From: Acidobacteriota bacterium
GTDB lineage: Bacteria > Acidobacteriota > Blastocatellia > RBC074
Assembly (NCBI GenBank): GCA_041160645.1
Contig: JBEAVZ010000113.1
Location: forward strand, 1-41,836
Reading direction: 5' to 3'
DNA: 41,836 nt
Shown: positions 1-41,836 of the stretch, piece after piece
Position numbering within the stretch: the stretch's first letter is position 1
How the letters are laid out: the number at the start of each line of letters is the position of its first letter
Notes under the pieces: generated by a model
What the model saw: the letters and a program-made list of their open reading frames with translations, nothing else
What the model was told of the DNA's origin: nothing
Database searches by the model: none
Translations under genes and position numbers: made by a program

Positions 1-56
1 AGGGCCGACCCCGGAGGGCCGACCCCGGAGGGCTGACCCTGGAGGGCTGACCATGA
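1..56. repeat. Tandem 14-bp repeat AGGGCYGACCCYGG, about 4 units, cut by the left window edge
   Basis: Direct reading: agggccgaccccgg / agggccgaccccgg / agggctgaccctgg / agggctgaccatga. It lies 3' of the fabF-like gene. Related single units recur near 10122-10144 and 11118-11140. Confidence 0.8.
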
Positions 57-79
57 CGGGCCGCTGCGGGAACCTTCGC

Positions 80-1348
80 TCACCCTTCAAATTTGCGAAC
101 GACGAGGGCCGAGTTCTTCGAGCCGAAACCGATGCAGTTGCAGAGTGCATGACGGATCTCGAGTGGCCGTGAACGATGGGGCACATAGTCGAGATCACAT
201 TCCGGATCGGGCTCATCGAGATTGATCGTGGGCGGGGCATATCCACCAGCCATGCCACCGAGGGTGGCGATCAGTCCGGCCGCCCCCGAGGCGCCCTGCG
301 GATGGCCGATCATCGACTTGGTCGCGCTGGTCGGGACCTGCCCGGCCCGATCACCAAACGTCAGCCTGACCGCCCGGGTTTCGATGCGGTCGTTCAGATC
401 GGTCGAGGTTCCGTGCAGATTGATGTAGTCGATCTCGTCAATCGTGATCCCGGCATCGGCGATCGCCAGCGACATCGCCCGCGCCGGCTCGATCCCCGTC
501 TCGTCAAGTCGGACGCGGTGGTGGGCATCACAGGTTGAACCGTAGCCGACAACTTCGCCAAGAATCTTCGCGCCCCGCGCCTGGGCATGCTCCAGCTCTT
601 CGAAGAGAAGGAGGTAGGCGCCCTCGCCAAGCACGAAGCCGTCACGGTCGCGGCTGAATGGTCGTGATCCGCGGGCCGGGGAGTCGTTCCAGGAGGTCGT
701 GACCACCTTCATGACACTGAAACCGAGCAGAATGCTATGGGCGAGTGGGGCGTCGACGCCTCCCGTCAGCACGGAACGAATTCGCCCGGTCGCAATATTC
801 TGGGCCGCATAAGCCATCGCATCGGTCGAGGAGGTGCAACCAGTCGAGACCAGATGGCTGAAGCCCTTCAATCCAAAAGGCATGGAGATCTCACTTGCCA
901 GTGAGCCCGGAGTGGCCGTTGGAATCGAATAGATGCTCGCCCGCTTGGCCTCATTGGCAAAATAGTAGCGATACTGCTTCTCGAGAAAGCTCAGGCTTGC
1001 TCCGCCGCTGCCAAGAACGATGCCGAGCTGTCGCCGATCCTCCAGATCCATCTGTCGCGGATCGATTCCGGCATCGCGGAAGGCCAGCTCAGCCGCGGCG
1101 ATGGCAAAGGCGACCGCGTGGGAGACGTGCTGCCGATCTTTCGCCGGAACATATTGATCCGGATCAAAGTCGGTCACTTCACCGGCAATGCGCACCGGCA
1201 GATCTGCCGCATCAAAGCGGGTGATCGGCTTGATCCCGCTCCGCCCCTCCTGCGTCGCTTGCCAGAACTGTTCCCGGCCAATCCCGATCGGAGTTACACA
1301 ACCGACCCCGGTAATGACAACCCTCTTCAAAGTCTTTGGATACTGCAT
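80..1348 (-). CDS. fabF: Beta-ketoacyl-ACP synthase II (KAS II)
   Basis: 422-aa ORF. N-terminus KRVVITGVGCVTPIG, active-site Cys in VSTGCTSSTDA, catalytic His residues in LHGTSTDLND and GHPQGASG (the Cys-His-His triad of KAS I/II). Confidence 0.85.
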   Translation of the reverse strand: MQYPKTLKRVVITGVGCVTPIGIGREQFWQATQEGRSGIKPITRFDAADLPVRIAGEVTDFDPDQYVPAKDRQHVSHAVAFAIAAAELAFRDAGIDPRQMDLEDRRQLGIVLGSGGASLSFLEKQYRYYFANEAKRASIYSIPTATPGSLASEISMPFGLKGFSHLVSTGCTSSTDAMAYAAQNIATGRIRSVLTGGVDAPLAHSILLGFSVMKVVTTSWNDSPARGSRPFSRDRDGFVLGEGAYLLLFEELEHAQARGAKILGEVVGYGSTCDAHHRVRLDETGIEPARAMSLAIADAGITIDEIDYINLHGTSTDLNDRIETRAVRLTFGDRAGQVPTSATKSMIGHPQGASGAAGLIATLGGMAGGYAPPTINLDEPDPECDLDYVPHRSRPLEIRHALCNCIGFGSKNSALVVRKFEG

Positions 1349-1434
1349 TTCGACTCCCTTCCACTCAACAATCCGGGAATGGGCTCCCAGTTACCCCCAA
1401 CTTTTGTACACTTCGACGCGCTAAAGATACGCGC

Positions 1435-3174
1435 TCAGTGTATCTCAGGTTCCGGTGTCGGGGCTCCGGCTTCGAGAAAGTCGAAGTCGCACCCTTCGTG
1501 CGCCTGTCGAACCCGCTCGGAGAAGATGGCCCCATAGCCACGCTGATAGTGCGGCGCCGGACGCACCCAGCGTTCACGCCGCCGGGCGAGCTCGTCGTCG
1601 CTGATTCGCAGTTCAAGCCGCCGCCCGGCGAGGTCGAGCTCGATCAGATCCCCATCTTCGACCAGCGCAAGCGGTCCACCGATGAAGCTCTCGGGTGAAA
1701 CGTGCAGGACACAGGTGCCGTACGAGGTGCCGCTCATTCGCGCATCTGAGATACGCACCAGATCACGTACCCCTTCGCGCAGCAGCTTCCGTGGAATCGG
1801 AAGCATCCCCCATTCCGGCATTCCCGGACCACCAAGGGGACCGGCATGCTTGAGGACCAGGACCGAATTGGCGTCGACAGGGAGCGAATCGTCATCGATG
1901 CGCGCCGCCATGTCATTATAATCCTGGAAGACGACCGCCCGTCCGGTGTGCTGCAACAGCCGTGGAGTCGCGGCCGTAGGCTTGATCACCGCGCCATTTG
2001 GAGCCAGATTGCCAAAGAGCACTGCGGTGCCGCCCTGCCGGGCAACCGGATTGTCGATCGTCCGGATCACCTCCGGCTTGAAGATTCGCGCCCCGGCAAT
2101 ATTCTCACCAAGACTCTTTCCATTGACCGTCAGGCAGGTCAGGTCGAGGAGATCGGTCAGCTGCGCCTGCAAGGCCCGGAGTCCACCGGCATAGTAGAAG
2201 TCCTCCATCAGAAACTCTCCGGAGGGGCGGATGTTGGCGAGCATCGGCGTCCGCTGCGATATCTCATCGAATCTCCCGAGGTTGAGCGGAATCCCGGCCC
2301 GGCCGGCCATGGCCAGGAGATGGACGATCGCGTTGGTCGATCCGCCAATCGCCATATCGACGGTGATCGCATTGTCGAAGGAGGCCACGGAGAGGAGATG
2401 GCTCGGCTTCAGATCCTCCCAGACCATCTCGACGATCCGCCGGCCACAGGCGGAGGCCATGCGTGAGTGGTTGGCATCGACGGCCGGAATCGAGGAAGCC
2501 CCGGGCAGGGTCAGTCCAAGCGTTTCGGCCATGGCCGTCATGGTCGAAGCAGTGCCCATCGTCATGCAATGGCCAGGCGAGCGGGCGATTCCATCCTCGA
2601 TCGCGTTCCAATCAGCGGTGGAGAGATTGCCGGCGCAGCGCTCCGCCCAGTACTTCCAGCCATCACTTCCACTCCCCAGCACCTGCCCCTGCCAGTTGCC
2701 GCGCAACATCGGGCCCGCCGGCAGATAGATCAGGGGCAGATCGACCGAGAAGGCGCCCATCAGGAGCCCGGGGGTCGTCTTATCGCAGCCCCCCATGAGG
2801 ACCACACCGTCGATCGGCTGGCTCCGCAGCAACTCCTCCACCTCCATGGCGAGCAGGTTGCGATAGAGGAGCGGACTCGGCTTCATAAAGATCTCGTTGA
2901 CGGGCATCGCCGGGATCTCGACTGGAAACCCACCCGCCTGGAGCACCCCGCGCTTCACCTCCTGCGCCCGGTCACGGAAATGGGTGTGGCAGATCGTCAG
3001 ATCACTCCAGGTGTTGATAATGCCGATGACCGGTTTCCCGGCATAGTCCTCGCTGCCATAGCCCATCTGCTTGAGGCGTGATCGATGCCCAAACGACCGC
3101 AGATCGTCGGGACGGAGCCACCGGGCACTCCTCAATTCATCCGCTCGCTTGCGATTTCCACCGTCTGCCATCAC
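1435..3174 (-). CDS. IlvD/Edd-family dehydratase (dihydroxy-acid or sugar-acid dehydratase)
   Basis: 579-aa ORF with the family motif MGGCDKTTPGLLMGA and C-terminal SDARMSGTSYGTCVLHVSPE. It lies immediately downstream of a GntP permease, which favours a sugar-acid (aldonate) dehydratase role. Confidence 0.85.
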   Translation of the reverse strand: MMADGGNRKRADELRSARWLRPDDLRSFGHRSRLKQMGYGSEDYAGKPVIGIINTWSDLTICHTHFRDRAQEVKRGVLQAGGFPVEIPAMPVNEIFMKPSPLLYRNLLAMEVEELLRSQPIDGVVLMGGCDKTTPGLLMGAFSVDLPLIYLPAGPMLRGNWQGQVLGSGSDGWKYWAERCAGNLSTADWNAIEDGIARSPGHCMTMGTASTMTAMAETLGLTLPGASSIPAVDANHSRMASACGRRIVEMVWEDLKPSHLLSVASFDNAITVDMAIGGSTNAIVHLLAMAGRAGIPLNLGRFDEISQRTPMLANIRPSGEFLMEDFYYAGGLRALQAQLTDLLDLTCLTVNGKSLGENIAGARIFKPEVIRTIDNPVARQGGTAVLFGNLAPNGAVIKPTAATPRLLQHTGRAVVFQDYNDMAARIDDDSLPVDANSVLVLKHAGPLGGPGMPEWGMLPIPRKLLREGVRDLVRISDARMSGTSYGTCVLHVSPESFIGGPLALVEDGDLIELDLAGRRLELRISDDELARRRERWVRPAPHYQRGYGAIFSERVRQAHEGCDFDFLEAGAPTPEPEIH

Positions 3175-3203
3175 GAGATCCTTTCGCTAGTTGAGATTGC
3201 CTC

Positions 3204-4577
3204 TCAAATGAGGGGAAAGAGCCGGGCAAAGATCATTGTCACGATGATCCCGACCACCCCCATGATCAGCATCAACGGACTGATCGTCTTCAAACCCTCC
3301 CGCTCGGTCATCCCGCTCATGCGGGTCATGATCCAGAAGGCGCTGTCATTGAGCCAGCTGACCGGTTTTGAACCACAGCCGATCGCCATGGCCAGGTAGA
3401 CCGGGTGAAAGCCGAGAATCTCCGGGCGGGCCATCCCCGCAAAGGCGCCCGCCGTGGTGATCATGGCGACCGTGGCCGATCCTGAAGAACTGCGGATCGC
3501 CGCCGTGAGCAGAAATGCTACCGGCAGAATCGCCGCCGAGGCACGCAGCTGCTCGATCATGCCTCCGATGTGGGTCTGCTGGAGGACAGTGCCAAAAGCT
3601 CCTCCGGCGCCGGTGATGAGAATGATTCCTCCGGCTCCGACCAGCGCCTCCCTGATCCCCGCCTCAAACTCTTCACGCGCTCCCCAGCGGTAGAGGAGCC
3701 AGACCGCGAGAGCCGCGCCGATCATCAGCGCCACGTTCTTGTCTCCCAGCGCCTTCAGAAGGGGCGTCGGGTAGATGGCCGCGACCGCGATCAGCACGAC
3801 CGGGAGGATGATCGGCAGCAAGGCCAGCCACGTCCACGGCAGCTCTGATTCATCCCGCGCCATGAGATCCTCCATCCGCGCCAGCGACTCGGGGGTCTCC
3901 CGCAGGGGCAGATCCCAGCGGGCGTCGGCCCATTTCGCGAAGAGATAGCCGGCCGCCGAACAGAAGAGGCCGATCAGACATCCCATTCCAATCATCATCG
4001 CCAGTCCGATTTTGAACTCCGCGGCGACGAAGAGCGGACCTGGCGTCGGTGGAACCAGCGAATGGGTGATCGATCCACCGGCAATCAGGGCCAGAATATA
4101 CCACAGATAGTGCCGCCCGCTCCGCAACCGGACGGCCTTGATGAGCGGGATCACCAGGTAGAAGACCGTGTCGAAGAAGACTGGAATACCAAGCAGAAAC
4201 CCACTCGCGACAAAGGCCCGCGGCGCCCGCTCCTGCCCGACCAGCCGGAGGGTCGTCCGGACGATCCGGTCGGCCGCCCCACTCCGCAGCATCCCCTCGC
4301 CAATGATCGAGGCCATCGCGATCATCAGGCCAATCTGTCCGACTGTCCGCCCAAACCCCTCGGCGACCCGATCAGCAAAGAAGGCTGTCTCGAGCTGCCG
4401 GGCGGCAGCCTCACTCATTCCTCGCGCCAGTCCGTACTGATGGATCAAGTCGCCCGGCGTCAACCAGGCCACCAGTAAGGCCGCGATGATCAGCGCCAGA
4501 AACGCATGGAGCCGTAGCCCAAGAATCAGGCCGATCACGACAATCATGCCAGTCACGAGAAGGATGTATGGGTTCAT
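3204..4577 (-). CDS. GntP-family (gluconate/aldonate:H+) permease
   Basis: 457-aa polytopic membrane ORF with GntP-like N-terminus MNPYILLVTGMIVVIGLILGLRLHAFLALIIAALLVAW. It sits 30 nt upstream of the dehydratase on the same strand. Confidence 0.8.
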   Translation of the reverse strand: MNPYILLVTGMIVVIGLILGLRLHAFLALIIAALLVAWLTPGDLIHQYGLARGMSEAAARQLETAFFADRVAEGFGRTVGQIGLMIAMASIIGEGMLRSGAADRIVRTTLRLVGQERAPRAFVASGFLLGIPVFFDTVFYLVIPLIKAVRLRSGRHYLWYILALIAGGSITHSLVPPTPGPLFVAAEFKIGLAMMIGMGCLIGLFCSAAGYLFAKWADARWDLPLRETPESLARMEDLMARDESELPWTWLALLPIILPVVLIAVAAIYPTPLLKALGDKNVALMIGAALAVWLLYRWGAREEFEAGIREALVGAGGIILITGAGGAFGTVLQQTHIGGMIEQLRASAAILPVAFLLTAAIRSSSGSATVAMITTAGAFAGMARPEILGFHPVYLAMAIGCGSKPVSWLNDSAFWIMTRMSGMTEREGLKTISPLMLIMGVVGIIVTMIFARLFPLI

Positions 4578-4633
4578 GCCGCCAAGAATATGACGGTTCG
4601 AGCTCTATCGTAAAGATTTCCGGTAACTGACCC

Positions 4634-4653
4634 GAAATATAGATCCATATTTC
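4634..4653. promoter_or_regulatory. Perfect 7-6-7 palindrome GAAATAT-AGATCC-ATATTTC upstream of the GntP gene (candidate operator)
   Basis: Arms 4634-4640 and 4647-4653 are exact reverse complements. The element is AT-rich in a GC-rich genome and lies about 57-76 nt upstream of the GntP ATG (4577). Confidence 0.35.
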
Positions 4654-4815
4654 TGCCAAAGTCGGCTCTCAGGCCCGCGATGGCCGCGCCGGGAAGCCTC
4701 AACCTGGCCACCAGGGCATACAAATAGTTCCGGTCCCCGTCGCAACGTCACGACCGAAGAGAGTAATAAAGATTGTGAAGCGGATCGGCTCTGGTTGGGA
4801 AGCGAAATTGAAGGC

Positions 4816-4917
4816 AGGCAAAAAAAGAGAGGTGACCAACAAATGCTGACCACCTCAGTCACAAACTACACACACATCCCCTACACGCCCCCTCCCGGGT
4901 TTTGTTCCACGATCTTC
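4816..4917 (-). ncRNA. Copy 1 of a duplicated ~100-nt element; candidate small RNA with an intrinsic terminator on the minus strand
   Basis: About 90% identical by eye to 5195-5296. On the minus strand it ends in GGUGGUCAGCAUUUGUUGGUCACC (plus 4831-4854, a 9-bp stem including G-U pairs) followed by UCUC-U7 (plus A-run 4820-4826). Confidence 0.4.
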
Positions 4918-5194
4918 CATTTTTTATCAAATTTTCTGGTTGTTGGCCGCGAGGCTTCGCCGCGCGATCTCCGGGAGGGGCTGAACCTGTCCGGACAGCG
5001 ACAGACAACCAGTCGATCCCGAGCCCAGACCATTCAGTCGCGTCACTTTTGGCCTCCGGCTAACCGCGATAACATCGGCCCGGGCGCGAACGAACCACTT
5101 TCAGGTTGAATCTTTATTCTGGAGGGTGCAGAAATTCTGTCGGGAGAAGAAGAGGATGATGGGCAGCCGGCTGTCCGGATCAGAAGACGCAATT

Positions 5195-5296
5195 GGACAA
5201 AAAAAGAGAGGTGACCAACAAATGCTGACCACCCCAGTCACAAACTACACACACATCCCCTACACGCTCTCCCCCTGGTTTTGTTCCCTGATCTTC
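5195..5296 (-). ncRNA. Copy 2 of the duplicated ~100-nt element; candidate small RNA with an intrinsic terminator on the minus strand
   Basis: Identical hairpin at plus 5210-5233 and A7 run at 5199-5205 (U7 on the minus strand). An AT-rich tract with a TAGAAT -10-like hexamer (reverse complement of 5315-5320) lies just upstream on the minus strand. Confidence 0.4.
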
Positions 5297-5430
5297 AAAG
5301 ATTTTGAAAAAAATATTCTATTTTTTTCGTGCGGCTTCAGCTCTTTTCCATTGTATGATGATCAACCATCTCTCTGCCGGCCATACACGGCCATAAATCT
5401 CGGTCAGGCATTGGGGAAAGGCACCAGACA

Positions 5431-6885
5431 ATGGCGAAGAACAAGGTCTTGGTAGTCGATGATGAATCATCGATCCGTTACACTCTCGGCGAAGCCCTGC
5501 GCGGTTGGGGGTATGACTATGTCGAGGCGGGATCGATCAAAGAAGCGCTGGATCTGTTCGAGAATGAGCATCCCCTGGTTGTGCTGCAGGATCTCCACCT
5601 TCCTGACGGATCTGGCCTCGACGCCCTGCGTGAGTACAAGTCGCGCCATCAACAATCGGTCATTATTATGATGACCGGGAACATCCTCCTCGACGACACC
5701 ATCTCTGCCCTGCGTGGCGGCGCCTACGATTTCATCAGAAAACCGATCAATCTGCGCGAGTTGCAAGTGACGATCCGGAATGGAATCGAGGCTGGCACAC
5801 TGCGGCGTGAAGTGCGGACCCTCCGCAATGAACAGGCGCGTCAGTTTGGGTTTGACCAGATCATCGGCACTTCGCCCGCTATGCGCGAGATGATCGCCCT
5901 GGCGAAGAAGGTGGCCTCGAGTGAAGCCTCGGCGGTCCTGCTCCAGGGTGAGAGTGGCACCGGTAAGGATCTGCTGGCCAAAGCAATCCACTATGGCTCA
6001 TCGCGCGGCAACCAACCCTTCATCGCCATCAATATTGCCGCGATTCCGGGGACGCTGATCGAGAGTGAACTCTTCGGGCACGAAAAGGGCGCTTTCACTG
6101 ACGCCAAGAACCGCAAGGAGGGTCTCTTCGAGCAGGCCCAGGGCGGGACGATCTTCCTCGATGAGATTGGCGAACTCGAACTGAACCTCCAGGCCAAACT
6201 GCTCCGCGTCCTCGAAGAGGGGTCTTTTCGCCGCGTTGGCGGTTTGAAAGACCACCCGCTCGACGTGCGGGTGATAGCCGCCTCCAACCGCGACCTGAAG
6301 GGGGAGAGCGAAAGCAACCGGTTTCGGATCGACCTCTACTATCGACTCTCGGTGATCCAGATCGATCTGCCGCCCCTGCGCGAACGCGGAGATGACGTGC
6401 TCGGACTCGCCAAGCATTATATTCAGCACTTCAACCAGACGCTCCGCAAACGTATTGCGGGGCTGACGCCGCCGGTCGAGGAGATCTTCCGCCACTACCA
6501 CTGGCCGGGGAATGTCCGTGAGCTGCGAAACGTGATCGAGCGAGCGATGATTCTTGAAGATACGGACCAGATCACTCCGATCTGGCTCCCGCGCGATCTG
6601 ACCCGCGAGGATGAATGGAGCCTCCGGTCAACTCAAGCGGGCCAAGTTGGCCCGAATACTCCTCCCCCGTCCATCGTCAATCAAGCTTCGTCGCCCCATC
6701 ACAACGGTCATCAATCCCGGTCGCCATTCGTCATGCCGGAGAGCGGAATCAACCTCGAGCAGGTCGAACTCTCACTGGTTCAACAGGCCATGGAGCGCAG
6801 CGGAGGAAATCAGACCCGGGCGGCGGAACTGCTCGGAATTTCTCGGGACCAGTTGCGCTACCGCCTCAAGAAGATCGAGGCGTGA
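5431..6885 (+). CDS. Sigma-54-dependent response regulator (NtrC family: REC + AAA+ + Fis-type HTH)
   Basis: REC domain (KVLVVDDE ... [13 protein letters not shown]). Walker [22 protein letters not shown]-type loop present as EKGAFTDA. C-terminal [25 protein letters not shown]. Confidence 0.9.
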
Positions 6886-6980
6886 CAGCCACCTTGCCGT
6901 GGCGGAAGCATGACAAAGCGCCATCATCAACCTGACGACGCCCACCAATTTTTGGACACCAGTTTAGACGGAGAATTGCC

Positions 6981-7928
6981 ATGAGAGAGTCGATGCGAGT
7001 TTTAATCCCTGTTGACGGTTCAGAGTCGAGTCTGTCGGTCATCGACCAGGCGGCGCTGATTCCCTGGACGAACGGAAGCCGTTTGCTGATCCTGGGCGTG
7101 GCCGAGATGCCCTCGACGCTCATGGCCGGCCCCATCCCCATGCCGGGAACCTACTATCAGGAGTGGGAGAAGGCGCTCGAAGATCAAGCTGCCAGGAATA
7201 TCGACCAGGCGCTCAAAAGATATGTCGGGGCGGGCGGCGCCGAGGAGATGGTCACAACCCTGACTATGCGCGGAAACACCAAGGAGGCGATCATCGACGA
7301 GGCGGAGAAGTTCGGAGCCGACCTGATCATGATCGGCACCCACGGCTACAATGCACTCGAGCGAATGTGGCTCGGCTCGGTCTCCCGCACTGTCGCCACG
7401 CACGCGGGGTGCTCGGTTGAGATTGTTCGTCCACGCCAGGACGCGGCCCCGGGCGGGGGGATGAAACTGCTCGTGGCGGTCGATGGATCATCTTTTGGCG
7501 AGGCAGCCGTGACCGAGGTGGCCAACCGCCCGTGGCCGGATGGAAGCGAGGTCCGGGTTATCACCGCAATCCACCTGCCCTTCGCTCCCACACCGGAGGC
7601 CTGGGTCCTGCCGGATGAGTTCTATGCCCAGGCGGAGAAGCACAGTCGCGACCAGGCTGAGGTAACGCTCCGCCGCGCCGCGCAGATAATTGAAGAGGGC
7701 AACGCGGCACGGGCCGTTCCGCTCGGTTTCAGCAGCGAGGCGATCCTTGGCCATGCGGAAGAGGTAATTCTCGCGGCCGCCAGAGAGTGGCCGGCCGATC
7801 TGATCCTGGTCGGTTCGCACGGCCACCGGGCGTGGGAGCGCTTCATGCTTGGTTCGGTGTCCCAGGCGGTCGCTTGGCACGCCCACTGCTCGGTAGAGAT
7901 CGTCCGCTCAATTCCGGGAGGCAGATAA
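6981..7928 (+). CDS. Tandem universal stress protein (two UspA domains)
   Basis: Two repeats of the Usp pattern: VLIPVDGS ... IMIGTHGYNALERMWLGSVSRTVATHAGCSVEIVR, and LLVAVDGS ... ILVGSHGHRAWERFMLGSVSQAVAWHAHCSVEIVR. ACGGAGA sits 8 nt upstream of the ATG. Confidence 0.85.
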   Translation: MRESMRVLIPVDGSESSLSVIDQAALIPWTNGSRLLILGVAEMPSTLMAGPIPMPGTYYQEWEKALEDQAARNIDQALKRYVGAGGAEEMVTTLTMRGNTKEAIIDEAEKFGADLIMIGTHGYNALERMWLGSVSRTVATHAGCSVEIVRPRQDAAPGGGMKLLVAVDGSSFGEAAVTEVANRPWPDGSEVRVITAIHLPFAPTPEAWVLPDEFYAQAEKHSRDQAEVTLRRAAQIIEEGNAARAVPLGFSSEAILGHAEEVILAAAREWPADLILVGSHGHRAWERFMLGSVSQAVAWHAHCSVEIVRSIPGGR

Positions 7929-8365
7929 TGCAGCTCGGGAAGTTGCCCTCCGCCGCGGCGATCGCCATCCTTGACGAGTCATCTCTCGGGAGACTTGGCT
8001 GCATCGCAAATGGCCGACCCTATGTTGTGCCGGTCTACTATTTTTTTGACGGGCAGGACATCTACATCCATTCGCTGCCCGGGCTGAAGATCGAAGCACT
8101 GCGGACAAACCCGGCCGCCTGTCTGCAGGTTGACCAGATCCGTGATGCTTATCATTGGCGCAGCGTCATTGTGGCGGGGGTCTATGAAGAGGTTGGGCCT
8201 GACGATCAGGAGCGCGAGAAGATTCTGGCCAGACTCTACCAGCGGCTCCCACATCTCAGCCCGGTCGAATCACGGAGCGAGTCGCGGGGTGATGAGTTGA
8301 TCGTTTTTCGCCTCAGGATTGAGGAGATAACCGGCGTGGGAGAAGAGTGGTCATGGAAAAGCTGA
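7928..8365 (+). CDS. Pyridoxamine-5'-phosphate-oxidase-family (NimA-like) flavin or deazaflavin-binding protein
   Basis: The ATG at 7928 overlaps the Usp stop (TAATG). MQLGKL ... [50 protein letters not shown] ... [13 protein letters not shown] fits the split-barrel PNPOx_2 pattern. The upstream part of the track ORF (7787-) is out-of-frame overlap with usp. Confidence 0.7.
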
Positions 8366-9939
8366 CAACCGAGGCGGAGCCTGGAACTGACCAGCAGGTC
8401 GAGAAGACGTTCAAGCTGAATGACGAATGGCTGGCCGGCATTCTCGCCTCGGCCATGGATGCGATCATCACCATCGACGAGCAGCACCGGATTGTCCTCT
8501 TCAACCAGGCGGCTGAACGGATGTTCCGGTACGAAGCGACGGCGGTTCTGGGGACGTCGCTCGACCGGTTGCTTCCGGACCGGTATCGACAGGCCCACGA
8601 AAAACATATCGACGAGTTTGGCCGCACCAAGGTCACCCAGCGACAGATGGGTCAGATCCGCCCCCTCTCCGGACTCCGGTCCAATGGGGAAGAGTTCCCG
8701 ATCGAGGCGTCGATCTCGCAGATCAAAGCTGATGGTCAGCGCCTCTTCACGGTCATCATTCGCGATATTACCGAGAAGAAGCGGCTCGAGTCGCAGTTGC
8801 TGCGGGCCCAGCGGATGGAGAGTATCGGAACCCTGGCCGGCGGCATCGCCCACGATCTGAACAATGTGCTCTCCCCGATCCTGACAGCGACGGAACTGCT
8901 GCAGATGCGCACTTCCAGCGAGAGCGACGAGGGGACCCTCCGGCTGCTGAACATCATCCAGACCAACGCCGTGCGCGGCGGGGAGATGATCCGGCAGGTT
9001 CTCTCCTTCGCCCGTGGCGTCGACGGGGACTACAGCCAGCTTCAACCGAATCATCTGATCCGAGAGATCGTCAAGATCCTGAGCGACATCTTCCCAAAGA
9101 ATATCGAGATCAGTTTCTCCATCAACGCCAACCTCTGGTACGTCTATGGCGACGCCACACAGCTTCACCAGGTGCTCATGAACCTCTGCGTCAACGCCCG
9201 TGACGCGATGCCTGATGGTGGAAAGTTGCGGATCGAGGCCGAGAATATCGAGGTTGACGAACACTATGCCCGGATGAACGTGGAGGCCAAACCCGGCCGG
9301 TACGTGCGTTTGCTGGTCCAGGATAACGGCTCCGGGATTCCGGGAGAGATTCTCGACAAGATCTTCGATCCGTTCTTTACGACCAAGAAGCCGGGTCAGG
9401 GAACCGGTCTTGGCCTTTCGACGGTGGCCGGAATCCTGCGCAGCCACGGCGGCTTCGTCAACGTCTACAGTGAGGTCGACAAGGGCACCCACTTCACCAT
9501 CTATCTCCCGGCGAGCCAGAACCAGCAGGCGGTCGCGGCGCCGGCAGCCAAGGTCGATCTGCCGACTGGTCAGGGCGAGTTGATTCTGGTCGTTGATGAC
9601 GAGCCGTCGATTCGGGAGGTGGCCCGGGAGACCCTGCTGACCTTTGGCTACCGAGTGGTCACGGCTAACGATGGGACTGATGCCCTCGCCCAGTTTGCGA
9701 CCCATCGTCACGAGATCAGACTGGTCATCACCGATATGATGATGCCATTTATGGATGGTCCGGCGACCATTCGCGCACTGCGCAAGCTCGATCCGGAGGT
9801 GCGGGTCATCGCCACCAGTGGACTCAAGGCCAATGCGCGCCACGCCGAGATCTCGCAACTTGGGGTCAACAGTTTTCTGACCAAGCCTTATACCGCTGAA
9901 ACATTGATTCGCACGATCGCGGCAGTCCTCGAATCGTGA
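8353..9939 (+). CDS. PAS-domain hybrid sensor histidine kinase with C-terminal receiver domain
   Basis: PAS region ([29 protein letters not shown]). H-box [15 protein letters not shown]-box [13 protein letters not shown]-boxes DNGSGI and GTGLGLS. REC domain ([11 protein letters not shown] ... [11 protein letters not shown]). The ATG at 8353 has GGAGAAG upstream and overlaps the preceding gene by 13 nt. Confidence 0.9.
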
Positions 9940-10022
9940 CGAGTCAGGTTGGCGATCACGGGTGAGGCTGGACCTGGTGGTTGGTGGCCAATCGCCAGGA
10001 TCGGAAGGGCCGCCAGCCGCTT

Positions 10023-10057
10023 CAGAGCCCATTCGTCCGGCAAGAGAGTGGGCTCTG
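10023..10057 (+). terminator. Hairpin (9-bp stem CAGAGCCCA/TGGGCTCTG, 17-nt loop) about 85 nt after the kinase stop; no U-tract
   Basis: Arms 10023-10031 and 10049-10057 are exact complements. No T-run follows, so a terminator function is uncertain. Confidence 0.25.
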
Positions 10058-10286
10058 ATCAAACTGGCATATCACGACCGGGGGAGTGGTGGTCAGAGGC
10101 GGGATGCCCTCCGCTGCTGGAGCGCTGACCCTGGAGGCTCGACCAGTGATCAGCGACTCCCGCAGAGAGGTTGGCTGAGGACGCAGACTTTATAAACAGG
10201 CCAAATAATCAGGCCAGATTAAATGGCCAGACAGAGTTTTCGGATAACCCTCGCAAATTGATGTTCAACTGTTGTTCAGTAATGTC

Positions 10287-10390
10287 CCTCACGAGAAGAG
10301 GAGGTCCGGGATACTTACATTCCAGCGCATCGGCCACCCCTAGCTACTCTGCACTACCATGCCCATACCCATCACTCTCTTCTCGTGAGG
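10287..10390. repeat. 14-bp perfect inverted repeat (CCTCACGAGAAGAG ... CTCTTCTCGTGAGG) enclosing 76 nt
   Basis: Arms 10287-10300 and 10377-10390 are exact reverse complements. The unit lies inside a gene-free region and has no flanking direct duplication. Confidence 0.7.
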
Positions 10391-10474
10391 CTTCTTGCCG
10401 TGGAGACTGGTCTCTGCGGCAATCACCAGCGGTGTAACAAGGTGGCCTGCCGACCTGAAAGCGGCGCGTAGCGA

Positions 10475-10510
10475 ACCTCGCGCCCGACCTCGCGCCCGAC
10501 CTTGCGTGTG
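10475..10510. repeat. 12-bp tandem repeat ACCTCGCGCCCG x3 (third unit diverged)
   Basis: acctcgcgcccg / acctcgcgcccg / accttgcgtgtg, read directly. Confidence 0.7.
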
Positions 10511-10805
10511 GTCGACCTCACGCCTGTCTCCCCTGATTGGAGACAGCCCTTGTACACCGGGATTTGTATCTTCAAAGAACTGATTCGGAAAAGAACAGCT
10601 TCGGAGACGACGTTAAGTCGGTGGAAGAAGTTCTGATCGACCCACGCCAAAGGCTCGCGAGTGTGGCTTGGGCTGGCTGAGCTATCACAAACTATTGCGC
10701 GTGGGTCAGAGTGTGCTCTTATCGCTGGCCTGGCGAGGGGAGGATGGCGGCCGCCCCTCCAGACCGTTCCTGTTTTGCTGCGCACCCGGGCTTCATTGCC
10801 GAGAG

Positions 10806-10840
10806 AGCCGGCTCGTTCAGTTCCCGGCTTTTCTGTTTTC
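10806..10840 (+). terminator. Terminator-like hairpin AGCCGG-12 nt-CCGGCT followed by TTTTCTGTTTTC (plus strand)
   Basis: 6-bp GC stem (10806-10811 with 10824-10829) plus a U-rich tail at 10830-10840. The stem is short and the loop long, so confidence is modest. Confidence 0.35.
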
Positions 10841-10880
10841 CATTACGCTCATTACGCTCATAACGCCCATTACGCATTAC
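10841..10880. repeat. 9-bp tandem repeat CATTACGCT, about 4 units
   Basis: cattacgct / cattacgct / cataacgcc / cattacgca / ttac..., read directly. It begins immediately after the terminator-like hairpin. Confidence 0.75.
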
Positions 10881-10960
10881 TGGTACCTCTTCTTTGTCGG
10901 GATTCTGGCTGCTCTGGTCTCCTCTTTTGTCGCGAGCCCGTTTTCTTATCTCCCGGCTCC

Positions 10961-11116
10961 TGACTTCCCCACTCCCGACTTCCCACTCCTGACTTCTCAC
11001 TCCCGACTTCTCACTCCTGACTTCCCACTCCCTACTGGCCACTCCTGACTTCTCACTCCCTACTTCTCACTCCCTACTGGCCACTCCCGACTTCTCACTC
11101 CCTACTGGCCGCTTCC
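10961..11116. repeat. 14-bp tandem array, 11 units (YGACTTCYCACTCC / CTACTGGCCACTCC / CTACTTCTCACTCC variants)
   Basis: Unit boundaries read directly: 10961, 10976, 10990, 11004, 11018, 11032, 11046, 11060, 11074, 11088 and 11102. The first and last units are 15 nt. The period is not a multiple of 3. The plus strand is pyrimidine-rich, and the minus strand reads GGAGUGRGAAGUCR. Confidence 0.9.
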
Positions 11117-11137
11117 GGACCGGGGCCGACCGGGGAG

Positions 11138-11171
11138 AGGCAGGCGATCCTGCCCCCAGGATCACCTGCCT
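11138..11171. other. Strong hairpin: 15-bp stem (one C-A mismatch) with CCCC loop
   Basis: AGGCAGGCGATCCTG (11138-11152), cccc, CAGGATCACCTGCCT (11157-11171). No U-tract on either strand. Confidence 0.7.
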
Positions 11172-11215
11172 TGTGGACCATCAGCGACGATCGATGACCT
11201 TTCAGTAAATACCCT

Positions 11216-11269
11216 TTGTCATCGAACCCGTCGCATTTGCTTTATAAAGACGTGAGAATTTCTCTCCAA
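11216..11269. promoter_or_regulatory. AT-rich promoter-like region around the palindrome CTTTATAAAG: minus strand TTGGAG-17 nt-TATAAA; plus strand TTGTCA-19 nt-TTTATA
   Basis: Minus strand: -35 is the reverse complement of 11264-11269, -10 is the reverse complement of 11241-11246, with an exact 17-nt spacer. Plus strand: TTGTCA at 11216-11221 and TTTATA at 11241-11246, with a long 19-nt spacer. Hexamer matching by eye only. Confidence 0.3.
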
Positions 11270-11500
11270 TTCCCTCCATTCCCAACTTTATTTTATCTCT
11301 GGAAGTTTTCTTTCGACGGCCGGTGGATCCATGATTGAATGTGGCGGGTGTGGTGAAAGACGCGGGGCGGCGAGATCCATCTTCCGCTTCGAACCCAGCT
11401 TGTGCCGCGAGATTCCACAGGCACGATGAAGCGTATCGACAATATGGCTGACGGGATGAAGGTCTTCCCGGACCTTGACGGTCCGGGGGAGGAGAAGAGA

Positions 11501-14155
11501 TTGAATTCACGATCATACATGCTGAGCACCACGGCGGTCCTCGAGTCCCTGACCGTCGACAGCCAAACCGGGCTCGCGGCTGAAGAGGTCATCCGGCGGC
11601 GCGCGCGGACGGGGTGGAATCGGCTCGCGGAGGTGCGTGGACTTCAGCCCTGGCGAATCTTCCTCGCCCAGTTTAAGAGTCTGGTCATTGGCCTCCTGGG
11701 AGTTGCGGCAACCGTGGCCTGGGTGACGGGCGGGCGGATCGAAGCGCTGGCGATCCTGGTCGTCCTGCTGGTCAACGCCCTGATCGGTTTTCTGATGGAG
11801 TGGCAGGCCGGGCGGGCACTGGAAGCGTTGCGCCGGCAGACAAGATCGCTGGCGCGGGTTCGGCGTGACGGTGTTGAGGAGGTGGTTGAAGCGGAAGAGT
11901 TGGTGCCCGGGGATATCGTCATTCTCAATCCCGGGGATCGGGTTCCGGCAGATCTGCGCCTGATCGAGGCCGCGAATCTGCGGACGGAGGAGTCGGCGCT
12001 GACGGGTGAGAGCACGCCGGTCAATAAGTCGACCGACCCGGTGGGCGAGGGCACATTGCTCGCCGAGCGCTATTCGATGGTCTACCTTGGCACATCGGTC
12101 GCGGCGGGGCGGGCGATTGGCGTGGTGACAGAGACCGGGAGCGCAACGGAGCTCGGCAAAATCGGCACGCTGGTGGCGGAGACGGCGGATGAAGTGACCC
12201 CACTGCGGCAGCAACTGGACGATCTGGGTCGGCAGTTGGTCTACCTGGTCCTCGGGATTGGAGTGGTGATCTTCTTCGCCGGCTGGTGGCGTGGGGATGG
12301 GTTGCTGGTCATGCTCGAGACGGCGATCAGCCTTGCCGTAGCCGCAGTTCCCGAGGGTCTGCCGACGGTGACGACCCTGATTCTGGCATTGGGAGTATTG
12401 CGAATGGCGCGGGCCAACGCGATCGTCCGCCACTTGCCGGCGGTGGAGACGCTCGGCAGCGCCACCGTAATCTGCACCGACAAGACGGGCACGCTGACCG
12501 AGAACCGGATGGTCGTGCGTGAATTCCGGCTTGGAGATGGTCGAACCATCAGCGTCGGGACGACCGGGGCGCGCAGAGAGCCGGAGGTCGATCAATTGTG
12601 GCGACGAACGCTGGAGGCGGCGGCGCTCTGCAATGAAGCCTCACTGAGTGGCCGTGGGGAGACGATTGGCGATCCGACCGAGACGGCGCTGCTCGAATCG
12701 GCGCGTGACTTTGGCGTCGACATCGACCAGCTGCGCCTTGGTTTTCCGAAGGTGGCCGAAGAGCCTTTCGACACGGCAACGCGCCGCATGATCACCGTTC
12801 ACCGGCAGGCTGAGGGAGGCGAGCGAGTGTGTCTGAAAGGGGCGCCATCGGTCGTCCTCGGCATGTGCTCCGGAGTTGCCATCGGCGGCGCGGCGGGGGA
12901 TGGCGTAGCGATCATCGAATTGAGCGAGGAGCGTCGACAAGTGCTGCGTGAGCAGAACGAGGAGATGGCCGGCAAAGCGCTGCGGGTCCTCGCGATCGCC
13001 GAGAAGCGGGCTGACGGTTCGATCAGTGATCGTGACCAGGGTTACCATTTTCTGGGCCTGATTGGCATGCTCGATCCACCACGCCGCGAGGCGGCCCCGG
13101 CGATCGAAAGGGCCTATGAGGCCGGGATTCGCGTGATCATGCTGACCGGAGATCAGTTGAATACGGCCCGGGCCATCGCCCGCGAGTTGCGGATCGAGGA
13201 ACGGGGAGAGCTGGTGGCGCGCCACGCCCGGGAGCTAGCCGCGGTAAGTGGTCCGGAACTGGCCAGGCTGGCCGGGAGCGTTCAGGTCTTTGCGCGGGTC
13301 TCACCGGAGGACAAACTGCGCATCGTCGAGGCGCTGAAGGAGGCCGGGGAGGTGGTCGCGGTGACGGGCGATGGGGTGAACGACGCTCCGGCGCTGAAAC
13401 GGGCGGATATCGGCGTGGCCATGGGGCAGCGGGGGACGGAGACTGCCCGTGAGGCGGCCGATGTCGTGCTTACCGACGACAACTTCGCGACGATCATCAA
13501 GGCGGTTGAGGGTGGACGGACCATCTATGCCAACATCGCCAAATTTGTCCAGTTGATGCTCTCGGAGAATCTGGCCGAGGTCATCTTTATCTTTCTGGCG
13601 ATCGTGCTCGGTCTGCCGTTGCCGCTCCTGCCGCTCCAGATTCTCTGGATCAACCTGGTGACTGACATCTTTCCGGCGCTGGCCCTCGCCCTTGAACCGC
13701 CATCCGCCGAGATTATGAAGAGCCCTCCCCGGCGGGCCGCAAACTCGATGCTCTCCGGATCGTTCTTTGTGCTGGTTGGCTGGCAGGGGCTCATGCTCGC
13801 GCTGATCTGTCTGGGATACTATATGCTCGCGCTGGAGAAGTATGGGCCGGGCGAGCATGCCCGGACGATCGCCCTCTTCACCGTCATCGGTGTCCAGGTC
13901 GGGCATCTCTTCAACTGTCGTTCACGGGTCAGATCGGCCTTCGAAGGACTCTTCGTCAATCGCTATATCTGGCTGGCAATCCTCGTCGTCGGGATTCTGC
14001 AACTGCTGGCGGTCTATCTCGAGCCGCTTCCAACACTACTGCAGACCCGGCTGATCGACCAGACCGATCTGGCGGCGATTATCGGGTCGATCATTCTTCC
14101 CGTCCTGATCGTCGAGGCGGTCAAACTGGTCTCGCGGCTGCGTCAGCGCGGATAG
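11501..14155 (+). CDS. P-type cation-transporting ATPase (P2/P3-like, Ca2+/Mg2+-type)
   Basis: Motifs ALTGES, AAVPEGLP, ICTDKTGTLTEN (phosphorylation Asp) and TGDGVNDAPALKRADIGVAMG. The start is uncertain. I favour the in-frame TTG at 11501, 6 nt after GGAGGAG (11488-11494). Alternatives are ATG 11519, ATG 11426 and the track start GTG 11402. Confidence 0.85.
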   Translation: MNSRSYMLSTTAVLESLTVDSQTGLAAEEVIRRRARTGWNRLAEVRGLQPWRIFLAQFKSLVIGLLGVAATVAWVTGGRIEALAILVVLLVNALIGFLMEWQAGRALEALRRQTRSLARVRRDGVEEVVEAEELVPGDIVILNPGDRVPADLRLIEAANLRTEESALTGESTPVNKSTDPVGEGTLLAERYSMVYLGTSVAAGRAIGVVTETGSATELGKIGTLVAETADEVTPLRQQLDDLGRQLVYLVLGIGVVIFFAGWWRGDGLLVMLETAISLAVAAVPEGLPTVTTLILALGVLRMARANAIVRHLPAVETLGSATVICTDKTGTLTENRMVVREFRLGDGRTISVGTTGARREPEVDQLWRRTLEAAALCNEASLSGRGETIGDPTETALLESARDFGVDIDQLRLGFPKVAEEPFDTATRRMITVHRQAEGGERVCLKGAPSVVLGMCSGVAIGGAAGDGVAIIELSEERRQVLREQNEEMAGKALRVLAIAEKRADGSISDRDQGYHFLGLIGMLDPPRREAAPAIERAYEAGIRVIMLTGDQLNTARAIARELRIEERGELVARHARELAAVSGPELARLAGSVQVFARVSPEDKLRIVEALKEAGEVVAVTGDGVNDAPALKRADIGVAMGQRGTETAREAADVVLTDDNFATIIKAVEGGRTIYANIAKFVQLMLSENLAEVIFIFLAIVLGLPLPLLPLQILWINLVTDIFPALALALEPPSAEIMKSPPRRAANSMLSGSFFVLVGWQGLMLALICLGYYMLALEKYGPGEHARTIALFTVIGVQVGHLFNCRSRVRSAFEGLFVNRYIWLAILVVGILQLLAVYLEPLPTLLQTRLIDQTDLAAIIGSIILPVLIVEAVKLVSRLRQRG

Positions 14156-14167
14156 CGGGTCGTTGGG

Positions 14168-14926
14168 CTACCTGAAGAGATCCCTCTCCCTGGGGCGAAT
14201 CAGTTCTGTTGCCCGGGACGAAGCGGTCTGTTCAACACGAAGACCGCGGAGGATGACGACAGGTATCCGTGAGGTCTTCTTCATGAGCAGTCCGCTGGCC
14301 GCCGCAATCTCATCAGCCACAGCCAGAACCGTGGCCGAGAGATCCTTGCCGTGATCGTCTTTTTGACCGCGCAGATCGGTCAGAGGACGCATGCCGGAGA
14401 TGCCAATGGCCACATTGGTCAGCCCTTCCCGCCAGGCACGGCCAAAGGTATCGGTGATGATGACGGAGAGGGAGCAGCCGGCTGCCGATTCGAGCGTCTG
14501 GCGGAGCTGCCAGGCTGAACGGTCAGGGTCGACCGGAAGGAGCGAGATCATGTCTTCTCCGACAACATTCGAGCGATCGACTCCGGCATTGGCGCAGATA
14601 AAGCCGTGATGAGTTTCAGTAATCAGGACGTGGGGATCGATCCGCAGAAGGGTCGAAGATTCAGAGAGAATCGCCTCGATCAAACGCGGATCGCGCCCCT
14701 GCAGTTGAGCGATGTGGACAGCCTGCTCAGACGGGGTGATCGTCGCCAGATCGACCAGGCGCCCTTCTGCTTTGGAGACCACCTTCTGGGCGACAATAAT
14801 GATATCATCAGCTGTGAGACTTATTCCGGCAGCGGTCAGCGCAGCGAGAATCGCCTGGGCAAGATTGTCTCCAGGGTGGATCTCCGCGATGCCCGGGACA
14901 GGTATCATTTGAATCAAATCGGTCAA
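14168..14926 (-). CDS. cofE: Coenzyme F420-0:L-glutamate ligase (CofE / FbiB N-domain family)
   Basis: IPVPGIAEIHPGDNLAQAI ... DDIIIVAQKVVSKAEGRLVDL ... THHGFICANAGVDRSNV matches the CofE pattern. The start may instead be the internal Met at 14908. Confidence 0.75.
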   Translation of the reverse strand: MTDLIQMIPVPGIAEIHPGDNLAQAILAALTAAGISLTADDIIIVAQKVVSKAEGRLVDLATITPSEQAVHIAQLQGRDPRLIEAILSESSTLLRIDPHVLITETHHGFICANAGVDRSNVVGEDMISLLPVDPDRSAWQLRQTLESAAGCSLSVIITDTFGRAWREGLTNVAIGISGMRPLTDLRGQKDDHGKDLSATVLAVADEIAAASGLLMKKTSRIPVVILRGLRVEQTASSRATELIRPRERDLFR

Positions 14927-14945
14927 GGGGGAGAGTTCCTCTTGT

Positions 14946-15710
14946 ATGTCACCACCACGAATGAGACGAATCTATCGGTTTTCGGTCTGCCTACTCGCCA
15001 TGCTCGCGTTGTCCGGTGATCAGCCTCGACAGCTCCGGGCCGCGTCTGACCACTCCGGCGCGGTGAGCCGTGCGGAAGGCCGAATCACCTCTGAAGAGAT
15101 AATCCTGAGGGTCATCGAAGAGAGCCGCCGGCGCGAAGCACTTCTGCAACGTTACTCGGTGCAAAGTGTCTACCGCGTGACCACGGATGATGGCAAAGTC
15201 CGTGCCGAGGTCAAGGCCGTCCTCAGTTACCGCGCACCAGGAGCGAAGGAGTTTCACATTATTGCCGAACGCGGATCAGAGACGATTCGCAACCGGGTCT
15301 TCAAACCGCTCATGGAGGTGGAGGTCGAGACGGCGGCGGGTCGCAGCCGGCACAACGGATCGATCACTCCCGCCAACTACAACTTCCAGCTTTTGAACGA
15401 GGAGGTTGTCGACGGTCACCCGTGTTACGTGCTCGAGGCCATCCCCCGCCGCGCCGACAAGTACCTCTTCACGGGCCGGATCTGGATCCACCGGAGCGAA
15501 TTCTCAATCGTCCGGATTGCCGGTCAACCGGCGCGCAACCCATCTTTCTGGATCAGCCGCGTTGAGTTTGTTCGTCGGTACCAGAAGATCGGCGAGTTTT
15601 GGCTGCCGGCCCATAACGAATCTAAGACCCAGGTCAAACTCTTTGGGCGCAATATCCTGACCATCGAGTATGACGATTACGAGATCTCGCAGACCGCCAG
15701 CGATTCATAA
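14946..15710 (+). CDS. Secreted LolA/RseB-fold (outer-membrane lipoprotein-sorting-like) protein
   Basis: Signal peptide MRRIYRFSVCLLAMLALSG. The C-terminal region GHPCYVLEAIPRRADKYLFTGRIWIHRSEFSIVRIAG ... EFWLP resembles the LolA-like family often found beside FtsX-type ABC exporters. Confidence 0.5.
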   Translation: MSPPRMRRIYRFSVCLLAMLALSGDQPRQLRAASDHSGAVSRAEGRITSEEIILRVIEESRRREALLQRYSVQSVYRVTTDDGKVRAEVKAVLSYRAPGAKEFHIIAERGSETIRNRVFKPLMEVEVETAAGRSRHNGSITPANYNFQLLNEEVVDGHPCYVLEAIPRRADKYLFTGRIWIHRSEFSIVRIAGQPARNPSFWISRVEFVRRYQKIGEFWLPAHNESKTQVKLFGRNILTIEYDDYEISQTASDS

Positions 15711-16201
15711 TCTGGCCTATCGGCGGGGGTCTGGTGGCGATACTCCCGGACGATCCGGCCCTGGTGAACGAGAAATGCGCCGGGCATCCGGAGCGGGTCA
15801 CCGACCGGCACTCCAAAGCCAAACCGGCGGATGATCGCCGCCTCGAAGCCCCGCTTCCAGACCGTCAGCCAATTCGATAGGTTAAAGATCTCTCCGATGC
15901 TCATGCGGCGGAGACCAAATTCGCGGTAGAGGCGGGCCTCCGGGTCACTGAACCGGGCGATCTCCGCATCTCCCCACCGCGCAAAGAATGGCCGGGCCTC
16001 AGCCTCGCTGCCCATATGGATGAACGCGACCCGCGTTCCTGTCGCTTCGATCGTCTGGCGGCGGGCTTTCACCTCGGCCAGCGTCTCGCGACAAAACGTT
16101 CAGCCGTAATGGCGGAGGAAGATGACCAGCACCGGTTGGCGTGCGGACATCTCGCGCAGACTCTCTCCATGCTGATTGCGAATTGTCTCCATCATCTCCA
16201 T
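15677..16201 (-). CDS. Peroxiredoxin-like (AhpC/TSA_2, PRXL2-type) thioredoxin-fold protein with an in-frame TGA at 16100-16102: candidate selenoprotein (UxxC), or a nonsense pseudogene
   Basis: Minus-strand frame: ATG(16201) MEMMETIRNQHGESLREMSARQPVLVIFLRHYG-TGA-TFCRETLAEVKARRQTIEATGTRVAFIHMG... This runs on into the 131-aa track ORF (15677-16072). The TGA is the only stop in that stretch. GGAG sits 10 nt upstream of the ATG. An alternative start is ATG 16150. Confidence 0.55.
16041..16092 (-). promoter_or_regulatory. Candidate bacterial SECIS-like stem-loop downstream of the in-frame UGA
   Basis: On the mRNA, GUCGC (16092-16088) pairs with GCGAC (16045-16041), and the inner CUGGC pairs with GCCAG. 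The apical region CGAGGUGAAAGCCCGCC contains GGU about 24-40 nt after the UGA. Paired by eye only, not folded. Confidence 0.3.
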
Positions 16202-16237
16202 CTTCAACAAGCTCCTGTTTGAAAAAGTTGGTCCATC

Positions 16238-17167
16238 TCAGGAGGCCGGAACGAGACGCTCCGGCCATTTGGTCGACATTCCCGACCAGATCAACAGAAT
16301 CAGGGCCATCCAGATCAGATCTGAGAGCAGCAGGTGAATGATCTGCAACGGAATGGGGGCATGAAGCAGCAGATTGACCAGGCCGAGGGCGAATTGAATC
16401 GTCACCAGAGCGATCAGATAGCGCGAGAAGTTGAGAGTCCACCGTCCCGGTCGCCAGAGGCGGACGGCCACCGCGGTCACGACGAGCAGTGTGGAGACGA
16501 CTATGGCGATGATCGGGTGATAGATCCGGAGCCTGACCAGGATGTGGGCCGTCGGCGAGAGATCCTCCCGCAGTCCTTCGGCCACCGAGGTGACCGGAAA
16601 GAGGGTCGCCCCGAGAGCGCTGATCGCCCCGCTGACCCCGACGAGGAGGGTGGCCAGAATCGTCAGCAGACACAAGAGGCGCAACCTTCCCTGCCCGGCC
16701 AGTTTCAGACGCTCCCCCGTCGTCGCCACCCACGCCGTGACCGTCAGACAAGCGAGGAGAATGAAGGTATTGAGAAGATGGGCGCCCATCCACCACGCAC
16801 GCGCCACCGATTTGTTCAAGGCCACGTACTCGAAAAGGACCAGTCCGGCGCCCACCAGAGCCTCCGTCAGCATGAAGAAGAGCGAGAGCGCGGCCAGAAA
16901 GCGGACGTGATGGCGCTTCTCATAGGCACGCCACGCATAGATGACCAGTCCAATCACCATCAACAACGCCAGACCACTGGTCAATCGGTGTGAAAATTCG
17001 ACGATGGTCGCCATGGTCGGCGTCCGCGGGACAACCTCGCCATTGCAGAGCGGCCAATGGCTGCCACAGCCGGCGCCAGATCCGCTCGCTCGCACATACG
17101 CACCCCACATGATCACCAGCAGGTTGTAACCAACAACCAGCCACGCATACTTGGAGAATCTGTTCAT
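16238..17167 (-). CDS. ctaA: Heme A synthase (COX15/CtaA family)
   Basis: 309-aa polytopic ORF. N-terminus [38 protein letters not shown] (conserved Cys pair), with His-containing helices (EFSHRL, GAHLLN). Confidence 0.8.
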
Positions 17168-17416
17168 ATGAATTCCTGCTGCAGATTAATGAATCAACGA
17201 TCAACCTGGTCGCCCGGGTTGAGCCGAGGCGGGACGACAATCTGGCGCCTCCACTGGCCATCCCCTGCCCACAGAATACCGACCAGACTGCCTGGCAGAC
17301 GGGCGGAAGGACGGTCGGGAAGACGGTCCACCACGCCTTACCGGCATTCCATTACCGATTATAAGCCCGGCCAGCGGCAAAGGTCGATTGTCTCCTTACG
17401 ACCACATCGCGCCGAG

Positions 17417-18997
17417 TCATCCCTTCAACCGCTGCGCCGCTTCGATTCGGATGAGGGCACGCTCCTCCTCACCGACCCGGTTCAAACCAAGCACGGCCGG
17501 GCCAAGGCGCGGATTGGCCCGCAGCGCCGACTCGTTTTCGATCAAAAAGTTCCAGTAGAGCGTATTGAATGGGCACGCCTCCGCACCAGTTCGCTGTTTC
17601 GGTTCATAAGTGCACCCTTTGCAGTAGTCGCTCATGCGGTTGATGTAGTTGGCCGAGGCAATGTACGGCTTGGTCGCTGTCCGGCCACCATCGGCATTGA
17701 GCCCCATTCCAATCACGTTTGGCAGGACCACCCAGTCGAAGGCGTCGATATAGACGGCATTGAACCAGTCCGCGACTTGCCGTGGATCGATCCCGGCGAG
17801 CAGGCAGTAGTTGCAGATGATCATGAGCCGCTCGATATGGTGTGAGTAGCCATCATCGAGCACCCGCGAGACCACCTGCTTCAGACAGTTCATCTCGGTC
17901 TTCCCAGTCCAGAAGAGATCCGGAAGCGGCCGCCGCGCCTGCCAGTGGTTGGCGGTCGTCAGTTCCGGCATCTGCTGCCAATACTGCCAGTAGATGAACT
18001 CGCGCCAGCCCAGAATCTGGCGGATAAAGCCCTCGACGGAGTTGATGGGCGCCTGGCCAGCGCGATAGGCTTGCTCCGCGGCGCGAATCGCCACCAGCGG
18101 ATCGATCAGGCCAAGATTGAGGTAGGGGGAGAGGAGCGAATGGAAGAGGGTCGCCGAACGCGTGGTCATCGCATCTTCATATGGACCAAAGTCGGCCAAT
18201 CTGGTCGCGATAAACAGCTGCAGCGCCTCGGCCGCCTGGGAACGCGTCACCGCCCATCGAAAACCGTCAACCGTGCCTGTCCCTCCCTCTTCACGGGCGA
18301 TCTCCGCCATCACCTGGCGGGTAATGGCATCCGGCTCCCAGCCATCGGGCGGCGGCAACTGCAGCCGCGCGGGGAGTGGCTTTCGGTTCTCTTCATCAAA
18401 ATTCCACTTACCACCCGCCGGAGCGCCGTCCGCCTCGAGAAGAACACCGAAATGGCGACGCATCTCGCGGTAAAAGTTCTCCATGACCACCCTTTTGCGT
18501 GGCGCCGGGTCGGGATATGGATTGTGCTGTCCGGTAAGAAATTGGACGTTGGGCAGGACTTTAAAATGTTGCGGATCGCCACCTGAACTGGCGAAGAGGG
18601 TGGGAATGGTGACTGACTGGAGCCGCCGCGCGCCGAACTCGCTGGCGGCCATGGTATAAAATGCCGGCGGACGAACCCTCTCCACATGGGCCTTGAGCCC
18701 CTCCGTGATTGAGGCGGACTGAAGATAATCGACCTGGTATCCCCTGCCCCGCAGATCCTCGGCATAATGGCGCATCGCGCTCAGCACGAGGACCTGCTTG
18801 TGTCGATGGTAGGGAAGCCGAACCCTTCTGGCCCGACTCTCGATCAGCGCCACCACCAGACCATCACGTCCATGAACTTCTTCAGCCGCCCGCAGGGCGG
18901 GGTGCTCGGCAAGCAACTGGTCACCGGTGATCCAGACCGTTGCCTGACCTCCGGTGCGCGAAGTCTTAGAGCTCCCGCGGACTGGTGTACTGCTCAT
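17417..18997 (-). CDS. Cryptochrome/photolyase-family protein of the FeS-BCP/CryPro (PhrB/CryB-like, COG3046) type
   Basis: VWITGDQLL N-terminus. The C-terminal YIASANYINRMSDYCKGCTYEP ... ACPFNTLYWNFL carries the clustered Cys residues typical of [4Fe-4S] bacterial (6-4) photolyases. The ATG at 18997 was chosen because the upstream part of the track ORF overlaps the small gene. Confidence 0.8.
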   Translation of the reverse strand: MSSTPVRGSSKTSRTGGQATVWITGDQLLAEHPALRAAEEVHGRDGLVVALIESRARRVRLPYHRHKQVLVLSAMRHYAEDLRGRGYQVDYLQSASITEGLKAHVERVRPPAFYTMAASEFGARRLQSVTIPTLFASSGGDPQHFKVLPNVQFLTGQHNPYPDPAPRKRVVMENFYREMRRHFGVLLEADGAPAGGKWNFDEENRKPLPARLQLPPPDGWEPDAITRQVMAEIAREEGGTGTVDGFRWAVTRSQAAEALQLFIATRLADFGPYEDAMTTRSATLFHSLLSPYLNLGLIDPLVAIRAAEQAYRAGQAPINSVEGFIRQILGWREFIYWQYWQQMPELTTANHWQARRPLPDLFWTGKTEMNCLKQVVSRVLDDGYSHHIERLMIICNYCLLAGIDPRQVADWFNAVYIDAFDWVVLPNVIGMGLNADGGRTATKPYIASANYINRMSDYCKGCTYEPKQRTGAEACPFNTLYWNFLIENESALRANPRLGPAVLGLNRVGEEERALIRIEAAQRLKG

Positions 18998-19235
18998 AGT
19001 GACGGAAAGGCTCGACACCAGGAACGAAATCGTACTTCGTCTCCGGAGCACGCTCTTCGAGCTTAACGACCTCAACCGCCTCGATCAGCAGACGATCAAA
19101 ACTCTCGAGCGGGCTTCCATTGCGGAGACAGGCGCGGACATGCGTCCTCACCACCTGGTCGACTTTCGCCTTCTGCTCAGAGGTCAGCTTGTTCAACATC
19201 TTAATTGTCTGATCGGAAATTTTATTGGTAATCAT
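18966..19235 (-). CDS. Hypothetical 89-aa protein, translationally overlapping the photolyase gene
   Basis: Strong SD (AAGGAGAG, with 6 nt between it and the ATG). Its stop lies 32 nt inside the photolyase ORF. I recognise no family. Confidence 0.55.
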   Translation of the reverse strand: MITNKISDQTIKMLNKLTSEQKAKVDQVVRTHVRACLRNGSPLESFDRLLIEAVEVVKLEERAPETKYDFVPGVEPFRHYEQYTSPREL

Positions 19236-19422
19236 CTTTTATCTCTCCTTCTCCTCGCTCTCTCTCCACTCTACACTGTTACGTCCAATTTTTCACAAAG
19301 TGAGAGCTTAAATAACCGATAAGATTTGCAATTTGGTTACATTTCTCCAACGTGAGTATTTTTTACCCGATTAGTTGGTGTCATTTTGACCATTTCGTGC
19401 TTTTCACCCGGTCTGGTCAGGA

Positions 19423-20169
19423 TCAGCGACTTCGCAGGGAGCCGAGCCCCCCGTCAATTCCAATAATCTGACCGGTGACCCAGTGTTGAGCCGGATCGAG
19501 CAGCCAGGCGAGTCCCGACGCCACGTCAGCGGGTTCACCGATTCGCCCCAGCGCGTGCATGGCAACGGAGGCCTTGAGTGACAACTCGTTGCCGGTAATC
19601 CGGCTGGTCATCGGAGTGCGGACCAGTCCGGGAGCAACCGCGTTGATCCGGATGCCCTTGGGGGCATAGGTTGCGGCAGCGGAGAGGACCAGTCCCTCGA
19701 CGGCCCCCTTGGCGGCGGCGATGGCCTCGTGATTAGCCAGCCCGATCCGGGCCGCAGCGGATGAAACGAGCGCGATCGCTCCTCCGGTCGGCATCATGGC
19801 CTTGACGGCCGCTCTGGTGACGGCGAAGGCGCTGCCGAGATTGGTGTTGAGCGTGGCCTGCCACTCCGACTCGGAGGTGAGGTGAAGTGGTTTGAGGAGC
19901 AGTGAACCGACGCAGTTGGCGACTCCGTCGAGACGACCAAACTTTTCGACGGTCTGCTGAAGACTTTTCTCAACTTCCAACAGGTTGGTCGCATCAACCT
20001 CGAGGGGTTCGGCCCCGATCTCCGCACAGATCTCGTCGAGGCGGGCCAGTTGGCGACTGGCGAGGAGCAGCCGACTGTGGCCACCGGCGGCGAGTTGCCG
20101 GGCGAGCGCCGACCCTATTCCACCACTGGCTCCAAAGATTACATAGACTCTTTCGTGCTGCTCACTCAT
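19423..20169 (-). CDS. Short-chain dehydrogenase/reductase (SDR) family protein, atypical active-site region
   Basis: Cofactor motif VIFGASGGIGSALA and the SDR core NAVAPG. The expected YxxxK reads IAAAK (NHEAIAAAKGAVEGL). Start taken at ATG 20169 (MSEQHERVYVIFGASGG). Confidence 0.75.
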   Translation of the reverse strand: MSEQHERVYVIFGASGGIGSALARQLAAGGHSRLLLASRQLARLDEICAEIGAEPLEVDATNLLEVEKSLQQTVEKFGRLDGVANCVGSLLLKPLHLTSESEWQATLNTNLGSAFAVTRAAVKAMMPTGGAIALVSSAAARIGLANHEAIAAAKGAVEGLVLSAAATYAPKGIRINAVAPGLVRTPMTSRITGNELSLKASVAMHALGRIGEPADVASGLAWLLDPAQHWVTGQIIGIDGGLGSLRSR

Positions 20170-20220
20170 TGCGGCTCTCTCGTTGGGACGATCAGGTGTC
20201 AGAATTACCTCCACCGTCAC

Positions 20221-20260
20221 TAAAAGTGAGGGCAGGGAGACTGATCTGCCCTGCCCTCAC
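20221..20260 (-). terminator. Intrinsic terminator downstream of the fasciclin gene
   Basis: 12-bp stem GTGAGGGCAGGG (20226-20237) with CCCTGCCCTCAC (20249-20260) and an 11-nt loop. On the minus strand it is followed by UUUU (plus 20222-20225). Confidence 0.7.
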
Positions 20261-20277
20261 ACTCAACCTCGACCAAT

Positions 20278-20766
20278 TTACTTGGGCAGGATGACTGAAT
20301 CGATGACGTGAATGACACCGTTGGTGCAGGCAATGTCGGTCTTGACCACGTTGGCATTGTCGATCATGACATTGCCATCCTTGACCGTGACCTTGACGGA
20401 TGAACCCTGCGCCGTCTTGGCCTCCTTCAGCTTGACCACGTCCTTGGCCATCACATTGCCAGCGACGACGTGATAGAGCAGGACCTTCTTGAGGGCCTCT
20501 TTGTCGGCGAGCAGGCTGTCGAGGGTCGCCTTGGGAACCTTGGCGAAAGCCTCATCGGTTGGCGCGAAGACCGTGAACGGTCCATTGCCCTTGAGAGTCT
20601 CGACCAGACCAGCCGCCTTTACGGCCGTCACGAGCGTGTTGAAGCTGCCAGCTCCAACCGCGGTGTCGACGATATCCTTCTTGTCCGGATTGGCCACCAC
20701 CGGCATAGCCGTCAACGCGAAAGCGACCGCGATCATCATCACCGACATCTTGATCTTGTTAAACAT
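20278..20766 (-). CDS. Secreted fasciclin (FAS1) domain protein
   Basis: Signal peptide [22 protein letters not shown]1 motifs [10 protein letters not shown] and [13 protein letters not shown]. Confidence 0.85.
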
Positions 20767-21123
20767 TTCCTTCTCCTGTCTGATTGTTGACTATTTAATA
20801 AATGTAAGGCTGGAGAATATTCTCACCGGCCTCAAATGGAACCCTTATGCAAAAACCAAATATTCTGTGCAAATCTTCAGGCCGTCTGTCTCTGCTGGCC
20901 ATCCGGCTCCGCTGGCAGCTCGGGGCGGCTTAGGCATAGGATTGGAGACGGGATAATGCATCGTCTCTCCTGCCAGTCACACGCCACGCCACTGTTTTGA
21001 CTGCCGTTTCAAATCTGTTATGCACAATGTGAAAGGTATGCCACTGTACACATCCTGTCAAGATCTGACCTATGACAAAACCTTGGCATTTATGTTCATA
21101 TTATATTCCCTCCAATTCTTAGT

Positions 21124-21153
21124 TTGACAGTAACTGGACAACAAACCTACGAT
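21124..21153 (+). promoter_or_regulatory. Sigma-70-like promoter candidate TTGACA-18 nt-TACGAT upstream of the SRPBCC/ABC operon
   Basis: TTGACA at 21124-21129 and TACGAT at 21148-21153, about 55 nt upstream of the GTG start at 21207. Confidence 0.35.
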
Positions 21154-21206
21154 GAGATTCTCGGAAATCCGGGAGAATGGTCAGGTTTATCAGAGGAGTT
21201 TGAGAC

Positions 21207-21671
21207 GTGGCACACCAGAAGTTCATCAGGGAGACGGAGATTCCGGCCCCGCCGGAAGAGGTCTTTGCGTGGCATGAGCAGCCGGGAGCGGTGGAGAAGC
21301 TGACCCCGCCCTGGGAGCGGGTCGAGATGGTCGAGCGGGCGGAGAGCCTGCAGGTCGGCACTCGAGTCGTCTTCAAGGTTGTCATGGGCCCGCTTCGGCA
21401 GCGCTGGGTGGCCGAGCATACCGAGTATGATCCGCCCCATCTCTTCACGGACGTACAGCGAGAGGGCCCGTTCGCTTTCTGGCGCCACCGGCACCGGTTC
21501 GAGCGCACCGCGGCCAATACCACGCGGATGATCGATGAGATCGAGTATGCCCTTCCCCTTGGATTTCTGGGAGAGATCTTTGGCGGGAGTTTTACCAGAA
21601 CGAAGCTGCGCCGGATGTTCGACTATCGGCATCAGGTGGTGCTCGACCATTTCCGGGGGATACAACCTTGA
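21207..21671 (+). CDS. SRPBCC (START/cyclase-dehydrase-like) ligand-binding protein
   Basis: 154 aa with a GTG start 8 nt after [36 protein letters not shown] ... [13 protein letters not shown] is typical of the COG4276-type SRPBCC family. Confidence 0.7.
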
Positions 21672-22342
21672 TCCTTAGTCTGAGCAATGTGCGAAAGCGC
21701 TATGAGGGCGGAGAGGCAGTGGTCGAGGCCGTGCGTGGCGTGACATTAAGCCTTGCGGCGGGCGACTTCGTTGCGCTGATGGGCCCCTCCGGCTGCGGCA
21801 AGTCGACCTTGCTCCACCTCTGCGGGGCGATGGATCGGCCCTCCGAGGGAGAGCTGATGATCGAGGGAACCGACATTCGCCGCCTCAACGATGACCAGTT
21901 GACCGCGCTGCGGCGCAGACGGCTTGGATTTGTCTTTCAATTCTTCAATCTCCTGCCGACACTGACCGTTCGCGAGAACATCGAATTGCCGCTGCTGCTC
22001 GGTGGAGCGCCGGCAGATGAGTCGGCACGTCGGGCGGTCAGCCTGGCGGAGCGGGTCGGGCTCGGCCACCGTCTTGGCCATTATCCACAACAGTTATCGG
22101 GTGGGGAGATGCAGCGAGCGGCGATTGCCCGGGCGGTCATTCATGAACCCGCGCTGCTGATTGCCGATGAACCGACCGGAAACCTCGATTCAGGAAACGG
22201 GGAGAAGGTACTTGAACTGTTGCGGGAGCTGAATCGTGACCTTGGACTGACAATTCTCATGGCGACCCACAGCAATGAGACTGCGGCGATCGCCTCGCGA
22301 CTGGTGCGGATGCGCGATGGACTGATCGAAGGGCAGGCGTGA
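21668..22342 (+). CDS. ABC transporter ATP-binding protein (MacB/LolD/FtsE-like)
   Basis: Walker [10 protein letters not shown], signature LSGGEMQR, Walker [13 protein letters not shown]. The TTG start overlaps the SRPBCC stop (TTGA). Confidence 0.9.
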
Positions 22343-22448
22343 TCTTGCCGGTCGATCCTGGCCACTAATCGGTCCGCCATCCGGCGGGACCATCCGGTGA
22401 GACATGATCTCCGGGAGGCCGCCTCCGACACAGGCCATTTTCCACTCT

Positions 22449-25034
22449 ATGAAACTATTCATCCAATTCATTATTCGCCACCTGATCCGTGAAAAAGTCC
22501 GGTCGATCGCGACCATCGTTGGCATTGCCCTCGGAATTGCGGTTGTGCTGGCGATCCAGATGACCAACGCCAGTTCACTCCGCGGATTTGAGAAGGCGAT
22601 CGAGACGGTCTCCGGACGAACCTCGCTGGAGATCGTCGGTTCAGGTCTTGGTTTGGATGAACGACTGGTCACCGACCTTGGCTGGCTCCGCCAATTTGGC
22701 CGCGTAGCCCCGGTCGTGGAGGGGGAGGCCGAAGCGCGGGCAGTCGACGGGCGGCGCGAGACGCTGCGGGTTCTCGGCGTCGATATACTCAAAGACCGGT
22801 CCTTTCGTGAGTACAACCTGCTGGAATTTGGCGGGCAGGATCCGACACCGCAACAGTTTCTCGAACTTCTGATCGACCCGCGGGGCATCGTCCTCACCGA
22901 AAAATTTGCGCGGCGGTGGGGGCTGAAGACCGGTGATGAGATCGAGCTGACCTTTGCCGACCGGGCGGAGCGGTACCGGATCAGGGGAATGCTGCTGGAT
23001 GAGGGGCCGGCGCGAGCGGTGGATGGCAACTTCGCGCTGATGGATATCGCGGCGGCCCAGTGGGCGCTGGGTCGGCTCGGTCGCCTCGACCGGCTCGACG
23101 TTCTGCTGGCCGAACGGAAGAGTCTCGACCAGGCCGAAGAGGAGATTCGCCGCCGGCTTCCGCCGGGGCTGGCTGTGCAGCGTCCGGCGCGGCGCGGCGC
23201 CCAGGTCGAAAAGATGCTCGAGGCCTTCCATTTCAACCTCGCCGCCCTCTCGTACATTGCCCTCCTGGTCGGACTCTTTCTGATCTACAACACTGTCTCG
23301 ATCTCGGTCATCACCCGCCGGGAGGAGATTGGGACGTTGCGGGCAGTCGGGGTGACCAGGCGGCGGATTCTCGCACTCTTTCTGGCCGAGGCCGCCGGGC
23401 TGGCGGTGATTGGCTGTGGACTTGGCCTGGCGCTGGCGCGACTGCTGTCTTACGGAGCGGTCAAACTGACGGCGACGACGGTGCAGTCTCTCTATATTGC
23501 CACCGCCGCCACGCCGGAGCCGCTCGGAATGAAGCAGGTTCTGCTGGCCTTTGGAATTGGACTGCCGCTGGCGCTCCTCGCCGCCGCCTTGCCGGCGCTG
23601 GAAGCGGCCCGGGTGGCGCCAATGGCGGCCATGCGCGGCCATGACCGGCTGGCGACACGCTATCGACTGCGTCCGGCGCTGTTGGCCGGCCCGGTAGTCC
23701 TCTTTGGGCTGGCGTGGTGGATGGCCGGGCAGCCAGCCGTGCAGGGGCTGCCGCTCTTCGCATATGGCGCGGCGATCTCGATCGTCTTCGGGGCGGCCCT
23801 GCTTGCCCCGGCTGTTCTCTATGGACTGGGAAAGATCGGCGACCGTCTCCTCTTCAAACTATTCAAGGTCGAGGGACGCCTGGCGAATGCCAATCTTGCC
23901 GGCTCGATCCCGCGCCTCTCGATCTCGGTCGCCGCCCTTGCGGTGAGCCTCTCGATGATGGTCGCCATTGCCGTCATGATCGGCAGTTTCCGGGAGACCG
24001 TCATCTACTGGGTCGGCCAGACGCTGCAGGCCGATCTCTACCTGCGCCCGGCGACGCGGAACAACGTCGCGACCGATGCGCCATTCTCTCCGGAGGTCGA
24101 GCAGATCGTCGCCAGCCATCCGGCAGTCGCAGCGGTCGATCGGTTCCGGAACTTCGATCTGGCCTATGGCGACGGGCTGGTGACGATCGGGACGGGCGAA
24201 TTTTCGACCTTGCTGACCTATGGCTCACTGCAGTTCAAGGAGCCAGCCAATCCGGAGGCTGGGCGCGAAGCGATGCGCCGGTCGATTGGTCAGGAGGCTG
24301 TCGTCGTTTCGGAGAGCTTCGCCCTCAAGTATGGGCGGAATCGCGGCGATGCGGTGACGCTCGATACTCCGCGCGGCCCGGTCGTCTTCAGGATCGCGGC
24401 CATCTATTATGACTATTCGAGCGATCGGGGCATTCTGGTCATGGATCGTGGGACGTTTGCGCGGTACTGGGGTGAGCCCCAGGCGACCAGTCTGACCGTC
24501 TACCTGCGCGATGATGCCGATCCCGACCAGGTGCGGAACGAACTCCTGGCGCGTTTCGGTGAAGAATACCGGGTCTTTATCTTCACCAACAAGACACTCC
24601 GGGAAGAGGTGCTCCGCATCTTCGACAGTACCTTCTCGATCACCTATGCCCTGGAGGTGATCGCCATCTTCGTGGCGATTCTGGGCGTCGCCTCGACACT
24701 GCTCACGCTGATCCTCGAGCGGCGTCGTGAACTCTCGATTCTGCGACTCGTCGGCGCTGATCATCGCCAGGTTCGAAAGATGGTCCTCATCGAGGCGGGA
24801 ATGATCGGGGCGGTCAGTCAGGCGATCGGGCTGCTGATCGGACTGCTGCTCTCACTGCTGCTGATCTATGTGATCAATGTCCAGAGCTTCGGCTGGACGA
24901 TCCAGTTTCACCTTCCGACCGGTTTTCTGGTCCAGTCGTCACTGCTGATCCTGGTGGCGACAGTGCTGGCGGGACTCTATCCGGCGCGGGCCGCCTCACG
25001 ACTGCCGGCGACTGAACAGGTGGCCGAGGAGTAG
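22449..25034 (+). CDS. ABC transporter permease with duplicated FtsX/MacB-type domains
   Basis: About 860 aa. Two blocks of four TM helices each follow a large extracytoplasmic domain, and the C-terminus has the FtsX-like pattern [11 protein letters not shown]. Start taken at ATG 22449 ([19 protein letters not shown]). Confidence 0.85.
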
Positions 25035-25036
25035 CC

Positions 25037-26125
25037 ATGAAAAGATTATTGTTTACGCTCACGCTGATCCTGGTTGGACTCTCACTGACGCCGGCGCAGT
25101 CCGATCCCTGGCGAAGAGCCCTTCCTCCGTACCAATTCGACTTTGCACGCGATCACGCGAGCCATCCCGACTACAAGATCGAATGGTGGTACTACACTGG
25201 CAATCTGCAGACTACCGATGGTCGCCGCTTTGGTTATCAGCTGACCTTCTTCCGGGTCGGGATCGACTTTCAGCCGGCCAATCCATCGCGCTGGGCGGTG
25301 CGCGACCTCTATACGGCCCATTTCGCGGTGAGTGATCTTGATCGGGACACCTTCCGCCACGCTGAGCGAATGAACCGGGCCGGCGTTGGCTGGGCGGGGG
25401 CGGACGAGAAGAACTACCGGGTCTGGAATGAGGACTGGGAGGCCCGGCACGATACCGACGGCCACCACCTTCTCCGCGCCACTGACGAGGGAATGGCGAT
25501 CGAGCTGCGCCTCGCGCCGGGCAAACCGCCGGTCATTCAGGGTGAGAAGGGGGTCAGTCAGAAGGGTGACGCCGCCGGCAACGCCTCCCACTACTACTCA
25601 CTGACGCGTATGCCAACCCAGGGCACGCTGGTCATCGATGGACAGCGGATCGAAGTGAGTGGCGAGAGCTGGATGGACCACGAGTTCGGGACGAGCTTTC
25701 TCGAACCCGGACAGATTGGCTGGGACTGGCTCTCGATTCAGCTCGAGGATGGGACCGATCTGATGCTCTATCAGTTCCGGCGTGCGGACGGAAAGACCGA
25801 CCCCCATTCGAATGGCATGCTGGTCGGGACGAAGGGTGAGACCAGCCGACTCTCCGCCGAACAGTTCAGCCTGACGCCGCTCGAGTACTGGGACTCCCCG
25901 GCGAGTGGCGCCCGCTACCCGATCGCCTGGAAGATCGAGATTCCCTCCCGTGGAGTGACGCTGACCGCGCGTGCGGCGATCAGGAATCAGGAACTGCAGA
26001 CCAATGAATCGACCCGCGTCACCTACTGGGAGGGCGCCATCACACTTGAAGGAAGTGCGCGGGGTCGCGGCTACCTGGAGATGACTGGCTACGCTGGTGC
26101 CGCCATGGGCGCGTTCAAAAATTGA
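25037..26125 (+). CDS. Secreted AttH/CrtC-like lipocalin-fold protein (hydroxyneurosporene-synthase-like domain)
   Basis: Signal peptide [22 protein letters not shown]. Hallmark [29 protein letters not shown]. It starts 2 nt after the permease stop, as in AttEFGH-type clusters. Confidence 0.7.
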
Positions 26126-26138
26126 TCCTGATCGAGTG

Positions 26139-26168
26139 TTGACAAACTCCATTGACCGGTGGCATTAT
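26139..26168 (+). promoter_or_regulatory. Sigma-70-like promoter candidate for the tRNA gene (TTGACA-18 nt-CATTAT)
   Basis: TTGACA at 26139-26144 and CATTAT at 26163-26168, 18 nt upstream of the mature tRNA 5' end. Confidence 0.45.
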
Positions 26169-26185
26169 GTCGATTCTTTCGGTTA

Positions 26186-26259
<74 letters not shown>

Positions 26260-26263
26260 CTTA

Positions 26264-26316
26264 AAAGCAGAAGGGCCTCCAGTGATTATCTGGAGGCCCT
26301 TCTGCTTTCTGTTTTA
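26264..26316. terminator. Bidirectional intrinsic terminator (19-bp stem) after the tRNA
   Basis: AAAGCAGAAGGGCCTCCAG (26264-26282), a 7-nt loop, then CTGGAGGCCCTTCTGCTTT (26290-26308). It is followed by CTGTTTTA on the plus strand and UUUUAA on the minus strand. Confidence 0.85.
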
Positions 26317-26331
26317 TGTCCCCGCTCATGA

Positions 26332-26367
26332 CCGGATGGCGCGGCTGAAAATCGCCGCGCCATCCGG
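26332..26367 (-). terminator. 14-bp perfect hairpin immediately 3' of the PhoD-like gene (no U-tract of its own)
   Basis: CCGGATGGCGCGGC (26332-26345), an 8-nt loop, then GCCGCGCCATCCGG (26354-26367). It lies 4 nt after the stop at 26372 and upstream (in the minus sense) of the bidirectional terminator. Confidence 0.5.
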
Positions 26368-26371
26368 ATCC

Positions 26372-29005
26372 TCAGAGATCGACCTTCAGAACCGCCATTT
26401 CACTACCGGCCACGATCCCCTCGAAGGTCCGCCAGCGGGCGGTTCCGGGTTCGCCGAGGTGGATCGTGTATCGTCCCGGGGCAAAGACCTTCGGCTTAAA
26501 CTCCCGCCCCCTGATCCGCAAAGCATAGATCATCTCGCCAGTCGCCTCCTCAACGACCTGAACGACGGCATCGGACATGCCGGTGATCTTCAGCGTCGGG
26601 AGCCAGGCCACGGCCCGCCGGCCATAATTGTCGGTCTGGTTGATGGTGATCGGCCAGCCCTGATACTGGCGCCCGGTTTGCGGATCGGCAAACCGCGGCC
26701 AGCATTCGAGCCGCATCGTTCGGGCGGCTTTATTGAAACGGATAATGTTATACCCAGGCGACTTGCGATGGAGTTCTACCGGTTCGGGAAACTGGCCGGG
26801 CTGGGGATTCTCGACCGGATTGGCGACGGCGTGGATGGTCAGCCGGTTATGAAAACCATCCTCATAGTTCCCGGTAAAAGGCTGGTCGAGCCGCTCCCCC
26901 TCGAGCGGCGGATAGATTGGATTCCAGAAACGAATGTAGACATTGGCAATGGCCGGCGAGCACTGTGACCAGCCAGCGTCCCCGTACTCATCGATCCCGT
27001 GCTGAAGTGCGCTCGCGAGGTGCTGGTCGCCGGCGACGTGAAGCATGAAGCCCCGTCGCAGTTCCCGCAGCGCCGCCTTGCGCCCGGACTGCGGCCAGCC
27101 GTTCGAGTCGAGATCTTTGTCCAGCTCACCAGTTGTCGGTGGACGTGAACTGATCTGCAGATTGCAGAAGATCGTCTGGCTCAGGCAAGCCTTCATCTGC
27201 TGACCGCGCCAGTCGGTCGCAAACTCGCGCAGAAACCGGAGCTGTCGGTCCCCGAGCAGTTGCGCGCCGGGCAGATCAGCCGCGCGAGTATCGAAATCCT
27301 TGTCAGTAATGTGGCTGTCACGGGTCATCCGCGCCTTGACGATCGAAGGTGACGATTTGAATTTGCGATCCTCGAGAATGGCAAAGCCGACTCCACCCCA
27401 GATGAGCCGGGTATAGTAGACTTCGATTCCCTGGCTGACCGGAGTGGGATCCCATGGATCAGGCAGATGGCTGGTCTGGGTCCGCTGCATCATGTTGAGC
27501 CAACCGGGAGGCATACCATAACCACCCTGGAGTCCGGCCGGATCGCCTGGCGCCGCGGCACGCCCACCGTCTCCCCAGATGTTGCCGTGGTAGACGTCAT
27601 GATCGTCGGGAATGCAGATACACGGGCGATGGCGGACGAGATCGGCAAATGTCCAGCACCAGAGATACCATTTGTAGAGGTAGTCGAGGGCCGCCTCCTC
27701 GACCGGCGACTGCACCATGCGCGTCGGATTGCCCTCATAGATCTGATCTCCGGCAAAGAAATAGAGGTCGGGATTCTGCCTCTGCAGGTTTGGAGTCAGA
27801 TCGGCGTGTGGGAAGTTGACGTTGTAGTTCCAGCGAAAGGTCTGATTTGCGCCCAGCGGTCCATTGATCTGCTGGACACAACTGAGCGAGGCGAGGACCA
27901 GTTCGTCCTTTCCGACGGGATTGGCGGCGACCGTGCCCTCCCAGTGATGTGCCGAGTCAGCAGGAGTCCGTCCGCGGATCGATCTGAGTCGATAGCGGAT
28001 CCGGTAGGGAACATCCTGCCGATCATCCCAGTTTGGGAGCCGGAAGCGGGCGACCCAGCCGGTCGGTTCGATCTTCGCCGTCTGAACAGTTCGCCAGACC
28101 GCGCCACGTTTCAGCTGCAGCTCGACTGTCTGACGTTCATCCCCGCCCAGCGGGGTCAACTGGGCAGTCAGTTTGAGCAGCCGGTCGTGAACCGTGTAGA
28201 GCGCGCCAATGATCGGGCCACAGGTCCGATCCGGATGGACGACGATTCGCGGCCCCGTGACCTGCCAGTCCCTGAACCAGAAACGGGCCGTCTTCTCTCC
28301 CGTCCCGGGATGGGAGACCAGCGCGACATTGCCAACCAACTGGGCCGGCAGAACCATCTGGGTCGCCCGACTGAGTTCCCTTCCGGCCATGTCGCGCGCG
28401 ACAAGGACCAGTTCGCCCTGACCATTCCCGGTCAGTTCAAGCACGATCTCCGCCGGACCCGGGCGATGGAGCCGACGACCCTCTCGCTTTGGCGGTGGTT
28501 TGGTAAAGTCACGAAAGAAGACCTCCCCGGCCGCGTCACATCCGGAAAACCATCCCCCCCCGGGGCCCGGTTGATGATGGATCAGCGCCGCGGCGCGGTA
28601 GTCGATCGACTCACCACCGGCCCCGACCAGAAAGCCGGCCGCGGCGTCGACCGTCGCCTCTCCACCATCGATCAGACCCAGCCTGACGCGCAGGGTGAAG
28701 GGCGCGGGCGCGGGACCAAGGCGATGTGTCAACAGGTGGAGCGTGCGCATCGGGCTCTCCGGCCGCCGGTCGAGACACTCGATCCGCCCCGCGCGAAGCC
28801 GCCAGTCCTGCAGCCGGTTCGCCCAGAATTCCGGCCCCACAAAGGTCCGCTCGACATTCTCCGGCAGGTGACTTCGGTAGCCCCCGCGCCCGGATGGACT
28901 TGTGGATGGACGTGTGGATGGACGTGTGGTTTGTTGCGCGGCGACAGTCATCCCGGCCGTACTGACGACCGCGGTCTTGATAAAGGTTCGTCTGGTGCCC
29001 GCCAC
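26372..29005 (-). CDS. Tat-exported PhoD-like metallophosphatase (large N-terminal extension)
   Basis: Twin-arginine signal MAGTRRTFIKTAVVSTAG. The C-terminal half carries calcineurin/PhoD-like motifs (YFFAGDQIYEGN, IPDDHDVYHGNIWGDGG, VAGDQHLASA). Confidence 0.65.
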   Translation of the reverse strand: MAGTRRTFIKTAVVSTAGMTVAAQQTTRPSTRPSTSPSGRGGYRSHLPENVERTFVGPEFWANRLQDWRLRAGRIECLDRRPESPMRTLHLLTHRLGPAPAPFTLRVRLGLIDGGEATVDAAAGFLVGAGGESIDYRAAALIHHQPGPGGGWFSGCDAAGEVFFRDFTKPPPKREGRRLHRPGPAEIVLELTGNGQGELVLVARDMAGRELSRATQMVLPAQLVGNVALVSHPGTGEKTARFWFRDWQVTGPRIVVHPDRTCGPIIGALYTVHDRLLKLTAQLTPLGGDERQTVELQLKRGAVWRTVQTAKIEPTGWVARFRLPNWDDRQDVPYRIRYRLRSIRGRTPADSAHHWEGTVAANPVGKDELVLASLSCVQQINGPLGANQTFRWNYNVNFPHADLTPNLQRQNPDLYFFAGDQIYEGNPTRMVQSPVEEAALDYLYKWYLWCWTFADLVRHRPCICIPDDHDVYHGNIWGDGGRAAAPGDPAGLQGGYGMPPGWLNMMQRTQTSHLPDPWDPTPVSQGIEVYYTRLIWGGVGFAILEDRKFKSSPSIVKARMTRDSHITDKDFDTRAADLPGAQLLGDRQLRFLREFATDWRGQQMKACLSQTIFCNLQISSRPPTTGELDKDLDSNGWPQSGRKAALRELRRGFMLHVAGDQHLASALQHGIDEYGDAGWSQCSPAIANVYIRFWNPIYPPLEGERLDQPFTGNYEDGFHNRLTIHAVANPVENPQPGQFPEPVELHRKSPGYNIIRFNKAARTMRLECWPRFADPQTGRQYQGWPITINQTDNYGRRAVAWLPTLKITGMSDAVVQVVEEATGEMIYALRIRGREFKPKVFAPGRYTIHLGEPGTARWRTFEGIVAGSEMAVLKVDL

Positions 29006-29009
29006 AGGT

Positions 29010-30422
29010 CTAGCCTCCGCTTCGATAGTCAGGATTTGGATTCATCATCTGCGCGCCAACCGACCGCCGCCAGGCCGCCAATTGACGGCGCATTCGCGCG
29101 GCGAGCGCGGGCCGCTTCCGCGCCAGATCGTCGCGCTCACCGGGATCACGACGCAGATCATAGAGTTCGACATGGCCATCCTGATAAAACTCGATCAGCT
29201 TGTAGTCACCCTGCCGGATGGCCGCTCCAGGCTGATTGACATCCCCGGCGTTGACACTCTGGTTGCTGTAGTGCGGATAGTGCCAGTACAGCGGCGGTGA
29301 TCGGCGGCGCCCCTTCCCGGTCAGCAGCGGGGCCAGGCTCACCCCATCCAGACCAGTCCTGTTTCGCCATCCCCCCAGGTCGACCAGGGTGGCAAAGAGA
29401 TCCATCGAAGTGACCGGAGTCTGGTCGATGACCCCAGCCTTGATCTTTCCCGGCCAGGTGACGATGAGCGGGACGCGAATCCCGCCCTCGTAAAGGTAGC
29501 CCTTCCCGGCCCGCAGCGGAGCATTGTCGGTGGGCGGAGTGTCCGGCCCCTCTCTGACCGACAGGCCTCCATTGTCAGAAGTAAAGATGACGATCGTCTT
29601 CTCACTCAATCCCAACTGATCGACCTTGCGCGTCAAACGGCCGATGCTGTCATCCATGCTCTCGATCATCGCCGCGTAGACCGGATTGTTCTGGCCCTGC
29701 GCCGGACGCGGCCGGGCCCGGTATTTGGCAACCAGCTCCGCGCGGGCCCGCATCGGGATGTGGACCGAATAGTGGGGAAAATAGAGGAAGAAGGGCTGGT
29801 CACGATGGCGCTCGATAAACTTCTCCGCCTCGGTCGTCAGCCGGTCAGGGAGATACTCGCCGGCTACCGCCTGCTCCAGACCGGGCATCGAACGTCCATC
29901 ACGCTGGAAAGGAGCAAAATAGCTGAGCGGCGTTCCAGTATGATCACCGGCAATATTCACATCGAAGCCCTGCCTCTCCGGCTCAAAACCGGCTCCCCCG
30001 AGGTGCCATTTCCCAATATGCCCGGTTACGTAGCCAGCCTCCCGGAGGGCCTCGGCCACCGTGACCTCGGCCAGTGGCAGCTCCGGGCGGATTGGTGGTC
30101 GGGAGAGCCGCTGCGCCGGCAGATCAGGGCGCCCGGGCAGCCAGTCGGTCAGGTGGAGCCGCGCCGGATGCTTGCCCGTCATCAGCGCCGCCCGCGTCGG
30201 CGAACAGACCGGGGCGGCGGCATAAGCGTCGGTGAACCGTCTCCCGCGCGCCGCCAATGCATCGATATTGGGCGTTTGATGATACGTGCTGCCGTAACAA
30301 CCCGAATCCGCCCAGCCATAATCATCGATCAGAACCAGAATGATATTGGGCGGACGGCTCTGGGCGAAAGCTCCGCCCGCGAGAAGAAAAGCGAAGATTA
30401 TCGATAGTAATCGGCTGGGCAT
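29010..30422 (-). CDS. Sulfatase (formylglycine-dependent arylsulfatase family)
   Basis: Signal peptide. NIILVLIDDYGWAD, and the formylglycine motif CSPTRAALMTG (C-x-P-x-R). Confidence 0.9.
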   Translation of the reverse strand: MPSRLLSIIFAFLLAGGAFAQSRPPNIILVLIDDYGWADSGCYGSTYHQTPNIDALAARGRRFTDAYAAAPVCSPTRAALMTGKHPARLHLTDWLPGRPDLPAQRLSRPPIRPELPLAEVTVAEALREAGYVTGHIGKWHLGGAGFEPERQGFDVNIAGDHTGTPLSYFAPFQRDGRSMPGLEQAVAGEYLPDRLTTEAEKFIERHRDQPFFLYFPHYSVHIPMRARAELVAKYRARPRPAQGQNNPVYAAMIESMDDSIGRLTRKVDQLGLSEKTIVIFTSDNGGLSVREGPDTPPTDNAPLRAGKGYLYEGGIRVPLIVTWPGKIKAGVIDQTPVTSMDLFATLVDLGGWRNRTGLDGVSLAPLLTGKGRRRSPPLYWHYPHYSNQSVNAGDVNQPGAAIRQGDYKLIEFYQDGHVELYDLRRDPGERDDLARKRPALAARMRRQLAAWRRSVGAQMMNPNPDYRSGG

Positions 30423-30523
30423 TCTCTTTTTGTCTCTTCACAGAGGATGGCGTGGTCACGCTTGAGGCGCGACCCGGATTGAAAACCGGATTGTAAACTT
30501 GAACCGACCAGACCTGACTCAGT

Positions 30524-32134
30524 CTAGCGGAGTGACTCGCGCGCCGCCGCGGCCGCGCCGATCAGCCCCGCCTCGTAGCCAAGCGGCGAGAAGCAGACTT
30601 CGAGGCGTCGCAAATCAGGAGCAATAATGGATCGATCGAGCTCGGCACGCAGGGCTTCCAGCAAAAGGGGATTGTTCTGGGTCAGCCCACCGGCAATGAT
30701 CAGCCTGGCCGGATCGAGCAGATTGATCGCCAGGGCACAGCCCCGGGCCAGATAGCTGGCGAAGGTCGCGATCGCCTGCCCGGCCCGCGCCTCTCCGGCA
30801 CGTTCGGCCGCAATCACCTCCGCCGCGGTCGTGAAACCTTCTCCGGCATAACGAACCAGCGCGGCCGCGTTGGCGTACACCTCCAGACAACCGCGCTTGC
30901 CACAGGTACAGGGCAGCCCGTCTGGTTCGATCGTCACATGGCCGATCGCGTTGGCGATCGAATGGGCGCCCTCGTGGAGCCGCCCCCCAATGTAGACTCC
31001 CCCGCCAACACCGGTGCCGAGGGTCACACACAGAAAATCGTCGACCCCGCGGGCCGCCCCAAAATGGCGCTCAGCCACGGCGAGGGCATTGGCATCATTG
31101 ATCACGGCCACCGGCAGCCCGGTGGACTCCCGGAGACGGCGCCCCGGTTCGGCATTGGTCCAGCCCGGCAAATTTTCGGAGGCATAGATGACGCGACCGG
31201 CCCGTGGATCGACCCAACCCGCCGTGGCCAGGCCAATCGCGACGGGAGTGAGTCCCCGCTCGCGCGCTTCCTCAAGATGGACCTCGACCAGCTCTTCCAG
31301 CTGCCCGAGCAGCGCAGCAGCGCCGCCGGTCAACGTCGCCGTCACCGCCGAGTGGATCAACTCTCCGGCATCGGTCACCAGGCCCGACTTGATGTTCGTC
31401 CCGCCGAGATCGATTCCGATAAAACAGCGCTCTTCACCAACCCGGGCCCCCGCCTGCACCGCCTTCGCAAAACGTCGCGTAATCTCATGCGGTCTGGTGA
31501 TCGCCGTTCCGACAATCACCGCAAACGCGCCGGCCTCCATAGCGGCCCGCGCCTCTTCCGGCTCCCAGATCCGCCCCTCGGCGATGACCGGCACGGTGAC
31601 GGCCCGGCATAAATCGGCAATGAAATCGGGTTCAAATCTCCGGAACTGCTCCGTCTCGACCGTGTAGCCCCGCATAGTGGAAAGAACAAAGTCGGCCCCT
31701 GCTTCCGCGGCACTGACCCCCTCCGCAACCGTTGCGATATCGGCCAGTACCGGAACCCCCAACTCTTCCCGGATCCGGCGCAAGCGGTCCAGCGCCCCAT
31801 ACTGCTGCCCGCGCGCCGTACAATCGAGCGCGATCATGTCAGCTCCGGCGGCAACCAGCTCACGCGCCGACTCCACCGTCGGGGTGATCAGAATCCGCCC
31901 ATCGGCGTGATAACTCTTCCTGATGCCGATGATCGGCACCGTGACCGCCGCGCGAATGGCGGTAATATCCTCCGCCCCCTCGGCACGAATCCCTGCCGCG
32001 CCGCCAGCCAGAGCGGCTTGCGCAAAACGGACCATCGCCTCAGCCGCCCGGAATGCGTCGCCCTCCGCGGCCTGACACGAAACGATCAACCGCCCCTCGA
32101 AGCTACGACAGATCTCGGGAATCCCGCTCCTCAT
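30524..32134 (-). CDS. Fusion protein: N-acetylmannosamine-6-phosphate 2-epimerase (NanE) domain plus ROK-family sugar kinase (NanK-like) domain
   Basis: N-terminal half LIVSCQAAEGDAF ... GGAAGIRAEG ... VPIIGIRK is NanE-like. C-terminal half IGIDLGGTNIKSG ... CTCGKRGCLEVY has the ROK ATP-binding and zinc motifs. The ATG at 32134 sits 5 nt after GAGGAG. Confidence 0.8.
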   Translation of the reverse strand: MRSGIPEICRSFEGRLIVSCQAAEGDAFRAAEAMVRFAQAALAGGAAGIRAEGAEDITAIRAAVTVPIIGIRKSYHADGRILITPTVESARELVAAGADMIALDCTARGQQYGALDRLRRIREELGVPVLADIATVAEGVSAAEAGADFVLSTMRGYTVETEQFRRFEPDFIADLCRAVTVPVIAEGRIWEPEEARAAMEAGAFAVIVGTAITRPHEITRRFAKAVQAGARVGEERCFIGIDLGGTNIKSGLVTDAGELIHSAVTATLTGGAAALLGQLEELVEVHLEEARERGLTPVAIGLATAGWVDPRAGRVIYASENLPGWTNAEPGRRLRESTGLPVAVINDANALAVAERHFGAARGVDDFLCVTLGTGVGGGVYIGGRLHEGAHSIANAIGHVTIEPDGLPCTCGKRGCLEVYANAAALVRYAGEGFTTAAEVIAAERAGEARAGQAIATFASYLARGCALAINLLDPARLIIAGGLTQNNPLLLEALRAELDRSIIAPDLRRLEVCFSPLGYEAGLIGAAAAARESLR

Positions 32135-32181
32135 GAAACTCCTCTCCCCACCCTTCCACCAGCAGCGCCACGACCTTCCGC

Positions 32182-32328
32182 TCACTTCGCTGGTTCAATC
32201 CTCACCTCTCTGCTGAAGAGCGGGATCGAACGCTGCACCGATTGATAGACTCCCCAGGCCAGCGGCAGCGCGACAATGAGCCAGGCCAGAATCAGAAAGA
32301 ACCTTTTCAGCGGACTGGTCTGGCTCAT
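32182..32328 (-). CDS. 48-aa single-TM membrane peptide coupled to the MFS gene (candidate MFS transporter small subunit); absent from the ORF track
   Basis: Hand translation: MSQTSPLKRFFLILAWLIVALPLAWGVYQSVQRSIPLFSREVRIEPAK. Its ATG overlaps the MFS stop as ATGA (32325-32328). One hydrophobic helix is flanked by basic residues. Confidence 0.55.
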   Translation of the reverse strand: MSQTSPLKRFFLILAWLIVALPLAWGVYQSVQRSIPLFSREVRIEPAK

Positions 32329-33644
32329 CGGGCCACCTCATCTGTTTCCTGGTGGGCCAATGGGCGAACCAGCCGGTTGGCCAGATATCCAATGCCGAGG
32401 ATTACGGCCATCACGTACATGGTCGAATTGTAAGCCTCCGCCGCCGCCACTCCCCGGGCAATCTGTGCCGTCGAGATGTAGTTGACCAGGGTCGGTCCGA
32501 TCAGCGCCGCAACCGACCAGGCCGTGATCAGGCGCCCGTGGATCGCTCCAACCTGGTGGATCCCAAAGAGATCGCGCAGATAGGCGGGGATGGTCGCAAA
32601 TCCTCCCCCATACATCGAGATAATCAATGCAGTGACCACGACAAACAGGATCCGGTTCTGAATATTCTGCGTCCAGGGAATCAGACAGTAGAGGACTGCA
32701 CCAAAGAGAAAATAGATCCGGTAGACAACCTTCCGACCGGTATAGTCGGAGACGGAAGACCAGAAGAAACGGCCCCCCATATTAAAGATGCTGAGCAGTC
32801 CGGCAAAACCTCCGCCAACCGCGGCGCTCACGCCAAACATATCCGAACACATCTTCGAGGCCTGACCAAGAATCCCGATTCCCGCACTGACGTTCATGCA
32901 GAGGACAATCCAGAGCAACCAGAACTGGCGGGTGCGCCAGGCCTGGTCGACCCCAATCTCGGCCGGTCGCGGTCGCGAGGTGCGCTGCTGCGGGAGCTTC
33001 CAGCCCGGTGGCCGCCACTCGGCGGGTGGAACCCGGATGATTGCCGCCCCAAAGAGCATGAAGACGGCATACAGGATCGCCAGAACAATAAATGTCTCGG
33101 CGACTCCCCCCGAGCTGGCGGATCTGAAGAGATCCATCAGCCGTACCCCGAGCGGAGCCCCAATCAGGGCTCCGCCGCCGAACCCCATGATCGCCATGCC
33201 CGTCGCCATACCGGGCCGATCGGGAAACCACTTCATCAGCGTGGAGACCGGCGCGATGTAGCCCAGCCCCAGCCCAATCCCCCCGACCACTCCGTATCCA
33301 AGGTAGAGAAACCAGATACTCTGCAGCTTTACGCCAAGGGCGCTGATGAGCAGACCGCCACAGAAACAGACGCAACTGGCGACGATCGTCTTGCGCGGCC
33401 CGCTCCGCTCGACCCACTTGCCGAAGAATGCCGCGGCGAGACCAAGCATGCAGAGCGCAATCGAATAGATCCATCCGACCATCGGAATGGTCCAGTTGGC
33501 CCCCACCCGGGTCAGCGGCACATTGAAGACCGAGAATCCGTAGACCTCGCCAATGCACATATGGACGGCAATCGCCGCCGGAGGAACCAACCAACGGTTG
33601 AATCCTGGGGCGGCGATCGTCTGTTCTCGTGAGAGTATCTTCAT
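32325..33644 (-). CDS. MFS transporter, OFA (oxalate/formate antiporter-like) family
   Basis: 439 aa, 12 predicted TM helices. The N-terminus NRWLVPPAAIAVHMCIGEVYGFSVF is typical of OFA/YhjX-like MFS proteins. Confidence 0.75.
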   Translation of the reverse strand: MKILSREQTIAAPGFNRWLVPPAAIAVHMCIGEVYGFSVFNVPLTRVGANWTIPMVGWIYSIALCMLGLAAAFFGKWVERSGPRKTIVASCVCFCGGLLISALGVKLQSIWFLYLGYGVVGGIGLGLGYIAPVSTLMKWFPDRPGMATGMAIMGFGGGALIGAPLGVRLMDLFRSASSGGVAETFIVLAILYAVFMLFGAAIIRVPPAEWRPPGWKLPQQRTSRPRPAEIGVDQAWRTRQFWLLWIVLCMNVSAGIGILGQASKMCSDMFGVSAAVGGGFAGLLSIFNMGGRFFWSSVSDYTGRKVVYRIYFLFGAVLYCLIPWTQNIQNRILFVVVTALIISMYGGGFATIPAYLRDLFGIHQVGAIHGRLITAWSVAALIGPTLVNYISTAQIARGVAAAEAYNSTMYVMAVILGIGYLANRLVRPLAHQETDEVAR

Positions 33645-33666
33645 TGGTCTCGATCAGCCGGCGGGA

Positions 33667-34938
33667 TCACCGACCGGGCGGGGTGACCGGTCTGGTTCGC
33701 GGTCGGGTCAGCTCGACCCGGTCAAAGACCTCCCCCTTGACGTCAACGGCCTCGATCGTCGCCGTCCCATCTGCCCGCAACTCGACGTGGAAGAGATGAT
33801 TGCGCGGCTCGGCCTTCGCCAGCCACCAGCCAACCTCCGGCGAAGGAACTTCGCGGGGCTTCACTCCCCACGCGCCATCACCCAGAAAGAGCAACCCATT
33901 CTCATCGTCCCGCTGGTGATTGCGCAGCCGATGGCTCCGTTTATAGTTGTGGTGGTCGTTCTCGAAGAGCGCCGTCGCCCCATACTTCTCAAAATGCGGC
34001 AACCAGTGCTCACGAATGGCGATCGACTGTTTCGCGTCATACGGCAAACCACCCTTTGGAGCCTTCGTCGTTCCATAGGCGGGATAATGATAGAAGGCAA
34101 AGAGGAACTGCTGCGCGGTCCGCTTTGCCAACGCGGCGGCGAGCCACTCTGCCTGCGGACCAGCAATCTGCTGCGTATGTCCCGAGTCGAGGGCAATCAC
34201 AGACATGTACTTGCCGAAATCGAGCGCGTAGTTCGACTTTCCTTCCGGCGTGGCAAAGAGGCTGTAAAAGAACGGGGCATCGTCGGGAATCTTCCCGTTA
34301 TATCCCCCCTTGACCTCGTGGTTGCCAATGCCAATGACGAAGGGGATGATGCGGCGGTCCTTGCCGACACTGTTCTTCATCCACGACTGGAGCCAGTCGA
34401 CCCACCGCGTTGCGGCGACGCCATTGGCATAGGCGAGATCTCCGCCAAGCATGGCGAAATCCGGATCGAGCGCCCCGGCCCGCAGGTTCATGGCGTCGAC
34501 CATCTCGCGGTTATGCATCATGTCTCCACCGGAGACGAAACGAACCGGACGCGAAAGCTCTGTCGGCATGGTCCGAAACTTCCAGCCATCGGTCTCCTTC
34601 GCCGGAGCCTTGCCAATCCCAAACTCATAGACCGTATCCGGCGCCAGCCCGGTCAGCTCAACCCGCCGCACCTGCAGCGTCGAGACTCCGGCCTTCGTCT
34701 GCACCGCTTCCGCCGTAAGCCACTCGGTCGTTCCCTTCCGCCGGTACCAGAGCTGATCACTGCTGCCTTCGAAGAGATCGACCCAGTTGACGGTCATCGT
34801 CGTTGCCGGATCACTCTTCCAGGTCAGATAGACACCAACCAGATCCTGAGCCAGCCCAACTGCGGAAAAGACCAGGGTCCAGAGAACCATCAATACCCAG
34901 GACTGGCTGGCTTTTCGTCTTCTTGAGTACTTCTCCAT
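33667..34938 (-). CDS. Secreted purple-acid-phosphatase-like metallophosphoesterase
   Basis: Signal peptide and an N-terminal FN3-like domain (VYLTWKSDPATTMTVNW ... GLAPDTVYEF). Metallophosphatase motifs GGDMMH, GGDLAYANG, GNHE, FYHYP and NDHHNYKRS. I prefer ATG 34938 (GGAGA upstream); ATG 34950 is also possible. Confidence 0.75.
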   Translation of the reverse strand: MEKYSRRRKASQSWVLMVLWTLVFSAVGLAQDLVGVYLTWKSDPATTMTVNWVDLFEGSSDQLWYRRKGTTEWLTAEAVQTKAGVSTLQVRRVELTGLAPDTVYEFGIGKAPAKETDGWKFRTMPTELSRPVRFVSGGDMMHNREMVDAMNLRAGALDPDFAMLGGDLAYANGVAATRWVDWLQSWMKNSVGKDRRIIPFVIGIGNHEVKGGYNGKIPDDAPFFYSLFATPEGKSNYALDFGKYMSVIALDSGHTQQIAGPQAEWLAAALAKRTAQQFLFAFYHYPAYGTTKAPKGGLPYDAKQSIAIREHWLPHFEKYGATALFENDHHNYKRSHRLRNHQRDDENGLLFLGDGAWGVKPREVPSPEVGWWLAKAEPRNHLFHVELRADGTATIEAVDVKGEVFDRVELTRPRTRPVTPPGR

Positions 34939-34954
34939 CTTGATCTCCATTCAA

Positions 34955-35365
34955 CTACGCATTCTCGTCATTCTCATCCAGAGCATACTCTTTGAGCTGC
35001 TCGAGCGTCGCATAGCGCAGGGTCCCCTCGTGGGTCGCGTCGAGCTTCACCAACGGAGCCGCACCGGCATCGTAAGCCTCTTTCCACCGCGCCGCACAGA
35101 CGCACCAGCAGTCGCCCGGCTTCAGTCCCGGAAAATTGAACGCCGGCATCGGAGTCACCAGGTCGTTCCCACGGGCGACGCTGAAATCGAGAAACTCGCG
35201 GGTCACCTTCGCACAGACCGTATGCACCCCGGCATCCTGCGCTCCCGTGTCACACTTTCCATTCCGATAGAACCCCGTCAGCGGTTTCAGCGAACAGGTC
35301 TTCAACTCTCCACCAAGCACGTTCCGCGCCGGTGGCTTCTTCCCATTCCCATTGTAAAATGTCAT
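34955..35365 (-). CDS. DUF2237-family protein
   Basis: 136 aa from ATG 35365. NVLGGELKTCSLKPLTGFYRNGKCDTG ... GVHTVCA ... PGDCWCVCAARW matches the conserved Cys-rich DUF2237 pattern. The upstream part of the 236-aa track ORF looks non-coding. Confidence 0.7.
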   Translation of the reverse strand: MTFYNGNGKKPPARNVLGGELKTCSLKPLTGFYRNGKCDTGAQDAGVHTVCAKVTREFLDFSVARGNDLVTPMPAFNFPGLKPGDCWCVCAARWKEAYDAGAAPLVKLDATHEGTLRYATLEQLKEYALDENDENA

Positions 35366-35471
35366 ATCTATTCCTGAATCAGAAAAGCTAAAAGTCTGTT
35401 GTATGGATGATAAGCGCTTCGTCTGGTCGGCGAGAAGCATACGAAAAAGTCTGTCAGAAGTCCACAATAAC

Positions 35472-35506
35472 GAAGGTCCACCGATCGTGCTGACCGGTGG
35501 ACCTTC
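35472..35506 (-). terminator. Hairpin (12-bp stem) 3' of the TonB-dependent receptor gene
   Basis: GAAGGTCCACCG (35472-35483) with CGGTGGACCTTC (35495-35506) and an 11-nt loop. On the minus strand it is followed by GUUAUUGUGG, a weak U-tract. Confidence 0.5.
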
Positions 35507-35531
35507 TGATCGCAATAATTGGACTTCCTGA

Positions 35532-37742
35532 TCAGTAGAATCTGATCGTGTAGGTCGCCCGAACTCCCCGCCCAATCTCCGGAGCAAACTCCTTGATGAA
35601 TGAGAGATGGTTGCGATAGAGCTGGTTGTTGAGGTTAAACCCGTTGACCGCAAAGATATGGGCAACGTGCTTGCCGGCGACCGTGTATGAGGCGTTCAAA
35701 TTGATCGTCGCATAACCGGCCGTCGGGGTCTCCGTCGTGAAGATCCGCCCCTGATCACGGGCCATGATCACTTCCGGATTGATGCGGAACCGATCGAAGA
35801 AGGCCTCAAACCCGATGCGGGCCCGGAAAGGCGGAATCCGGGGAAGCGGCGTCGCGCTGCTGGTCAGCTCGGCATTGACATAGTCGACGCTCGAGAGAAA
35901 CCAGATGTTTGAGGTCAACCCAAGATCGAGACGACCTTCGATGCCCGTAAAGCGGCTGTTGCCCTGGGCAAAACGGGCCTTGACCAGCCCGTCTTCGACC
36001 TCGCCGGTCGGCGCCAGGTAGACAAAGTCACGCATGGCGTAATAGAAGAAGTTCGTCTCAGCGCGCATCCGCCCCGAGCTGTGGCGAAGCGAGAGGTCGA
36101 TGCCGTCGCCGCGCTCACGCGTCAGCGCATCATTGCCAATCTCATAGGTCAGGTTGCCCGGATGCGGCCCGTTGTTGTAGAGCTCTTCCAGCGCCGGTGC
36201 GCGGTAGCTGTGGGTGTAGTTGGCAACAAAGACATTGTTGCCGCCCAGCGCCACCCGGAGACCCGAAGAGCCGGAGAATCCGGTGAAGGAACGCTCCCGC
36301 AGTCCGGTCGGATTGTAGGCGTTTCGCTCGACGCGGGCGCCAAACTGCAGGGCCACCCGATCAAAACTGACCGTCTGCAGACCGAAAGCGGCAAAGTTGT
36401 TGTGCGTCGTCGGGGGCGCCAGCGCCTCCTCACCGATCGCCGTGAACTCACGATTGAGTCCAGAGACCCCAAAGCTTCCGGTCAGCCGCCCGCGGCGCTG
36501 CTGATCGAAGACGGCCCGGTAGAGGAACGACCTGTTCTTGAACTGGGTGCCGATCTTGTTGTCCTCGATCTCAATCTCGGCATGCTCGTAATCATTGTAC
36601 TGCAGCGTAAAGTTGCCGCTGTTGATCGCTCCGGCAAGATCGTTGAAGCCACCCCTGACCTGAAAACTGCTGCGGCGAGGATTGAGACGCACCGCACCGT
36701 GATGCCCTTCCTCCTCCTCTTCTTCCTCTTCGTGCTCCTCTTCCGGCTCGGTCGGAATTCCGTAGTTGCGACGGTCCATCGTATAGTTGAGGCTCAGGAA
36801 ACCTTTGCCCCCAAAGTAGCCAACGCCACCGGTCGCATTTCCCGTCGTCGCAAATGAATTGGCAATGGTTCCAAGCGGGGTGCGATAGTTCCCGGCTCGC
36901 TGACCGCCGCCATTACCCCAGAAGAGCCACTTTTCAGTTCCGAACTCGATGCCCGCGCTCAGGCCATATTGATCGTTGGTGGTCGATCCCAGACTTGTCA
37001 CATAACCGCGAGTCCCGGCGTGGGCCTTCTCGTGTCCGCTGATCGCATTGACGACGCCGCCGATGGCGTTGCTGCCATAGAGCAGAGTCGCCGGGCCCTT
37101 GACCACTTCGACCCGGTCCTGCGAAAGAAGATCGATGGGCTCAGCGTGGTCACCTGACTGGAAACCGAGCCCCCCGATGCCGATGCCTTCCTGCAGCACG
37201 AGCACCCGGTCACCATCAAAACCGCGCACAACCGGTCGTGAGTTCCCGGGACCGTAGCTGCGCTTGGCGACGCCCAGCTCATTCTCGAGCGCCTCGCCGA
37301 GGCTGATCGCGTTGCGTCGCGCCAGATCGATTGAACCAAGAACATTGACCGAGGCGATCGCGTTGAGGGTCGTCTCCTCGCGCCCACTCGCCGTCACCGT
37401 CACCTGCTCGCGCAAAGTATCGAGACGGAAATCGAAGTCCACGGTCACGGTTGCGCCACCGGCCACCTCGACCCGCCGCACCATATCCGGCAGCCGCTCC
37501 ATGGTCGCCGAGATCTCATACCGGCCGGGCGGAACATTAGTAAAGACATAGGTTCCGTCCTTCTCGGTCTCCGTCGAGCGCTGCAGCTGGATGATCGTCA
37601 CCCGGGCATTGTGCACCGGGTCACCACCAACGGCCAGTCGAACCTTGCCCCGTAACTCACCCGTCTGCGCCCACCCATCGATGGCGCCCAGCACGAGCAG
37701 CACCGCCAGAGCCAGCATATGCAGTATCCGAACTTGCTTCAT
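35532..37742 (-). CDS. TonB-dependent receptor with N-terminal carboxypeptidase-regulatory-like domain
   Basis: Signal peptide MKQVRILHMLALAVLLVLGAIDGWAQ. CarboxypepD_reg-like GKVRLAVGGDPVHNARVTII ... DGTYVFTNVPPGRYEISA. Plug and barrel follow, ending in the aromatic terminus TYTIRFY. The ATG at 37742 follows GGAGGAGGAG. Confidence 0.85.
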   Translation of the reverse strand: MKQVRILHMLALAVLLVLGAIDGWAQTGELRGKVRLAVGGDPVHNARVTIIQLQRSTETEKDGTYVFTNVPPGRYEISATMERLPDMVRRVEVAGGATVTVDFDFRLDTLREQVTVTASGREETTLNAIASVNVLGSIDLARRNAISLGEALENELGVAKRSYGPGNSRPVVRGFDGDRVLVLQEGIGIGGLGFQSGDHAEPIDLLSQDRVEVVKGPATLLYGSNAIGGVVNAISGHEKAHAGTRGYVTSLGSTTNDQYGLSAGIEFGTEKWLFWGNGGGQRAGNYRTPLGTIANSFATTGNATGGVGYFGGKGFLSLNYTMDRRNYGIPTEPEEEHEEEEEEEEGHHGAVRLNPRRSSFQVRGGFNDLAGAINSGNFTLQYNDYEHAEIEIEDNKIGTQFKNRSFLYRAVFDQQRRGRLTGSFGVSGLNREFTAIGEEALAPPTTHNNFAAFGLQTVSFDRVALQFGARVERNAYNPTGLRERSFTGFSGSSGLRVALGGNNVFVANYTHSYRAPALEELYNNGPHPGNLTYEIGNDALTRERGDGIDLSLRHSSGRMRAETNFFYYAMRDFVYLAPTGEVEDGLVKARFAQGNSRFTGIEGRLDLGLTSNIWFLSSVDYVNAELTSSATPLPRIPPFRARIGFEAFFDRFRINPEVIMARDQGRIFTTETPTAGYATINLNASYTVAGKHVAHIFAVNGFNLNNQLYRNHLSFIKEFAPEIGRGVRATYTIRFY

Positions 37743-37767
37743 GATTTCTCTCTCCTCCTCCATGACA

Positions 37768-37779
37768 TAAATATATTTA
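37768..37779. promoter_or_regulatory. Perfect 12-bp AT palindrome TAAATATATTTA, 26 nt upstream of the receptor start codon
   Basis: Self-complementary, read directly. It is the most AT-rich spot in the divergent 37743-38145 intergenic region and could be an operator or simply the -10 region. Confidence 0.3.
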
Positions 37780-38145
37780 CTTTGAAATGATGGCGGATAT
37801 CGAATCATCCATCCCTCACCACCTATCCCTCCCTCTCCAAAAATCTCCGCGTCGCCGCGAAGGTTTGTCTGCGGGAAGGTTTATATCTGGGAATTGACGT
37901 AGTCTGCAAAACGGCATCATATTTACCGGCAACCACTCCTCATACAACTTTCCCACGAATGGCATTATTCAGGCGGTGGACAGCCACTTTCCAGCCATGA
38001 GCGAATTGGTGGTTCAGACTCTCCGTTATGGTTGAAACTCTCGGTAAGTCGAAATAATATCGCCAGCATCCAGAGCAGGATGAGACTTGGATCGGAGCTG
38101 GTCTCTCTTATCCGTGATCAAACCACATAACCAGAGGGCAAAAAC

Positions 38146-39447
38146 ATGATCGACAGAAGAAACATTCTGAAGGGGGGAGCGGCAGCCTTAACGACCTCAC
38201 TCTTCACGGGGCGGGTCAGGGGCGCCAACACGCGCGTCGCCGTCGCGCACATTGGACTGGGCGCGATGGGGACAAGCAACCTGCGCCACGCCATGCAGTT
38301 TCCGGAGCAGGTTCAACTGGTCTCCGTCTGTGATGTCTACAAACCACACCTCGATCGCGCCGTCGCCAATGCCGCCAAAGGTGGAGTAACCGTCAAACCC
38401 GTCCACGACTTCCGGGAAGTTCTCGCCGACAAATCGATCGATGCCGTCTGCATCTCGACGCCTGACCACTGGCATGCGTATATGACGATCGAGGCCTGCA
38501 AGGCGGGGAAAGATGTCTTTGTCGAGAAACCAGCGTCAGTCTACGTCGAAGAAGGCCGGCTGATGGTCGAGGCGGCACGCAAGTACAAGCGGGTCGTGCA
38601 AGCCGGCACCATGCAGCGTTCCGGTGGCTATTTCAAGAAGGCCGCGGAGATCGTCAAGAGTGGAGTTCTCGGCGAGGTGACCTTCGTCCATACCTGGCAG
38701 TCGGGAGCGGTAAAGAAGGCTGGATGGGGACGTCCGGTGGACGCGCCAGTTCCGGAGGGGCTCGACTGGGATCTCTGGCTCGGGCCAGCGCCCAAAGTCC
38801 CCTTCAACCTCAACCGCTGGGGCGTCGGCGTGACAACCTTTCCAACCTTCCGCTATTTCTGGGACTATGCCGGCGGAGCGATGACCGACTGGGGAGTCCA
38901 CCTGATCGATCCGGTCCACCAGTGCTTTGGCGAACCTATGCCGACGGCGGTCTCCGCGATGGGCGGAAAGCTCTTCGTCGATGACAATACCGAGACCCCT
39001 GACAGCCTCATGGCGACTTTCCACTATCCGAAGTTTCTGCTCACCTACGAGAGCCGGACGGCCAATCCAATGCCCCAGTTTGGCCACGGGGCGGCGACCT
39101 CGATCCACGGAACCGAGGCGACGCTGATCGTCCGCCGCGGAGGGTGCTGGCTCGTGCCGAATGCGAAATCGACCGTCCAGCCGCTCACCTTCGAGAATGA
39201 CAAAGAGATGAATTCGATGAATGAACCACACTGGAAGAACTTCATCGACTGCATCAAGTCACGCGAGAAGCCCATCAGCGATATCGAGACCTGCGTCCGC
39301 TCCTCAACCGCCTGCATTCTCGCCAACCTGTCGATGCGCTCGAAGACCTGGCTCGACTGGGATGAGAAGAACTGGACTGTCAAACAGGAGAACGTCAAAC
39401 CGATGCTCAAAGCGAAGTATCGTGCCCCCTGGAAGCTCTCCGTCTGA
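38146..39447 (+). CDS. Tat-signal Gfo/Idh/MocA-family NAD(P)-dependent oxidoreductase
   Basis: Twin-arginine signal MIDRRNILKGGAAALTTSLF. Rossmann region VAVAHIGLGAMG. Family motif VFVEKP. Confidence 0.85.
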   Translation: MIDRRNILKGGAAALTTSLFTGRVRGANTRVAVAHIGLGAMGTSNLRHAMQFPEQVQLVSVCDVYKPHLDRAVANAAKGGVTVKPVHDFREVLADKSIDAVCISTPDHWHAYMTIEACKAGKDVFVEKPASVYVEEGRLMVEAARKYKRVVQAGTMQRSGGYFKKAAEIVKSGVLGEVTFVHTWQSGAVKKAGWGRPVDAPVPEGLDWDLWLGPAPKVPFNLNRWGVGVTTFPTFRYFWDYAGGAMTDWGVHLIDPVHQCFGEPMPTAVSAMGGKLFVDDNTETPDSLMATFHYPKFLLTYESRTANPMPQFGHGAATSIHGTEATLIVRRGGCWLVPNAKSTVQPLTFENDKEMNSMNEPHWKNFIDCIKSREKPISDIETCVRSSTACILANLSMRSKTWLDWDEKNWTVKQENVKPMLKAKYRAPWKLSV

Positions 39448-39484
39448 CAACCGTGGAACCGCCACGAGCAGACTAAAGCAACGA

Positions 39485-39525
39485 ACGCGGCAGGTTGGGA
39501 AACCAACGCTGCCGCGTCTGTTTTT
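39485..39525 (+). terminator. Intrinsic terminator after the Gfo/Idh/MocA gene
   Basis: ACGCGGCAGGTTGG-GAAA-CCAAC(G)CTGCCGCGT, a 14-bp stem with one bulge, followed by CTGTTTTT. Confidence 0.85.
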
Positions 39526-39546
39526 AGGCCACCGGTCGACTGCGCG

Positions 39547-40446
39547 TCAGCGGGAGGAGATGACCGGTCGACCGATCCAGCAGTCCGGCGGCTTCAACCC
39601 CAGCAGGCTGGCGAGGGTTGCGGCGGTATCATAGGTGTTGACCGGGCGGACCAGCTCGCCCCGCGGAACGCCCGGGCCGGCCATGATCCAGGGAATCTCA
39701 ATCTCGCTCATCGTCAAACCACCATGCTTGGTGCCTTTTCCGCCGTGATCGGCCGTGACGAGAACGATCGTCTGCCCAAGCATCTGCTGCTTCTCCAGTC
39801 GAGTCAGAAGTTCCCCGATCAACCGGTCGGCCTCGCGGATCGACTCATCATACTGCGGCGAGAGCCAGCCGTGGTTGTGGCCGGCGTGATCAACATCGTC
39901 AAGATGGACGAAGGTCAGTGTCGGACGCCGCTCGACCAGGAAATCCCCGGCCCGCGCGATCGCATCACGCGGCGAGGCGGCGTCGACGATCAGATCCGGC
40001 GCCTGCCGCTCGAAGAGATGGCCAAAACCATCCCAGTCGTGGAAGATTCCAATCACCGCCGGCGGTCGCTGCTGACGGAGGAGACCAAAGATGGTCGGGA
40101 ATATTCCACCCGTACCCTGACAGACTGGGGCAATATCGAACGACCCGGCCCGCCACTCATTCGAAGTCACGCCGTGCTGCGGCGGGCCGGCGCCCATGAT
40201 CATCGATGCCCAGTTGGGAGCGCTGACCGTTGGAATGACCGCCCGCGCTTTGAGAGTCCACGAACCGCGATCCATCAGCCGGGTCAGTTGGGGAGGTCTG
40301 ACCCGCGCCACCCCTTCCGCACCCATGCCATCGACACCGATCACGACAATGTGCCGGGCTCCAGCCGGCAGGGCTGGTCTGACCAGCGCCGGCGCCAGCA
40401 GCAGCAGAACAATGCTGCCGAAGAGAATGCCACCTGACCTGCTCAT
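39547..40446 (-). CDS. Secreted nucleotide pyrophosphatase/phosphodiesterase (NPP, alkaline-phosphatase superfamily)
   Basis: Signal peptide MSRSGGILFGSIVLLLLAPALV. Metal and nucleophile motifs VVIGVDGMG, HLDDVDHAGHNHG and VTADHGG. Start taken at ATG 40446 (AGGGAG upstream); the track start at 40464 is TTG. Confidence 0.8.
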   Translation of the reverse strand: MSRSGGILFGSIVLLLLAPALVRPALPAGARHIVVIGVDGMGAEGVARVRPPQLTRLMDRGSWTLKARAVIPTVSAPNWASMIMGAGPPQHGVTSNEWRAGSFDIAPVCQGTGGIFPTIFGLLRQQRPPAVIGIFHDWDGFGHLFERQAPDLIVDAASPRDAIARAGDFLVERRPTLTFVHLDDVDHAGHNHGWLSPQYDESIREADRLIGELLTRLEKQQMLGQTIVLVTADHGGKGTKHGGLTMSEIEIPWIMAGPGVPRGELVRPVNTYDTAATLASLLGLKPPDCWIGRPVISSR

Positions 40447-40461
40447 CACCTCTCCCTTCAT

Positions 40462-40493
40462 CAAAATGGGGCGCCGGTCAAAGACCGCGCCCC
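40462..40493 (-). terminator. Intrinsic terminator 3' of the second Gfo/Idh/MocA gene
   Basis: On the minus strand: GGGGCGCGGTC-UUU-GACCGGCGCCCC (11-bp stem, one bulge), followed by AUUUUG. Confidence 0.6.
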
Positions 40494-40538
40494 ACCATCA
40501 ACCGACTTGAATTGCCGCGCTGTGGCGGTCAAGACCTG

Positions 40539-41836
40539 TCAGGCTTTGGGCTCCCAGCCCTTCTCGTACTCACGCGACCAGAGCTTCATCGCCTCGGCAT
40601 CGCCGATGATGTGGCCGTTGGCCGGATTGGTCTTCAGTGACCGCCCCGTCCGGTGCGAGATGTTCCCAAGCTGGGCAAGCAGGGTGCTGACAAATCCCTC
40701 CTCGATCGGCGCGTTCAACTTCGCCTTGCCCCGAATCGTGTCGACGAAGTTGTCGGCGTGGTTGTCACCCAGTCCCGGATCGCCGCTATTGGCCAGATCT
40801 GTCCGCCGCTCCGAGGTCACCTTCTTGACCGGCTTGTTGTTCAGATCGTAGACCGTGTAACTGACGCTACCGTCGTAATCGAGCGTGCCCTTGCTGCCGA
40901 GGAAGATGATCCCGTTCGACTTGTAGCCCGGCCCGCCATAGGTGCTGGTCGAGCGACCAAACCAGGTAATGCCGCGTCCCCCCTCGAACTCGAGCTGGAT
41001 CTCCTGGGTATCCGGGCACTCCCAGTCATCGAGCCCGACATCGTGCCACCGGCCGCCCATCGAATTGACCCGGTTGGGCAGTTTGACGTTGAGCCCCCAG
41101 CGGGCGACATCGAGCAGGTGCGTCCCGTTGTTGAGCGCCTCGCCGGTTCCCCAGTGCCAGAACCAATGCCAGTTGTAGGGGTGAAGATTGTCACGAAACG
41201 CCGTCCGCGGCGCGGGGCCCTGCCAGAGATCCCAGTTGAGCTCCGCCGGCGGGGCAACCTTCTTTCCGAAACCGATTGGCTGACGCCGCCGGGAGTAGAA
41301 GCAGTTGGCCAGAAAGACCTTGCCGATCACCCCTTCGTGCAGCTCCTGGATCATCTGCTGCACGTTGCCGATCGAACGGCGCTGATTGCCCATCTGGACG
41401 ACCCGCTTATACTTTGCCGCCGCCTCAACCAGAATCTCGCCCTCGCGGGGGTTGTGGCTGCACGGCTTCTCGACATAGACGTGCTTGCCAGCCTTCGCGG
41501 CCATAATCGCCATCGGCGCATGCCAGTGGTCGGGGGTCGCGATCAGCAGCGCATCGACATCCTTATCTTCGAGCACCCGCCGAAAGTCAGTCTCCGTCTT
41601 CGGCGCCTTGCCGGTCTTCTTCTCGGTGAAAGCGGCAGCCGGTCCGAGCGAACGGCTGTCGACATCGACCACATACTTGATCTCGACTCCGGGAACACCA
41701 GAAAATTTCTGGATCAGTTCAGGACCGCGTCCGCTGAACCCCGGCTCCCCCATGCGCACTCCGGCGACAGCAATGACGATCTTGTCGGAGGCCGACTGGG
41801 CCCGGAGGGTCGATCCGCCCGCCATCGTCAGGGCCG
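40539..41836 (-). CDS. Gfo/Idh/MocA-family oxidoreductase, 5' end beyond the window (probably Tat-exported)
   Basis: Rossmann IVIAVAGVRMG and family motif VYVEKP. The frame stays open upstream of the ATG at 41825 (...ALTMAGGSTLRAQSA resembles the end of a signal peptide), so the gene is probably N-terminally truncated by the window edge. Confidence 0.8.
   Translation of the reverse strand, partial: ALTMAGGSTLRAQSASDKIVIAVAGVRMGEPGFSGRGPELIQKFSGVPGVEIKYVVDVDSRSLGPAAAFTEKKTGKAPKTETDFRRVLEDKDVDALLIATPDHWHAPMAIMAAKAGKHVYVEKPCSHNPREGEILVEAAAKYKRVVQMGNQRRSIGNVQQMIQELHEGVIGKVFLANCFYSRRRQPIGFGKKVAPPAELNWDLWQGPAPRTAFRDNLHPYNWHWFWHWGTGEALNNGTHLLDVARWGLNVKLPNRVNSMGGRWHDVGLDDWECPDTQEIQLEFEGGRGITWFGRSTSTYGGPGYKSNGIIFLGSKGTLDYDGSVSYTVYDLNNKPVKKVTSERRTDLANSGDPGLGDNHADNFVDTIRGKAKLNAPIEEGFVSTLLAQLGNISHRTGRSLKTNPANGHIIGDAEAMKLWSREYEKGWEPKA

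Follow-up and report, generated by a model that had tools for sequence, protein, structure and literature searches.

Qrr1–5 of Vibrio are sibling small RNAs (sRNAs) with an invariant pairing region, and one of their genes adjoins, and is divergent from, the NtrC-type sigma-54 activator gene luxO. Adjacent, near-identical sRNA genes which are independently terminated within one intergenic region are known as NgncR_162/163 in Neisseria and as PrrF1/2, OmrA/B and AbcR1/2. GcvB has a G/U-rich single-stranded seed, R1, whose expected partners are C/A-rich elements of mRNAs. The Acidobacteria belong to the most abundant phyla of soil and freshwater; a full-text literature search found no characterised regulatory sRNA in them.

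GGAAC and CGTT are the −35 and −10 elements of EcfG/sigmaT promoters, including that of the sRNA GsrN (PMC5869019). The sigmaE factor of Escherichia coli, with GGAACTT, drives MicA, RybB and MicL (PMC6648896).

We analysed a stretch of 41,836 nt of acidobacterial DNA (in the following, the window) which contains two near-identical elements on its minus strand. We propose, with a probability of roughly 0.6, that these are two tandem promoter–RNA–terminator sRNA genes of a multi-copy family, with an ECF-sigma-type promoter and a transcript of about 58 nt.

A direct repeat between the GntP operon and a sigma-54 regulator gene

A repeat search of the window revealed a single direct-repeat family. 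Its two copies are 99 nt long, start 379 nt apart and align without gaps at 93% identity (7 mismatches). The initial annotation had described the pair as near-identical and free of indels, as it is; its coordinates overran the 3′ similarity edge by 3 nt, which explains why it counted about 10 mismatches. It had also placed the pair in a gap of about 850 bp between the GntP operon and the regulator gene, which measures 853 bp.

3204–4577, minus strand: GntP permease gene, one edge of the 853-bp gap
4819–4917, minus strand: copy 1, full 99-nt repeat unit with predicted promoter core, RNA and terminator (direct repeat; nhmmer E = 9e-30 against the family profile)
5198–5296, minus strand: copy 2, the second complete 99-nt unit (93% identity with copy 1; family profile search)
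5431–6885, plus strand: NtrC-type sigma-54 response regulator gene (Pfam), other edge of the 853-bp gap and first gene of a conserved operon

The window has two exact matches to the 24-nt hairpin core GGTGACCAACAAATGCTGACCACC and no more, compared with 0.00 over 100 dinucleotide shuffles. It is confirmed that the repeat and its terminator are beyond chance. A terminator scan assigned the two sites (5235–5208 and 4856–4829) to the minus strand, with no counterpart on the plus strand, in agreement with the hairpin and U7 reported before at the end of each copy. Both terminators have 12 pairs (6 G–C) and a 4-nt loop, followed by TCTTTTTTTG. Because the stem includes four G·U pairs, complete folding is limited to a minus-strand transcript, with a folding energy of −16.1 kcal/mol (z = −3.4) versus −9.8 kcal/mol for the plus strand. 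The G+C-rich hairpin, the U-run and the intergenic site are those of an intrinsically terminated, free-standing sRNA gene.

Predicted promoter and transcript

The nucleotide search suggested along with the pair yielded 16 distinct copies, with loci beyond the tandem pair. Ten of them were reached through synteny of the regulator gene, a route that makes no use of a DNA pattern; a 20-mer scan of metagenomes supplied the others. Comparison loci and copies from related DNA are labelled L084 to L108.

All 16 copies have the same layout: GGAAC, exactly 16 variable nucleotides, CGT, exactly 7 nt and the RNA. Mean pairwise identity is 1.00 for the −35 box, 0.54 for the spacer, 1.00 for CGT, 0.70 for the discriminator and 0.99 for the RNA. 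The spacer has a different sequence in each of the 16 copies and is always 16 nt long, with no indels. A −35 element GGAAC/AAC, a spacer fixed at 16–17 nt with unconstrained sequence and a −10 element with a CGT core (within GCGT) characterise ECF promoters, and all three are found here. Each repeat is best read as a complete small-RNA gene with a predicted transcript of about 58 nt, not 100–120 nt.

4909–4926, minus strand: copy 1, A/T-rich tract (TAAAAAATGGAAGATCGT) directly before the −35 box, perhaps UP-like (moderately conserved consensus)
4904–4908, minus strand: copy 1, predicted ECF-type −35 box GGAAC (gttcc on the plus strand), invariant in 16/16 copies
4888–4903, minus strand: copy 1, 16-nt promoter spacer (AAAACCCGGGAGGGGG), the G-rich/GGA region of the initial annotation (fixed length, variable sequence)
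4885–4887, minus strand: copy 1, predicted ECF-type −10 core CGT (within GCGTGT), invariant in 16/16 copies
4820–4877, minus strand (4877→4820): copy 1, predicted ~58-nt sRNA, near-invariant across genomes (predicted 5′ end, about ±3 nt)
4857–4877, minus strand: copy 1, single-stranded G/U-rich 5′ segment AUGUGUGUGUAGUUUGUGACU, candidate seed (unpaired in MFE and centroid structures)
4829–4856, minus strand: copy 1, intrinsic-terminator hairpin of 12 bp with 4 G·U and an AUUU loop (terminator scan; RNAalifold)
4820–4826, minus strand: copy 1, U7 tail (sequence, terminator scan)
5283–5287, minus strand: copy 2, predicted ECF-type −35 box GGAAC (alignment of copies)
5267–5282, minus strand: copy 2, 16-nt promoter spacer (AAAACCAGGGGGAGAG; alignment of copies)
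5264–5266, minus strand: copy 2, predicted −10 core CGT (alignment of copies)
5199–5256, minus strand (5256→5199): copy 2, predicted ~58-nt sRNA, one base off copy 1 (z = −2.7)
5208–5235, minus strand: copy 2, terminator hairpin (terminator scan), then U7 at 5199–5205

In all 16 copies the RNA starts with the almost invariant AUGUGUGUGUAGUUUGUGACUGAGG, followed by the hairpin and U7. The predicted fold of copy 1 consists of a 21-nt free 5′ tail, the 12-bp hairpin and U7 (z = −3.4). Copy 2 differs by a single A-to-G change, which turns a stem A–U pair into G·U. The segment AUGUGUGUGUAGUUUGUGACU is near-invariant, with one change at column 41 (L104) and one at column 60 (L106). Stem changes are few and all keep pairing (A–U to G·U, U·G to U–A), and the RNAalifold pairs 62–89 show only one-sided, structure-compatible changes. 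A search for covariation in the RNA alignment gave 0 compensatory pairs, since a nearly invariant RNA offers no covariation by which its structure could be proved. Features of Hfq-type sRNAs, a 3′ hairpin, a U-tail of six or more and an unpaired candidate seed, are seen in the predicted RNA.

The comparison of copies supports the central claim of the initial annotation, a paralogous pair of free-standing minus-strand sRNAs and not a peptide gene or junk repeat. It shifts the 5′ boundary and with it the length, given before as ~100–120 nt: the conserved RNA block comprises about 58 nt, with predicted starts at about 4877 and 5256, respectively.

A leaderless mini-ORF at the RNA 5′ end (AUG-UGU-GUG-UAG) was ruled out because L104 carries UUG at the start position. 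Inspection of the layouts also ruled out a cis-acting leader, the downstream genes being unrelated and sharing the strand of the element at only about half of the loci.

Promoter class and length of the RNA

We infer ECF dependence and the predicted 5′ end from the promoter motif. TAGAAT, pointed out earlier upstream of copy 2, is present at 5320–5315 on the minus strand, but the other copies have no such box there, and a TAGAAT promoter is not supported. No sigma-70 consensus promoter was found in a scan of 4500–5500. For sigma-54, TGG-N9-TGC was found on neither strand of 4580–5430, and inspection of the aligned upstream regions of the copies revealed no consistent GG/GC boxes. A sigma-54-dependent (Qrr-like) sRNA was rejected, as no −24/−12 promoter TGGCAC-N5-TTGC (GG-N10-GC) lies upstream of the RNA. 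A search of ~150 kb of related DNA for more GGAAC-N16-CGT promoters before genes gave no convincing one, with counts at chance level; two GGAAC-N15-17-CGT sites, found in the kinase–ATPase spacer of L085 and L104, have no conserved counterpart in the window. Genes for an ECF sigma or anti-sigma factor were found neither in the window nor near any copy in the fetched loci.

The A/T-rich, moderately conserved GAAGAT box upstream could instead be the −10 element of a longer RNA. A transcript of ~90–100 nt from a sigma-70-like promoter further upstream (this box or TAGAAT) would carry GGAACAA and the G-rich GGA stretch inside the RNA, for example for binding of a CsrA-like protein or as a second pairing domain. 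We regard this as rather unlikely. The repeat similarity does begin at GAAGATC, the upstream consensus AAAAtaTTtGAAGATC.T is moderately conserved over the copies, GUAGGGGAUGU looks like the GGAUGU core of CsrA sites, and RNAalifold can pair ACAA with UUGU. However, the GAAGAT box is absent in L108 (where the upstream consensus is lost), L097, L102 and L106, whereas GGAAC-N16-CGT is always kept, in L108 as elsewhere. The sigma-70 scan gave no promoter for such an RNA, and its 105-nt versions are, when folded, no more stable than shuffled sequence (z = +0.1 and +0.6), unlike the 58-nt version.

The G-rich stretch itself differs in every copy at constant length between the invariant GGAAC and CGT, and L104 and L106, which are more distant, have lost its GGA motifs. 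The initial annotation had regarded it as an RNA body with possibly protein-titrating GGA motifs, a view that these two observations do not support. As GGAAC-N16-CGT is the classic −35/−10 arrangement of ECF sigma factors, the stretch is most likely promoter spacer; its pattern fits the spacer and discriminator of such a promoter, not a functional RNA domain. The predicted 58-nt RNA is devoid of any GGA motif. A CsrA/RsmA-titrating sRNA (CsrB or RsmY/Z type) was rejected, with the GGA motifs located in the variable spacer/discriminator and no conserved hairpins presenting them.

Conservation and distribution of the copies

Third codon positions of the regulator gene are 57% identical between the window and L107 or L084, and 43% identical between the window and L106. 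Relative to the window, the predicted 58-nt RNA has no more than one change in either L107 or L084 and about four in L106. For the inter-copy and flanking spacers, alignment was no better than for shuffled controls. These comparisons show extreme purifying selection that is confined to the predicted 58-nt block.

Copies are located at no fewer than six unrelated loci, and their contexts (M28 peptidase, Fic, ADH, OmpR-PD40, SdrD-like) are all intergenic. L099 and L101 have the GC content and the tetranucleotide profile of the window (r = 0.97, equal to that of the window's own halves), which suggests at least four copies in one genome; a copy number of at least four per genome is probable. The tandem pair is best explained as siblings of a multi-copy family in Blastocatellia-like, uncultured Acidobacteria.

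A scan of GTDB genomes with the regulator protein identified only paralogues with at most 49% identity, none with the element. The more distant regulator orthologues of L086–L089 (73–77% identity) have no copy in the upstream spacer; in these genomes the family may be absent or placed elsewhere. With Rfam 15, only a tRNA passes the gathering threshold in the whole window, and a permissive scan of 4580–5440 gave nothing better than E = 0.2, 19 bits. The small-RNA gene family is absent from Rfam.

We also observed that short-read assemblies break up at the sRNA loci because of the identical 58-nt core.

The adjacent regulator operon

The conserved operon starting at 5431–6885 encodes the regulator, Usp, PNPOx and a PAS hybrid kinase (Pfam). 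sRNA copies were found upstream of regulator orthologues with 78–94% amino-acid identity; the gene on the other side varies. The regulator is the syntenic partner of the sRNA locus, and any functional link between the two is presumptive. Going beyond an ordinary base-pairing sRNA, the RNA might be a dedicated part of the regulator–Usp–PNPOx–hybrid kinase module, either ECF-driven and read whole by a protein partner or exerting feedback on the sigma-54 two-component system. This reading, which we consider quite unlikely, derives from the regulator synteny and from the near-invariance of all 58 nt, including loop and G·U pairs, despite saturated synonymous sites. If true, an ECF pathway would be wired to a sigma-54 pathway in Acidobacteria.

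Possible mode of action

Transcription, the exact 5′ end, ECF dependence, base-pairing and targets are predictions from sequence. A stress signal would release an ECF sigma factor, and all copies would be transcribed at once. Through their identical 5′ seeds the RNAs would bind C/A-rich parts of target mRNAs, as a rule close to ribosome-binding sites. Hairpin and U-tail would provide termination, stability and possibly chaperone binding, and the several identical copies might serve dosage, as in other sibling sRNA families.

Scoring of long duplexes with potential targets was uninformative, with the G-rich query below shuffles. Exact seed complements of at least 9 nt occur 7 times in 115 kb compared with about 16 expected; the best seed match in the window, TCACAAACTA at 10685–10694, lies inside a long non-coding spacer. 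When the 25-nt seed was compared with 30 translation-initiation regions of the window, the best value was −19.0 kcal/mol, and 93% of shuffled seeds were at least as good. The negative result on targets is weak, since it covers only ~115 kb.

The lack of target enrichment would also be compatible with an ECF-driven 58-nt RNA that does not base-pair and is recognised as a whole molecule by a protein or complex, in a sequestering, structural or signalling role. Invariance extends over the hairpin loop and wobble pairs and not only the seed, and plain terminators usually drift via compensatory changes. Yet the free 5′ tail, terminator and U-tail form the architecture of minimal base-pairing sRNAs, L106 tolerates stem changes, and the weakness of the target search diminishes its weight here as well. 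We judge recognition of this kind improbable.

Mobile-repeat and peptide interpretations

Many copies in random orientation, named in the initial annotation as the sign of a REP/MITE-like repeat, occur in the letter but not in substance, because the copies are complete predicted promoter–RNA–terminator units, one locus is syntenic and the RNA is far more constrained than its flanks. It is very improbable that the element is a non-autonomous MITE/REP-like repeat or a portable terminator cassette without trans-acting function. Such an element would account for the at least six loci, whose orientation to the neighbouring genes varies, for public short-read contigs that repeatedly end inside it, and for L099 and L102, where it follows an ORF on the same strand. 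It would not account for copy 2, which has no same-strand gene upstream to terminate, for the regulator-linked locus kept in lineages with saturated synonymous divergence, or for conservation limited to the RNA between randomised flanks. Inspection of the unit ends revealed no terminal inverted repeats or target-site duplications, and plasmids, phages and viral contigs gave no match.

A plus-strand small protein (MLTT[S/P]VTNYTHIPYT...), perhaps the toxin of a type I system in which the minus-strand RNA would be the antitoxin, is scarcely credible: the ATG ORF exists, as noted before, with a Shine–Dalgarno-like GAGAGG 10 nt before the ATG, and gene callers annotated 37–38-aa ORFs there in related assemblies, but it is not conserved, varying from 13 to 97 aa over the copies with unrelated C-terminal parts and a stop after residue 13 in L099 and L106 or, in L096 (one base different from copy 2), after residue 18, and only its first ~13 codons, which coincide with the invariant RNA, are conserved.

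Comparison with known sRNA systems

If confirmed, the family would be a first concrete handle on post-transcriptional control for Acidobacteria. It offers a very short, delimited RNA and a predicted promoter class that points to a stress pathway under an ECF sigma factor, and its several identical copies suggest control by dosage. The use of sRNAs by ECF sigma factors as a repressing arm would, if confirmed, extend beyond Proteobacteria. For annotation, assembly breaks are to be expected at sRNA loci, and the spurious opposite-strand ORFs of 13–97 aa should go uncalled.

The best Rfam near-match is RF04177 (the Bacteroides sRNA BTnc201), which also has a G/U-rich stretch followed by a terminator; at 19 bits, compared with a gathering score of 105 (E = 1.4), the resemblance is compositional only. 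With GcvB, the predicted RNA shares a G/U-rich single-stranded candidate seed, but GcvB is ~200 nt long, sigma-70/GcvA-dependent and single-copy, and shows no homology. The tandem arrangement of near-identical, independently terminated genes is that of NgncR_162/163, PrrF1/2, OmrA/B and AbcR1/2. Sequences and regulators are unrelated to those, and the family described here has extra copies at distant loci. Siblings with an invariant segment, one locus of which lies beside an NtrC-type regulator gene, recall Qrr1–5. Qrr1–5 promoters are of the sigma-54 type, whereas the conserved boxes found here are ECF-like.

Like the sigmaE-dependent RybB, MicA and MicL of Enterobacteria, the predicted RNA is short and has an ECF-sigma promoter with a GGAAC-type −35 element (PMC6648896), the sigma class being predicted here. 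A single-stranded 5′ seed, here a predicted one, followed by an intrinsic terminator is likewise common to both, and so would be the proposed role as repressing arm of a stress sigma regulon. Differences are the phylum, the lack of sequence similarity and of an Rfam match, the −10 element (CGT here, not GTC or TCAAA), and the multiple copies with identical RNAs. GsrN of Caulobacter (sigmaT/EcfG) is single-copy, longer and processed, has a C-rich loop and shows no homology. It is a stress-response sRNA, the role proposed here too, and its GGAAC...CGTT is the closest published promoter match to GGAAC-N16-CGT(G/T)T (PMC5869019).

A repeat pair with terminator hairpins

The window contains a single direct-repeat family, located between the GntP permease gene (3204–4577, minus strand) and the gene for an NtrC-type sigma-54 response regulator (5431–6885, plus strand; 'the regulator'):

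4819–4917, minus strand: copy 1
5198–5296, minus strand: copy 2

The copies are 99 nt long, 93% identical without gaps and 379 nt apart, and nhmmer with the family profile found no third copy in the window. A 24-nt hairpin core has exactly two occurrences in the 41.8 kb and none in shuffled sequence. The terminator scan placed both sites exclusively on the minus strand (12 pairs, 4-nt loop, then UCU7). Four stem pairs are G·U, so the full hairpin can fold only in the minus-strand transcript. The initial annotation had described the pair accurately, as confirmed by repeat and terminator scans, except that its edges ran 3 nt past the similarity.

Probable promoter and extent of the predicted RNA

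In an alignment of 16 distinct element copies, all 16 show GGAAC, exactly 16 nt, CGT, exactly 7 nt and then (A/U)UGUGUGUGUAGUUUGUGA...

Mean pairwise identity of element segments (16 copies)
GGAAC: 1.00
16-nt spacer: 0.54 (16 different sequences, no indel)
CGT: 1.00
7-nt stretch before the RNA: 0.70
RNA, first 19 nt: 0.99

These values are unchanged when only the 10 synteny-ascertained copies, which are independent of the DNA search pattern, are used. Two invariant boxes around a spacer of fixed length and free sequence behave as a promoter, not as a structured or pairing RNA domain, and GGAAC-N16-CGT is the textbook form of an ECF-sigma promoter. By rough estimate, GGAAC with CGT 16–17 nt downstream is expected by chance in about 1/1000 random 40-nt upstream regions. 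In Caulobacter, sigmaT/EcfG promoters, including that of the sRNA GsrN, were found via a −35 GGAAC and a −10 CGTT (PMC5869019); in E. coli, MicA, RybB and MicL are transcribed by sigmaE, which recognises GGAACTT (PMC6648896).

A start 6–10 nt after CGT predicts transcripts of about 58 nt, which would read AUGUGUGUGUAGUUUGUGACUG(A/G)GGUGGUCAGCAUUUGUUGGUCACCUCUCUUUUUUU:

4877→4820, minus strand: predicted sRNA copy 1, ~58 nt, start from CGT spacing
5256→5199, minus strand: predicted sRNA copy 2, ~58 nt, start from CGT spacing

Both are predicted to fold into a 12-bp hairpin between a free 5′ tail of 21 nt and U7 (z = −3.4 and −2.7); at 105 nt, folding is no better than in shuffled sequence. The GGA-rich stretch, previously taken for the body of a ~100–120-nt RNA, is therefore most likely promoter spacer and discriminator by conservation and folding. 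Its GGA motifs, which had suggested a protein-titrating RNA, are absent from L104 and L106 (metagenome loci), and a role as CsrA sponge finds no support. The proposed TAGAAT promoter is confined to copy 2 and near-identical relatives. What survives of the sibling-sRNA interpretation is the kind of RNA, not its length, promoter or titrating role.

A longer, sigma-70-driven RNA is less probable and fits the conservation pattern worse. The GAAGAT box could have been its sigma-70-like −10; locus L108 has lost this box, and the AA after GGAAC, and retains GGAAC-N16-CGT and the RNA.

The predicted RNA start (4866–4877 and 5245–5256, minus strand) reads AUG-UGU-GUG-UAG, which would be a leaderless three-codon ORF; it is probably coincidental, as L104 has UUG at that place. 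The copy at L085:1–107 (minus strand) has a GAAGATCGT box, GGAAC, a 17-nt spacer and CGT, followed by unrelated AT-rich sequence up to the contig end instead of the usual RNA. Possible causes are a chimera at the contig end, an insertion, or use of the same promoter for a different product.

Selection on the element

Conservation relative to the window
L107/L084: regulator amino acids 90–92%; its third codon positions 57%; whole 90-nt unit 86/90 and 84/92; 58-nt RNA ≤1 change
L106: regulator amino acids 83%; its third codon positions 43%; whole 90-nt unit 72/90; 58-nt RNA ~4 changes

Two stem changes, in L106 and copy 2, both keep pairing (A-U to G·U; U·G to U-A). As the RNA barely varies, covariation is unusable. 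Between genomes, the inter-copy and GntP-side spacers align no better than shuffled controls. Judged from these comparisons, constraint is intense and does not extend beyond the 58-nt block and the promoter boxes, which rules out a repeat that is neutral or has spread recently. We estimate a probability of about 0.8 that both copies are genuine small-RNA genes.

A MITE/REP element or portable terminator is unlikely overall: inspection revealed neither terminal inverted repeats nor target duplications, mobile-DNA collections gave no match, one locus is syntenic across species, and copy 2 has no same-strand gene upstream to terminate. A cis-acting leader was rejected because the downstream genes are unrelated and, on inspection of layouts, share the element's strand at no more than about half of the loci. 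A plus-strand peptide, which the initial annotation also disfavoured, was rejected: ORFs from the hairpin-loop ATG range from 13 to 97 residues with unrelated tails, with stops after 13 residues in L099 and L106 and after 18 in L096, which differs from copy 2 by one base. Control of a sigma-54 (Qrr-like) type by the activator next door finds no support, as the gap contains no −24/−12 site.

Relatives and distribution

The closest homologues of the regulator carry the source names Acidobacteriota, Blastocatellia/Blastocatellales and Chloracidobacterium. A protein-based scan of GTDB genomes with the regulator yielded only paralogues (≤49% identity), none with the element. We then took contigs encoding regulator orthologues from metagenome assemblies. 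Among these, the regulator-Usp-PNPOx-PAS hybrid kinase operon is conserved, and the gene on the other side of the sRNA locus varies (GntP, fucosidase, fatty-acid desaturase, cytochrome c peroxidase, others). The element lies upstream of regulators with 94% (L083), 89% (L084 and L107, each with two copies), 80% (L104 and L106) and 78% (L108) amino-acid identity; at 73–77% (L086–L089), none is visible in the upstream spacer. The sRNA locus is linked to the regulator by synteny only.

A metagenome scan with one 20-mer from the repeat gave 14 loci: six obvious chance matches, three instances of the window's own locus and five new copies (L092, L097, L099, L101, L102). The latter have unrelated flanks, including M28 peptidase, Fic protein, zinc alcohol dehydrogenase, OmpR-type/PD40 proteins and an SdrD-like protein. 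L099 and L101 match the window in GC content, and their tetranucleotide correlation with it (0.97) equals that between its two halves; its genome thus probably carries at least four copies.

Regulator-bearing public short-read contigs (L001, L002, L083, L084, L104, L105, L108) repeatedly end inside the invariant 58-nt core (window ~5238), which fits assembly breaks at multi-copy identical sequence. Two assemblies with regulator allele P0005 have GntP-regulator spacers of 1088 and 779 bp, a difference of 309 bp, and also differ by one extra called 38-aa ORF; this suggests variation in tandem copy number, two versus three sRNA genes.

Neighbouring features

5328–5362, plus strand: block TCGTGCGGC..CTCTTTTCCATTGTATGATGA between copy 2 and the regulator gene, conserved in six genomes; TTCCATTGTATGAT is invariant, the surroundings unalignable. 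Probably promoter or operator of the regulator-Usp-PNPOx-kinase operon, perhaps with TATGAT as the −10
7875–7889, plus strand: TGGCACGCCCACTGC, a good sigma-54 −24/−12 match at the Usp gene 3′ end, just upstream of the PNPOx-like gene (7928–8365), and so a possible target of the adjacent sigma-54 activator
9940–11401: unusually long (1.46 kb), apparently non-coding spacer between the hybrid kinase and P-type cation ATPase genes, which might serve the ATPase as a leader or regulatory RNA; L085 and L104 also have a long gap (1–1.1 kb)
10475–10506, 10841–10875 and 10957–11106: 12-nt, 9-nt and 14-nt (~10.6 copies) tandem arrays in this spacer
10568–10578: 11 nt (ATCTTCAAAGA) shared with the A/T-rich box that lies upstream of copy 2; beyond it on the minus strand, a strong hairpin CTGTCTCC...GGAGACAG (about 10525–10547)
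1538–1635, plus strand: 98-nt tRNA-Val (ARAGORN) inside the opposite-strand IlvD/Edd dehydratase ORF; lacking Rfam support, probably a false positive
8236–10062, minus strand: 608-aa ORF antisense to the PAS hybrid histidine kinase gene (8347–9939, plus strand), without Pfam match, almost certainly spurious

Proposed mechanism and target searches

In the most likely scenario, some stress would release an ECF sigma factor that transcribes all copies, and their identical G/U-rich 5′ seeds would base-pair with C/A-rich stretches of mRNA. Termination and stability of the RNA would come from the hairpin and U-tail, which might also recruit a chaperone; copy number would determine the dose. We consider this full model (ECF promoter, 58 nt, base pairing) somewhat better than an even bet.

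In 115 kb of DNA that carries the family, seed complements of at least 9 nt showed no enrichment (7 versus ~16 expected), and for no translation-initiation region in the window did the seed outperform its shuffled versions. None of the copies has an ECF sigma gene nearby, and other GGAAC-N16-CGT sites occur at chance frequency. These negatives weigh little, as the DNA searched was contig-level rather than a complete genome. The only perfect complement of at least 10 nt to the seed in the window, TCACAAACTA (10685–10694, plus strand), lies in the long kinase-ATPase spacer; we estimate that ~2 such matches are expected by chance.

Comparison with known families

Rfam 15 at gathering thresholds matched only a tRNA in the whole window, and a permissive scan of the GntP-regulator gap gave chance-level matches, the best being Bacteroides BTnc201 (19 bits versus a gathering score of 105). 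Plasmid, phage and viral-contig collections gave no match to the repeat unit, and full-text literature searches found no described sRNA for Acidobacteria. The element is a probable sRNA family not found in Rfam, of a kind that is itself well known: trans-acting sRNAs with sibling copies, transcribed through an alternative sigma factor and ended by a terminator. The sigma factor and the action in trans are predictions here. Within that kind, the family is notable for its phylum, very small size, near-absolute conservation and cleanly readable ECF-type promoter.

Follow-up and report, generated by a model that had tools for sequence, protein, structure and literature searches.

A variable 14-nucleotide tandem array in the spacer between a hybrid histidine kinase gene and a P-type ATPase gene of a putative freshwater planctomycete

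The kinase-ATPase spacer and its conserved blocks

The window, that is, the whole stretch of 41,836 nucleotides that was analysed, contains a spacer of 1.46 kb that separates a hybrid histidine kinase gene (end at 9939) from the gene of a type II (Ca-type) P-type ATPase (start at 11402), and it is in this spacer that the tandem array under study is found (Table 1). According to Pfam matches, a sigma-54 activator, a Usp protein and the hybrid kinase itself are encoded just upstream of the spacer, while the best relative of the ATPase in named genomes, its own genus left out, is 58% identical to it; such relatives did not help in comparing the upstream region. The array occupies the variable middle of the spacer, between two conserved structured blocks designated A and B.

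Block A bounds the variable repeat zone on its left side, has an invariant core (CGGCCACCCCTAGCTACTCTGCA, at 10331-10353) and is matched in 14 of the 87 genomes of the family. Its structure was taken from single-sequence folds, given that RNAalifold returned only 2 pairs because the variable arms of the stem were misaligned. The idea of one long RNA with A and B as its conserved ends was considered and is weakened by the situation in other genera, where block A comes after the kinase and the next 3-4 kb contain no ATPase; in one genus, block A is present without the kinase.

The first part of block B directly adjoins the right end of the array. The block folds with -62.7 kcal/mol (z -3.4), and in the region of hairpin 1 compensatory changes are seen in 5 of the 19 predicted pairs among 7 sequences of the genus. 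The stem of hairpin 2 is retained with a different sequence in sister species, as read by eye from the alignment, and, in the predicted fold, hairpin 2 followed by ATTTGCTTTAT looks like a terminator-like element of the plus strand, which the terminator scan omits because the loop exceeds its length rule. That scan gave one site, a weak one on the minus strand (10228-10212), against a mean of 1.1 in shuffled sequences, and a search of Rfam over 9800-11700 gave no match at E values up to 1.

The conserved AT-rich motif at the end of block B may be the -10 region of the ATPase promoter. It coincides with the -10 element of a minus-strand promoter, TTGGAG-17-TATAAA, that an earlier note on this DNA had proposed. 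The string is indeed present in the sequence, but a consensus scan of 9900-11500 yielded 0 sigma-70-like sites and TTGGAG is not conserved in the sister species; furthermore, the TATAAA falls in a perfect palindrome (CTTTATAAAG) that reads alike on both strands. An informal inspection of the genus alignment by eye revealed no genus-conserved sigma-54 site of the form GG-N10-GC. The distance from the array to the ATPase open reading frame is 292 nt, with the conserved structured block B in between, and approximately 130 nt of conserved structure separate the array from the AT-rich motif.

Table 1. Genes, repeats and conserved elements of the kinase-ATPase locus (positions in the window)
Feature	Position	Strand	Basis
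Hybrid histidine kinase gene, upstream	8347..9939	+	Pfam: PAS, HisKA, HATPase_c, receiver
13-nt x 1.9 array (ATAAACAGGCCAA)	10192..10216	.	TRF
Conserved block A, long hairpin	10281..10424	.	Family-genome matches, alignment, folds
12-nt x 2.7 array (ACCTCGCGCCCG)	10475..10506	.	TRF
16-nt x 2.0 repeat	10574..10605	.	TRF
9-nt x 3.9 array (CATTACGCT)	10841..10875	.	TRF
14-nt x 11 tandem array	10957..11110	.	TRF, units in register, shuffle control, stops in six frames
Block B part 1: small GC hairpin, then hairpin 1 (GGCAGGCGATCCTG-CCCC-CAGGATCACCTGCC)	11117..11171	.	Fold, covariation
Block B part 2: hairpin 2 (GCGACGATCGATGAC...GTCATCGAACCCGTCGC) then ATTTGCTTTAT	11184..11246	+	Fold; alignment read by eye
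Conserved AT-rich motif CTTTATAAAGACGTGAGA (TTAATATAGACGTGA in sister species)	11241..11258	.	Alignment
Type II (Ca-type) P-type ATPase gene, downstream	11402..14155	+	Pfam; NCBIfam TIGR01522 667 bits, below cut-off

Structure and composition of the array

The earlier note had described an 11-unit array with a period of 14 nt, three unit variants and an alternation of variants in units 6-11, and all of this holds when the units are read in register, although the array starts at 10957 and not at 10961. From that position, 11 units follow one another head to tail, in the variants ACTCCYGACTTCCC, ACTCCYGACTTCTC and ACTCCCTACTGGCC, and the pattern decays on the right side past approximately 11110. 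TRF reports 10957-11106 as a repeat of period 14 (10.6 copies, 80% matches, score 172) and also finds the higher-order periods 28 (5.1 copies, 84%, score 197) and 42 (3.5 copies, 87%, score 207); among 50 dinucleotide-shuffled versions of the window, the best score was 72. Each unit can be read as two diverged heptamers, e.g., ACTCCYG and ACTTCYC, and the half-units ACTCCCG and ACTTCCC are identical at 5 of 7 positions; period 7 is absent from the TRF output, which gives 14, 28 and 42 only. The exact copy number is assembly-dependent, with a short-read assembly behind it.

Every one of the six frames contains at least one stop codon within 10957-11110, so the array is non-coding, and the open reading frames that overlap it gave no Pfam match. 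Since the units are contiguous, it is not a CRISPR array either, and on both points the earlier reading stands. The minus strand does read (GGAGUGRGAAGUCR)n, as had been claimed: the pattern GGAGTGRGAAGTCR has 6 exact matches and 1 with a single mismatch, every one of them within the array, and, when up to 2 mismatches are allowed, 9 matches in the window against 1.3 expected, a number that none of 100 shuffles reached.

The composition of the array is strongly asymmetric. On its plus strand, C makes up 50% and G 8% of the 154 nt, pyrimidines amount to 78%, and YC dimers number 52. This strand contains 11 CTCC motifs but 10 CACTCC, not the 11 that had been counted before; the minus strand carries 11 GGAG, 14 GGA and 8 A(N)GGA. 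With a C minus G value of 44 per 100 nt, it surpasses every other 100-nt window of the genome in its excess of C over G (in windows taken every 10 bases on both strands, the 99th percentile is 20, the 99.9th is 28 and the maximum is 43), and only 21 of the 330 intergenic arrays of the genome equal its asymmetry of purines and pyrimidines between strands. The plus strand of the array, folded as RNA, is predicted to be nearly unpaired (minimum free energy -14.2 kcal/mol, z -0.7) and the centroid fold of the minus strand is almost fully open. No canonical four-tract G-quadruplex or i-motif was found on either strand of 10901-11200.

Tandem arrays in the host genome

We infer that the freshwater host is a planctomycete, from the lineage-typical domain PSD1 (PF07587), which has 15 matches in the genome, all above the cut-off, and 0 in 14 control genomes, rather than from a marker-gene tree. 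The assembly is 88% complete and comprises 568 contigs. No other array of the unit was found in it, nor any other exact copy of any unit variant, and the 10 isolated single matches with 1 mismatch outside the array compare with 13 for a reversed control pattern. The possibility that the repeat is simply a common genome-wide microsatellite thus fails for the unit itself, while it is true of the class to which the array belongs, whose unit-diverse members are common throughout the genome.

A census of TRF repeats with a score of at least 50 reduced 656 rows to 533 non-redundant arrays, with periods of 7-23 and many unrelated units. Divided according to a crude gene caller (2902 genes, 86% coding), 330 of these arrays are intergenic, 179 coding and 24 mixed, which corresponds to about 637 per Mb of intergenic DNA and 54 per Mb of coding DNA; 18,073 of the 517,757 intergenic bases lie in arrays. 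The period is divisible by 3 in 154 of 179 coding arrays vs. 163 of 330 intergenic ones. Density per kb is 0.44 in convergent, 0.62 in tandem and 0.74 in divergent spacers, the median relative position of the intergenic arrays is 0.49 and so is their mean sense-strand pyrimidine fraction; in terms of density, position and pyrimidine fraction, the arrays of this genome show no functional placement. An anchoring of arrays by hairpins was not seen either, given that 641 flanks (40 nt) taken from the 330 intergenic arrays are no more structured than a control set of 1500 intergenic windows (mean minimum free energy -7.5 vs. -8.1, nearly equal within GC bins), although the array studied here does adjoin a GC hairpin. 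There are 46 arrays within 100 bp of a contig end and, considering also the 568 contigs, the census probably under-counts them. With regard to mismatch repair as a possible cause, MutL is matched with 538 bits, and for MutS1 the 88%-complete assembly gives a partial match only, which at 145 bits stays below the cut-off.

The same site in sister species

The order histidine kinase, spacer and P-type ATPase, together with the two structured blocks, is common to the sister species compared (all except G002). Six sister genomes have both the kinase with block A and the ATPase with block B, with the locus of G007 split across two contigs; in G006 only the kinase and block B were found, and the first bases of its contig C283, at which the ATPase should start, gave no ATPase match. 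The arrays that lie between the blocks are other ones: CAATTCGGG in 4.1 copies (G004), AAGAGACAAGAAAC in 5.9 (G001), CCCGGTGTGG in 8.1 (G008) and GAATTCCTTGGGC in 5.3 (G007), with unit lengths of 9, 10, 13 and 14 nt. The unit of the array described here is conserved in none of the sister species compared. In the pair G001 and G004 the flanks are near-identical, CAATTCGGG occurs four times in G004 and once in G001, and an array of the TTTCTTGTCTC type is present in G001 and absent from G004. Read from the sequences of this pair, the arrays appear to be born in place. Related repeats occur in other genera of the class, as CACTCCC in 11 copies (G012) and GGAGTGA in 19.6 (G035); a CTTCTGA-type array of G033 has 27.9 copies of a 14-nt unit, and TCCTGAC and GAAGTCA arrays are found in G029 and G020.

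These comparisons bear on the proposal that the minus-strand RNA is a sponge whose GGA and GGAG motifs titrate a CsrA/RsmE-type protein or ribosomes. Like the CsrB/RsmZ RNAs, the array has one strand densely set with many GGA or A(N)GGA motifs, the spacer is included in contigs from RNA libraries, and the weak site at 10228-10212 could be taken for a minus-strand terminator. In contrast to those RNAs, the sequence is unconserved and without an Rfam match, the promoter suggested for this strand fails the scan and has a non-conserved -35, and the terminator-like site is at the level of shuffled sequences. The array RNA is essentially unpaired, so that the GGA motifs lie outside hairpin loops, and the search for csrA/rsmE homologues with PF02599 gave 0 matches in the 88%-complete genome, whereas control genomes do score; matches occur in 1 of the 8 sister genomes and in 5 of all 41 genomes. 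The sponge is therefore a very improbable explanation.

Variation between lake samples

Fifteen sequencing runs contain at least half of the words sampled from 10500-11500, and the habitat of the matching samples is given as freshwater and lake metagenomes. Contigs assembled from other runs differ from the window by whole units: those of X15 and X16 have 13 additional nucleotides after 10196, i.e., one extra unit of the 13-nt array, and those of X6, X15 and X16 lack 9 nt at 10841, which makes the 9-nt array one unit shorter. At the 14-nt array itself, contigs of other lake samples show a deletion of 15 nt at its left edge (10951), swaps of unit variants at 11093-11095 and 11103, and an alternative 3' end in which GGCCGCTTCCGACT is repeated. 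In none of four other runs does a contig span the 14-nt array, and changes in unit number are thus read from the neighbouring arrays; at the 12-nt array the contigs of all four runs break, their pieces ending or starting at 10480-10506. Together with the different arrays of the sister species, these differences support the earlier suggestion of a slippage-prone tract. A joint in X3 that skips 131 nt (10191 to 10323) is anchored by only 27 on one side and probably comes from a sister species.

Could the array have been created by the assembly of a short-read metagenome bin? The number of contigs, the 46 of 533 arrays close to a contig end and the lack of a bridging contig in the four runs would be in keeping with this. 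Nevertheless, contigs of X3, an independent DNA run, cover 10892-11293 completely and differ from it in few places, and the region is represented in the 15 runs mentioned above. An artefact is thus extremely improbable.

The polymorphism is also an argument for a contingency tract, in which the gain or loss of 14-nt units would alter the distance or the helical phase of an upstream element with respect to the ATPase promoter and thereby switch expression of the ATPase. The array is upstream of the ATPase and adjoins block B, 14 bp is a non-integer number of helical turns, and the sigma-54 activator, Usp protein and hybrid kinase just upstream make a regulated promoter plausible. With the contingency loci of Neisseria and Haemophilus the array shares a slippage-prone tract upstream of a gene and, as seen in neighbouring arrays of its spacer, differences in unit number among populations. 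The tracts of those organisms are built of 1-7 nt units and are placed within an open reading frame or a core promoter. The array described here, by contrast, measures 154 nt, is one of hundreds distributed over all kinds of spacers, and lies outside any open reading frame and, by 292 nt and block B, apart from the ATPase start, which is not the placement of a contingency locus. In addition, the ATPase promoter is not placed by the scan or by eye, convergent spacers, which are without promoters, are about as array-dense (0.44 vs. 0.62-0.74 per kb), and the sister arrays at this site have quite different unit lengths. All in all, a switch of this kind seems distinctly unlikely.

RNA-library contigs and a possible role in Rho loading

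Six metatranscriptome runs (X15-X20) contain the spacer, and in two of them, which belong to different studies, contigs include the spacer with parts of the array and the 3' end of the kinase gene. This fits with transcription of the spacer, the contigs giving no strand, ends or level. They stop at 11050 (X15) and 11193 (X16), both loose ends, and the body of the ATPase gene is without cover from RNA contigs except for one of X16 (11399-11549). Given that the stops fall at different places in the two runs and that contigs drop rare sequence, this is not evidence for a silent ATPase or for the end of a transcript. Per-contig depth is 46 at the kinase end, 72-186 in the spacer and 2.2 at the ATPase start, figures that cannot rank genes.

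If the spacer is transcribed from the kinase side, the array might load Rho on the transcript of the kinase operon and stop it before the ATPase promoter, so that the number of units would tune the insulation between the genes. The array resembles rut sites in being a C-rich, G-poor and unstructured stretch of more than 80 nt with many YC dimers, it holds the strongest C-over-G skew of the genome, and a full-length rho gene is present (723 bits). Regular tandem arrays are not known among rut sites. The sister species point in both directions: the sense-strand C minus G maxima of the spacers of G003 and G001 (30 and 24) exceed 20, the 99th percentile of the genome of the window, but those of G004 and G007 (incomplete) reach only 19 and 12, and the sister arrays are not all G-poor, as CCCGGTGTGG illustrates. 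Moreover, the arrays have no sense-strand pyrimidine bias genome-wide, the contigs carry no strand from which that of a transcript could be read, and the plus-strand hairpins with the U-rich tail at 11184-11246 could terminate transcription independently of Rho. We consider Rho loading unlikely.

A broader version, to which we likewise assign a low probability, would regard the spacer as a non-coding plus-strand RNA in which the array serves either as a tunable pad for Rho or as a CU-rich decoy that draws off a protein or GGAG-bearing RNAs; in this version the Ca-type ATPase would be insulated from the sigma-54/Usp/hybrid-kinase operon with a strength that slippage varies between cells. If this were true, some planctomycete intergenic arrays would be selected for their composition and not for their sequence and, as Rho-loading or insulating elements, they would provide a function for a class that has been without one since the STRRs of cyanobacteria.

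Origin and turnover of the array

The array is an ordinary member of a known and unexplained class of repeats, one of several hundred unit-diverse intergenic arrays of its genome. The explanation that we favour, and regard as probable, is that it is a slippage-born, fast-turnover non-coding minisatellite of diverged heptamers without a sequence-specific role; the mechanism and the lack of function are what we infer here, next to the observed array, its genome-wide company, its lack of conservation and its polymorphism. Such an array would originate in place through replication slippage or unequal exchange and would grow by one to three units at a time from a 14-nt unit of heptamer origin; this would account for the higher-order periods of 28 and 42 nt. 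It would then turn over rapidly, both among populations and among species. Most likely the exact sequence is functionless, and any effect would be exerted through length or composition.

Several observations go against a purely neutral tract. The extreme C-over-G skew and strand asymmetry could reflect selection on composition, and this counts against the favoured explanation. The array directly adjoins a conserved, covarying hairpin; the spacer appears in RNA-library contigs and may belong to an RNA; and divergent spacers are somewhat richer in arrays per kb than convergent ones.

Comparison with known repeat families

Among the closest relatives of the array in kind are the long simple sequence repeats with heptanucleotide units. 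The STRR sequences of heterocystous cyanobacteria, reportedly described by Mazel et al. in 1990, are heptanucleotide repeats, and TAACTGA repeats are said to have been reported from Beggiatoaceae by MacGregor in 2015. Like the array, repeats of this type are short non-coding tandem units with an intergenic excess and an unexplained function; their number varies, and they are reported to be often transcribed. The likeness may extend to the unit, as the 14-mer can be read as two diverged heptamers, and other genera of the class have pure arrays of related heptamers. The difference lies in their distribution, as heptanucleotide repeats comprise few units dispersed at many loci, whereas here the unit forms a single array among many unrelated units; a canonical G-quadruplex motif and a TRF period of 7 are also absent here. 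Repeats of the GGGNATC type in Xanthomonas and Nostoc belong to the heptanucleotide group as well (Rehm et al., 2015, PMC4692102).

A second comparison is offered by lake Planctomycetota, for which disproportionately many structural variants have been described, with non-coding deletions often located at intergenic tandem repeats and attributed by the authors to polymerase slippage (Okazaki et al., 2022, PMC9426551). As far as that account of the deletions goes, those repeats and the present array have in common the freshwater or lake habitat, the phylum, the intergenic site, the gain or loss of whole units between populations, which here is seen in neighbouring arrays, and the proposed slippage. 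It deals with the repeats in bulk, without unit sequences and without characterising single variants, whereas here a single locus is followed with its sister-species history (Okazaki et al., 2022, PMC9426551). The locus provides a well-bounded example of the gain and loss of tandem arrays in planctomycete spacers, with conserved flanks, species-specific arrays and a 9-mer that is single copy in one member of a sister pair and present in four copies in the other. An example of this kind is of use in understanding why such genomes assemble poorly and why lake Planctomycetota have many structural variants, and in choosing loci for strain typing.

Structure and setting of the array

The array in the spacer between the kinase and ATPase genes is a real, non-coding and fast-evolving minisatellite, probably born of slippage. 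Tandem Repeats Finder (TRF) places it at 10957-11106, with 10.6 copies of a 14-nt unit, 80% matches and a score of 172, and detects higher-order periods of 28 nt (score 197) and 42 nt (score 207); among 50 dinucleotide shuffles of the window, the top score was 72. The location given in the earlier note holds, with the start corrected to 10957, and its description of 11 units in three variants, the last six alternating, is borne out when the array is read in register. Each 14-mer consists of two diverged heptamers. The minus-strand pattern GGAGTGRGAAGTCR has six exact matches and one with a single mismatch, all within the array, and the CACTCC motif does recur as had been claimed, but 10 times instead of 11. 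The view that the array is non-coding agrees with stops in all six frames inside it and with overlapping ORFs that lack a Pfam match.

The host genome comprises 3.80 Mb in 568 contigs (GC 0.607, completeness 88%), the window being one entire contig (C334), and its DNA is present in freshwater and lake metagenomes. The host organism is a planctomycete, since 15 PSD1-domain genes score over the cut-off, versus none in 14 control genomes. The kinase-ATPase spacer, of 1.46 kb, is a mosaic of small arrays detected by TRF. Elsewhere in the window, ARAGORN calls a plus-strand 98-nt tRNA-Val(cac) at 1538-1635; this call sits inside a minus-strand L-arabinonate / dihydroxy-acid dehydratase gene (1435-3174, 987 bits) and is probably false.

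Features of the locus, and arrays found at the same place in sister-species genomes (G001, G004, G007 and G008)
Feature	Position	Strand	Description
Sigma-54 activator gene	5431-6885	+	upstream of array
Tandem Usp protein gene	6981-7928	+	upstream of array
Hybrid histidine kinase gene	8347-9939	+	upstream of array
Block A	10281-10424 (core 10331-10353)		conserved non-coding hairpin, from sister comparison
Spacer arrays (TRF)			13 nt x 1.9; 12 nt x 2.7; 16 nt x 2; 9 nt x 3.9; 14 nt x 11
Block B	11117-11260		structured element conserved across the genus, close upstream of ATPase
P-type ATPase gene (type II, Ca-type)	11402-14155	+	downstream of array
G004 arrays	between blocks		CAATTCGGG x4.1 and TTGCCTGTCACTGC x2.1
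G001 array	between blocks		AAGAGACAAGAAAC x5.9
G008 array	between blocks		CCCGGTGTGG x8.1
G007 array	between blocks		GAATTCCTTGGGC x5.3

The locus in sister species and relatives

The kinase, the ATPase and the conserved blocks are all present in six sister genomes (G002 lies outside this comparison). The G007 locus is broken between two contigs, each of which ends in the spacer; G006 has the kinase, block A and block B, and the opening bases of its contig C283, the expected start of the ATPase, gave no ATPase match. Between blocks A and B, the array differs species by species. The pair formed by G004 and G001 (L004:1737-1830 and L005:1292-1380, respectively) is a clean example of array birth in situ: on near-identical flanks, the 9-mer CAATTCGGG is single in G001 and has four copies in G004, and a TTTCTTGTCTC-type array is present in G001 and absent from G004. 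These whole-array differences imply that arrays arise in place, from single-copy seeds.

Other genera of the class have pure heptamer arrays akin to the half-units (CACTCCC, GGAGTGA, CTTCTGA, TCCTGAC, GAAGTCA), and some resemblance is expected by chance, since each genome has hundreds of arrays and 41 genomes were searched. In G012, which belongs to a different genus of the same family, the related heptamers make up a dispersed family and are often arranged as inverted pairs. The GGGAGTG/CACTCCC heptamer occurs there in at least 10 arrays on several contigs (L115-L122), and in many of them (GGGAGTG)n is followed, after a gap of 10-25 nt, by (CCCCACT)n, a disposition that would form long hairpins.

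The proposal of the earlier note that a minus-strand RNA rich in GGA motifs titrates a CsrA-type protein is unsupported, no CsrA having been found in the host genome (88% complete), and is very improbable. CsrA was found in one of the eight sister genomes and in five of 41 genomes overall, in a search in which control genomes do score. The array unit is not conserved, and the minus-strand array RNA is essentially unpaired in the predicted fold, which places the GGA motifs outside hairpin loops; the array region has no Rfam match.

A composition-based role of the array in Rho loading is unlikely, although it is the main functional rival to a minisatellite that is simply a product of slippage. 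Among 100-nt windows of the genome, the array has the strongest skew of C over G (50% C, 8% G), its C-G value of 44 standing against a genome 99.9th percentile of 28; Rho-loading sites have this composition, the plus-strand RNA is predicted to be unstructured, and a rho gene is present. However, the sense-strand C-G maxima of the sister spacers are 30, 24, 19 and 12, so that the trend is weak.

Variation between lake populations

Assembled contigs from two DNA runs of other lake samples (X3, X6) and two metatranscriptome runs (X15, X16), from four different studies, were compared with the window. X15 and X16 have 13 nt inserted at 10196, which adds one unit to the 13-nt array, and X6, X15 and X16 lack 9 nt at 10841, which makes the 9-nt array one unit shorter. 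X15 has also lost 15 nt at the left edge of the 14-nt array. Contigs from other samples carry unit-variant swaps in the array at 11093-11095 and 11103, and X6, X15 and X16 share an alternative right end, with GGCCGCTTCCGACT repeated. No contig from the four runs bridges the 14-nt array; an artefact of a single assembly is ruled out, since X3 contigs cover each base of 10892-11293.

Contigs of the two metatranscriptome runs cover the end of the kinase gene, block A and spacer sequence that includes parts of the array, which fits transcription of the spacer, although such contigs carry neither strand nor ends and RNA libraries can include DNA.

Tandem arrays across the genome

TRF reports 656 rows for the host genome at a score of at least 50; merged, these amount to 533 arrays. 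Our crude gene calling (2902 genes, 86% coding) assigns 330 of them to intergenic and 179 to coding DNA, with 24 mixed, and gives a density of 637 per Mb in intergenic versus 54 per Mb in coding sequence; arrays make up 3.5% of intergenic bases. The period is divisible by three in 154 of the 179 coding arrays versus 163 of the 330 intergenic ones. Convergent, tandem and divergent spacers hold 0.44, 0.62 and 0.74 arrays per kb, respectively, and intergenic arrays show neither a favoured position within the spacer nor a strand bias relative to genes. The unit of the 14-nt array forms no second array and has no further exact copies elsewhere in this genome, where isolated one-mismatch copies are no commoner than with a reversed control pattern.

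Much of the fragmentation of this and the sister assemblies is probably due to tandem arrays, given that 46 of the 533 are no more than 100 bp from a contig end; the window itself starts within another 14-nt array (1-63, AGGGCCGACCCCGG x3.7). A dispersed 9-nt family near GGTCCCACT comprises 47 arrays that match it with no more than two mismatches, whatever the rotation or strand, and that reach 22 copies (e.g., C288:626-828, C101:7-185, C80:20459-20617). By the crude gene calls, 41 of the 47 are intergenic; most lie within short open frames only, and the few in long ORFs could code for collagen-like Gly-Pro-Thr repeats.

Conserved elements flanking the repeat zone

Block A, left of the variable repeat zone, is present in single copy and spans about 90-130 nt. 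All 12 distinct sequences examined are predicted to fold as a long hairpin, with a closing stem that varies in sequence between genera and an invariant 23-nt apical core, CGGCCACCCCTAGCTACTCTGCA. Among 87 genomes of the family, 14 carry block A, and these belong to four genera; it usually lies 170-300 nt after a hybrid kinase gene, and it is 3' of the kinase in three of these genera, in two of them without the ATPase. With no Rfam match, block A is a candidate new structured RNA motif. Just 5' of it, at 10164-10196, a 27-nt stretch (GGCTGAGGACGCAGACTT...) conserved in G007 and G003 terminates in a second CTTTATAAA motif, resembling that of block B; it is ~10 nt from block A in G007 versus ~95 nt, including the 13-nt repeat, in the window.

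Block B, to the right, has a predicted fold of -62.7 kcal/mol (z -3.4). In its hairpin 1, five of 19 predicted pairs show compensatory double changes among seven sequences of the genus. Hairpin 2 (11184-11235) is kept in sister species despite a different sequence and is followed by U-rich AUUUGCUUUAU, so that together they look like a plus-strand terminator; a terminator scan did not call the hairpin, its loop being outside the loop rule of the scan. An AT-rich conserved motif of the TTAATAtAGACGTGA type, 3' of hairpin 2, may be part of the ATPase promoter, and block B as a whole may act as terminator, leader or promoter region. From the position of this motif, the array is probably upstream of the ATPase promoter and not within the ATPase leader. 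A contingency role, in which the array would set the spacing between a promoter and the ATPase gene, is decidedly improbable. The minus-strand promoter-like site of the earlier note fails a consensus scan. Its -10 falls in the palindrome CTTTATAAAG, identical on both strands, and sister species do not conserve its -35.

Comparison with known repeat classes

Satellites are described as few in most bacteria (Subirana and Messeguer, 2019, PMC6749651). The heptamer repeats of Xanthomonas and Nostoc are reported to be abundant, to lie between genes, to vary in number and, for the most part, to be transcribed (Rehm et al., 2015, PMC4692102). Lake Planctomycetota are reported to carry disproportionately many structural variants, and their non-coding deletions to fall often at intergenic tandem repeats, with polymerase slippage as the proposed cause (Okazaki et al., 2022, PMC9426551). 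The 14-nt array is an ordinary member of this repeat class, already known from freshwater Planctomycetota.

Follow-up and report, generated by a model that had tools for sequence, protein, structure and literature searches.

A systematically mis-annotated UxxC member of the PRXL2-type, SelL-related redox proteins, predicted to contain selenocysteine and encoded next to ctaA in Acidobacteriota

Introduction

SelU, also named FAM213A or PRXL2A, contains selenocysteine (Sec) in birds and fish and cysteine in mammals (PMC4466519, PMC3316567). SelL, which occurs in fish, invertebrates and marine bacteria, is a Prx-like thioredoxin-fold selenoprotein with Sec in a motif equivalent to CxxC, and is called "a Prx-like protein" in the GOS selenoproteome. 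The same survey reported UxxC reads under the name "Prx-like 1", with the sequence ...FHRHLG-U-xxCR... (Zhang & Gladyshev 2008, PMC2398784). "Prx-like 1" is a heterogeneous pfam00578 bin that also includes the motifs WUPYC and HWUPYC, and its description contains neither Acidobacteriota members nor a linkage with ctaA (PMC2398784). In the Olavius algarvensis delta-1 symbiont, an "AhpC/TSA family protein" known from a table entry belongs to PF13911 and has Sec at the first motif position, as predicted for the protein described here, but carries a Ser in place of the resolving Cys (UxxS; PMC9312934). Acidobacteriota that use Sec exist, one example being Occallatibacter riparius (PMC12013277).

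The PRXL2-type family and its use of selenium are already known, from an NCBI-curated family and from the UxxC members in GOS. What is new here is a systematically mis-annotated member of a known selenoprotein family. It is encoded on a 41,836-nucleotide stretch of DNA from an Acidobacteriota bacterium of the Blastocatellia (contig JBEAVZ010000113.1), hereafter the window. An earlier note on this DNA had read the locus as a candidate UxxC selenoprotein gene of the AhpC-TSA_2/PRXL2 type, a reading that the Cys/Sec column and the family models described below support.

Results

Reading frame and in-frame TGA

The list of open reading frames contains, at this locus, only 15677..16072 on the minus strand, a 131-aa frame with a GTG start, as the earlier note had observed. 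When the frame is translated from 16201 to 15677 on the minus strand, it comprises 174 sense codons, in which the single internal stop is the TGA at 16100-16102 (codon 34). This retranslation agrees with the earlier reading of one TGA back to the ATG at 16199-16201, and the GGAG reported 10 nt before that ATG is part of an AGGAG. The predicted product has 174 residues, from the ATG to the TAA at 15677-15679, with Sec at codon 34. The relevant features are:

15677..16201, minus strand: full coding sequence of the predicted SelL-related/PRXL2-type selenoprotein (translation, PF13911, NF040769, AF2 model)
16100..16102, minus strand: in-frame TGA, predicted to encode selenocysteine U34, with which the U-T-F-C redox motif begins (homologue alignment)
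16091..16093, minus strand: TGT encoding Cys37, resolving Cys in the UxxC motif (sequence and homologue alignment)
16212..16216, minus strand: Shine-Dalgarno-like AGGAG, 10 nt 5' of the ATG (sequence)

The context of the TGA in the translation is ...FLRHYG-*-TFCRETLAEV.... Since neither a signal peptide nor a hydrophobic N-terminus was found in the 174-residue sequence, the protein is presumably cytoplasmic. TGA is the commonest ordinary stop codon in the window, where it ends 17 of 27 genes; the genetic code is therefore standard, and a reassigned code is excluded. A scan of the window for other coding frames interrupted by TGA gave no convincing candidate with a redox motif.

Family membership and fold

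The protein, with U replaced by C for the scan, scored 144 bits (E 3.5e-42, model positions 9-169 of 173) on NF040769, "SelL-related redox protein", whose curated cut-off is 120 bits, and 38.3 bits on PF13911 (AhpC-TSA_2/PRXL2) against a cut-off of 27. The Cys-type homologues P0019, P0013 and P0059 reached 152-158 bits on NF040769. Most members of this family that we saw are CxxC proteins, whereas the window protein is UxxC. The "Prx-like 1" read JCVI_READ_1093012208814 scored 114 bits on the same model and aligned to the window protein with an E value of 5e-10, although the marine reads are just about 29% identical to it. Because the GOS "Prx-like 1" reads match the family, Sec at this position is already in the literature (PMC2398784).

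The AF2 model (pLDDT 89.7) has a thioredoxin-like fold, in which the UxxC motif lies between a strand (residues 24-28) and a helix (residues 36-53), with Cys37 at the N-terminus of the helix. The closest fold match in the PDB was human PRXL2B (entry 9usa, TM 0.68/0.72), which was also the single match in a PDB sequence search (E 0.007); PrxQ structures fitted the model worse. PRXL2B, a prostamide/PGF synthase (PDB 9us9/9usa), has a CxxC at the matching place (LRRFGCVVCR). The eukaryotic SelU and PRXL2A-C proteins have PF13911 and the fold in common with the window protein, but the identity of eukaryotic PRXL2 proteins with it is just 16-19%.

The peroxidatic Cys of canonical peroxiredoxins (PF00578; Prx/BCP/PrxQ) lies in a PxxxT/SxxC motif. 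In the window protein this motif is absent: the residues preceding the motif are VLVIFLRHYG-U, with no Pro at -7 and no Thr or Ser at -3. The missing motif, a borderline PF00578 score (27.6 bits against a cut-off of 26) and the weaker fold match with PrxQ led us to reject a canonical peroxiredoxin. The description "peroxiredoxin-like" in the earlier note thus holds in the sense of a PRXL2-type protein and fails in the sense of a true peroxiredoxin, whereas its placement of SelU in the same PRXL2 family is correct at the family level (FAM213A/PRXL2A, PMC4466519). Selenoprotein L proper was rejected as well, because it requires UxxU, and the U-T-F-C motif consists of one TGA and one TGT.

The TGA column in orthologues

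In full-length Cys-containing homologues, the TGA aligns to the first Cys of FLRHxG-C-xFC-RE. The TGA was found at the identical codon in all 31 distinct Sec-type orthologous sequences, which come from independent assemblies of Acidobacteriota/Blastocatellia, Chloroflexota (Anaerolineae, Thermoflexales, Roseilinea) and one Planctomycetota, and have diverged to about 33% identity. An orthologue with 98% identity is encoded on contig JBKCUB010000072.1 of MAG GCA_046318635.1. Cys-type forms were found in Planctomycetota/Phycisphaerae, Flavobacteriales and Myxococcota. Across 42 GTDB loci the motif column holds TGA or Cys, and rarely Asp. One sequence, L027, is a UxxA variant with Ala in place of the second motif Cys, analogous to the UxxS of the Olavius delta-1 symbiont.

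The 26 codons 5' of the TGA showed 66.8% amino acid identity, as compared to 61.7% for the 3' part, and synonymous changes in these codons were frequent (0.465). High amino acid identity together with frequent synonymous change indicates purifying selection at the protein level upstream of the TGA. The alternative named in the earlier note was a TGY-to-TGA nonsense pseudogene. In this case a PRXL2-like gene of the Cys type would have been inactivated, and the part before the TGA would be decaying. It would take a single point mutation, and the TGA is given as a stop in every annotation, but an identical TGA in 31 sequences of three phyla, an upstream part conserved like the downstream part, with no frameshifts or further stops, and the retention of synteny, ribosome-binding site and start codon make it extremely improbable. 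A sequencing or read error at the TGA is ruled out by its presence in more than 10 independent assemblies (NCBI, ENA, Logan and GTDB genomes). Taken together, the TGA kept in 31 orthologues, the upstream conservation and the use of TGA as the commonest stop exclude that the gene is a pseudogene, that the TGA is a sequencing error or that the code is reassigned.

Annotation in public assemblies

In all public assemblies examined the gene is split in two by gene callers, and its sole annotation in the MAGs examined is a truncated "AhpC/TSA family protein". The 14 closest protein-database clusters are all C-terminal fragments of 105-131 aa, which bears out the expectation of the earlier note that gene callers would truncate or miss the gene, and some assemblies call a separate N-terminal fragment of 30-38 aa. 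Gene callers end the frame at the TGA and leave, in the window, just a 131-aa C-terminal fragment without strand beta1 and the active site.

Such predicted pairs (30-38 aa plus 105-131 aa) are what would be expected if the 131-aa product, starting at the GTG at 16072, were real and the 33 upstream codons were a leader peptide or regulatory uORF ending at the TGA. We consider this very unlikely: strand beta1 and the CxxC active site, which define the fold, are both missing from the 131-aa fragment; the internal start varies, as the predicted fragments (105, 107, 108, 127 and 131 aa) differ in their first residue; and in full-length Cys homologues the N-terminal domain aligns with the supposed leader at every residue.

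RNA structure downstream of the UGA

Two structures follow the UGA in the mRNA of the window gene:

16039..16094, minus strand: SECIS-like stem-loop, nt +9..+64 from the U of the UGA (fold, shuffles, pairing and synonymous variation)
16022..16038, minus strand: second hairpin, GAACGCG-GGU-CGCGUUC, with 7 bp and a GGU triloop, adjoining the stem-loop on its 3' side (fold)

The stem-loop has an outer helix, UUGUCGC/GCGACAG, and a middle helix in which GACGCUGGC pairs with GCCAG-A-CG-A-UC. The GUCGC/GCGAC and CUGGC/GCCAG helices drawn in the earlier note both exist in the minimum-free-energy fold, the latter within the middle helix. The apex is a GGU-GAAA-GCC mini-hairpin whose loop begins 29 nt past the UGA; its GGU lies 30-32 nt from the U of the UGA, inside the 24-40 nt proposed earlier for a GGU-containing apical region. 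The criteria of bSECISearch place the apical loop about 16-37 nt from the UGA, with G or GU in the apical region.

The stem-loop has a minimum free energy of -27.1 kcal/mol (z -3.44), and 0 of 200 shuffles were as stable. Codon shuffling gave a z of -3.4 for the window and of -3 to -5.4 for most of its closest orthologues, with one near-identical sequence at -1.8, as compared to a mean of -0.44 for Cys-type genes. The pairing is kept in orthologues, in 81.3% of cells vs. 26-55% in slid controls. Covariation is weak, with 6 compensatory cells and with 26-30 of 500 shuffles reaching the observed values. Synonymous variation was 0.23-0.35 over the stem-loop arms vs. 0.5-0.6 elsewhere; the arms also encode the conserved CRE and IEATG, so that part of their conservation is due to the protein. 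RNAalifold on an 18-sequence clade recovered a 3-bp hairpin and not the stem-loop, the divergent sequences L024, L025, L027 and L030 do not share the window helices column for column, and no Rfam family matched, with noise alone at a permissive threshold.

In the second hairpin 89.7% of cells across 18 sequences are paired, one change from G-C to A-U (in L017) is compensatory, and synonymous variation is lowered. This hairpin may assist the SECIS or may simply result from the conserved GT(R/Q)(V/L)AF codons. In Chloroflexota orthologues the loop of a triloop hairpin, UUGGCCA-GGU/GGC-UGGCCAA (with 6 bp in two sequences), begins 25 nt after the UGA, at about the same distance as in the window gene and about the usual spacing of a bacterial SECIS. 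A strict perfect-hairpin consensus for the bacterial SECIS was found in 15 of 31 Sec genes and in 5 of 15 Cys genes, and separates them poorly.

Selenocysteine machinery

No tRNA-Sec was found in the 41.8-kb window by ARAGORN or Rfam, and no SelA, SelB or SelD by Pfam among the window ORFs scanned (most of those >200 aa). Likewise, ARAGORN and motif scans gave no sel genes or tRNA-Sec in 52-64 related loci (about 790 kb), and extension from the genes at the window edges (about 10 kb on one side, short contigs on the other) gave no sel genes. A 98-nt "tRNA-Val" reported by ARAGORN at 1538-1635 was considered as a possible long-arm tRNA and discarded, given the anticodon CAC, a position antisense within ilvD and the lack of Rfam support.

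These results bear on the possibility that Sec machinery is lacking and the TGA is read through by near-cognate suppression or a dedicated suppressor tRNA, with insertion of Trp, Cys or Gly. The absence of Sec machinery from the window and the related loci fits such a read-through, and a stem-loop could in principle favour it. Nevertheless, a redox CxxC has its nucleophilic Cys at exactly this position, where Cys/Sec exchange classically takes place, the column holds almost exclusively Cys or TGA, same-family UxxC reads were already classed as selenoproteins in GOS, the Chloroflexota hairpin lies at about the spacing of a bacterial SECIS, and TGA is otherwise the main stop codon. We therefore regard read-through without Sec as unlikely.

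Association with ctaA

The gene lies downstream of ctaA:

16238..17167, minus strand: ctaA (heme A synthase, COX15-CtaA), directly upstream (PF02628, E 4.4e-38)
17358..17387, minus strand: sigma-70-like promoter match TCGACC-18-TATAAT upstream of ctaA (consensus scan, 10/12 matches)

The distance from the TGA stop of ctaA to the ATG of the selenoprotein gene is 36 nt, as the earlier note had given it, and no terminator-like or promoter-like site was found in this gap. The two genes are probably co-transcribed, as that note had suggested, and the match at 17358..17387 is a candidate promoter of their transcript, proposed from the consensus scan. ctaA adjoins the gene on its upstream side in 10 Acidobacteriota loci; in an eleventh the distance is 2.5 kb. 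Other recurrent neighbours of the locus are DPRP or other photolyase genes, an SDR and a flavin amine oxidase.

Discussion

The minus-strand stretch 16201-15677 is very probably one gene, encoding a thioredoxin-fold PRXL2/SelL-related redox protein whose UGA codon 34 is decoded as selenocysteine. The decoding is the part of this explanation that we infer; the gene structure, the family membership, the Cys/Sec column, the conservation before and after the TGA and the RNA structure are established here. By analogy with other bacteria, the stem-loop starting 9 nt past the UGA would recruit SelB-GTP-Sec-tRNA(Sec) to the ribosome, and termination would therefore be out-competed.

The fold and the motif suggest how the enzyme may work. 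The active site would be U34-T-F-C37 at the N-terminus of helix alpha1, where the exposed Sec34 selenolate would attack an oxidised substrate, either a peroxide or a disulfide or sulfenate of a partner protein. Cys37 would then resolve the intermediate into an intramolecular selenenylsulfide, and a thioredoxin-type reductant would regenerate the enzyme.

Compared with the described systems, the window protein shares with SelL a Prx-like thioredoxin fold and Sec in the CxxC-equivalent motif, but SelL has two Sec residues (UxxU, diselenide) and the window protein one (UxxC). The relationship is asserted by the name of the NF040769 family, and SelL was compared by description. In eukaryotic SelU the SECIS lies in the 3'-UTR, whereas in the window gene the structure lies within the coding region, directly after the UGA.

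Two less ordinary readings were also considered, which jointly we think improbable. The first is a functional link to CtaA and the photolyase-type genes: in these Acidobacteriota the selenoprotein may serve heme A synthase as a dedicated redox partner, and under photo-oxidative stress it might protect CtaA or its haem intermediates, or reduce them. Moreover, the recoding signal may be composite, made of the long stem-loop and the adjacent GGU-triloop hairpin, which is under strong constraint, 65-81 nt after the UGA, in which the first helix would place this hairpin beside the UGA. If true, this would be an unusual architecture for a bacterial SECIS.

The finding of a very probable selenoprotein gene at this locus leaves knowledge of Sec decoding, and of the PRXL2-type family as such, unchanged. 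Its weight lies in the annotation, where the error extends to at least 31 distinct sequences from three phyla. Because of the truncated entries, databases show neither the half of the protein with the active site nor the presumed selenium dependence of these Acidobacteriota and Chloroflexota. With the correction, the inventories of poorly studied soil and freshwater lineages would gain one selenoprotein, and there is a clean Cys/Sec pair for studying why PRXL2-type proteins retain Sec, while the conserved linkage with ctaA offers a testable functional lead for this PRXL2-type bacterial family.

Reading frame and conservation of the in-frame TGA

Re-reading of the minus strand over window 15600-16300 bore out its description in the earlier note: the frame 16201->15677 (174 residues) translates conceptually to MEMMETIRNQHGESLREMSARQPVLVIFLRHYG*TFCRETLAEV...CEIS* (asterisks, stop codons), and the TGA at 16100-16102 (codon 34) is its single internal stop. 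In the mechanical ORF list the only entry for the gene is a 131-aa ORF with a GTG start (15677..16072, minus). The surrounding features are as follows.

16212-16216, minus: Shine-Dalgarno-like AGGAG, 10 nt ahead of the ATG
16238-17167, minus: COX15-CtaA (ctaA) ORF, upstream neighbour in the same frame, ending 36 nt ahead of the ATG
14946-15710, plus: LolA-like/TP_0789-like gene, convergent with the selenoprotein gene
15860-15871, minus: 4-residue insertion, residues about 111-114

The 3' ends of the two convergent genes overlap by 34 nt (window 15677-15710), an arrangement kept in the orthologous loci L001-L005 and L009-L011. The insertion (NLSNWLTVW) occurs in the window and in L001-L003, the relatives closest to it, while the other orthologues have IFNL-TVWKRG; it maps to the least confident part of the structural model (pLDDT about 76-83).

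A search with the window protein recovered 64 relatives from 5.8 billion proteins. All 14 closest clusters are 105-131 aa long, matching no more than the C-terminal 61-75% of the query. Relatives of full length (about 40-50% identity) have FLRHxG-C-xFC-RE, whose first Cys occupies the column of the window TGA in the protein alignment A1. When the DNA of the "truncated" database matches was combined with a scan of one genome per GTDB species, every "truncated" gene had TGA at exactly the same codon, which makes a sequencing error untenable or very unlikely, and a conserved N-terminal region ahead of it. These Sec-type genes (31 distinct sequences in total) are distributed over Acidobacteriota/Blastocatellia, a single Planctomycetota MAG and a clade of Chloroflexota (Anaerolineae, Thermoflexales, Ca. 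Roseilinea); Cys-type genes occur in Planctomycetota/Phycisphaerae, Flavobacteriales and Myxococcota. Since the TGA and the N-terminus are kept across all 31 sequences, a pseudogene is equally hard to sustain. In the window's clade, protein identity is 66.8% over the 26 codons 5' of the TGA, as compared to 61.7% 3' of it, and synonymous differences are abundant in these codons, indicating purifying selection on a translated N-terminus; the 131-aa ORF is therefore very unlikely to be the genuine product. An alternative genetic code is just as improbable, because TGA terminates 17 of the 27 window genes, ctaA included, and thus is not reassigned. We predict that the window gene very probably encodes selenocysteine. 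The position of the TGA in the Cys column, the 31 Sec-type sequences and the family scores uphold the proposal of a PRXL2-like UxxC selenoprotein made in the earlier note.

Protein family and fold

With the TGA replaced by Cys, the window protein scored 38.3 bits on PF13911 AhpC-TSA_2 (cut-off 27) and only marginally on PF00578 (27.6 bits, cut-off 26) in the Pfam scan, and 144 bits on the NCBIfam family NF040769 "SelL-related redox protein" (cut-off 120). The AlphaFold2 model, for which 24 homologues were supplied, is confident (pLDDT 89.7, pTM 0.87) and has a thioredoxin-like fold in which strand 24-28 and helix 36-53 flank residues 34-37. Its top PDB structural match is human prostamide/PGF synthase PRXL2B (9usa, TM 0.68/0.72), also the only PDB match at the sequence level, followed in the fold ranking by PrxQ/BCP, ResA and other peroxiredoxin-fold proteins. 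The PxxxT/SxxC motif of canonical peroxiredoxins is absent from the window protein, and a true peroxiredoxin was rejected on this ground. Family scores, fold match and motif absence identify the predicted protein as a PRXL2-type CxxC redox protein.

Active-site variants were observed among the homologues. In a Pyrinomonadaceae MAG (L027:9959-10048, 1.8-Mb contig) the TGA is kept and Ala replaces the resolving Cys (FLRHFG-U-TF-A-RE), which implies a one-Sec mechanism; this UxxA orthologue resembles the UxxS PF13911 selenoprotein of PMC9312934. Proteins P0052 and P0054 (3.6-Mb and 2.65-Mb contigs; 108.6 bits on NF040769, just under the cut-off) carry Asp in the Sec/Cys column (FLRHFG-D-SFCRE), so that the nucleophile is lost and the second Cys kept. 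The Planctomycetota/Phycisphaerae Cys-type members (loci L026, L028, L029, L031-L039, L042, L043; proteins P0008, P0013, P0026, P0040, P0047) are fusions of about 280-305 aa with an N-terminal hydrophobic domain (…NDLLWWIPF…) that gave no Pfam match; a tRNA-Met gene usually adjoins them.

Likely recoding signal

16039-16094, minus: SECIS-like stem-loop, +9..+64 from the UGA
16022-16038, minus: GAACGCG-GGU-CGCGUUC hairpin directly 3' of it, 65-81 nt from the UGA

Within the 65 nt 3' of the UGA, the long stem-loop (-27.1 kcal/mol, z -3.44, 0/200 shuffles as stable) is topped by an apical GGU-GAAA-GCC mini-hairpin and incorporates both helices drawn in the earlier note, GUCGC/GCGAC and CUGGC/GCCAG. 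The codon-shuffle z was -3.4 for the window, -3 to -5.4 for most of the closest orthologues, -1.8 for one near-identical sequence and near zero in the more divergent Sec-type sequences, which accounts for the mean of -1.73 over all 31; the mean of 15 Cys-type genes was -0.44. In an 18-sequence alignment, 81% of cells were paired vs. 26-55% with slid partners; compensatory changes were few (6 cells; 26-30/500 shuffles equally high) and RNAalifold did not recover the fold. Synonymous-site variation is 0.23-0.35 over both stem arms vs. 0.5-0.6 in the remaining gene, which is independent evidence of RNA-level selection. Chloroflexota orthologues, although unrelated in sequence here, have a UUGGCCA-GGU/GGC-UGGCCAA hairpin (6 bp in two) whose loop begins 25 nt past the UGA. 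It fits the bacterial SECIS consensus reportedly described by Zhang and Gladyshev in 2005. A strict consensus hairpin test of our own design did not separate Sec from Cys genes, and no matching Rfam model was found. The stem-loop is likely, but not proven, to be a SECIS.

The second hairpin is kept in 18 sequences, divergent L027 included; one compensatory change (G-C->A-U) occurs in it, and synonymous variation over it is depressed. In its GGU triloop it is similar to the hairpin of Chloroflexota, but at a different distance from the UGA.

Gene neighbourhood and Sec machinery

17417-19075, minus: photolyase-family DPRP gene near the selenoprotein gene
L012:1096-1914, L012:2919-3902, L025:10387-11409: recurring neighbours in other loci
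1435-3174, minus: ilvD/edd-family dehydratase gene
1538-1635, plus (also L062-L064:9714-9811): ARAGORN "tRNA-Val (CAC)"

No promoter-like or terminator-like site was found in the 36-nt gap after ctaA, and a sigma-70-like match lies 5' of ctaA, a layout consistent with a ctaA-selenoprotein transcript. In 10 Acidobacteriota loci ctaA is the immediate upstream neighbour, and in one more (L021) it lies 2.5 kb upstream; conserved neighbours also include the photolyase-related DPRP gene, an SDR, an F420-ligase-family gene in divergent orientation and the convergent LolA-like gene. The distant Sec clade (L012-14, L021, L025) has photolyase and/or flavin amine oxidase neighbours. Chloroflexota loci have unrelated ones (M17 peptidase, lipoate ligase), and the ctaA link is thus specific to the window's lineage; its functional meaning is a matter of speculation. 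Photolyase-family genes (DPRP in the window, FAD_binding_7 in L012-14), and likewise a flavin amine-oxidase-like gene, recur beside the selenoprotein gene across Acidobacteriota clades, which hints at a light or photo-oxidative stress context.

Searches of the window and of about 790 kb of related loci found no tRNA-Sec, SelA, SelB or SelD; Acidobacteriota include Sec users (PMC12013277). The 98-nt "tRNA-Val (CAC)", antisense inside the ilvD/edd-family gene and lacking Rfam support, is very probably a false positive.

Relation to known selenoproteins

The window protein shares family PF13911 with eukaryotic SelU/PRXL2A-C. Fish and bird SelU contains Sec, and mammalian SelU has Cys instead (PMC3316567, PMC4466519). 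One bacterial selenoprotein of PF13911, with a UxxS motif, is included in a 2022 review alongside Prx-like families of the UxxC and UxxU types (PMC9312934). Among the supplementary sequences of the 2008 GOS selenoproteome (PMC2398784), FHRHLG-U-xxCR reads are filed under "Prx-like 1"; one of these reads reached 114 bits on NF040769 and could be aligned to the window protein with E 5e-10. Sec at this position in the NF040769/PRXL2-type family has therefore been documented before, and the name under which NCBI curates NF040769 is derived from a selenoprotein. The window feature is real and its novelty modest: a group of Acidobacteriota orthologues syntenic with ctaA, together with widespread Chloroflexota members of the Sec-type group, all of them mis-annotated as fragments.
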